A DNA stretch of 35,415 nucleotides from Candidatus Sericytochromatia bacterium. GTDB lineage: Bacteria > Cyanobacteriota > Sericytochromatia > UBA7694. The notes under the pieces were generated by a model. That model made no database searches, was not told the DNA's origin, and saw only the letters and a program-made list of their open reading frames with translations. Below are positions 1-35,415 of this stretch, in pieces; within the stretch, counting starts at the first letter, position 1, and each line of letters opens with the position of its first letter. A program made the translations under genes and the position numbers. The stretch covers positions 1 through 35,415 of the forward strand of contig JBIKWL010000056.1 of NCBI GenBank assembly GCA_044356335.1, read 5' to 3'.

Positions 1-224
1 GCATGAATTTGGAATATGAAGCGGATGCCGCTGAAGAAGACGAAGATCATGATGAAGCTTTGGGCGAAGAGTCGGATTCTTCGGTCTCTCTGATCATGGA
101 TAGCAGCGAAGACTTTGATCTCTCCGATGCGGATTCAGACGAGAGTGAAGATGACGATTATTATGACACCGATTCAGATTTTGACGGTGACTATGATGAT
201 TCTGGGGGCGATAGCGGATTCTGA
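1..224 (+). CDS. 3' end of a CDS (5' truncated by window edge); C-terminal tail extremely rich in Asp/Glu/Ser (polyanionic low-complexity tail)
   Basis: Open frame 3 runs from the window edge to TGA at 222-224. Translation is DAAEEDEDHDEALGEESDSS...DDDYYDTDSDFDGDYDD, a coherent acidic low-complexity composition typical of real disordered tails. No function assignable. Confidence 0.4.
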   Translation, partial: MNLEYEADAAEEDEDHDEALGEESDSSVSLIMDSSEDFDLSDADSDESEDDDYYDTDSDFDGDYDDSGGDSGF

Positions 225-310
225 TTCCTGAGCAGCCCCTGGGGCTGTCGCGGTTTGAAGCTGCAAGGGCCTTAGAAGAACGGGAGCCCACAGCCGCAAA
301 ACAGGCTTAC

Positions 311-2341
311 TTGGCCCTGTACAAGGATTTTCCCCATTTTCCCAATCTGGCTTTTCGCTTGGGGCTTTTGTCTCAGGCTGAAGATCCTGAAATGGCGCAG
401 GTTTATTACCAACAAGAATTGGAAATACACCCCCAATTTTGGGCCTGTCGCAATAATTTGGCCCTGGTCTTACAAGCCCAGGGCCAAATTTCTGAAGCCA
501 AGGCACAGTTTGAATGGGCCCTGGCAGATTGCCCAGAACCCATCGCCCAGGCCCGAATCTGGGAAAGTCTGGGGGATTTGCTCAAAGTCGAAGCCTCGGC
601 AGAGGCGATACGTGAGGCCTTAAGAGCCTATCAAAAAGCCCATGAAATTTCACCAACCCTCTCTCGGCTATATTGGAAAATGGCTCAAATTTGGCGGGCC
701 CAAGGCCAGTTGCAGTCAGCGATTCAGCTCCTGCAAAAGTTGAGCTATTTGATTCCCGAGCGCGCTTCAGTCTGGTTGGCTTTGGCTGAAATACAAACAG
801 CCAATTTGCAATATAAATCGGCAGAAGAGAGCTTGGAAATGGCTCTCAAGCGAGAGGCCTCACCCCAAGAAAAGGCCAAGATTTGTCTGCAATTGGCTCA
901 CGTGCAAAGTGAGGCAGGAGATCTGAGTCTGGCTGAGCGCTCATTGCAAAGGGGCCGCCACTTTTTCCCACAAGATGGATTTAAGCTGGCCCAACTGTCC
1001 CTTTTGCCCCCGATTTATCAAAGCCAAAGTGAATTGGAGCAGACGCGTCGGAATTGGGAAATGGCCTTAGAGGCACTGGCTGCCGAGGCTGAGCCCCTTC
1101 AAATAGCAGATCCCGTGGCTGAAGTGGGTTCTCTGCCATTTTATCTGCCCTATCAGGGCTATAACGACTGCCATGCCCTGAGTTTGCTCAGCGATATTTA
1201 CACCCGTTTTTTACCCCCACAGCCCGGATTGCCTCCTTCAGCCAAGAGCGGGCGCCTCAAAGTGGCCGTTGTCTCACATTATTTTCATACCCATTCACTG
1301 ATGCAGTGTTTCGGCGGCATAATTGAAAATCTGAAGCGTGAACGCTTTGAACTGGGCTGTTTTTCGCTTTCACCCCTGCTGGCCGATGCGACCACATCAA
1401 GATTGCGCCAAAGAGCCGATCATTGGTGTGAATTGCCCCCTTCTCTTGCGTCTCAAATTCAGACCCTTCTAAAATGGCAACCGGATATATTGCTCTATAC
1501 CGATTTGGGGCCCCATTTGCCCACCTGGCTTTTAGGGCAATACCGCTTGGCTCCCGTTCAATGGGTCTTTCCCGGCCATCCGGTTACATCAGGTTCAGCC
1601 CAGATCGATGGATTTATCAGCAGCATATGGCTCGACAGCCCCGAAGGCCAAAGCCATTACCGCGAAAAACTACTGCGCCCAGAGATCTTGCCAACGTTTG
1701 TGAATCCCCCCCTTCTTCCCCCGCAGCAAAATCTTCGCGCCAAATGGGGCTTAACGGCCAAGCAAAATCTTTATCTCTGCCCTGTCAGTTTGTTTAAGCT
1801 GCACCCGGGGATGGATGCCCTCTTTGCTGAGATCTTGGCCCAAGATCCCCAAGGCCTGATTCTGCTGCTGGATCGTCCCCAAAGTGGCTTGGATACAATT
1901 CTAAAGGTGCGCTTTCAAAACAGCCTGGGCAAATTGGCTGAGCGGATCTGGTTCTTGCCTTGGCTCAACCCGGATGAGTTCTTGCTATTGCTGCTCAATG
2001 CAGAAGTCTATTTGGAAACCTTTCCCTTTGGCAGTGGTACCACACTGTTTTCGGCCTTTGCCTGTGGTATTCCGGTTGTGGCCCTGGCCCCAGAATTTGC
2101 CCGGGGCCGTTTTGCTGCCATGTTTTATCAGCAAATGGGTCTGGGAGATTTAATTGCATCCGATCGCGCTGATTATCTTAAAAAGGCCCAAAATTGGGCG
2201 ACAGATCCCGATCTTCGGACGGCGATCCGTCAGCGGATTTTGAGTCACAATTACCGCATTTTCCTGTATCCACCTGCTTTGGACGCCTTTGAACAATCCC
2301 TGCTAGACGCCCATCTTGCAGCGGGGGGACGTAGTCTCTGA
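311..2341 (+). CDS. TPR-repeat protein with C-terminal glycosyltransferase family 41 (O-GlcNAc transferase/SPINDLY-like) domain
   Basis: The N-terminal ~330 aa show TPR-like helical repeats (AQVYYQQELEIHPQFWACRNNLALVL..., YWKMAQIWRAQGQLQSAIQL...). The C-terminal half matches the OGT catalytic domain pattern (RLKVAVVSHYFHTHS..., NLYLCPVSLFKLHPGMDALFAEIL..., FPFGSGTTLFSAFACGIPVV). The start is uncertain: frame 2 is open from 215, the TTG at 311 is the first start-like codon, and the first ATG is near 386. Confidence 0.75.
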   Translation: MALYKDFPHFPNLAFRLGLLSQAEDPEMAQVYYQQELEIHPQFWACRNNLALVLQAQGQISEAKAQFEWALADCPEPIAQARIWESLGDLLKVEASAEAIREALRAYQKAHEISPTLSRLYWKMAQIWRAQGQLQSAIQLLQKLSYLIPERASVWLALAEIQTANLQYKSAEESLEMALKREASPQEKAKICLQLAHVQSEAGDLSLAERSLQRGRHFFPQDGFKLAQLSLLPPIYQSQSELEQTRRNWEMALEALAAEAEPLQIADPVAEVGSLPFYLPYQGYNDCHALSLLSDIYTRFLPPQPGLPPSAKSGRLKVAVVSHYFHTHSLMQCFGGIIENLKRERFELGCFSLSPLLADATTSRLRQRADHWCELPPSLASQIQTLLKWQPDILLYTDLGPHLPTWLLGQYRLAPVQWVFPGHPVTSGSAQIDGFISSIWLDSPEGQSHYREKLLRPEILPTFVNPPLLPPQQNLRAKWGLTAKQNLYLCPVSLFKLHPGMDALFAEILAQDPQGLILLLDRPQSGLDTILKVRFQNSLGKLAERIWFLPWLNPDEFLLLLLNAEVYLETFPFGSGTTLFSAFACGIPVVALAPEFARGRFAAMFYQQMGLGDLIASDRADYLKKAQNWATDPDLRTAIRQRILSHNYRIFLYPPALDAFEQSLLDAHLAAGGRSL

Positions 2342-2407
2342 GCTTGAGAAAGTGGCCAAAAGCAAACGGCCCGGAAGTCATTCCGGGCCGTTGATTGGGT
2401 CTCAGTT

Positions 2408-3427
2408 TTAGACCTTAAATCTGGAATCTTCAATGCTGGAGGGGAATTCCAAAGTGGGCAATGTCAGGCGGAAGAAGGGTTCTTTGCTGCCAGCCTCGTT
2501 GTACATTTCCCAAAGCACAATCCCGTAAGTCTCAGGATCATAGCCAATATGCTCATGGGTCACGCGGCTGTCCATGGTATTGGTGCCAGAGGTGGTCATT
2601 TTAAGAATCTGAATCTTTTTGCCGTTTAAGGTGGTCGCGCCAATTAGTTCAGCCTCATAACCAGAGGACATGCGGCGAACCACACCGAAGAAATCGGTAT
2701 CATCCAAAGGATAACCATTATTGGACACCACGCGCTCATCTTTTTTATCCAATTCGGTGGTGACAAAGCTCAAATTGCCACCGGGGCGAATTTTGATTTT
2801 GCTGCCAACACCTGAGTTATACAGCACTTTGGCACCAGAAGCGCCTGAAGATGAGAAAGAAACTTCAATTTTAACCATATCGGGCTGTTTGGTATACATG
2901 GTCAACTTATTCGTGGTAACTTTGCCGGTCTTGAGATTTTTCTCAATTTTTTCAACCGAGGCCTGAATAAATGGGGCAGATTTGACTTTCTCGAGCAATT
3001 TTTTGAGCTCTTGGGCACCGCGCTCTTTGGCACTCAATTTGGGGGGCGTTGTGGTAACCGGTTTGGTAACGGTGGGTTTAGAGGGCGTTGTTGTGCCCGT
3101 TACTGGTTTGGGGGTTGTGGTCCCTGTTGTGGGCTTTGTTGCTGTCCCTGTACTGGGTTTGGTCGGTGTGGTAGGTACAGGCAAATCGTCGTCTGCAGCA
3201 CGCAATTCCAAGGCATCAATCTTGGTCTTGATATCTTCAAGCCCTTCCATGATTTTGGGCAGGGTATCTAATAACTTTTGCGTTGTGGGATCGATGGTGG
3301 TCGAAGTCTGTAACGCGGGTGAAAGGTCTGTGGGATCTTCTTTGCTGCCGCAACCCGGTAAAAGTACCGAGGCAGATAGCATTGATGCTGTCAAAATGCG
3401 GAACAGTGCAGGGCGAAGGGTCATCAT
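2408..3427 (-). CDS. Lipoprotein, paralog A: lipobox signal peptide, short amphipathic helix, Thr/Pro-rich tether, conserved ~190-aa beta-rich C-terminal domain of unknown function
   Basis: N-terminus MMTLRPALFRILTASMLSASVLLPGC carries a lipobox. The helix LPKIMEGLEDIKTKIDALE is followed by a (TTPTKP)-like linker. The C-terminal domain aligns along its length with the neighbouring gene 3543-4544 (TNKL...VKIEV...YxSGVGxKxKxRP...LSFV.T.LDKxDER...PLDDTDFFG...SSGY.A.L.G...GxKxxILK...YEHIxYDPxTY...EMY...GxKEPFFR). Confidence 0.7.
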   Translation of the reverse strand: MMTLRPALFRILTASMLSASVLLPGCGSKEDPTDLSPALQTSTTIDPTTQKLLDTLPKIMEGLEDIKTKIDALELRAADDDLPVPTTPTKPSTGTATKPTTGTTTPKPVTGTTTPSKPTVTKPVTTTPPKLSAKERGAQELKKLLEKVKSAPFIQASVEKIEKNLKTGKVTTNKLTMYTKQPDMVKIEVSFSSSGASGAKVLYNSGVGSKIKIRPGGNLSFVTTELDKKDERVVSNNGYPLDDTDFFGVVRRMSSGYEAELIGATTLNGKKIQILKMTTSGTNTMDSRVTHEHIGYDPETYGIVLWEMYNEAGSKEPFFRLTLPTLEFPSSIEDSRFKV

Positions 3428-3542
3428 GACTTCGTCTTTTACTCCCCAGAATTATTAATAATAGGTTATCTTTAGTTAATTATAGTTTAAGGTGAAAGAA
3501 GCTTGCTTCAAATTTTGAGAATAAATTGTATTTGCTTATATT

Positions 3543-4544
3543 CTAAAGCTTGAAGGTACTTTCTGGCAAAGAGTCGAGGTACTCAATGCTGGGTAACACA
3601 ATTCGGAAAAAGGGCTCTTTGCCACCACTTTTATCATACATCTCCATCATGCGAATGGCATAGGTCTGGGGATCATATGCAATATGTTCGTAGGCAATCT
3701 GGGCATTTAAGCTGTGGGTGCCCTCGGGAACTACCTTGAGAATGTTTACTTTATTGCCAGCCACGGTGGCGGTGCCAAGCAAAGTGGCTTTGTATCCAGA
3801 TGACAGGCGTTTGGTGGCGCCAAAGAAATCGGTGTCATCCAGTGGGAATTTATTCACAGAAATCAGGCGCTCGTCGTTTTTGTCGAGGTCGGTAACGACA
3901 AAACTCAGTGCCCCTTGGGGACGGACCTTGACTTTGGCACCTACCCCAGAGGTGTAGAGAATTTTGGTTCCGGGGGGGCTTTTGCTTGATTGCAACACTT
4001 CAATTTTAACAGTATTGGGTTGACGCGTGGAGAGCTTGAGCTTATTGGTCACAGTACTGCCATTTTGCAGGTGTTTTTCGACTTTTTCAATCGTACATTG
4101 AACCGCACCTGCAGAGGTAAAGGTACTCAGCACCTTCATTAACTCAGCTTGGCCTTTTTCTGAGGCACTGGGGGCAGCCGGTTTGGCGGGGGCTTTAACG
4201 GGAGCGGTCGTTGTTGCTGGTTTGCTGGGAGTGCGAGCAGGGGTTGTGGTGGGTTTGGTACCGGAAGAGGCAGGGGTAACCGCAGGAGCAGAGGGCTGTG
4301 TCGTCGCTGCCACGGGTTGAACTTCGAGGGCCACAATGCGGGCCTTGATATCGTCGATGCCGGCCATGATTTTGGGTAAACTAGCCAAAATCTTATCGGT
4401 TTGGGCATTGTTTGCGGGGGTTACTGCGGTTGATGGCGTCAATGGTGCGCTGGGCAATTCTTCAGAGCCTGTGCCACAGGCACTCAAAATCAAACTACTG
4501 GCCAAAAAAACTGAACTTATCCGGGGCCAAATGGATGAACGCAT
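3543..4544 (-). CDS. Lipoprotein, paralog B of 2408-3427 (tandem duplication): lipobox, conserved helix, Pro/Thr/Ala-rich tether, same C-terminal domain
   Basis: N-terminus MRSSIWPRISSVFLASSLILSACG carries a lipobox. LPKIMAGIDDIKARIVALE matches the paralog A helix. The tether is PAAPSASE/TTTPARTPSKP-rich. The C-terminal domain is colinear with paralog A. An SD-like GGAGAG lies 8 nt upstream of the ATG. Confidence 0.7.
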   Translation of the reverse strand: MRSSIWPRISSVFLASSLILSACGTGSEELPSAPLTPSTAVTPANNAQTDKILASLPKIMAGIDDIKARIVALEVQPVAATTQPSAPAVTPASSGTKPTTTPARTPSKPATTTAPVKAPAKPAAPSASEKGQAELMKVLSTFTSAGAVQCTIEKVEKHLQNGSTVTNKLKLSTRQPNTVKIEVLQSSKSPPGTKILYTSGVGAKVKVRPQGALSFVVTDLDKNDERLISVNKFPLDDTDFFGATKRLSSGYKATLLGTATVAGNKVNILKVVPEGTHSLNAQIAYEHIAYDPQTYAIRMMEMYDKSGGKEPFFRIVLPSIEYLDSLPESTFKL

Positions 4545-4657
4545 ACTCTCTACTCTCCAGGGCCTGATCTTCAGGCTTTTGATACAAGTCTTATCCCTGT
4601 TTGGGATTGCAAACTTGCAAGAGAAATATTAAATTAAATCAAAGACAAGGATAAATA

Positions 4658-5380
4658 ATGGTCAAGATACAAAAATTCAGTTTTTTTCGTGTCGGTATAT
4701 ATTTGCTTTTGAGTCTGGTCGTGTGGCTAACCAAACCGACAGCAGCGTTGTCCCAAACTGAGCCAGACCTTTTGCCTTTGCTCAGAGAAATCATCGCCGA
4801 AGCTTACCCCGAACTCAATGACATCACACTCACAACGGGGAATTTTTCAGAAAGTGACAGTTTTTTTCAAAGCAATTTTGAGCCTCTGAGTTTGTTTTCG
4901 GAGCAACCCATTTATCGGATTGAAGTCAATCCACGTATTTGGCTGCTTAACCTTCCCCCTTTGGCGCTTAAAGCCGTTTTGGCGCACGAATTGGCCCATA
5001 CCCGCGATTATCACTTGGGCAAAAACGCGGGAGTGAATCGTTTGCAAAATGTCCTCTGTGTGATCAATCAATTGCGGTTCTATGAAAGTTTACGCAAATA
5101 CGAACACCGTACAGATCTGCAAGCCATTTTCAGGGGCTATGGAAAGGGCTTAAAGCAATACCGTGAATGGCTTTATCCGCACCTCAATGCCGAAGAGTTG
5201 GTGCGCAAGCAAGAAATATATTACTCTCCTGTGGAAATAGAGGCCCTGATGCAGGCCCTCAGCAGCAGCGAAAGAGTAGGCAAAAAAAACGAACTTTTGA
5301 ATTATTGGCTGGAGCAAGTGCCGTTAACTCTGACTGAAATTCAAATGGGACTCAGTCGGTTTGGCCTGGTGGGTGTATAA
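4658..5380 (+). CDS. Secreted or membrane-anchored hypothetical protein with an HExxH motif (possible small metallopeptidase-like protein)
   Basis: AAGGA lies 6 nt upstream of ATG 4658. The hydrophobic N-terminus is FFRVGIYLLLSLVVWL. The motif LKAVLAHELAHTRDYH contains HELAH. No family confidently recognised. Confidence 0.5.
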   Translation: MVKIQKFSFFRVGIYLLLSLVVWLTKPTAALSQTEPDLLPLLREIIAEAYPELNDITLTTGNFSESDSFFQSNFEPLSLFSEQPIYRIEVNPRIWLLNLPPLALKAVLAHELAHTRDYHLGKNAGVNRLQNVLCVINQLRFYESLRKYEHRTDLQAIFRGYGKGLKQYREWLYPHLNAEELVRKQEIYYSPVEIEALMQALSSSERVGKKNELLNYWLEQVPLTLTEIQMGLSRFGLVGV

Positions 5381-5398
5381 GCGGTCAGGCGTTGCTGA

Positions 5399-6178
5399 TT
5401 AGGGGGTTTGAGCACAGCCTTCATACGTGCTGCCCCGGAAAGAAATCGTGGTTTTGAAAGCATAATTTTGGGCCCCATCTTGGCAGGGCTCTTTGCTCAA
5501 GGTCACTTGCATGGCCTCGGTTTCGGGGGAACGATAGCGAAAGGTGTATTTGGACTGGTTTCCGTTCTGATCTGGGGCTTGCCAGAGCAGGCTTTCGACA
5601 ATTGGGAATTCCCCTTCCATAGATTTAAAATAGACCGTATTTTTGGTCAAAACCCGCAAGGTCCATTCGGGGCTGTGTCCAAAAGCGACAAAATCGCTTT
5701 TAAAACAGGTGCCGCTATTTAGCCAGGACTGTACCACCTTTACCGTCTTCACGCTCAGGGATTTGCGGTAGCCAGAGGCAAAGCCCTCACCAGAGGTCAA
5801 CGGGGCCATTGAGCCTGTGAGTTCAACATAGACAGGTTCGAGATCGATCAGGCCTTTGAGCGCTGCGTGGCGCTTGAGTAATTCTCCGTTGGGATCTTCA
5901 ACCCAGATTTCTTCTTTGCTGCCACAGGCCTTAAACAATTGCAGGCCCTCTCCGGCCATAAACAGGCCCTGAAAGATGCCGACTTCGGTAACGGGATCTG
6001 GGGCACCAGAAGCTTTAAGTTTGGTGGGTTTGGCAGAAGCGATTGGGTCATTGCTCCCAGTTATGGTTGAGGCTGAGCTAACCGGCCCAGGAGAGGAGGA
6101 AGCTTGGGTGTTCTCTTCGGTAGGGGGGCAACCGCAAAGCAGCAAACAAATGAGAAGCAAGCCCAATTTTAAACGCAT
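5399..6178 (-). CDS. Hypothetical lipoprotein (start moved to the ATG preceded by a perfect SD)
   Basis: The ORF track start at 6205 is GTG. A perfect AAGGAG lies 6 nt before the ATG at 6178 (minus), giving MRLKLGLLLICLLLCGCPP, a lipobox-type signal. The mature part is Ser-rich, then a Cys-containing globular domain. Fold family not recognised with confidence. Confidence 0.55.
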   Translation of the reverse strand: MRLKLGLLLICLLLCGCPPTEENTQASSSPGPVSSASTITGSNDPIASAKPTKLKASGAPDPVTEVGIFQGLFMAGEGLQLFKACGSKEEIWVEDPNGELLKRHAALKGLIDLEPVYVELTGSMAPLTSGEGFASGYRKSLSVKTVKVVQSWLNSGTCFKSDFVAFGHSPEWTLRVLTKNTVYFKSMEGEFPIVESLLWQAPDQNGNQSKYTFRYRSPETEAMQVTLSKEPCQDGAQNYAFKTTISFRGSTYEGCAQTP

Positions 6179-6353
6179 TCTATTCTCCTTTTTCAGACCA
6201 CCCACTACTGTTGCATACTAACTCCAATTGCCTCGGTTCGCCAAGTTTGTTCTTACGCTTTGGGCCTGTATTGCGATTGAACTGCGACAGTGGCAGACTG
6301 AAGTCACAGGGTTTAGAAACGCCCACCCAGTTAAACGAAAAAGGAAACTGCCT

Positions 6354-7541
6354 ATGGAGCTGAGTTTTGTTTTGGGTTGGCTCATCTCTGCCTTCTGGTT
6401 GGGTCTGATTTGGCGTCTCTTTCAACCCGCCATTCAGACTTCCTTTGAATTGGAACCTTCGGCTTGTGCTTATCCAGAGCCAGAGAGCTGGCCAAAAGTT
6501 TCGATTGTGGTGCCTGCTCGCAATGAGGCTCATGCCATTTCAGCTTGTCTGGAAAAACTCCTGGCTCAAGACTATCCCCATTTGGAGATCATTGCTGTCA
6601 ATGATCGTTCCCAAGATGCCACTGGGGAATTGATGACAACCTGGGCAAACCAAGATGATCGCTTAAAAGTTCTCACCCTTACAGACAAACCGGCTGATTG
6701 GCTGGGCAAAACCCATGCCCTCTGGCAAGGGGTTCAATCTGCATCCGGTGAGTGGCTTTTGTTTATGGATGGGGATATTTTTCTGGCTCCCGACTGCTTG
6801 AAGCTGGCTGTGCGTTTTGCCGCAGGGCGCAAAGTGGATCAACTCAGTTTGTTTCCCGACTTTCTGCCTGGCGGCTATTGGGAAAATCTGTTTATCTGCC
6901 ATTTTGGAATTATGTTTTTTTCGGTTTACGATCTTTCAGGACTTGCGGATCCTCAGCGCAAAAACAGTTATACGGGGATCGGTGCCTTTGGACTTTTCAA
7001 GCGGGAAAGTTATTTGGCCTGCGGCGGTCACCAAACCCTGGCCCTCGAGGTGATCGATGATGTGCAATTGGGGCGTTTGCTCAAACGCGAAGGGTTTAAA
7101 ATTAGCGCGCTTTTTGCCCGACAGCGTGTCCAATTGCGTTGGCATCAGGGCGTCAAAGGCCTGTTTAAAGGTTTGGAAAAAAATGCCTTTGCAGGGATTC
7201 GCTATTCTTGGTCTCTTTTGCTGCTCTTTACAGCCACCGTGGGGGCATTTTATCTTTTGCCCTATCTGGCTCTATTGCTCTGGCCAGACCTGCGCAGCAG
7301 TGGGTATGCAACGGCTCTGCTGCTGTTACATGGCCTCTATTTTGTTAAAGGACAAGAATTCTGCAAAAATCCCTGGATCGGTCTGGCTGCCCCTCTGGGA
7401 GCTGTACTCAATTTGGCCACATTTTGGCATTCTGCCCTCAAAACCCAATTGCAAAAGGGCGTTTATTGGCGGGAGGACTTTTACCCTCTCAAAGCCCTTA
7501 AAGCCCAGATGTATCGTGGCAAGCGCTTGACAAAGCCTTGA
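6354..7541 (+). CDS. Membrane-bound family-2 glycosyltransferase with Q/RxxRW motif (ceramide-glucosyltransferase/HpnI-like processive GT2)
   Basis: AAGGAA lies 7 nt upstream of ATG 6354. The N-terminal TM helix is MELSFVLGWLISAFWLGLIW. The GT-A core is SIVVPARNEAHAISACLEKLLAQDYPHLEIIAVNDRSQD...LFMDGDIF. QRVQLRW matches the QxxRW motif. Hydrophobic C-terminal TM segments are present. The track start at 6228 is a TTG without an SD and is rejected. Confidence 0.8.
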   Translation: MELSFVLGWLISAFWLGLIWRLFQPAIQTSFELEPSACAYPEPESWPKVSIVVPARNEAHAISACLEKLLAQDYPHLEIIAVNDRSQDATGELMTTWANQDDRLKVLTLTDKPADWLGKTHALWQGVQSASGEWLLFMDGDIFLAPDCLKLAVRFAAGRKVDQLSLFPDFLPGGYWENLFICHFGIMFFSVYDLSGLADPQRKNSYTGIGAFGLFKRESYLACGGHQTLALEVIDDVQLGRLLKREGFKISALFARQRVQLRWHQGVKGLFKGLEKNAFAGIRYSWSLLLLFTATVGAFYLLPYLALLLWPDLRSSGYATALLLLHGLYFVKGQEFCKNPWIGLAAPLGAVLNLATFWHSALKTQLQKGVYWREDFYPLKALKAQMYRGKRLTKP

Positions 7542-7613
7542 GAATCACCTATTCTCGAATCTAATTTCCAGCTATTTTACTCGGATCCAAAAATTTGCGA
7601 AAGCAGGGCCACC

Positions 7614-7955
7614 ATGGAAGTTACCAAAGAAGATAAGACATTTAGTGCGATTGCTCACTTGGCCCCTTTGTTTGGCTATTTGATCGGTTTTGGCCAATTG
7701 CTGATTCCACTGGCCATTTTGCTGATCAAAACCGATTCCCCGTTTATTCGAGAGCAGGCCAAAGAGTCGCTTAATTTTCAGATTTCCATGACCCTCTATT
7801 GCATTGGGGCAGGGATTCTCTGTCTGGTCTTGATAGGCTTTTTGATCTTGCCCGTGCTCATGATCTTTGGGCTCGTAACCATGATTCAAGCCACCTTAAA
7901 AGCCAATGAAGGCGAGTTCTACCGCTATCCTCTTTGCCTGCGCTTGGTCAAATAG
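7614..7955 (+). CDS. Small integral membrane protein, DUF4870-like
   Basis: AIAHLAPLFGYLIGFGQLLIPLAILLIKTDSPFIREQAKESLNFQI matches the DUF4870 pattern (helix, basic/acidic loop with PF(V/I)R.(H/Q)AKQ, second helix). Two predicted TM helices in 113 aa. Confidence 0.55.
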   Translation: MEVTKEDKTFSAIAHLAPLFGYLIGFGQLLIPLAILLIKTDSPFIREQAKESLNFQISMTLYCIGAGILCLVLIGFLILPVLMIFGLVTMIQATLKANEGEFYRYPLCLRLVK

Positions 7956-7979
7956 CATCCCTCATTGGTTGTGAGCGGA

Positions 7980-7988
7980 TGGTATACT
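7980..7988 (+). promoter_or_regulatory. Extended -10 element (TGG TATACT) upstream of valS
   Basis: TGgTATACT lies 36 nt upstream of the valS ATG. No good -35, which is tolerated for extended -10 promoters. Confidence 0.3.
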
Positions 7989-8023
7989 ACTTTTCTTGAA
8001 ACTCACTCACGCAACGAGGCCCT

Positions 8024-10684
8024 ATGACACGATTAAATCTGCCCACCCGCTTTGACTTTGCCGCGGTGGAAGCAAAATGGAACCAGATTTGGGATGAAAA
8101 AGGCTATTTCCATCCCGAGGTCAATCCAGAACAAAAACCCTATACAATTGCCTTTCCTCCCCCCAATGTGACGGGTGTTTTGCACATGGGCCATGCCTGC
8201 AATGCCACTTTGCAAGACGTCTTGATTCGCAGCCGCCGCATGATGGGTTATAACACCCTCTGGATGCTCGGCACGGATCACGCAGGTATTGCCACCCAAA
8301 TCATGGTCGAACGCAAGATCAAAAAAGAATTAAACAAAACCCGCCACGATCTGGGCCGCGAAGAATTTCTCAAACATGTTTGGGCCTGGAAAGAGGAAAA
8401 CGGCAACGCGATTATTAACCAAATGCGGCGCTTGGGGGCTTCTGGCGATTTTGACCGGGCCCGGTTTACGATGGATGCCGACTATTCCCGTGCGATTCGC
8501 AAGGTCTTTGTGGAATGGTACCAAAAGGGGCTGATTTACAGAGGCGAGCGCTTGGTTAATTGGGATCCCGTCGGCCAAACCGTACTCAGTGATCTCGAAA
8601 TCGAGCAAAAAGAAGAAAACGGCCAACTTTACCATATTCGCTACCCACTCAGCCAAGATCCCAGCCAATATGTGGTGGTCGCCACCACCCGCCCCGAAAC
8701 CCTACTGGGTGATTTGGCTGTGGCCGTCAATCCCAAAGATGAGCGTTATACCGCCTTGCTTGGGCAGAGCTTAAACCTGCCTCTCACCCAGCGCCAAATC
8801 CCAATTCTGGCTGACGAAATGGTCGAGCGTGAGTTTGGTTCTGGTGCGGTCAAAATTACTCCCGCCCATGATTTTAACGATTGGGAATGCGGCCAACGCC
8901 ACAATTTGGGTCTTTTACAAGTCATTGGCCAAGATGCCTGTATGAATGAAAACGCCCCCGAAAAATACCAGGGGTTGACCCGCGAAGAGGCCCGCAAAGC
9001 CGTTGTGGCAGATCTCGAAGAGGCAGGTCTGCTCGAAAAAGTAGAGGCCCATGTGTATATGCCCAGTCGCTCCGAGCGCAGTGGCGCGATTATTGAACCC
9101 CTGCCCCTGGTGCAGTGGTGGGTAAATATGAAACCCCTGGCAGCCCCTGCGATTGAAGCGATTCAGTCTGGCAAGGTGCGTTATACCCCCGACCGCTGGT
9201 CGCGAATCACGGTCGAGTGGCTTGAGAATATTCGCGATTGGTGTATTTCTCGCCAGCTTTGGTGGGGCCATCAGATTCCCGTTTGGTATGATGCCGAGGG
9301 TCAAATTGCCTATGTTGGCATGGAAGATCCCTCAGAGCAAGACCTCAGTGCCAAAGGCTGGACCCGCGACGAAGACGTGCTCGACACCTGGTTTAGTTCT
9401 GCCCTGTGGACCTTTGCAACCCTCGGTTGGCCCGACGAGACACCCGAATTAAAACAATTCCACCCCACAGCGGTCCTCTCAACCGCCCGCGAGATCCTCT
9501 ATCTTTGGGTGGCCCGCATGATTTTTAGCTCACTGCACTTTTTGGGGGAAATTCCCTTTCAAGACGTGTTGGTACACGCCACCATCTTGACCAAAGATGG
9601 CAAGCGCATGAGCAAATCCAAAGGCACGGGTTTAAACCCCTTGGAAATGCTCGACAAATATGGGGCTGATGCCTGCCGTTTCTGGCTGGCCGAAGCGGCG
9701 ATGAGTGGGCAAGACGTGCGTTTTAGCGATGAAAAACTCGAAAACGGGCAGCATTTTGTCACCAAGATTTGGAATGCCTGCCGTTTTGCCTTGATGAATT
9801 TGGAGGATTTTGATCCCGATTACAGTCTCGATCTCAGCCGCTTGGAACTGGCCGACCGCTGGATTCTCAGTCGTTTGCGCAGCACCTTGGCTTCAGTCAC
9901 GGATTGTCTCGGCAGCCACAATTTGACCCAGGCCACCAAAGACCTGTATAGCTTTGTCTGGACTGAGTTTTGCGATTGGTACCTGGAAATCTGCAAGCCC
10001 CGCCTGCAGGGTGAAGATCGCAATCAGGTTCAAGCCATTCTCGTGCTTTGTCTCGACCATTTCCTGCGCATGGCGCATCCTTTTATGCCTTTTGTCAGCG
10101 AGGAACTCTGGAGTGAAGGTCTTAAACCGATTTGTCCCCAAATGCAGGGCGAACATCTGATTATCGCTCCCTGGCCCAGCGTAGATAGTCTCCCTGGTGC
10201 CGATTCCCAAGCAGAGAGTGAAATGGCTCTGCTGATGGAGACCATACGTGTGATTCGCAATCTGCGCATGGAAGTCGGTGTGCCCGCCAATAAAGAGGCT
10301 GAGACCGTCTTTCTGGTTAGCGAATCTCATTCCAGCCGTGATTTGCTGAGCCAAAATCTGGGCATGATCGGTCGCATGGGCAAGGTCTCGGGGGTGAACG
10401 TGCAAGCGGAACAGGCCGAAATCGACCAAGCTGCCCATGGCGTCAGTTTGGGTATTCAGGTGATTTTGCCTTTGGCGGGCTTGATTGACCTCGACAAAGA
10501 GCGTGAGCGCTTAAACAAAGAAGTTCTCAAACTCGAAAAAGAAATGAAGGGGTTGCAATCCCGACTGGAAAATCCCAATTTCCGCAGCCGTGCTCCCCAA
10601 GACGTGGTGGCAGAAGTCGAGGCTCAATTGGCCAATTTGCAATTTCAAGTGCAAACTTTACAAGAAAGAGTTGCCAAGCTGTGA
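8024..10684 (+). CDS. valS: Valine--tRNA ligase (class I aaRS) with C-terminal coiled-coil
   Basis: HIGH-region PPPNVTGVLHMGHA and KMSKSKGT are both present. Length 886 aa. The coiled-coil C-terminus (LNKEVLKLEKEMKGLQSRLENPNF...) is typical of ValRS. GAGG lies 5 nt upstream of the ATG. Confidence 0.97.
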   Translation: MTRLNLPTRFDFAAVEAKWNQIWDEKGYFHPEVNPEQKPYTIAFPPPNVTGVLHMGHACNATLQDVLIRSRRMMGYNTLWMLGTDHAGIATQIMVERKIKKELNKTRHDLGREEFLKHVWAWKEENGNAIINQMRRLGASGDFDRARFTMDADYSRAIRKVFVEWYQKGLIYRGERLVNWDPVGQTVLSDLEIEQKEENGQLYHIRYPLSQDPSQYVVVATTRPETLLGDLAVAVNPKDERYTALLGQSLNLPLTQRQIPILADEMVEREFGSGAVKITPAHDFNDWECGQRHNLGLLQVIGQDACMNENAPEKYQGLTREEARKAVVADLEEAGLLEKVEAHVYMPSRSERSGAIIEPLPLVQWWVNMKPLAAPAIEAIQSGKVRYTPDRWSRITVEWLENIRDWCISRQLWWGHQIPVWYDAEGQIAYVGMEDPSEQDLSAKGWTRDEDVLDTWFSSALWTFATLGWPDETPELKQFHPTAVLSTAREILYLWVARMIFSSLHFLGEIPFQDVLVHATILTKDGKRMSKSKGTGLNPLEMLDKYGADACRFWLAEAAMSGQDVRFSDEKLENGQHFVTKIWNACRFALMNLEDFDPDYSLDLSRLELADRWILSRLRSTLASVTDCLGSHNLTQATKDLYSFVWTEFCDWYLEICKPRLQGEDRNQVQAILVLCLDHFLRMAHPFMPFVSEELWSEGLKPICPQMQGEHLIIAPWPSVDSLPGADSQAESEMALLMETIRVIRNLRMEVGVPANKEAETVFLVSESHSSRDLLSQNLGMIGRMGKVSGVNVQAEQAEIDQAAHGVSLGIQVILPLAGLIDLDKERERLNKEVLKLEKEMKGLQSRLENPNFRSRAPQDVVAEVEAQLANLQFQVQTLQERVAKL

Positions 10685-10849
10685 TACAAAAAGTAAATCC
10701 GTACTTTTTTTCAGCTAAATTGCATGTAACAATGAGACCATGGGTAATTTATACATGGGCATATTAAGCCAAGCCAAGATGAAATTAGTTCAACCATGAC
10801 CTCCGTTTCTCTCACCTTTGTGGATGTTTGCGTGTTGGGACAGTAAATT

Positions 10850-11668
10850 ATGACAGTTTTGCTTGAGGGCGAATTGGCCTCGATTTCACTGTTTAATTTA
10901 TTACAGTTTATTAAGCTGGAGCAAAAGAACTGTCTCTTTCGCGTGGAGGTCAAAGAAGTGGCCCAAGAGGCCTTTGTCTATTTTGACAAAGGCACCATCA
11001 CTCACGGTCGCTTAAATCATTTATTGGGCGTAGATGCCCTTTACCGCTTGATAGGCTGGTGGTCTTCTGGGCATTTTCAGATGACTGGGCTGACAAATGC
11101 AGAATTGCCCATTCCGAATATCAACGTCTCTCTCGATGCGGTACTGATGGAAAGTGCCCGTTATATGGACGAATTCGCCAAATTACGTGAAAAATTACCC
11201 AACTTGACCAGTGGCTTGCGTTTTTCAGATAAAGCTTTACAAATGGCTTCTGAAGGGCGCTTGCCCGATTTCACCAAACAATTACCACGTTCGTTTACGT
11301 TAGCGCGTTTCTTTGAAATGTGTCCGTTTAATCAGTGGGATTCCCTGCAATTTATGAACGAGATGGTCAAACACAAAGCCTTTTTGGTGGGGGTTGCCGG
11401 TGAAGATCTCCGAGCCACAGTTGTCCTCACCCCAATTGACTCTTTAGAGAGCATCGTGATGGAGTTTGTGGGGATCGAATCGAGCCATCAAATGTTGGAA
11501 GAATCCCTGCTTGAATTGGGCTTTGATCGCTTTCAAAAATTTGGTTTTAATCAATTATTGGCTGTGGCAGATAAATTGATGGACCGGATTGCGCCATTGA
11601 TGAAGAGTGAAGACGAGGTTCAAGAGGCGATGTACCGTCTGCGGGCGCGCATCACCAGTTTGCTTTAG
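10850..11668 (+). CDS. DUF4388 (PATAN-associated) domain protein, first gene of a tightly packed 4-gene cluster
   Basis: N-terminus GELASISLFNLLQFIKLEQKNCLFRVEV fits the DUF4388 signature (G.L..l.l.dlLQ.l....sG.L.v). The stop at 11668 is 2 nt before the next ATG. Confidence 0.6.
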   Translation: MTVLLEGELASISLFNLLQFIKLEQKNCLFRVEVKEVAQEAFVYFDKGTITHGRLNHLLGVDALYRLIGWWSSGHFQMTGLTNAELPIPNINVSLDAVLMESARYMDEFAKLREKLPNLTSGLRFSDKALQMASEGRLPDFTKQLPRSFTLARFFEMCPFNQWDSLQFMNEMVKHKAFLVGVAGEDLRATVVLTPIDSLESIVMEFVGIESSHQMLEESLLELGFDRFQKFGFNQLLAVADKLMDRIAPLMKSEDEVQEAMYRLRARITSLL

Positions 11669-11670
11669 CC

Positions 11671-12438
11671 ATGTTTACTTACGACATTTACGCCCCTTGG
11701 TATGATTTGCAAAATGAGATGGACGATGTCGAGTTTTATCTCGACAGCTTGAGAGAGTATGGCGGACCCGTCTTGGATGCGGGTTGTGGCACAGGTCGTC
11801 TCTTGTTGGCATTTGCCCGTGAAGGTTATGAAACCGCAGGTTTTGATACTTCTCAAGAAATGCTGGATCGGGCCCGCAAAAAATTTGCTGCAGAAGCCCC
11901 TGATGTACGTGAACGTGCTGCGATTAGCTTTGGAGACATGCGCTCATTTCAGCTCGGGCGCAAATTTAAAGTCGGTCTGTTTGGCTGCAATACCTTTCAG
12001 CACTTGCTCACCAATCAGGATCAAGATCAGGCTCTGCAAAGCATGCACAACCACCTCGAAGACGATGGCATTCTCCTCTTGCAGACCACCAATGTGCGCT
12101 TCCATGAACACGATCCCGATGTACTCTACCACCGGGGCCGGGAATTTAACCCCGAAACCAATCAATGGGTGGACGGCAGCTATGTTTACCACTACCACCA
12201 ACACCTGCAGATCATGCAATTCACGCTGCTTTTGGATATTATCGGCGAAGACGATCGGATTTCGCGCAAACAAATTGTACTCAATCTGCGTTATACCTTT
12301 CCTCCTGAATTGGAGCGCATCCTGGCAAGCAACGGTTTTGCCTTGGAGGCCCTTTATGGGGATTTTTCGCGCAATCCCGTTAGCCGGGACAGCCCCTGGA
12401 TTATTGCCCAGGCCCGCAAACAACGCCTGAATATCTAA
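11671..12438 (+). CDS. Class I SAM-dependent methyltransferase
   Basis: Motif I VLDAGCGTGRLLLAFAREGYETAGFDTSQEMLDRAR is followed by the acidic post-I loop and motif II/III spacing typical of the Rossmann MTase fold. Confidence 0.8.
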   Translation: MFTYDIYAPWYDLQNEMDDVEFYLDSLREYGGPVLDAGCGTGRLLLAFAREGYETAGFDTSQEMLDRARKKFAAEAPDVRERAAISFGDMRSFQLGRKFKVGLFGCNTFQHLLTNQDQDQALQSMHNHLEDDGILLLQTTNVRFHEHDPDVLYHRGREFNPETNQWVDGSYVYHYHQHLQIMQFTLLLDIIGEDDRISRKQIVLNLRYTFPPELERILASNGFALEALYGDFSRNPVSRDSPWIIAQARKQRLNI

Positions 12439-12440
12439 AT

Positions 12441-14378
12441 ATGAAAACCCCGCCAACGTTGTTTTGTCTGCTGCTTTTGGCAAGTTGCAGCTCAGAACTC
12501 CAAGGCGATTGGCAAGTGCGAACGGTTGTCAACGGTCAATTCCTTAAATTGGCGAAATCTTCCCCGACAGCAGACACTCCTCGCAAAGGTTGGCAACCCG
12601 AGGGGCTCGCTGTTTCCCCTGAGGGCTTGGTCTATGTCAGTGATCGCGAGAATCACCGGATTTTGCGCATTTCCCCCACAGGCGTGGTGCAAGAACATGC
12701 TGGCAATGGTGAGGCCGGAGAACAAGATGGAACCGGAGATAAGGCCCGCTTTCGCAACCCCGCGGGGCTTTCCCTGGGAAGCGATGGGCAACTTTATCTG
12801 GCCGACAGTGGCAACCATGTCTTGCGCCAAATCTCTGCCAATGGAGAGGTCAAGACCGTTGCACTCAGCCGCCAAATCGAATTTAAAACCCCTTTTTCGG
12901 TTTTGGCCGGCCCGGATAAAAGTTTGTATGTGGCCGACAGTGCCAGTGGGCAAATTTTTTCACTGGCAGAACAGGCAAATCAGGTAAAACAGGTTTTGCA
13001 AACCGCCCCCACCCTCTTACCGGAAGCCTTGGCCTCAGACAGCTCTGGCCGTTTGCTCTATTCCGACCTACAAGGACTCTGGCGCTTGGAACACAACGCA
13101 TCACGCACCCTCTTGCGCCGCCACGACAGCCAATTGTTGCGCGTGCGCAGCCTGATTTCAGACGGAAAAAATGGCTATTTTCTCAGTGATCCTTATTTGC
13201 ACAGGGTTTTACACTGGGTCCCCGGCGCAGCTTTGGAAGTGATCGCCGGCGGGCCCGATGCCGGCCAAAAAGACGGCAAGCCCGAAGAAGCCCGTTTTGC
13301 TTTTCCTGGCAGCTTGGCTCGGGGGCCTGCAGGTGAATTGTATCTGGCCGACACACGCAATAACCGCATTTGCAAATTGACCCCCAATGCCCAGGGCAAG
13401 TATCAGGTGAGCACCTTGGCCCGCAGTGGCTCCCAGGGCTTTGGCGAACGCCGGGCGGGTGAAGATCTGAGTTTGCCACATGGCGTGCTCTTTGACTCCC
13501 GGACGGAGCAATATATTGTCAGCGATTATTTGCACAATCGCCTTTTCAAAATCTCGGAGGATGGCATTGCCACTCCCTGGTTTGAGCCCTCTGAGACCAA
13601 CGGAGAACCTTTGGTATTGCCTGCAGGTTTGGCCCAAGGCCCCGATGGCAGCATTTATGTCTCTGGTTCAGGCCGCCACCGTATTCATAAAATCTCCCCC
13701 GAGGGCAAAATTTCGGTATTGGCAGGCAGCGGTCAGGTCGGATTTAAAGATGGAAAAGGCAAAACCGCTCAATTTTATTTGCCGTTTGGCTTGGCCGTGG
13801 GGCCCGACAACAGCGTTTTTGTTGCCGATCAGGGCAATCACGCGATTCGAAAAATCGCCAGCGATGGTACTGTTACCACCTTGGCGGGCAACGGTGAAGC
13901 CGGTTGGCAAGATGCACAGGGAAGCGCTGCCCGCTTTAATAAACCCTCAGGGGTCGCTTTGCACCCCGACGGCAGCCTCTGGGTGGCAGATAGCTGGAAT
14001 CACCGCATTCGCAAAATAACGCCCCAGGGCCAGGTCTCAACCGCTGTGGGAGAGAAAGTGCCAGGGATGGCAGATTTTGACCCCCAAAGAGATCAGCCAA
14101 ACAGCCTCTATGTTCCCGAAGGGCTGGCCATCAACGCTGCTGGACAGGTCTTTATTGCCGACAGTTGGAATCACCGCATACGCAAATGGGATCCTCAAAC
14201 CTCGCGCTTGCAGAGCTTAGCGGGCAACGGAAAATTTCTCAATTTTGGTTCGGGTTTTGCCGATGGGCGTGGCCAGATCGCCCATTTTAGTCAGCCCAAA
14301 GGGGTGGCTTTGGGCCCCCGGCGCCAATTGCTGGTTGCAGATACGGGGAATAACCGCATTCGGACCATGGAACCATGA
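12441..14378 (+). CDS. NHL-repeat (six-bladed beta-propeller type) lipoprotein
   Basis: MKTPPTLFCLLLLASCSS carries a lipobox. There are at least 8 NHL-like blades with the (A/S)D.GNHxIRKI signature (ADSGNHVLRQI, ADTRNNRICKL, ADQGNHAIRKI, ADSWNHRIRKI x2, ADTGNNRIRTM). The start lies 2 nt after the MTase stop. Confidence 0.85.
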   Translation: MKTPPTLFCLLLLASCSSELQGDWQVRTVVNGQFLKLAKSSPTADTPRKGWQPEGLAVSPEGLVYVSDRENHRILRISPTGVVQEHAGNGEAGEQDGTGDKARFRNPAGLSLGSDGQLYLADSGNHVLRQISANGEVKTVALSRQIEFKTPFSVLAGPDKSLYVADSASGQIFSLAEQANQVKQVLQTAPTLLPEALASDSSGRLLYSDLQGLWRLEHNASRTLLRRHDSQLLRVRSLISDGKNGYFLSDPYLHRVLHWVPGAALEVIAGGPDAGQKDGKPEEARFAFPGSLARGPAGELYLADTRNNRICKLTPNAQGKYQVSTLARSGSQGFGERRAGEDLSLPHGVLFDSRTEQYIVSDYLHNRLFKISEDGIATPWFEPSETNGEPLVLPAGLAQGPDGSIYVSGSGRHRIHKISPEGKISVLAGSGQVGFKDGKGKTAQFYLPFGLAVGPDNSVFVADQGNHAIRKIASDGTVTTLAGNGEAGWQDAQGSAARFNKPSGVALHPDGSLWVADSWNHRIRKITPQGQVSTAVGEKVPGMADFDPQRDQPNSLYVPEGLAINAAGQVFIADSWNHRIRKWDPQTSRLQSLAGNGKFLNFGSGFADGRGQIAHFSQPKGVALGPRRQLLVADTGNNRIRTMEP

Positions 14379-16108
14379 AACAATTTAAATTAGGGGCCTC
14401 ACTGTTTCTCCTCTGTTTGAGTGCCTGTGAGTCCTTGCCCGATCTTCCGTCCTCACAATCTCTTCAGCCTTTTGCACAGAGTACTACAAGCACTACAACA
14501 GGCCCTGCGGGTTTGCAAATTGAGCCCTTTCAATTGATGTTTAGGCAGCCCAGTGAACGCCAATTGGCTTTGCTCAAACAGCGTTGGCAGGGTGAGGTCC
14601 GCGATCAGATGCAGATTGGCAAACAAGACTGGTTCTTGCTGCAATTTTCTGCTGCCGCCCTGCCCGAAAGCCTCTACAGTGCATTACCCGAGGCCTGGCA
14701 GGCGCGAGAACTTCAAGATTTGCAGCAAGAACTGTCACAAACCCAATGGCAAACCCTCTTGCTGGCAGAAGATATCCGCCGCGAAGCGGGCTTTCAGACC
14801 GGACAAATCCAGCTCAACCCCCTGGCCCAATTGCCCCAAACCCAGCCATCAATGTCACAACAACCCCCCTCTTTTAACGATTTGCAGACAGGTTTGGCAG
14901 GCTCAGAGCCTGGCTGGTGGCGGCGTGAAACCGGTGTCGAAAGAGCCTGGAATCTCTCAATTGGCACAGCTGTACGTGTGGCTTGGCTGGATGTGGGTTT
15001 TAAACGCCACCATCCCGAAGTGGAGCGCCGCTTAATTTTCACGGGTGACAATAACCAAACCCTGGCCTGGAAAGACAAAGCCCCTGAGAGCATTGAATTG
15101 CCTGCAGGGGATCATGGGGCGGCGTCGATCATGGTGGGTTTTGCCGAAAGGCACAATGGTGTGCCCAGTGTTGGGGTGGCCCCCAATGCCCAGGTTTTGC
15201 CCTATGTAGCGGGCAGTGTCTGGGAAGCTGCCAGAGCATTAAAAGCCGCGGCAGCAAAAAAGCCCGACGTGATTGGCATGAATTTTGCCTGGCCGATGTA
15301 TCCCGGCTGGGAAAAACTGACGGCTTATTCTGAATACCTATTGCTCAAGGCTGTGATTCAAGAATTGGGCCAAGCAACCCATCTGCCTTTGGTCATTCCC
15401 GCGCACAATTATGGCGAGCCGATCACCGGCGGCCCCCGCGAGTGGTTTCCGATCAATTTGGCCGCCACCCAGGCCAATGTATTGGGCGTAGGTGGGGTTG
15501 AATTTAAAGATGGCAAAAAATTACAGGTTTGGTTTAACCCGGATATACTCACCGGTTACAATTCACGAGGCTCGAATTATGGCGCTGGTCTGATCTGGGC
15601 TCCTTCCGTGGCCCTCGACATCGCAGGTTCAGATCCTGCCGGGGTTATCCCGAATCAAATGAGTGGCACCAGCGCTTCTGCGCCATTTATGGCGGGTGTG
15701 ATGGCCTTACTGCGCTCCCGTTGCCCAGATTTAACCGCCCGTCAGCTGATTGACTTGCTCTTAAACAATGGTAAAAGCCTCGATGGCAGCCAGATATTGG
15801 GCAAACCGGGTGCCACTGTGCCCTTTGTCCAGGCCGATTTGGCTTTGGAAGCCTGTCTGCGGGCTTCGGGCAAAGATCCAACTCAATACCGGGCACAGCG
15901 CTTCAAGGGCATTTTGGAAAGGTGGGGTGATGGCTTTTGGGCCTTAAAAACAGAGACAACCCGTTTCAAGCTTTTGCCTACCCTGGCTGAATTGCAGCCA
16001 GGGTATCCCCAGCTCTTAGAGGGCAAAGCTGTGTCCCTGCGGGGATGGCAAAAGCTCCCCGGACAGATGTCCGAGGAGCTTGAGGTTTTGGAACTGGTTG
16101 CCGATTAA
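14375..16108 (+). CDS. Subtilisin-like serine peptidase (S8 family) lipoprotein with N-terminal propeptide-like region
   Basis: MKQFKLGASLFLLCLSAC carries a lipobox. Catalytic triad contexts are AWLDVGF (Asp), GDHGAAS (His) and SGTSASAPFMAGVMALL (Ser, classic GTSxAxP). The ATGA overlap of 4 nt with the NHL gene indicates translational coupling. Confidence 0.8.
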   Translation: MKQFKLGASLFLLCLSACESLPDLPSSQSLQPFAQSTTSTTTGPAGLQIEPFQLMFRQPSERQLALLKQRWQGEVRDQMQIGKQDWFLLQFSAAALPESLYSALPEAWQARELQDLQQELSQTQWQTLLLAEDIRREAGFQTGQIQLNPLAQLPQTQPSMSQQPPSFNDLQTGLAGSEPGWWRRETGVERAWNLSIGTAVRVAWLDVGFKRHHPEVERRLIFTGDNNQTLAWKDKAPESIELPAGDHGAASIMVGFAERHNGVPSVGVAPNAQVLPYVAGSVWEAARALKAAAAKKPDVIGMNFAWPMYPGWEKLTAYSEYLLLKAVIQELGQATHLPLVIPAHNYGEPITGGPREWFPINLAATQANVLGVGGVEFKDGKKLQVWFNPDILTGYNSRGSNYGAGLIWAPSVALDIAGSDPAGVIPNQMSGTSASAPFMAGVMALLRSRCPDLTARQLIDLLLNNGKSLDGSQILGKPGATVPFVQADLALEACLRASGKDPTQYRAQRFKGILERWGDGFWALKTETTRFKLLPTLAELQPGYPQLLEGKAVSLRGWQKLPGQMSEELEVLELVAD

Positions 16109-16210
16109 TTTTCAGTGAAAATCAGGCAAGAGCAGTACACCCAGAATCATGACAACCAACACAAATTCCCATCCGTTCATATCTACTGCTCCTTTCTGAA
16201 ATCAAGTGGA

Positions 16211-17647
16211 TTATTTTGCAAGACGCTCTAAGAGGCTCTGAAGTTCCCCCAAAGCCTTAGAATAGGCCTCAGAGATACGGTATTTGCGGGTTCCACGCCC
16301 TTCGAGCAAGAAGTTTTGACCATTCACTGTCACTTCCAGTTTTTCCACACTGCGACATTCTTTGGTCTGGGGGGCGTCTGCGGGAATGGCTTCCAATTGC
16401 AGAAAGAGCCCCTGCAATGCTGTGCTATTGAGTAATTTTTGGACAGACTCAATTTCGCCATTGCTTAAAGTCCGGCTCTGAACCGGGGGCGGACCCGCCA
16501 CCAGGGTTTGGGCATTTTCAAGGGCCCAGGTAAAAGAACCGTTGGTTTTGAGCTCATAGCGGGTATAACTTTCCTGCCCACATTCCCCTTCGACAGTGAC
16601 TTTGAGGGGCAGGGTATAGAGTTGTTTTCCCACATTCTGATGGCGATCGGCCAGACCCTTTAAATGGCTGTCTAACTTCATCAGGGCGTTGCGATAGGCC
16701 TCTGTGTGGACAAACTTACGCCCGTTGAGGTCATAGGTTTTGGCTTGATTCTGAACCATCAAACTGAAATTTTTGACAGTGCGGCATTCCAGGGTTTGGG
16801 GGGCATCATCGGGTACGGGTTTGGATTCTGCCCTCAGTTTTTCGAGGTTGAGTTCAGCAATCAAATTTGCCAATTCACCCAACTCTTGGCTGGTCAATTG
16901 CCGGGTTTGCAGGCCTGTTTGGGGCCCGCCTGGAGCGACGGGTGCATTGGGATCGGCCAGAAAGCGAAAGAGTCCCGCAGGCAAGACTTCATAGAGAACC
17001 TGTTCACCCATATCACATTCTCCGTTGCCCGTCACTTTCAGGGGCAGGGCTGTGTTTGTATTGGACTGAGGCGGGCTGGCAGAGGGGCTGGGATCCGCCA
17101 TCGGGTTGTTTTTGAGGTTGTCGAGGAATTCCCGCAATTCTTTCATGGCTGCGGTATAAGCTGCTGTATGAATCAATTTGCGGCCATTGCTGTCGAAGCG
17201 GGTGGCTTTGCCATTGACGCTCAATTCAGCGACTTCGATTGTGCGGCAGTCCGCGGTCTGAGGGGAGCCCTCGGGCACGACGGTGTCTGCTTTGGCCAAC
17301 TCTGCCAGGTCCAATTTTTTGAGCAGTGTTTTGAGTTTGTTTTGCTCTGTATTTGAGAGCTTGCGGCTCTGTAAGGGGGGCTGGGTGGTTTCCATGCTGC
17401 CTGGGGCGGGGACTTCCGCATAGCTGAAGGTGCCATCGGCTTTGACTTCATATCGGGTGTAACTGGGCATCTGGCACTCACCTTCGTGAATCAGCTTAAG
17501 TGGCAGGCCGTAAATACCCGAGTCTGTTTGGCCAATTTGACCAATTTGGCCCAAAGACAGGCCATTGCATGCTGTTAAAGGCAGGGATAGCAGACAAAAG
17601 CTGGAGGCAATTAACAGACTGGATTTTAATGTTTGATTGAGTATCAT
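16211..17647 (-). CDS. Lipoprotein composed of three tandem ~135-aa internal repeat domains, each with a conserved Cys pair (unknown domain)
   Basis: The start is moved to the ATG at 17647, which has a perfect AAGGAG 6 nt upstream (MILNQTLKSSLLIASSFCLLSLPLTAC, lipobox). Repeats are at roughly nt 17114-17518, 16643-17047 and 16214-16624. They share PLK(L/V)..EGEC...Y.(L/V)...G.F...Q.R.L...E......L.......P.DAPQT.ECR...........G..........GRK..H.EAY..A...L...L. Confidence 0.65.
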   Translation of the reverse strand: MILNQTLKSSLLIASSFCLLSLPLTACNGLSLGQIGQIGQTDSGIYGLPLKLIHEGECQMPSYTRYEVKADGTFSYAEVPAPGSMETTQPPLQSRKLSNTEQNKLKTLLKKLDLAELAKADTVVPEGSPQTADCRTIEVAELSVNGKATRFDSNGRKLIHTAAYTAAMKELREFLDNLKNNPMADPSPSASPPQSNTNTALPLKVTGNGECDMGEQVLYEVLPAGLFRFLADPNAPVAPGGPQTGLQTRQLTSQELGELANLIAELNLEKLRAESKPVPDDAPQTLECRTVKNFSLMVQNQAKTYDLNGRKFVHTEAYRNALMKLDSHLKGLADRHQNVGKQLYTLPLKVTVEGECGQESYTRYELKTNGSFTWALENAQTLVAGPPPVQSRTLSNGEIESVQKLLNSTALQGLFLQLEAIPADAPQTKECRSVEKLEVTVNGQNFLLEGRGTRKYRISEAYSKALGELQSLLERLAK

Positions 17648-17694
17648 GGGAGGCTCCTTAAGTGACGTTGATGATAATTTCATTATCTAAGATT

Positions 17695-17732
17695 AGTTTA
17701 CTTATTGTCAACAAGATGACCAATAGTAAACT
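17695..17732. promoter_or_regulatory. Near-perfect 12/13-bp inverted repeat (AGTTTACTTATTG-N13-CAATAGTAAACT) in the promoter region of the 3-repeat lipoprotein gene
   Basis: The arms are reverse complements apart from one extra A. The site is centred ~65 nt upstream of ATG 17647 in AT-rich intergenic DNA, which is an operator-like position. Confidence 0.35.
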
Positions 17733-17787
17733 TACAATAAATTAAAATAATTTTGCAGATGTAGTCTGCCACTCATTTTGCAATCGA

Positions 17788-25611: not shown

Positions 25612-26819
25612 TCTGTCAGGTAGATTTAGCCGCGATTCAACAAGCCGAAACCCAAATTCGGCCTGTTGCAAGGGTGACGCCGATCTTGGAATCGATGCGC
25701 CTGAGTGAGATCTTGGGGGCTCCAGTTACTCTCAAACTCGAAAATTTACAGCGCACAGGCTCGTTTAAAATTCGTGGGGCCTATTATAAGCTGCGTAAAT
25801 TGGCTGAAGAAGGCCAGGTCAAACAGGTGATGGCGATTTCTGCAGGCAATCACGCTCAGGGGGTGGCTCTGGCCGGTCGCCTGACAGGTATTTCGAGCAC
25901 CGTCTTCATGCCTGCTGATGCCCCCTTGGCCAAGGTTCAGGCCACCCGCAATTATGGCGCAGAGGTGATCTGCATTGGCAAAAGCTTTGATGAAACCAAA
26001 GACCATGCCATGGAATGGCTCGAAGCTAACCCCGTGACCTTTATCAGCCCTTTTGACGATGACGATATCATTACAGGTCAAGGCTCATGTGGTCTTGAGA
26101 TTTTGGATCAAGTGCCCGAAGTTGAAACGGTTGTGGTCCCTGTCGGTGGTGGGGGGTTGCTCTCTGGGATTGCCATTGCGATCAAGGCTTTGAAGCCCTC
26201 CGTCAGATTGATTGGCGTGCAAGCCCGGGCTTCGTCTTCGCTTTACGAATCGTTTGCGCGCAAGAAGCTGATCCTCGCTCCTTCAAGTCCCACCATTGCC
26301 GACGGAATTGCAATCAAAAAGCCCGCTCAGCGCAATTTTGAGGTGCTTTGCCATTATGTCGATGAGATGGTGCAGGTTTCCGAAGAAGAACTCAGTGATG
26401 CCCTCTATTTTGCAATTCAATACAAACATGTGATAGCCGAAGGCGCAGGGGTTGCTGGTTTGGCTGCTTTGCTCAGTGGAAAGGTGCCTGCCACAGGCCC
26501 GACCTTGGTGGTCTTGAGTGGGGGAAATATTGATGTCAAATTACTGGATTCGATTATCAACAAAGGCATGATGCGTGCCGGGCGCTTTTTAACCTTTAAA
26601 ACCCTGATCACCGACTCACCGGGCTCCCTCAAAAAAGTCTTAAAACTCTTGGCAGGGCAAAAAGCCAATGTTCTGCATATTGAACATGCCCGCTTTCGTT
26701 CTGATATTCCTTTGGGGACGACCCAAATCGAGGTCGAGATCGAAACCCGCGACCACCAACACGCGGCAGAGATTGTGGCTGAACTGGAAGACAAAGGCTA
26801 TCGGGTTCAGCGCCTTTAA
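25608..26819 (+). CDS. ilvA: Threonine dehydratase (threonine ammonia-lyase), PLP-dependent, with single C-terminal ACT-like regulatory domain
   Basis: The PLP-lysine motif is LKLENLQRTGSFKIRGA. Also present are SAGNHAQGVALAG and the Gly-rich loop VVPVGGGGLLSGIAIA. The C-terminal ~90 aa are regulatory domain-like. An ATGA overlap couples it to the MMPL gene. Confidence 0.85.
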   Translation: MICQVDLAAIQQAETQIRPVARVTPILESMRLSEILGAPVTLKLENLQRTGSFKIRGAYYKLRKLAEEGQVKQVMAISAGNHAQGVALAGRLTGISSTVFMPADAPLAKVQATRNYGAEVICIGKSFDETKDHAMEWLEANPVTFISPFDDDDIITGQGSCGLEILDQVPEVETVVVPVGGGGLLSGIAIAIKALKPSVRLIGVQARASSSLYESFARKKLILAPSSPTIADGIAIKKPAQRNFEVLCHYVDEMVQVSEEELSDALYFAIQYKHVIAEGAGVAGLAALLSGKVPATGPTLVVLSGGNIDVKLLDSIINKGMMRAGRFLTFKTLITDSPGSLKKVLKLLAGQKANVLHIEHARFRSDIPLGTTQIEVEIETRDHQHAAEIVAELEDKGYRVQRL

Positions 26820-26865
26820 AGCCAACAGATAGACATTCTCACAGCTCTCCAGTATTCTGATTAGC

Positions 26866-28056
26866 ATGTCAACGCAGAAATCACGCAGCACAAAATTTCT
26901 TCCGGGTCTACTCGTATTGGGGCTTTTGCTCTTACTGGGCTCTCCTTTTGTTCACTGGGCTTGGCAACCCGAATTGCCTTTGCAACTCGCGATTGTCGAC
27001 AAAACAGTGCCCGAACGCACGTTTCGAGAGCATGTGGCCCTGATTTGGAGCCTGAACCATTTTAAAGTGCCTCACCCCGATGGTCGCAACTGGAACAAAG
27101 AAACCGATTATCGGGGCTATACCCCCGAAGACCCTGTTCGAAATAAGCCCGCCATTGCAGAAGATCTACAGCCGGCTGATCTCAAGGGCAAAGATCTGCT
27201 CTTTGTGGCTGATACCTACGGAGTCTATAGCCAAGACAAAGCCGAAGCCCGCCGCGAAGTTGCTCCCGATTACAGCCGCAAAATCTATGGCGGCTTTGAC
27301 GAACGCGAAGTCGGTTTGATTGAGAATTTTGTCGGCAGTGGCAAAGCCCTGATCGCTGAATTTAATACCTTTGCCTCCCCCACCAAAGGGGCTGCCCGCG
27401 ATCGCATGGAATCTCTCTTGGGTTTAGACTGGACCGAATGGAGTGGACGCTATTTTGAAGAGCTTTCACACCCGACCGAAATTCCCGCCTGGGCCCGACG
27501 CAATTGGAAGAAACAGACAGGCAAAGACTGGGCTTTTAAAGGACCAGGATTTTTGTTTGTGCATGAAAACAGCCGGGTGGTGGTGCTGGAAGAGAACAAA
27601 GAAGTCAGTCCCGAAGGTCTGCGCATGTTTAAAACTTCCTCCCATCGTTTGACAGAAGGCATGGGCACTGGGGTGGCTTTTCACTACTGGTTTGATATTC
27701 TCAAAGCCCTTCCCGGCACAGAAGTCTTGGCTGAATACCGTCTGGACTTGACCCAAAGTGGGGCCGCCCTTTTGAGCAAAGAGGGTATTCCCCATCAATT
27801 CCCGGCTGTGATTCTGAAAGAAAAACCCAGTTTGCGTTTGTATATTGCAGGCGATGCCTCGGACAATGCCCTGGATCTGGGGAGCGAGGCTTGGTCGGGG
27901 CGCCAAAGCTGGTTTAAATACTGGCCTTTTGACAATCCCAATGCCGAGCAAATCGACTTTTTCTGGCGCATTTATGTGCCCCTTTTGCGCAATGTCTTTA
28001 CAGAACTCAGTCATACCTATCATTCCTCTTCGGGAGGCCCCCATGCCAGCCCCTGA
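26866..28056 (+). CDS. Hypothetical protein with N-terminal membrane anchor/signal (396 aa), family not recognised
   Basis: The N-terminus is KFLPGLLVLGLLLLLGSPFVHWAW, then a soluble Trp-rich domain. The 3' end overlaps the thioesterase gene by 14 nt. Confidence 0.5.
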   Translation: MSTQKSRSTKFLPGLLVLGLLLLLGSPFVHWAWQPELPLQLAIVDKTVPERTFREHVALIWSLNHFKVPHPDGRNWNKETDYRGYTPEDPVRNKPAIAEDLQPADLKGKDLLFVADTYGVYSQDKAEARREVAPDYSRKIYGGFDEREVGLIENFVGSGKALIAEFNTFASPTKGAARDRMESLLGLDWTEWSGRYFEELSHPTEIPAWARRNWKKQTGKDWAFKGPGFLFVHENSRVVVLEENKEVSPEGLRMFKTSSHRLTEGMGTGVAFHYWFDILKALPGTEVLAEYRLDLTQSGAALLSKEGIPHQFPAVILKEKPSLRLYIAGDASDNALDLGSEAWSGRQSWFKYWPFDNPNAEQIDFFWRIYVPLLRNVFTELSHTYHSSSGGPHASP

Positions 28057-28483
28057 TTTTAGCCAACTCGATCTGAGCGCACTCAATGCGTTTATGAAAA
28101 ACACGGCAGCTGAATCGCTCGGAATTGAATGTGTGGCATCCGGACCCGATTGGATCGAAGCCCAGATGCCCGTCGACCACCGCACCCATCAACCGGCGGG
28201 GCTTTTACATGGTGGGGCTTCGGTTTTGCTGGCCGAGACCCTCGGCAGCGTGGCGGGGAGTCTCTGTGTCGATCGCAGCAGCCAAGCTGTGGTCGGGGTT
28301 GAAATCAATGCCAACCATTTGCGGGGTGTTTCAGAAGGACATGTCATTGGCCGGGTTTCGCCACTGCATTTGGGCCGTACCACCCAGGTCTGGGAAATTC
28401 GCATTCGCGACGACAAAGACCGACTGGTGTGTATCAGCCGATTGACCATCGCTGTGATTCAAAAGCCGACAGCCAAGGCTTAA
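28043..28483 (+). CDS. PaaI/YbgC-type hotdog-fold acyl-CoA thioesterase
   Basis: GGGAGG lies 5 nt upstream of ATG 28043. The 146-aa protein has GLLHGGASVLLAETLGS (HGG motif) and a C-terminal beta-hairpin RLVCISRLTIAVI typical of the PaaI family. Confidence 0.8.
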   Translation: MPAPDFSQLDLSALNAFMKNTAAESLGIECVASGPDWIEAQMPVDHRTHQPAGLLHGGASVLLAETLGSVAGSLCVDRSSQAVVGVEINANHLRGVSEGHVIGRVSPLHLGRTTQVWEIRIRDDKDRLVCISRLTIAVIQKPTAKA

Positions 28484-28492
28484 AGAGCAACC

Positions 28493-29512
28493 TTGTTTAA
28501 CACATTTCGCGCACTTCTGCCTGGTGTGGGGCTTTCAGCGCTTTTGGCCGGGCTCTCAATCTGGCTGTCGCGGCTGCCTGAATTGTCCAAACAGCTGCCA
28601 CTGAGTCCACTGCTTTTGGCTATTTTTATCGGCCTTTTGCTGGGTAATTTGCGTCTCTGGCCCGCCATTTACAAACCCGGATTGACCTTTTCACTCAAAA
28701 AAATCCTGCGTCTGGGGATTATTCTGCTCGGCTTTAAAATTTCACTGACCCAGATTCAGACCATTGGTTGGCAGGGGTTGCTGCTTTTAAGCCTGACTGT
28801 TTGCAGTTCATTTTTCTTTACCATTTGGCTGGGCAAACGCCTGGGGCTTTCGTCCAAACTCAGTATTCTCTTGGCCTCTGGCACCTCCATTTGCGGGGCT
28901 TCTGCGATTGTCGCCACCGATGCTGTGATCGAGGCCGAAGAGCAGGATTGCGCCTATGCTGTTGCGACGATTACACTCATGGGCACACTTGCGATGAGCC
29001 TGTATCCCCTGGCTCAAATGGCCCTGCATTTTTCACCCCAAAGTTATGGGATTTGGGTTGGAGCCTCGATTCATGAAGTGGCCCAGGTGATTGCCGCAGG
29101 TTTTGCCCATGGAGAACAAAGTGGGCAGGTTGCCAGTTTGATCAAGATGACCCGGGTCGTCTTTTTGGTGCCCGTGATCTTTGGCCTATTGGCATGGCAT
29201 ATTCGCATTCAAAGCCAGAACCAAACAAAAAAACTCAATTGGAAAGAACTTCCCCTGCCCTGGTTTGTTTTGCTGTTTGTGGGTATGATAGGGGTAAATT
29301 CACTCGGTTTTTTGCCTGTGCCAGTGGTGCAGGGACTGGTGGAACTCGACTTATTTTTAATCAGCATGGCGATGGCAGCATTGGGGCTGGAAACCCGCCT
29401 CGATAAACTCCGGGCCACAGGTCTCAAGCCGCTTTGGCTGGGATTGGGAGCCTCGGTTTTTATTTCGCTCAGCAGTTTGGGGCTTTTGGCTTTGTTGTAT
29501 CCGCTGTTTTAA
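28493..29512 (+). CDS. YeiH/UPF0324 family integral membrane protein (putative sulfate exporter family)
   Basis: The protein is colinear with E. coli YeiH. LLGNLRLWPAIYKPGLTFSLKKILRLGIILLGFKISLTQI corresponds to YeiH LGMVLGN...QYLLRLGIILYGFRLTFSQI. The ASGTSICGASAIVATDAVIEAEEQD and GIWVGASIHEVAQVIAAG motifs, and MAMAALGLETRL, match near identically. Confidence 0.85.
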   Translation: MFNTFRALLPGVGLSALLAGLSIWLSRLPELSKQLPLSPLLLAIFIGLLLGNLRLWPAIYKPGLTFSLKKILRLGIILLGFKISLTQIQTIGWQGLLLLSLTVCSSFFFTIWLGKRLGLSSKLSILLASGTSICGASAIVATDAVIEAEEQDCAYAVATITLMGTLAMSLYPLAQMALHFSPQSYGIWVGASIHEVAQVIAAGFAHGEQSGQVASLIKMTRVVFLVPVIFGLLAWHIRIQSQNQTKKLNWKELPLPWFVLLFVGMIGVNSLGFLPVPVVQGLVELDLFLISMAMAALGLETRLDKLRATGLKPLWLGLGASVFISLSSLGLLALLYPLF

Positions 29513-29536
29513 TCTTGTTTGAGAAAGGATCTTTGG

Positions 29537-30847
29537 ATGGAACTGACCGAAGCGCAATGGGCCCGGCTCAAATTTTGGCGCACTTCAACTTTCTTTGTGA
29601 TGCTCTTTGGTTATATTGGCTATTATATGATTCGCCAAAACCTCTCAGCCGCGCTGCCCCTCATGAAAACCGTTTTTCATTACTCCAATTCGGATTTGGG
29701 TTTAATTGGCGCTTCATCTGAAATTGTCTATGCCCTTGGCAAATTTATCAATGGACCCTTGGCCGACAAACTCGGTGGCAAAAAAATATTTTTGCTCGGC
29801 ATGGCGGGCGGCATTCTCTGCAATCTGGCCTTTGCTTTTGGCAGCTCAATTCTCTGGTTTACGGTGGTTTGGTGCATTTGCCGCTACTTCCTGTCGATGG
29901 GCTGGGGCGGGGTCGCCAAAACCATGGGGGCTTGGTATGAGCCCGAAAAAAATGGCACAGTCATGGGCTGGATCAGCCTGAACTTTCAATTTGGCGGGGT
30001 CTTGGCCACGCTCTTTGCGGGTTGGCTCGTCAGCCAGGGCCAAACCTGGGACAAGCTGTTTATCTACCCGGCCCTGATTGTCACAGGGGTCTGGATCTGG
30101 TCGTATTTTGCCTCCAAAGAAGATCCCGGCAGTGTGATTCCGGGGGCCACTTTTGCCGGTGAAGGCAATGACACCTCGTTGGCCAATTTTGAAGGCCAAG
30201 CAAATGTGGGCGCGGGACAGATTATACGCACCCTGTTGGTGATGAAAATTTTTAGGCACCTGTTGGTCTTTGCCTTTTTGACCACTTTTTTGCGCTCGAT
30301 TTTTATTTTTTGGACCCCCAAATTTTTGGTGGATATTGGCATGGGCAGTGCCAGTGCAATCTTCAGTTCCGCGCTATTGCCATTTCTGGGCTGTATTGGC
30401 ACGATTCTCTTGGGCTGGTATACCGACAAACACGCGCGTCACAACCGCGCGCGGGCGATGTGGATCATGCTAGTGGGCTTGTTTTTCTCTCTTGTGGGGA
30501 TTGCCCTCTTCGCCAAAAGCGGACCCGCTTATTATGGGGTGATTGTACTGTTGCTGGGCATGAGTGGCTTCTTTTTGCTGGGGCCCTATTCGATGTCAGC
30601 TGGGGCTCTGACGCTCGACATTGCTGGGGCCAAAGGGGCTGGCACCTGTGCCGGAATTATTGACGGCGTGGGTTATATCGGTGGGGCCTTGGCCACTTGG
30701 GGAGCGGGAGCCCTCTCCGACAGTCTGGGTTGGACCCAGGTCTTTTGGATGCTGGCGGCCTGTGCCCTGCTCTCTGTCGGTTCAGCCATGTTGATGAGTC
30801 GCCATTTTAATGCCGTGGCCCAACACAAAGAACCTGCAGTGGGTTAA
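29537..30847 (+). CDS. MFS transporter of the organophosphate:phosphate antiporter (OPA; GlpT/UhpC/PgtP-like) family
   Basis: AAAGGA lies 7 nt upstream of ATG 29537. RLKFWRTSTFFVMLFGYIGYYMIRQNLSAALP corresponds to E. coli GlpT [27 protein letters not shown]. G(F/K)FINGPLADKLGGKK and GMGWGGVAKTMGAWYEPEKNGTVMGWIS correspond to GlpT motifs. 12 TM segments. Confidence 0.85.
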   Translation: MELTEAQWARLKFWRTSTFFVMLFGYIGYYMIRQNLSAALPLMKTVFHYSNSDLGLIGASSEIVYALGKFINGPLADKLGGKKIFLLGMAGGILCNLAFAFGSSILWFTVVWCICRYFLSMGWGGVAKTMGAWYEPEKNGTVMGWISLNFQFGGVLATLFAGWLVSQGQTWDKLFIYPALIVTGVWIWSYFASKEDPGSVIPGATFAGEGNDTSLANFEGQANVGAGQIIRTLLVMKIFRHLLVFAFLTTFLRSIFIFWTPKFLVDIGMGSASAIFSSALLPFLGCIGTILLGWYTDKHARHNRARAMWIMLVGLFFSLVGIALFAKSGPAYYGVIVLLLGMSGFFLLGPYSMSAGALTLDIAGAKGAGTCAGIIDGVGYIGGALATWGAGALSDSLGWTQVFWMLAACALLSVGSAMLMSRHFNAVAQHKEPAVG

Positions 30848-30853
30848 CGGAAT

Positions 30854-31735
30854 TTAAGGCAAAAAGATCTCGGGCTCAAAGCGGACGGTGGCAAAAAACT
30901 CACTCCAAGAGGCGCTGAAATTGGCGCTGCCGCCGCTGCCGAGATGGAATTGCTGACGAAAGCCGACCTCTCCGCCGAGATAGGGCAAAAAGCGCCCGTA
31001 CCAACTCAGGCCCAGATGAAAAATACTCATATTGCTGGGGAAATTGGCTGTTGTGGAATCGGTTAAAACCGGGGTAAAGGGATACGCTGCCACATTGACA
31101 AACAAAAACAGTGGAAAGGGCAATGTGTCGTCAAAACGCACGGCCAATTGGGTGCCCAAACCAAACCCCAATCGGTTTTGGTTGACATGGTAGTAGACCG
31201 ATTTATCGTCAATGTTTTTGTCGTTGTGATTGAATTGGGCAGACATGCCCAGATACGGTGCCAATTCAATTCGGTCTTTTAAAAGTTTGAAGAAATAGCC
31301 CACGCCAGCATCGAGAAAATGGGTATAGCGTCCAAATTGATCCCCTGTACGCTGGTTTTTGACCGGCTGGGAAAGAAAGGTATAGTCCATAAAGACATAG
31401 GCGTTTTTGAGATTCCCCTCTTTAAAACGGTACATTCCGCCAATCCGGGGCTCGTGATAGACCACCCCCCCCGCTGTAATTTCACCCAATTCGGTACTCG
31501 GAAGGGTTAGTTTTTCTCCAAAGAGGTCAATCTGATAGCCAAGTCGGCCATAGGTCCGCATCACGGGCTCATGGCTTTCCTCTGCGCTGACGGGGGTGGG
31601 TTCAGGCTGGGATGAAGTGGGCGAAGCACCCGGACTGGGCTGTTCGTTAAGGGGTTCATCATAAGACTCAGCCCAGACAGGCTGTGCAATTAATCCAGAC
31701 AGAAGTAAGAATGTGGCAAAAAGAGACTTGGGCAT
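30854..31735 (-). CDS. Secreted protein with cleavable signal peptide; amphipathic beta-strand pattern suggests an outer-membrane beta-barrel
   Basis: The signal peptide is MPKSLFATFLLLSGLIAQPVWA-ESYDE. A Pro/Ser-rich N-terminal segment precedes alternating hydrophobic/polar stretches (YLGGEVGFRQQFHLGSG..NFSASWSEFFATVRF). Convergent with the MFS gene, 6-nt gap. Confidence 0.5.
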   Translation of the reverse strand: MPKSLFATFLLLSGLIAQPVWAESYDEPLNEQPSPGASPTSSQPEPTPVSAEESHEPVMRTYGRLGYQIDLFGEKLTLPSTELGEITAGGVVYHEPRIGGMYRFKEGNLKNAYVFMDYTFLSQPVKNQRTGDQFGRYTHFLDAGVGYFFKLLKDRIELAPYLGMSAQFNHNDKNIDDKSVYYHVNQNRLGFGLGTQLAVRFDDTLPFPLFLFVNVAAYPFTPVLTDSTTANFPSNMSIFHLGLSWYGRFLPYLGGEVGFRQQFHLGSGGSANFSASWSEFFATVRFEPEIFLP

Positions 31736-31916
31736 AAGACCTCATCAGCTAAAATTAGTTGGGGGTATTTTCTATCCCTACATCGTAACCGATTCCTGGT
31801 TTGAATCCAATTCACTCATGTATTTCGCATTTAGTCTAAACTTAATCCCTTTTCTCTGGATATAGAGTTGCCGTTTCTGTTATGAATAGAATAACTCTGG
31901 CGTTTCAGGACTAGGC

Positions 31917-32123
31917 ATGACTCATTTACAAGAACAGGTATTTCTGATCACTTATCAGCAAAATGGCTTACTTATGCGGGATCGTTTCTTTTCAGAAGCA
32001 GAGCCTGCTCGGCAGCACTTGACCTATCTTCAACACCTTTTTCCCGACTCCCAAGTTCAATTGCATGTTTTGTCGCTGCACAAGCGATCGCGCAGCAATT
32101 TCAGTCAAAGCACGCCACTCTAA
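31917..32123 (+). CDS. Possible small protein (68 aa), no recognisable family
   Basis: AGGA lies 6 nt upstream of the ATG. The composition is not low-complexity. Only ORF evidence. Confidence 0.25.
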   Translation: MTHLQEQVFLITYQQNGLLMRDRFFSEAEPARQHLTYLQHLFPDSQVQLHVLSLHKRSRSNFSQSTPL

Positions 32124-32150
32124 CACTCTCAAAAGCCTGTTTTTAGGGCC

Positions 32151-32179
32151 TTAGCCAAGACCTCTGGGTGTGGTATAAT
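32151..32179 (+). promoter_or_regulatory. Sigma70-type promoter with extended -10 (TTAGCC-N17-TGgTATAAT) for the TPR/NHL gene
   Basis: A perfect TATAAT at 32174-32179 is preceded by TGG. The -35-like TTAGCC sits at 17-bp spacing. It lies ~75 nt upstream of ATG 32253. Confidence 0.4.
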
Positions 32180-32186
32180 GCCCTTG

Positions 32187-32214
32187 TTTTTAGTGATACC
32201 TTTTTAGTGATACC
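32187..32214 (+). repeat. Perfect tandem 14-bp direct repeat (TTTTTAGTGATACC x2) immediately downstream of the -10 element (5'UTR/operator position)
   Basis: Seen directly. It starts 8 nt after TATAAT and so spans the predicted transcription start region. Confidence 0.35.
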
Positions 32215-32252
32215 TCATATGAGAGTATGTTTGAGGAGAGCCTGAGTTTTTT

Positions 32253-33671
32253 ATGAGCAGCCGCCTTGCCTATCAGTCCCCTGAATTCACCGCCGCCGCC
32301 GCGGACCCTCAGGACCTGCAAAAATGGGAAGAAACCCAATTTGCCCTCTATCGCAAACGCACAGAAGATGCTAAAACCAGTCAGAGTGATCTCCTGGCCT
32401 GCTCCGAATTGGCCATCCGCAACAAAGATGCAAGCTGTGCCCAAAGTTGTCTGGAGCGCAGCCTCAAGCTCAATCCCCAAGAAGCGGATGCGGTTTATTT
32501 ACAAGCCCTTTTGGCCCTGGCTCAGAACCAATCAGAGACTGCTTTGAGCCAATTGGAGGCCTTGGCCCCCACTCTGCCCAGCTCAGGAGCCGATTCTGCC
32601 CGCGTCTGGCGTCTTTTGGCCCAGGAGCGCCTGCGCCAAAAATCAGATTTGCCTGCAGCTGTCGCTGCCTTTGCCAAAGCCTGCGAAGTTGTCCAAGCCC
32701 CAGATTTTTTACACACCACCACCCGCTCTTCAGATGCGGTTAGCGCAGATATGCTCTCGTTTGACTTTTTGCTCTTCGACCGCTTGTATGCTTGGGAAGG
32801 GGGCAAAGCCCCTCTGCGCTTGGTTGCCTTGGCGACAGGCCCACAAGATCAGCTCTATTTGCTCGACAATTATAACCGCCTGATTTTTCAATTTGATGCC
32901 AATGGCAAATTTGAGCGCGGTATCAGCGAACGCCAATTGGCCATGGGGCAATTTTTACATCCTGAGGCCCGCTGGGAACTCTCAGATCTCTGTGTCGGGC
33001 CCAATGGCCATATTTATTTGGCAGGCAACCGAGATGTAATTGGGGTCTTCAGCCCCGATTGGAAACTGCTCAGAACCTATTCCGCCCCAGCATCAAACCG
33101 TCCACTGCGTCCCATTTCGCTGGCAGTTGATGCCCAAAATCAGCTCTATGTACTCTATTTGCACATGGAAGGCATTCATGTCTTTAATGCTCAGGGCTTT
33201 CACGAAGGGGCCTTTGGCAATAACACCACCATGCCCCAGAGCGGCAAAAATTATTATTGTGGCCTGGCCGTCGACAAAGCCAAACGGATCTATCTTTACG
33301 ATCGTGAAAAAGTCCAGGTCTTTCACAGCGAAACCCGTGAGTGGCTCAAAACCTTGGATTTGCCTGCGGGCAAAAGTCTCGATGACGGAGATTACCCCTT
33401 TTGTTGGAACGGCGCAGCAATTGACCCAGATGGCCTACTTTGGTTGGCTGATACCGCCAATAACCGGGTATTGAACCTCAAAGAGGGAGAAATTTCAGCC
33501 CCTTTGCCCAAACTGGATCCAAAATTACAGAATTTGTCCCATCCTTTTGATATAACTTTTGACAGCCAGGGCCGTCTGTATCTGGCAGATACCCAACGCG
33601 CCCGCGTTTTAAAATACGAAGCGCAAAAATGGTCCCAGGTCTTTGGGCATCCCACCTTTGAAGCCGTTTAA
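32253..33671 (+). CDS. Protein with N-terminal TPR-like helical region and C-terminal NHL-repeat beta-propeller
   Basis: The N-terminus has TPR-like helices (CAQSCLERSLKLNPQEADAVYLQALLALAQNQSETA). The C-terminal blades carry NHL-like signatures (LYLLDNYNRLIFQF, LLWLADTANNRVLNL, LYLADTQRARVLKY). Confidence 0.6.
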   Translation: MSSRLAYQSPEFTAAAADPQDLQKWEETQFALYRKRTEDAKTSQSDLLACSELAIRNKDASCAQSCLERSLKLNPQEADAVYLQALLALAQNQSETALSQLEALAPTLPSSGADSARVWRLLAQERLRQKSDLPAAVAAFAKACEVVQAPDFLHTTTRSSDAVSADMLSFDFLLFDRLYAWEGGKAPLRLVALATGPQDQLYLLDNYNRLIFQFDANGKFERGISERQLAMGQFLHPEARWELSDLCVGPNGHIYLAGNRDVIGVFSPDWKLLRTYSAPASNRPLRPISLAVDAQNQLYVLYLHMEGIHVFNAQGFHEGAFGNNTTMPQSGKNYYCGLAVDKAKRIYLYDREKVQVFHSETREWLKTLDLPAGKSLDDGDYPFCWNGAAIDPDGLLWLADTANNRVLNLKEGEISAPLPKLDPKLQNLSHPFDITFDSQGRLYLADTQRARVLKYEAQKWSQVFGHPTFEAV

Positions 33672-33693
33672 TGCAGGAGTGAGGTAATAGTAT

Positions 33694-35415: not shown

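Follow-up and report, generated by a model that had tools for sequence, protein, structure and literature searches.

A predicted operon of one Sericytochromatia clade encoding a PATAN protein, a methyltransferase, and two putative lipoproteins, an NHL propeller and an S8 subtilase

Introduction

Do two cytoplasmic proteins and two predicted lipoproteins, encoded head to tail in a bacterium known only from metagenomes, belong to one operon, and do they work as one unit? The window analyzed here (the whole stretch of DNA, 35,415 nucleotides) belongs to the lineage Candidatus Blackallbacteria/Sericytochromatia. Sericytochromatia are the sister class and the closest non-photosynthetic relatives of the oxygenic cyanobacteria; we know of no cultured, genetically studied members. 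A sequence-only reading of the locus had proposed one operon with coupled translation, in which an NHL propeller could be a partner of an anchored subtilase. A literature search for the combination of PATAN, methyltransferase, NHL, and S8 genes in Sericytochromatia returned nothing relevant.

Results

Gene order, junctions, and signals of the four-gene cluster

The features of the locus were as follows.
8024–10684, plus strand: valS (valyl-tRNA synthetase), conserved upstream neighbor, from the Pfam families of the called genes
10688–10711, plus strand: weak AU-rich hairpin followed by a T-run, terminator-like, just past the valS stop, from the sequence
10720–10733, plus strand: motif TTGnnG[CT][AC]ACAAT, candidate promoter or operator of the four-gene operon, from conservation
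10850–11668, plus strand: PATAN/DUF4388 protein, 272 aa, predicted cytoplasmic; PATAN domain aa 6–108 (nt 10865–11173)
11671–12438, plus strand: class I SAM-dependent methyltransferase (MTase), 255 aa, predicted cytoplasmic, amine N-methyltransferase clade, from Pfam and NCBIfam
12441–14378, plus strand: predicted NHL-repeat lipoprotein, 645 aa; signal peptide and lipobox aa 1–16 (nt 12441–12488)
14375–14378, plus strand: ATGA stop/start overlap of NHL and S8, putative translational-coupling junction, a −4 overlap in 11 of 12 loci
14375–16108, plus strand: predicted S8 subtilase lipoprotein, 577 aa; signal peptide and lipobox aa 1–18 (nt 14375–14428)

The four open reading frames of the cluster, separated by 2, 2, and −4 nt with the last junction an ATGA overlap, were all reproduced as the sequence-only reading had placed them, and its assignments to the DUF4388, SAM methyltransferase, NHL, and S8 families hold with Pfam scores above the cutoffs. 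That reading had suggested a search of other genomes for the same gene order. The order valS-PATAN-MTase-NHL-S8 was kept in all related loci long enough to display it, comprising nine complete and four partial independent Sericytochromatia loci with an S8 identity of 43–95%, and the flanking genes outside valS and S8 varied between loci. The junctions were kept as well: the −4 overlap of NHL and S8, as ATGA or GTGA, was retained at the frequency listed above, the MTase-to-NHL junction lay between −4 and +49 nt in 12 of 12 loci, and these near-zero or overlapping junctions persisted across class-level divergence. Other gene pairs within the window overlap too, and tight spacing by itself is common; the evidence for an operon beyond chance therefore comes from the conservation of order and junctions.

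Internal promoters or terminators would have spoken against a single transcription unit. Within the cluster there were four promoter-like matches against 4.6 expected from shuffled sequences and eight terminator-like matches against 8.9 expected, an excess in neither case, and no strong Shine-Dalgarno sequence preceded the downstream cistrons. Co-direction, conserved order and junctions, and the absence of internal signals above chance thus identified the four genes, at the level of sequence, as an operon that is predicted to be transcribed as a single unit, with probable translational coupling, as had been proposed. The distribution of the loci further suggested that this operon is specific to one Sericytochromatia clade. 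Downstream of S8, no hairpin resembling an intrinsic terminator scored better than shuffled sequences (z = −0.74), and an Rfam search of the window for structured RNAs or riboswitches gave no match at the gathering threshold. The DNA repeats inside the region merely reflect the NHL blades.

The valS gene, a neighbor that the sequence-only reading had not mentioned, preceded the PATAN gene in all nine complete loci and in one further locus (L025), and the genes upstream of valS differed. It is probably a transcription unit separate from the cluster. The hairpin after its stop codon has an 8-bp stem and U7, and the whole region reached a z-score of only −0.88; at the same place after valS, one related locus (L006) carries a strong GC hairpin. 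In 9 of 10 loci, an [AC]ACAAT core preceded by TTG was located 56–122 nt ahead of the PATAN start codon (ATG); among these were loci with approximately 64–68% valS identity to the window. The motif TTGnnG[CT][AC]ACAAT occurs once in the window. This conservation suggests that the motif may act as a promoter or an operator. The small open reading frames of the valS-PATAN spacer were kept only among near-identical genomes; MRPWVIYTWAY, for example, was not found beyond near-identical relatives.

The PATAN protein and the methyltransferase

The first protein of the cluster matched PF14332 (DUF4388/PatA_N) at aa 6–108 with 52.7 bits against a cutoff of 25. Its C-terminal part is helical and family-specific and ends in a conserved YRLRARITSLL. 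There was no Response_reg match in the protein, so that it is not a PatA-type response regulator, in which PATAN is followed by a fused REC domain at the C terminus. The family was confined to Sericytochromatia-like metagenome bins. Its more distant homologues stand alone, mostly just downstream of murJ: in six loci, homologues with 34–37% identity directly followed a murJ gene on the same strand. This linkage belongs to the distant branch of the family and not to the clade with the four-gene operon, and murJ was the only other conserved neighbor of the family. PATAN is a domain for protein-protein docking, which in cyanobacteria engages machines of the inner membrane. It localizes there and binds PilB1 as well as the N-terminus of PilC (bioRxiv 10.1101/2021.06.11.447907), and PatA interacts with cell-division factors (PMC7380572). 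The likeness to PatA-type regulators (Anabaena PatA; Synechocystis PixE, PixG, and PilG) consists of the N-terminal PF14332 domain and putative docking on membrane machinery or the divisome, whereas the cluster's protein lacks a receiver domain and has the family-specific helical part instead.

The MTase matched Methyltransf_25 (60 bits) and also Methyltransf_23, 12, 11, and 31, all above the Pfam cutoffs, and its G-x-G-x-G motif (G38, G40, and G42) and H111 were invariant, which identified it as a class I SAM-dependent methyltransferase. The nearest solved structure was CorZ (9SOT; 126 bits), followed by CcbJ, MtfA, DesVI, CypM, and TylM1. By these sequence matches the enzyme is a member of the clade methylating free amines, an assignment absent from the sequence-only reading. 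The best matches among amine N-methyltransferases (CorZ/BytZ of myxarylin, CypM, MtfA, CcbJ, DesVI/TylM1, and the daptide MTase) extend from the Rossmann core partway into the C-terminal lid and share the conserved His in an NTFQHL motif; CorZ methylates a free N-terminal amine. In contrast to these enzymes, the cluster's MTase lies outside any biosynthetic cluster. Its best NCBIfam match, the daptide MTase (NF041820), reached 102 bits against a cutoff of 175, below the level for an equivalog, and no daptide biosynthetic neighbors or precursor were present around it. A paralogue with 36% identity sits in a ruvCA-uvrB housekeeping context.

The NHL-repeat protein and the S8 subtilase

The third protein was identified as an NHL-repeat protein by PF01436 (218 bits, seven passing repeat stretches). 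Motif spacing gave approximately 12 blade-like repeats, which suggests two six-bladed propellers. Its sequence matches in the PDB were a teneurin-like NHL protein, SOQ1, and TRIM71, and it reached 116 bits with the NCBIfam model scyF_NHL, for which the cutoff is 350. The signal peptide ends in LLLASC with the lipobox L-A-S-C16, and Cys16 was invariant in 11 orthologues.

The fourth protein contained a Peptidase_S8 domain (PF00082, 68.9 bits against a cutoff of 21.8). It consists of a propeptide-like domain (aa 49–150, nt 14519–14824), a linker (aa 154–178), the catalytic domain (aa 197–468, nt 14963–15778), and a C-terminal beta domain (aa 508–576, nt 15896–16102). D206, H247, N345, and S433 were invariant in 22 sequences and gave the Asp-His-Ser order with the oxyanion Asn, as assigned from the motifs LDVGF, DHG, AHN, and GTSASAP and not from structural superposition. 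With these catalytic residues intact, the protein is predicted to be an active protease. Its signal peptide ends in LCLSAC with the lipobox L-S-A-C18, and Cys18 was at least 90% conserved in the 22 sequences. The short signal peptides, each ending in a lipobox with a conserved Cys in 11 NHL and 22 S8 sequences, bore out the earlier description of the two proteins as lipoproteins, and both are probably lipidated; neither has Asp at position +2.

The sequence-only reading had also described a propeptide-like N-terminal region in the subtilase, and the AF2 model supported it. Residues 49–150 were modeled as beta-alpha-beta-beta-alpha-beta with an insertion (pLDDT 80–94), the topology of an I9-like prodomain, and the linker was disordered in the model and variable in length between orthologues. 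Foldseek matched the model to subtilisins with a probability of 1.00, and its longest alignments, of more than 450 columns, were to fervidolysin, PvSUB1/PfSUB1, pro-subtilisin E, and EpiP (E-values of 1e-10 to 1e-13). The entry for pro-subtilisin E states the prodomain in its title, and we take the fervidolysin, SUB1, and EpiP structures to have been solved with the prodomain attached. The putative lipid anchor is thus located, in the model, on the propeptide side of the protease, a position that the sequence-only reading had not pointed out. The likeness to fervidolysin, Plasmodium SUB1, and EpiP, the best Foldseek matches, lies in the order of prodomain, catalytic domain, and extra beta domain; however, the sequence identity is just 13–20%, the profile match to PDB subtilases is mainly the Ser motif, and the lipobox and the "GW" C-terminal domain are specific to the clade of the cluster's S8 protein.

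The distant S8 relatives are very large multi-domain lipoproteins, some of which are fused to other beta-propellers, and most of those listed begin with lipoprotein signals. Clear C-terminal propellers were present in three of nine scanned second-tier relatives (EPTP in P0197 and P0209, PD40 in P0198); a fourth, P0193, had a sub-threshold PD40 match, and P0206 had a Laminin_G_3 domain. Because C-terminal binding domains of diverse types occur in large extracellular subtilases, the propeller fusions hint at a partnership but are not specific to it. Together with the conserved ATGA overlap, they make it plausible that the NHL propeller is a partner of the anchored protease.

Divergence and separability of the gene pairs

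Across the loci, identity to the window was 63–83% for valS, 61–80% for PATAN, and 68–78% for the MTase, and was 36–55% for NHL and 43–59% for S8. The PATAN and MTase genes thus change at the slow pace of valS, and NHL and S8, always found together, diverge rapidly. Because the MTase is as conserved as valS, a conserved cellular substrate fits it better than a natural product. In one locus (L022), the PATAN-MTase pair occurred with a 1-nt overlap and without NHL and S8, and in two contigs from one sequencing sample (L021 and L023, SRR14610174) PATAN and MTase were unlinked. With the stand-alone distant PATAN homologues, these arrangements did not support the view of the four genes as a single functional unit, and the cluster looks instead like two modules joined in one clade. 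Since PATAN and MTase are separable from NHL and S8 and from each other in related lineages, co-expression may be all that links the two modules functionally.

Discussion

The model that we favor, tentatively and with a little less than even confidence, is a clade-specific operon of two modules, in which a dentilisin-like lipoprotein protease complex is co-expressed with a cytoplasmic pair of PATAN protein and amine N-methyltransferase. The cytoplasmic module would consist of a stand-alone PATAN docking protein paired with a slowly evolving SAM MTase of the amine clade, and the extracytoplasmic module of an approximately 12-bladed NHL lipoprotein and a pro-subtilase lipoprotein. One mRNA would start from the conserved element observed approximately 120 nt upstream of PATAN, for which a promoter role is assumed, and the conserved junctions suggest that the downstream cistrons are translated by termination-reinitiation; with reading frames overlapping by ATGA, NHL and S8 would be made together. 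Both proteins would then be exported and, judging from the conserved lipoboxes, lipidated at Cys16 and Cys18. The subtilase may fold on its lipid-bearing N-terminal I9-like prodomain, and autocleavage in the variable linker, if the prodomain is cleaved, would free the catalytic part from the anchor. By analogy with Treponema dentilisin and with the propeller fusions, the 69-kDa propeller lipoprotein could hold, position, or feed the mature protease. The murJ neighbor of the PATAN family and the binding of PatA to the divisome hint at envelope or cell-wall-associated proteins as targets, so that the propeller-protease pair may trim cell-envelope proteins.

The dentilisin operon of Treponema denticola ends in an S8 subtilase lipoprotein, with a lipoprotein of approximately 70 kDa encoded immediately upstream. 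In this prcB-prcA-prtP operon, PrtP loses its acylated prepropeptide upon activation, and the PrcA and PrcB lipoproteins retain the mature enzyme at the surface (PMC8167434). The cluster likewise encodes a predicted NHL lipoprotein (645 aa) followed by a predicted pro-S8 lipoprotein whose lipobox precedes the prodomain. However, homology stops at the S8 fold, and the denti_PrtP model gave 15.4 bits against a cutoff of 300, far from membership in the dentilisin complex; PrcA and PrcB, which are reported to be unique to oral spirochetes, are not NHL propellers, and the cluster has two extra cytoplasmic genes. The resemblance would therefore be functional and architectural only. E. coli NlpI-Prc and P. 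aeruginosa LbcA-CtpA are pairs of a lipoprotein adaptor and a periplasmic protease that control cell-wall hydrolases. They resemble the cluster in combining a repeat-domain lipoprotein with an envelope serine protease, and the murJ linkage of the PATAN family suggests a possible cell-wall context; in contrast, their adaptors are TPR proteins and their proteases belong to S41, whereas the cluster has an NHL propeller and S8.

The modules might also be functionally unrelated and share a promoter by historical accident, with PATAN-MTase acting like a housekeeping pair that methylates a conserved protein or another amine, and NHL-S8 acting as an independent envelope protease. The separate occurrences of PATAN and MTase (L022 and SRR14610174), the lone distant PATAN homologues, the sharply different substitution rates of the two pairs, and the MTase paralogue in the ruvCA-uvrB context all agree with this explanation. 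Against it, the MTase-to-NHL junction stayed tight in every locus despite reshuffled outer flanks, and S8 genes of this family without the other three genes were not found wherever the contig reached far enough; we regard it as unlikely, though more deserving of weight than the other alternatives. Still less likely is a surface protease for nutrition, in which the subtilase and propeller would digest external proteins for heterotrophy and PATAN-MTase would be irrelevant. The lack of Asp at +2 in both lipoproteins, their fast evolution, a kinship with very large lipoprotein subtilases that combine several domains, including binding domains, and the precedent of dentilisin, which has external digestion among its roles, are consistent with such a protease. 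However, gene gain, loss, and duplication are usually unconstrained among scavenging proteases, whereas here a single copy lies in a fixed operon beside valS throughout the clade, and the operon includes no peptide transporter, the SBP_bac_5 gene being approximately 17.6 kb downstream.

The known binding of PATAN to PilB1 and the PilC N-terminus at the inner membrane, and the methylation of free peptide N-terminal amines by the nearest MTase relatives CorZ, CypM, and MtfA, would suit a type IV pilus or type II secretion module. PATAN would dock on a PilB/PilC-type machine, the MTase would methylate a processed pilin-like N-terminus or a machine component, and the machine would export or position the lipoproteins. 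We consider this improbable, since no pilus or secretion gene was found in the 35-kb window or any related locus and the other conserved neighbor of the PATAN family is murJ rather than a pil gene; chemotaxis genes were also absent from the window. A pathway for RiPPs or other secondary metabolites, in which the MTase would N-methylate a peptide, the S8 protein would cleave off the leader, and the NHL protein would be ScyF-like, drew on the daptide MTase and scyF_NHL as best NCBIfam matches and on the RiPP N-methyltransferase CorZ as the nearest solved structure. It was rejected as very improbable, because both scores fell far under their cutoffs, S8 and NHL are predicted exported lipoproteins, and there was neither a conserved precursor (MRPWVIYTWAY being confined to near-identical relatives) nor a core tailoring enzyme or exporter. 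An anti-phage defense system was likewise rejected, PADLOC giving only generic matches (the MTase core to mad2 with 58.8 bits, the subtilase with 21.6 bits) and none for PATAN.

A bolder extension of the two-module model, which we regard as a long shot, is that PATAN and the amine-type MTase form a previously unrecognized protein N-methylation unit docked at the inner membrane. It might act, independently of PilD, on new N-termini of pilin-like or envelope-machine proteins, or on a component of the divisome or the lipid II cycle. In one Sericytochromatia clade this unit would be wired to a self-releasing lipoprotein protease with a propeller receptor, coordinating events at the cytoplasmic face with periplasmic proteolysis during envelope growth.

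If the two-module model is true, the cluster would be a second, unrelated case of the dentilisin design, in which the propeptide bears the lipid anchor and a partner lipoprotein must retain the mature subtilase. It would also place the protease in a deep-branching S8 subfamily (lipobox, prodomain, S8, and "GW" beta domain) that has repeatedly been teamed with beta-propellers, either fused or as a separate subunit. The stand-alone PATAN family, with murJ as a neighbor in one lineage and the MTase in another, offers a handle on the role outside phototaxis of PATAN, a domain that is widespread but little understood. Should none of these leads hold, the cluster would remain a correctly delimited, lineage-specific operon. 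This operon may be called as strongly conserved as a tRNA synthetase gene, a level that the per-gene identities give for PATAN and MTase only. As Sericytochromatia lack cultured, genetically studied members, an operon kept throughout a clade would be a good entry point to their envelope biology.

Organization and Conservation of the Gene Cluster

The four genes of the cluster were separated, in order, by 2 nt, 2 nt, and a 4-nt ATGA overlap, and the open reading frames and flanking features were as follows.

8024-10684: valS, upstream neighbour of the cluster, followed by a 165-nt spacer
10720-10733: candidate element TTGnnG[CT][AC]ACAAT in the valS-PATAN spacer, single occurrence in the window
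10850-11668, + strand: PATAN (DUF4388) protein, 272 aa
11671-12438, + strand: SAM methyltransferase (MTase), 255 aa
12441-14378, + strand: NHL-repeat lipoprotein (NHL), 645 aa
14375-16108, + strand: subtilase lipoprotein (S8), 577 aa
16211-17683, - strand: convergent gene downstream of S8

The order valS-PATAN-MTase-NHL-S8 was found in every related locus of sufficient reach (L003, L005, L006, L012-L014, L018-L020, and L025, with L015-L017 partial) at S8 identities down to 43%, and the outer flanks, 5' of valS and 3' of S8, varied between lineages. Exact sequence matches and the naming of homologues assigned the window to Candidatus Sericytochromatia/Blackallbacteria. In L012, a Blackallbacteria MAG, the proteins of valS and the four cluster genes were 95-99% identical to those of the window. 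In 11 of 12 loci, the NHL and S8 genes overlapped by 4 nt (ATGA or GTGA), and the PATAN-MTase and MTase-NHL junctions ranged from -4 to +21 and from -4 to +49 nt, respectively. Promoter-like and terminator-like consensus matches inside the cluster were not enriched over shuffled sequence, no strong Shine-Dalgarno sequence preceded the downstream cistrons, and an Rfam search of the window found nothing. The sequence-only reading had proposed a single operon, against which a loss of gene order together with internal promoters or terminators would have spoken; because the order and junctions were conserved and the internal signals stayed at the shuffled level, this proposal stands, and the operon is very probably real.

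The element TTGnnG[CT][AC]ACAAT was kept in 9 of 10 loci, 56-122 nt 5' of the PATAN start, and a hairpin with a T-run 3' of valS was weak in the window and strong in L006, which together suggest that the four genes are driven by their own promoter. The same spacer contained a small ORF, MRPWVIYTWAY (10732-10767, + strand), which is probably not a gene, because it was kept only where the spacers were near-identical (L012-L014) and was absent at greater divergence.

Among 5.8 billion proteins, only 25 cluster-level homologues of S8 were found, all 25 of them full-length, and those with a named source were all from Sericytochromatia or Blackallbacteria. When 1.84 billion representatives were searched with a profile, only eight orthologue clusters reached 480 bits or more.

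Properties of the PATAN and MTase Proteins

The PATAN protein matched DUF4388 of Pfam, now PatA_N/PATAN, at 52.7 bits (aa 6-108), and the MTase matched class I SAM methyltransferase families. Depending on the alignment, about 80-87 of the 255 MTase positions were invariant, including G38, G40, and G42 of a G-x-G-x-G motif, H111, and an N-terminal YDxYAxWYDxQN motif. The nearest solved structure in profile comparison was CorZ (9SOT; 126 bits), which methylates the free N-terminal amine of the RiPP myxarylin, followed by CcbJ, MtfA, YunM, DesVI, CypM, and TylM1; the uncharacterised SAM methyltransferases 3D2L and 1WZN also ranked among these next matches. From this we infer that the MTase is an amine N-methyltransferase. 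The best NCBIfam model, a daptide methyltransferase, scored 102 bits, below its cutoff of 175. A paralogue with 36% identity had a housekeeping gene context, which together with the high conservation of the MTase favours a conserved substrate in the cell over a natural product.

Properties of the NHL and S8 Lipoproteins

The NHL protein (NHL repeats, 218 bits in Pfam) had a short signal peptide with a lipobox ending LLLASC, of which Cys16 was invariant among orthologues, and about 12 predicted blades spaced 54-60 aa apart, whose canonical D-x-x-N-H-R motif accounted for most invariant residues. Its PDB sequence matches were generic NHL propellers (teneurin-like, SOQ1, and TRIM71).

S8 matched Peptidase_S8 at 68.9 bits (aa 197-468) and had a short signal peptide with a lipobox ending LCLSAC, whose Cys18 was nearly invariant. 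The invariant D206, H247, N345, and S433 were assigned by sequence motifs as the putative catalytic triad and oxyanion Asn. In the AF2 model (mean pLDDT, 70.7), a confident beta-alpha-beta-beta-alpha-beta domain (aa 49-150) was followed by a disordered linker (aa 154-178) of varying length among orthologues, the catalytic domain, and a beta domain (aa 508-576) with invariant G512 and W558. The longest Foldseek alignments were with fervidolysin, Plasmodium SUB1, pro-subtilisin E, and EpiP, structures that we take to include the prodomain. The N-terminal lipobox and the prodomain-like fold of aa 49-150 place the predicted lipid anchor at the prodomain end; the usual cleavage of the prodomain, if it occurs here, would leave mature S8 without that anchor.

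The convergent gene encoded a 490-aa predicted lipoprotein with three internal repeats of about 150 aa, paired Cys residues (GEC...YTRYE...PQT.ECR), and a faint DUF6438 match. Its position next to S8 was confined to the Blackallbacteria clade (L003 homologue, 47% identical), and it could be a putative substrate or inhibitor of the protease.

In the second tier of the S8 profile search (120-221 bits), proteins of 700-1500 aa matched the profile over a stretch that ran from the prodomain up to and including the 'GW' domain, and most of the 27 sequences listed began with lipoprotein signal peptides. When nine were scanned against Pfam for their C-terminal extension, EPTP propellers were found in P0197 (182 bits) and P0209 (128 bits), a PD40 propeller in P0198 (84 bits), a weak PD40 match below cutoff in P0193 (18.5 bits), and Laminin_G_3 in P0206; the extensions of P0187, P0189, P0190, and P0192 had no Pfam match. 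The propellers fused to some of these distant relatives lend Rosetta-stone-type support, not specific to NHL, to a predicted partnership of this subtilase lineage with beta-propellers.

Two Modules of Unequal Conservation

Identity to the window was 63-83% for valS, 61-80% for PATAN, 68-78% for MTase, 36-55% for NHL, and 43-59% for S8. The cluster appears to be composite, with its genes separated in related lineages. NHL and S8 were never found apart in the related loci. In L022, the PATAN gene shared a 1-nt overlap with an MTase gene (61% identity), and valS, NHL, and S8 were all absent from the vicinity. In sample SRR14610174, the homologues of PATAN (50%, L023) and MTase (55%, L021) lay on separate contigs, both assumed to come from one organism; the MTase homologue adjoined TrmO and an isocitrate/isopropylmalate dehydrogenase family gene. 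MTase identity fell sharply from 55% (314 bits) to 35% (141 bits), so the orthologues are a tight group confined to their lineage.

In the roughly 6 kb around PATAN homologues of 33-43% identity, none of MTase, NHL, S8, and valS was present. Directly upstream of 34-37%-identical homologues in L011, L032, L033, L035, L036, and L041, on the same strand, was murJ (lipid II flippase; 242-265 bits). These six loci came from different metagenomes, with PATAN at about 6001-6837 in most, and its other flank was not conserved. In L009, the downstream neighbour was bacA/uppP. The L011 contig (GCA_036704085.1, labelled Stenomitos sp.) carried flgB/C, fliE, fliF, and fliG within a few kb of its PATAN homologue; these flagellar basal-body genes suggest that the contig, assigned to a cyanobacterial MAG, was mis-binned and came from a flagellated non-photosynthetic relative.

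Other Genes of the Window

A gene at 19302-21755 (- strand) encoded a predicted bacterial MVP-like protein of 817 aa, so assigned because of its major-vault-protein shoulder domain (95 bits), SPFH/Band_7, and a sub-threshold Vault_3 repeat match; it was 95-99% conserved in the close relatives L012, L014, and L015. A second, weak DUF4388/PATAN match (27 bits, aa 157-202) occurred in a 220-aa protein (22671-23333, - strand), the start of which overlapped by 20 nt that of an opposite-strand MMPL transporter gene (23314-25611). The second NHL-repeat protein of the window (32253-33671, + strand) had N-terminal TPR repeats, and the next gene (33694-35307) encoded an SBP_bac_5 peptide-binding protein. 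A 325-aa protein (18256-19233, - strand) had DUF1963 and a sub-threshold WGR match; a faint WGR match was also present in a 1002-aa protein of L021 (2807-5815, - strand).

Proposed Function

The closest working analogue of the NHL-S8 pair is Treponema dentilisin, encoded with its partners on a single prcB-prcA-prtP mRNA (PMC8167434). PrtP is a lipoprotein preproenzyme whose activation releases an acylated N-terminal fragment; the lipoproteins PrcA and PrcB keep mature PrtP at the surface, and the 70-kDa PrcA, encoded just upstream of prtP, is itself cut by PrtP (PMC8167434). The NHL-S8 pair would resemble known lipoprotein-protease complexes in its working, without homology. By analogy, the ATGA junction would allow the NHL lipoprotein (69 kDa) to be made together with the pro-S8 lipoprotein; once S8 had processed itself within the linker, the mature enzyme would be retained, positioned, or fed by the propeller. 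The chance that NHL and S8 form a complex, a partnership raised in the sequence-only reading, is about even. PATAN-MTase, predicted to be co-expressed with the pair in this clade, may act at the inner membrane face. A weak pointer to envelope growth comes from the links to murJ and the divisome; a target in the envelope or cell wall is possible but rather unlikely, and that the two modules are directly coupled in function is equally doubtful.

Somewhat less probable still is that two unrelated modules, of the unequal conservation described, are co-transcribed by accident. That S8 is a surface protease for nutrition is improbable, and an N-methylation module linked to a pilus or secretion more so. 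A RiPP pathway, which the similarity of the MTase to CorZ brings to mind, is very improbable, since family scores fell below cutoffs, the cluster encodes exported lipoproteins, and there was no conserved precursor. The likelihood of a defence system is negligible.

All four domains are of known kinds. Going by the literature searched, the pairing of PATAN with MTase, like the S8 subfamily and the stand-alone PATAN family, is undescribed and limited to an uncultured class. The cluster, with its function at the level of a proposal, is a sound and well-delimited lead that would be no surprise to a specialist.

Follow-up and report, generated by a model that had tools for sequence, protein, structure and literature searches.

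The window, a 35,415-nucleotide stretch of DNA from Candidatus Sericytochromatia bacterium, carries the gene of a lipoprotein built from three tandem repeats with a conserved cysteine pair each, predicted to fold as the two-layer β-sheet/helix sandwich of Mago nashi and preceded by a promoter with a conserved palindrome. The reading that we prefer, tentatively and at somewhat less than even confidence, is that of a lineage-specific, lipid-anchored binding scaffold of Mago fold under a palindrome-controlled promoter. According to this proposal, the product would be an exported envelope protein particular to the Sericytochromatia/Melainabacteria, anchored to lipid through acylated Cys27 and comprising a disordered tether followed by three independently folded α/β domains of ca. 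133 aa, arranged as beads on a string. The coding region comprises the following elements:

17654 to 17659, minus strand: ribosome-binding site AAGGAG, 6 nt 5' of the ATG, read from the sequence, with AGGAG invariant at four orthologous loci
16211 to 17647, minus strand: coding sequence of the lipoprotein, 478 aa, with the stop codon at 16211-16213 (list of open reading frames; start and ribosome-binding site kept in orthologues)
17567 to 17647, minus strand: lipoprotein signal peptide (aa 1-26) and lipobox Cys27 (LPLTAC), read from the sequence
17510 to 17566, minus strand: flexible tether from the lipid anchor to the first domain, aa 28-46 (residues 1-43 under a pLDDT of 50 in the full-length AlphaFold2 model)
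17111 to 17509, minus strand: repeat 1, aa 47-179, with Cys58 and Cys134 (repeat HMM, 170 bits; single-unit AlphaFold2 pLDDT, 94.1)
17051 to 17110, minus strand: disordered linker rich in Pro and Ser, aa 180-199 (residues 184-198 under a pLDDT of 50)
16649 to 17050, minus strand: repeat 2, aa 200-333, with Cys211 and Cys288 (repeat HMM, 154 bits; order of secondary structure shared in the full-length model)
16217 to 16615, minus strand: repeat 3, C-terminal subtype, aa 345-477, with Cys356 and Cys431 (repeat HMM, 152 bits)

The listed open reading frame extends from 16211 to 17683 on the minus strand; the probable true start is the ATG at 17647-17645, which is kept at orthologous loci together with the AAGGAG at 17659-17654, giving the product of 478 aa. 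The N-terminus reads MILNQTLKSSLLIASSFCLLSLP-LTAC27, with the lipobox L-T-A-C27 closing the signal peptide, and displays the full set of elements of a bacterial lipoprotein processed by Lgt and LspA, including (i) a signal peptide, (ii) a positive n-region, (iii) a hydrophobic core, and (iv) a terminal lipobox of the form [LVI][ASTVI][GAS]-C. An equivalent N-terminal cysteine behind a hydrophobic stretch is found in 37 of the 38 homologues, the sole exception being P0007, an N-terminally truncated fragment.

The three repeats of ca. 133 aa show pairwise identities of 37-39% and 34 invariant columns, including GEC and ECR, and were recovered by direct alignment and by an iterated HMM, self-BLASTP reporting none; the description of a three-repeat lipoprotein with paired cysteines, given in an earlier note on this DNA, is thereby upheld. 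Across the family (82 non-redundant repeat units) the two cysteines are the only fully invariant residues, separated by ca. 76 residues within the unit and distinct from a CxxC motif. Many polar residues of the loops are invariant or nearly so, in unit numbering E11, D81, Q84, T85, E87, R89, N108, R110, H114, and Y118. The cysteine pair would form a disulfide that pins the P-x-DAPQT-x-EC-R loop, the most conserved of the domain, to the β1-β2 turn containing GEC.

Homologues of the lipoprotein at E ≤ 1e-33 number 38, with source names of Sericytochromatia, Melainabacteria or Cyanobacteriota throughout, and a profile search run exhaustively over 1.84 billion representatives discloses a small family of 66 clusters, with one to five repeats per member. 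Judged by the named sources, the family is restricted to the Sericytochromatia/Melainabacteria, non-photosynthetic relatives of cyanobacteria. Repeat 3 clusters with the final unit of the two-, three-, four-, and five-repeat homologues; as this clustering of sequences indicates, the C-terminal repeat belongs to an old subtype of fixed position that always comes last, so that the triplication is ancient. The repeats are thus related, as had been proposed, but they do not stem from a recent internal duplication, and in the scaffold reading the three domains would be ancient paralogues in fixed positions.

The AlphaFold2 prediction of a single repeat unit reaches a pLDDT of 94.1 and a pTM of 0.87, and shows four β-strands, two helices, two or three further strands, and a long C-terminal helix; the full-length prediction (pTM, 0.40) displays three folded domains, with the tether and the first linker disordered. 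The earlier note did not recognize the domain, in agreement with the searches performed: Pfam gives no above-threshold assignment of the repeat domain, DUF6438 appearing only below threshold, and NCBIfam, the sequence search of the PDB, PADLOC, and a viral structure library return no match for the lipoprotein or its domain. In the structural comparison suggested earlier, the nine best Foldseek matches in the PDB are all Mago (E = 2e-4 to 4e-3; TM, 0.52-0.62), the remainder being noise. As in Mago, the model has an antiparallel sheet, one face of which is covered by long helices, the arrangement that defines this fold, and the repeat unit is accordingly predicted to fold as the Mago nashi two-layer sandwich.

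Mago nashi/MAGOH (PF02792), a core subunit of the exon junction complex, shares this predicted fold with the repeat unit at an identity of 10-12%. The family has been reported as eukaryote-specific (PMC3885619). Mago is a single-domain protein of the eukaryotic nucleus and cytosol that lacks the cysteine pair and is obligately bound to Y14, whereas the Sericytochromatia domain is exported, lipid-anchored, cysteine-paired, and tandemly repeated; a Y14-like partner is not expected because the lipoprotein is exported and bacterial, and no gene resembling Y14 was noticed in the window. The comparison of sequences points to a weak but reproducible collinear signal from the unit to Mago: (i) against 54 Mago sequences the unit HMM averages 8.3 bits and peaks at 14.9 bits (nominal P about 1e-6), with reversed Mago sequences at 0.3 bits or less and 2,000 background ORFs at 7.4 bits or less; and (ii) hhalign gives P = 0.0021 and a probability of 13%, the minimum over 40 column shuffles being 0.046. 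On the other hand, no repeat unit has a Pfam match to Mago_nashi (PF02792), and Mago is not among the 66 clusters of the exhaustive profile search. A search of the literature on prokaryotic Mago homologues, a 'Mago-like fold', DUF6438, and Sericytochromatia lipoproteins disclosed nothing relevant. We consider it unlikely that the repeat unit and Mago nashi share a common ancestor; if they did, the lipoprotein family, and perhaps a wider DUF6438 superfamily, would comprise the first prokaryotic homologues of a core protein of the exon junction complex, originating either from an ancestral bacterial fold or from an ancient eukaryotic transfer re-used as an exported, disulfide-stapled module.

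The repeat domain is a probable divergent, tandemly repeated relative of DUF6438 (PF20033), an uncharacterized bacterial extracytoplasmic domain, as suggested by profile comparison. Aligned by hhalign with a profile of 120 real DUF6438 members, the unit gives a probability of 68.9% (P = 4.5e-5) over 108 columns; the unit HMM reaches only up to 9.8 bits against DUF6438 sequences, and the whole protein scores 21.2 bits (E = 3.5e-4) against the Pfam model, below the gathering threshold of 30 bits. Sub-threshold matches (E ≤ 0.1) occur in 9 of 82 repeat units, the best at E = 1e-4. The two domains have similar length and share a DG-turn β-hairpin, an 'Ls..e...L..l' helix, and a D-x-P loop. The first cysteine of the unit aligns with the first of the C-F-G-T-C-P motif of DUF6438, a CxxxC at the first hairpin that the repeat unit lacks, its second cysteine lying ca. 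76 residues downstream. The DUF6438 members inspected display a hydrophobic N-terminal segment, suggesting export, with no evident lipobox; those retrieved are single-domain proteins of 122-204 aa, whose named sources are Chloroflexota and one cyanobacterium. DUF6438 itself gives no signal to Mago by profile or sequence comparison.

The function is best guessed, from the architecture of the protein, as that of a regulated binding scaffold of the envelope, non-enzymatic, in which a partner protein or a component of the wall would be bound by each of the differentiated domains, through either its flat sheet or its cluster of conserved loops. The conserved polar residues of the loops might just as well belong to a catalytic site, or to one that binds a metal or a small molecule. 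A domain that binds a ligand or catalyzes a reaction, with a metal, sugar, peptidoglycan-fragment or redox site formed by these residues and the cysteine pair, would account for the numerous invariant or near-invariant positions, and draws further on the CFGTCP motif of DUF6438 aligned to the first cysteine and on the LysM, PG_binding_1, and M14 neighbors encoded at some loci. It is a possible reading, although clearly a less probable one: the distance between the cysteines does not suit a CxxC site, enzyme and binding families are unmatched by sequence or fold, and a copy number that varies from one to five is seen more often in modules for binding or spacing than in enzymes.

The gene neighborhood bears on a further proposal. 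The gene at 14375-16108 on the plus strand encodes a subtilase (Pfam Peptidase_S8, E = 6e-19) that is likewise a lipoprotein, with LSAC as its lipobox; its DxG, HG, and SGTSxSAP motifs agree with a catalytic triad, and its gene converges on the lipoprotein gene across the following element, measured at 102 nt where ca. 100 nt had been estimated:

16109 to 16210, no strand assigned: convergent spacer between the S8 and lipoprotein genes, with a possible long imperfect hairpin (RNA fold, -30 kcal/mol; z = -1.78, modest)

From this adjacency the earlier note had speculated on a protease inhibitor or substrate mimic. The lipoprotein would then be a multi-headed inhibitor of an exported hydrolase, with the disulfide-tethered DAPQT-x-EC loop entering the active site of the S8 peptidase or, alternatively, of another envelope protease or a wall hydrolase, in the manner of the tandem Kazal inhibitors or of Ivy, the conserved-loop lysozyme inhibitor. 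Emfourin, SSI, Kazal, and ecotin inhibitors are likewise small, exported, cysteine-stabilized domains, sometimes in tandem, with an exposed loop, and the tethered, repeated domains of the lipoprotein, each with one exposed and highly conserved loop, fit such a design. In addition, the protease gene remains adjacent as far as a two-repeat homologue of 57% identity whose other flank is rearranged, an M14 peptidase is encoded directly upstream on the same strand at one distant locus, and a LysM protein is encoded convergently at two others; one of these, a 578-aa protein in L002, was considered as a counterpart of the 577-aa S8 protein and is unrelated to it despite its size. The adjacency is nevertheless limited to a close clade (proteins of 57-92% identity), so that a conserved linkage with a target protease is not found: the S8 gene is absent at eight other loci (L002, L003/L004, L008, L009, L010, L011, L133, and L134), seven of them independent since L003 and L004 represent the same place, and outside the close clade no peptidase gene of any kind is adjacent in seven of eight loci, or six of seven independent ones (L002, L003/L004, L008, L009, L010, L011, and L134). 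The convergent genes have separate promoters and hence are not co-transcribed. Inhibitor families (Emfourin I104, SSI, Kazal, ecotin, and I9) give no match by sequence or fold, Emfourin appearing only as isolated sub-threshold hits (one unit, E = 0.079) that the fold search does not back. Canonical reactive loops are, moreover, usually variable, whereas the DAPQT loop exceeds every other element of the domain in conservation. An inhibitor is therefore a doubtful reading, slightly more so than a ligand site, and the annotation as inhibitor or substrate mimic of the adjacent subtilase, attractive but unsupported, has been removed.

The control region of the lipoprotein gene comprises the following elements:

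17682 to 17711, minus strand: sigma-70-type promoter, TTGACA at 17711-17706 and GATAAT at 17687-17682 with an 18-nt spacer (consensus scan, 11/12)
17696 to 17712, minus strand: proximal 17-bp palindrome GTTGAC-AATAA-GTAAAC, an exact GTTKAC-N5-GTMAAC match
17715 to 17731, minus strand: distal degenerate copy GTTTAC-TATTG-GTCATC, a one-mismatch match 2 nt upstream of the proximal palindrome
17695 to 17732, no strand assigned: long inverted repeat AGTTTACTTATTG-N13-CAATAGTAAACT, whose arms correspond to the outer half-site of each tandem palindrome
17755 to 17769, minus strand: terminator-like hairpin, GCAGACTACATCTGC then AAAATTATTT, 3' of the upstream 155-aa gene (terminator scan)

The hairpin at 17755-17769 sets the 155-aa gene apart from the promoter, and the lipoprotein gene would be monocistronic, driven by a strong sigma-70-type promoter. 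The long inverted repeat, pointed out earlier as an operator-like site, is present and unique in the window, with none expected in shuffles; its arms match at 12/13 only with a 1-nt bulge, the ungapped alternative comprising arms of 16 nt at 81% complementarity, and the 8-mer half-site has no second occurrence within the 35 kb. Only the outer boxes are kept in relatives, the inner part of the arms being unconserved, and two 17-bp palindromes in tandem, GTTKAC-N5-GTMAAC, describe the repeat better. The view that it marks a regulatory site thus holds, with the functional unit shifted to the palindrome that overlaps the -35 box. Of the two halves of the proximal copy, the left includes the -35 box and the right falls within the spacer, 14 nt upstream of the -10 box. 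The distal one-mismatch copy recurs in L001, L005, L006, and L007 (GTTTAC-N5-GTAAYC), and L003 shares the tandem layout.

Conservation of this region is well above that of neutral sites. The TTGACA and ATAAT boxes are invariant among orthologues, and identity over the 54-nt promoter core is 85% against 45% at fourfold sites, and 76% against 26%. The -35 box makes up the left half of the palindrome, so that part of this conservation is simply that of the promoter. Exact GTTKAC-N5-GTMAAC matches number nine in 188 kb of related DNA, where 0.03 are expected, and all nine sit 49-85 nt upstream of start codons of the lipoprotein family, including the non-syntenic loci L002, L008, L010, and L011; L132 adds one more, L009 and L133 lack the motif, and a single off-target one-mismatch site occurs in the same 188 kb. 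The hexamers GTTxAC and GTxxxC are invariant in a 10-locus alignment, and the register of the palindrome to the -10 box is fixed across non-syntenic loci. The broader search for the motif was less telling, a genome-contig scan with AGTTTACT-N20-24-AGTAAACT giving, among the matches listed, chance matches from every phylum and being uninformative on a regulon. Given its overlap with the -35 box and its recurrence in front of non-syntenic homologues, the proximal palindrome is probably an operator, as predicted from these alignments.

The site resembles classical repressor sites that overlap the -35 box and spacer, being a 6-5-6 palindrome in fixed -35/-10 register, tandem, and conserved across genomes. 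The CpxR (GTAAA-N5-GTAAA) and PhoP (TGTTTA-N5-TGTTTA) boxes are direct repeats of Proteobacteria; in containing GTAAA or TGTTTA they resemble the lipoprotein site, a likeness that serves as a lead, but its half-sites are inverted, at 11-bp spacing. An NtcA-like reading (GTA-N8-GAC) fits some loci and fails L008, L011, and the window itself; the 6-5-6 palindrome is preferred because the NtcA-like site misfits loci and coexists with a perfect -35 box. None of the genomes examined has a regulator gene linked to the lipoprotein locus, and the upstream 155-aa gene, considered as a candidate, has no Pfam match and no DNA-binding motif by eye, and is unlinked in other loci. It is very improbable that the inverted repeat functions instead as a hairpin in RNA or DNA, terminating the 155-aa gene or structuring the 5'-UTR, or belongs to a promoter read by an alternative sigma factor: it does lie between the stop codon of the co-directional upstream gene and the lipoprotein start, and its arms pair over 16 nt at 81% in the window, but (i) the inner arm bases vary in relatives with no compensatory changes, the hexamer boxes alone being kept, (ii) it is AT-rich with no T-tract, the hairpin at 17755-17769 being more terminator-like, (iii) it lies upstream of the predicted transcription start, (iv) the 17-bp palindrome keeps its -10 register at non-syntenic loci, and (v) with GTAAAC taken as the -35 box, a conserved -10 motif of ECF type is missing at 16-17 nt beyond it. 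In the scaffold reading, the conserved palindrome, of which the close clade has a further copy in tandem, encloses the -35 box and spacer, and a dimeric DNA-binding regulator would most likely occupy it; as the palindrome overlaps the -35 to -20 region, this regulator may act as a repressor, keeping the gene off until a signal is received.

To our knowledge, almost nothing is known of regulators and their sites in the host phylum, and the conserved promoter palindrome provides a concrete handle on transcriptional regulation through pull-down experiments and regulon scans. The confident predicted fold and clear domain boundaries allow constructs for structural and binding studies to be designed directly. 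Homology as the basis of the likeness to Mago would have implications for how the exon junction complex arose; convergence would instead make it a clean case of the fold recurring in a wholly different cellular setting. The lipoprotein defines an uncharacterized, lineage-restricted family of envelope proteins in the non-photosynthetic sister groups of cyanobacteria.

The lipoprotein gene lies on the minus strand and converges on a neighbouring subtilase-type peptidase gene (S8 gene), the arrangement described in the earlier note and now measured as a 102-nt spacer:

16211-17683, minus strand: lipoprotein ORF (ORF listing)
14375-16108, plus strand: S8 gene (Pfam Peptidase_S8, E = 6e-19), 102-nt convergent spacer
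amino acids 47-179, 200-333 and 345-477 of the lipoprotein: repeat units 1, 2 and 3 (37-39% identity, 34 invariant columns)

The product is taken as 478 aa because the ATG at 17647 and the AAGGAG 6 nt upstream of it are both kept in orthologous loci, and gene callers place the start codon of the homologues at the equivalent position. The N-terminus, MILNQTLKSSLLIASSFCLLSLPLTAC, comprises a lipoprotein signal peptide with the lipobox LTAC, and a Cys equivalent to the lipobox Cys follows a hydrophobic stretch in 37/38 homologues, the sole exception (P0007) being a fragment truncated at its N-terminus. Besides this residue, exactly two Cys per repeat are found in all 38 homologues. The lipoprotein is exported and anchored by lipid, with three domains that each hold an invariant Cys pair, bearing out what had been read from the sequence.

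The 38 source-named homologues (315-779 aa) all derive from metagenome-assembled genomes of Candidatus Sericytochromatia, Melainabacteria or 'Cyanobacteriota', and when 1.84 billion cluster representatives were searched exhaustively with the profile, the family came to no more than 66 proteins, each with 1 to 5 repeats. Across 82 non-redundant family units, the two Cys alone are fully invariant, and P3, E11, G26, L51, P83, T85, R89, R110 and L129 (unit numbering) are near-invariant. Clustering of 112 units highlights the C-terminal unit as a distinct subtype (25 units), always last in 2-, 3-, 4- and 5-repeat proteins, with units of other positions likewise grouping across species; the repeats are therefore old paralogues differentiated by position, rather than the outcome of a recent triplication. 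The family is thus small and lineage-restricted, with ancient positional subtypes, and the units of a few lineages, e.g., the proteins P0024, P0027 and P0031, look recently homogenised. A few members display additional regions beyond the repeats, as in the single-repeat proteins (i) P0089, fused to a DUF6174 domain; (ii) P0064, with a C-terminal ~110-aa region bearing a CPxxxxC pair; and (iii) P0061, with a 230-aa N-terminal extra region. One related genome (locus L009) carries a 316-aa two-repeat paralogue (5958-6908) and the 453-aa three-repeat P0027 (7001-8362) in tandem on the same strand.

Comparison of the homologous loci (L001-L011, L132-L134; L003 and L004 are the same place) reveals a convergent S8-NHL-methyltransferase-PatA_N operon common to five of them (the window, L001, L005, L006/L007 and L132), whose lipoproteins are 92-57% identical; L132 differs in the other flank. 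In the loci beyond this close clade (L002, L003/L004, L008-L011, L133, L134), the S8 gene is absent beside the homologue. The neighbours there include a beta-lactamase-family gene (L003/L004), an M14 peptidase upstream of the family gene (L133), a TPR protein and a 1764-aa protein (L134), and unrelated genes (L008, L009, L011). In the window, the PatA_N-like and methyltransferase genes precede, in one operon beside valyl-tRNA synthetase, the genes of two lipobox-bearing proteins, one with NHL repeats (LLASC) and the other the S8 peptidase (LSAC), at 12441-16108 (plus strand), the last two probably being translationally coupled since they share an ATGA overlap (14375-14378). In L002 and L010, the family gene converges with that of a 578-658-aa LysM protein (9627-11363 and 8133-10109, respectively), followed by a ~245-aa protein with TPR repeats confirmed in L002. 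This neighbourhood, recurring in two distant genomes, may hint at a cell-wall connection; the L002 LysM protein proved unrelated to the S8 protein.

On the other flank, an 817-aa protein (19302-21755, minus strand), whose gene is conserved upstream of the lipoprotein locus within the close clade, is major-vault-protein-like, in a bacterium, judging by Pfam matches of its orthologues to MVP_shoulder, Band_7 and, faintly, Vault_3. A WGR and DUF1963 protein (18256-19233, minus strand) is directly followed by a 155-aa protein (17788-18255, minus strand) that matches no family, and PADLOC returned no match for the pair. Both genes are kept in L001 and L006; only a 154-aa gene is called in L005, and neither is present in L132.

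As to function, the lipoprotein might, tentatively, serve in the envelope as a non-enzymatic binding protein or scaffold. A ligand-binding or catalytic repeat domain appears unlikely, and an inhibitor of an exported hydrolase is improbable: (i) neither sequence nor fold comparison gives a match to an inhibitor family, (ii) the Emfourin matches are isolated and sub-threshold, and (iii) the S8 linkage is confined to the close clade. The earlier suggestion that the lipoprotein inhibits the neighbouring S8 peptidase is left unsupported on the same grounds.

The upstream region of the lipoprotein gene, closed by AAGGAG and the ATG, comprises:

17788, minus strand: stop codon of the upstream 155-aa gene
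17769-17755, minus strand: terminator-like hairpin, between this stop codon and the inverted repeat
17695-17732: inverted repeat, unique in the window
17715-17731 and 17696-17712: two tandem 17-bp palindromes
17711-17706 and 17687-17682, minus strand: -35 box TTGACA and -10 box GATAAT, 18-nt spacer, 11/12 matches

Four orthologous loci share identical outer boxes, -35 and -10 boxes and RBS. The inner arm bases of the inverted repeat vary without compensation, which argues against an RNA hairpin; a non-operator reading of the repeat is very improbable. GTAAAC/GTTTAC boxes also occur upstream of distant, non-syntenic homologues, and a scan for GTTKAC-N5-GTMAAC over the 188 kb made up by the window and 11 loci located nine exact palindromes, distant loci included, all 49-85 nt upstream of family start codons (9/9; 0.03 expected). 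Allowing one mismatch adds L003/L004 and, in the window clade, a further tandem copy, with 1 off-target site. L132 holds an exact copy and L134 two direct AAGTAAACAAATGG boxes; the motif is absent from L133 and from L009, upstream of both tandem paralogues. Given this recurrence, the long inverted repeat is re-read as the outer half-sites of two tandem palindromes: the proposed regulator site stands in its conserved outer boxes, but not in its variable inner arms. Over the 54-nt promoter core, the window shares 85% identity with L005 (4-fold degenerate sites, 45%) and 76% with L132 (26%); this palindromic element is strongly conserved. By eye, the left half-site doubles in most loci inspected as the -35 box (TTGAC or TTTAC), and 13-14 nt separate the start of its right-hand partner from a candidate -10 box; in L008 this register depends on the -10 candidate chosen. 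In the simplest mechanism, a dimeric regulator would occupy the -35 box and spacer, and would thus act as a repressor; no linked regulator gene was found in the loci examined. The predicted 5' leader also contains ACGTCAC (17662-17668, minus strand) between the -10 box and the RBS, its GTCA invariant in four orthologous loci and the adjacent bases variable.

The repeat domain, initially unrecognised, remains so by standard searches, with Pfam returning only a sub-threshold DUF6438 match (21 bits vs a cut-off of 30) and NCBIfam nothing. A consensus-like DUF6438 probe, matching PF20033 at E = 2.5e-44, retrieved 120 real DUF6438 proteins, against which hhalign aligned the unit over 108 collinear columns (probability 69%, P = 4.5e-5), pairing its first Cys with that of the CFGTCP motif; HMM-to-sequence scores were low (at most 9.8 bits). 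DUF6438 is, at the level of sequence, the closest family and a probable remote relative, and the lipoprotein family represents a novel variant, with tandem repeats and paired Cys, in an uncharacterised superfamily.

The AlphaFold2 model of unit 1, built from the 82-unit alignment (mean pLDDT 94.1, pTM 0.87), begins with four strands and two helices, continues with two or three further strands and ends in a long C-terminal helix, a predicted fold that is confidently Mago-like. The full-length model displays three such domains (pLDDT about 80-94, pTM 0.40) with a disordered tether (up to residue 43) and first linker (184-198), making the protein beads on a string without a reliable inter-domain arrangement. 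One disulfide in each domain would pin the conserved P-x-DAPQT-x-EC-R loop.

Searching PDB sequences with the unit profile did not find Mago, nor did the exhaustive profile search, and DUF6438 compared with Mago gave no signal. Against 54 Mago sequences, the unit HMM scored up to 14.9 bits (mean 8.3; nominal single-comparison P about 1e-6), vs at most 0.3 bits for reversed Mago sequences and 7.4 bits for some 2,000 real ORFs taken from unrelated prokaryotic DNA (1.1 Mb). The alignment runs from beta2-beta3 (YE..DG.F.Y in the unit, FEFRPDGKLRY in Mago) over the first helix as far as the Pro-rich loop. A collinear match across the domain was given by hhalign (P = 0.0021, probability 13%), vs P of at least 0.046 in 40 column-shuffled controls. 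This signal is reproducible but weak, the Mago profile being of little diversity (Neff 2.2), and homology of the unit to Mago is possible, if doubtful. MAGO proteins are reported to be specific to eukaryotes (PMC3885619); the Mago resemblance of a Cys-paired repeat from an uncharacterised bacterial superfamily is unexpected.
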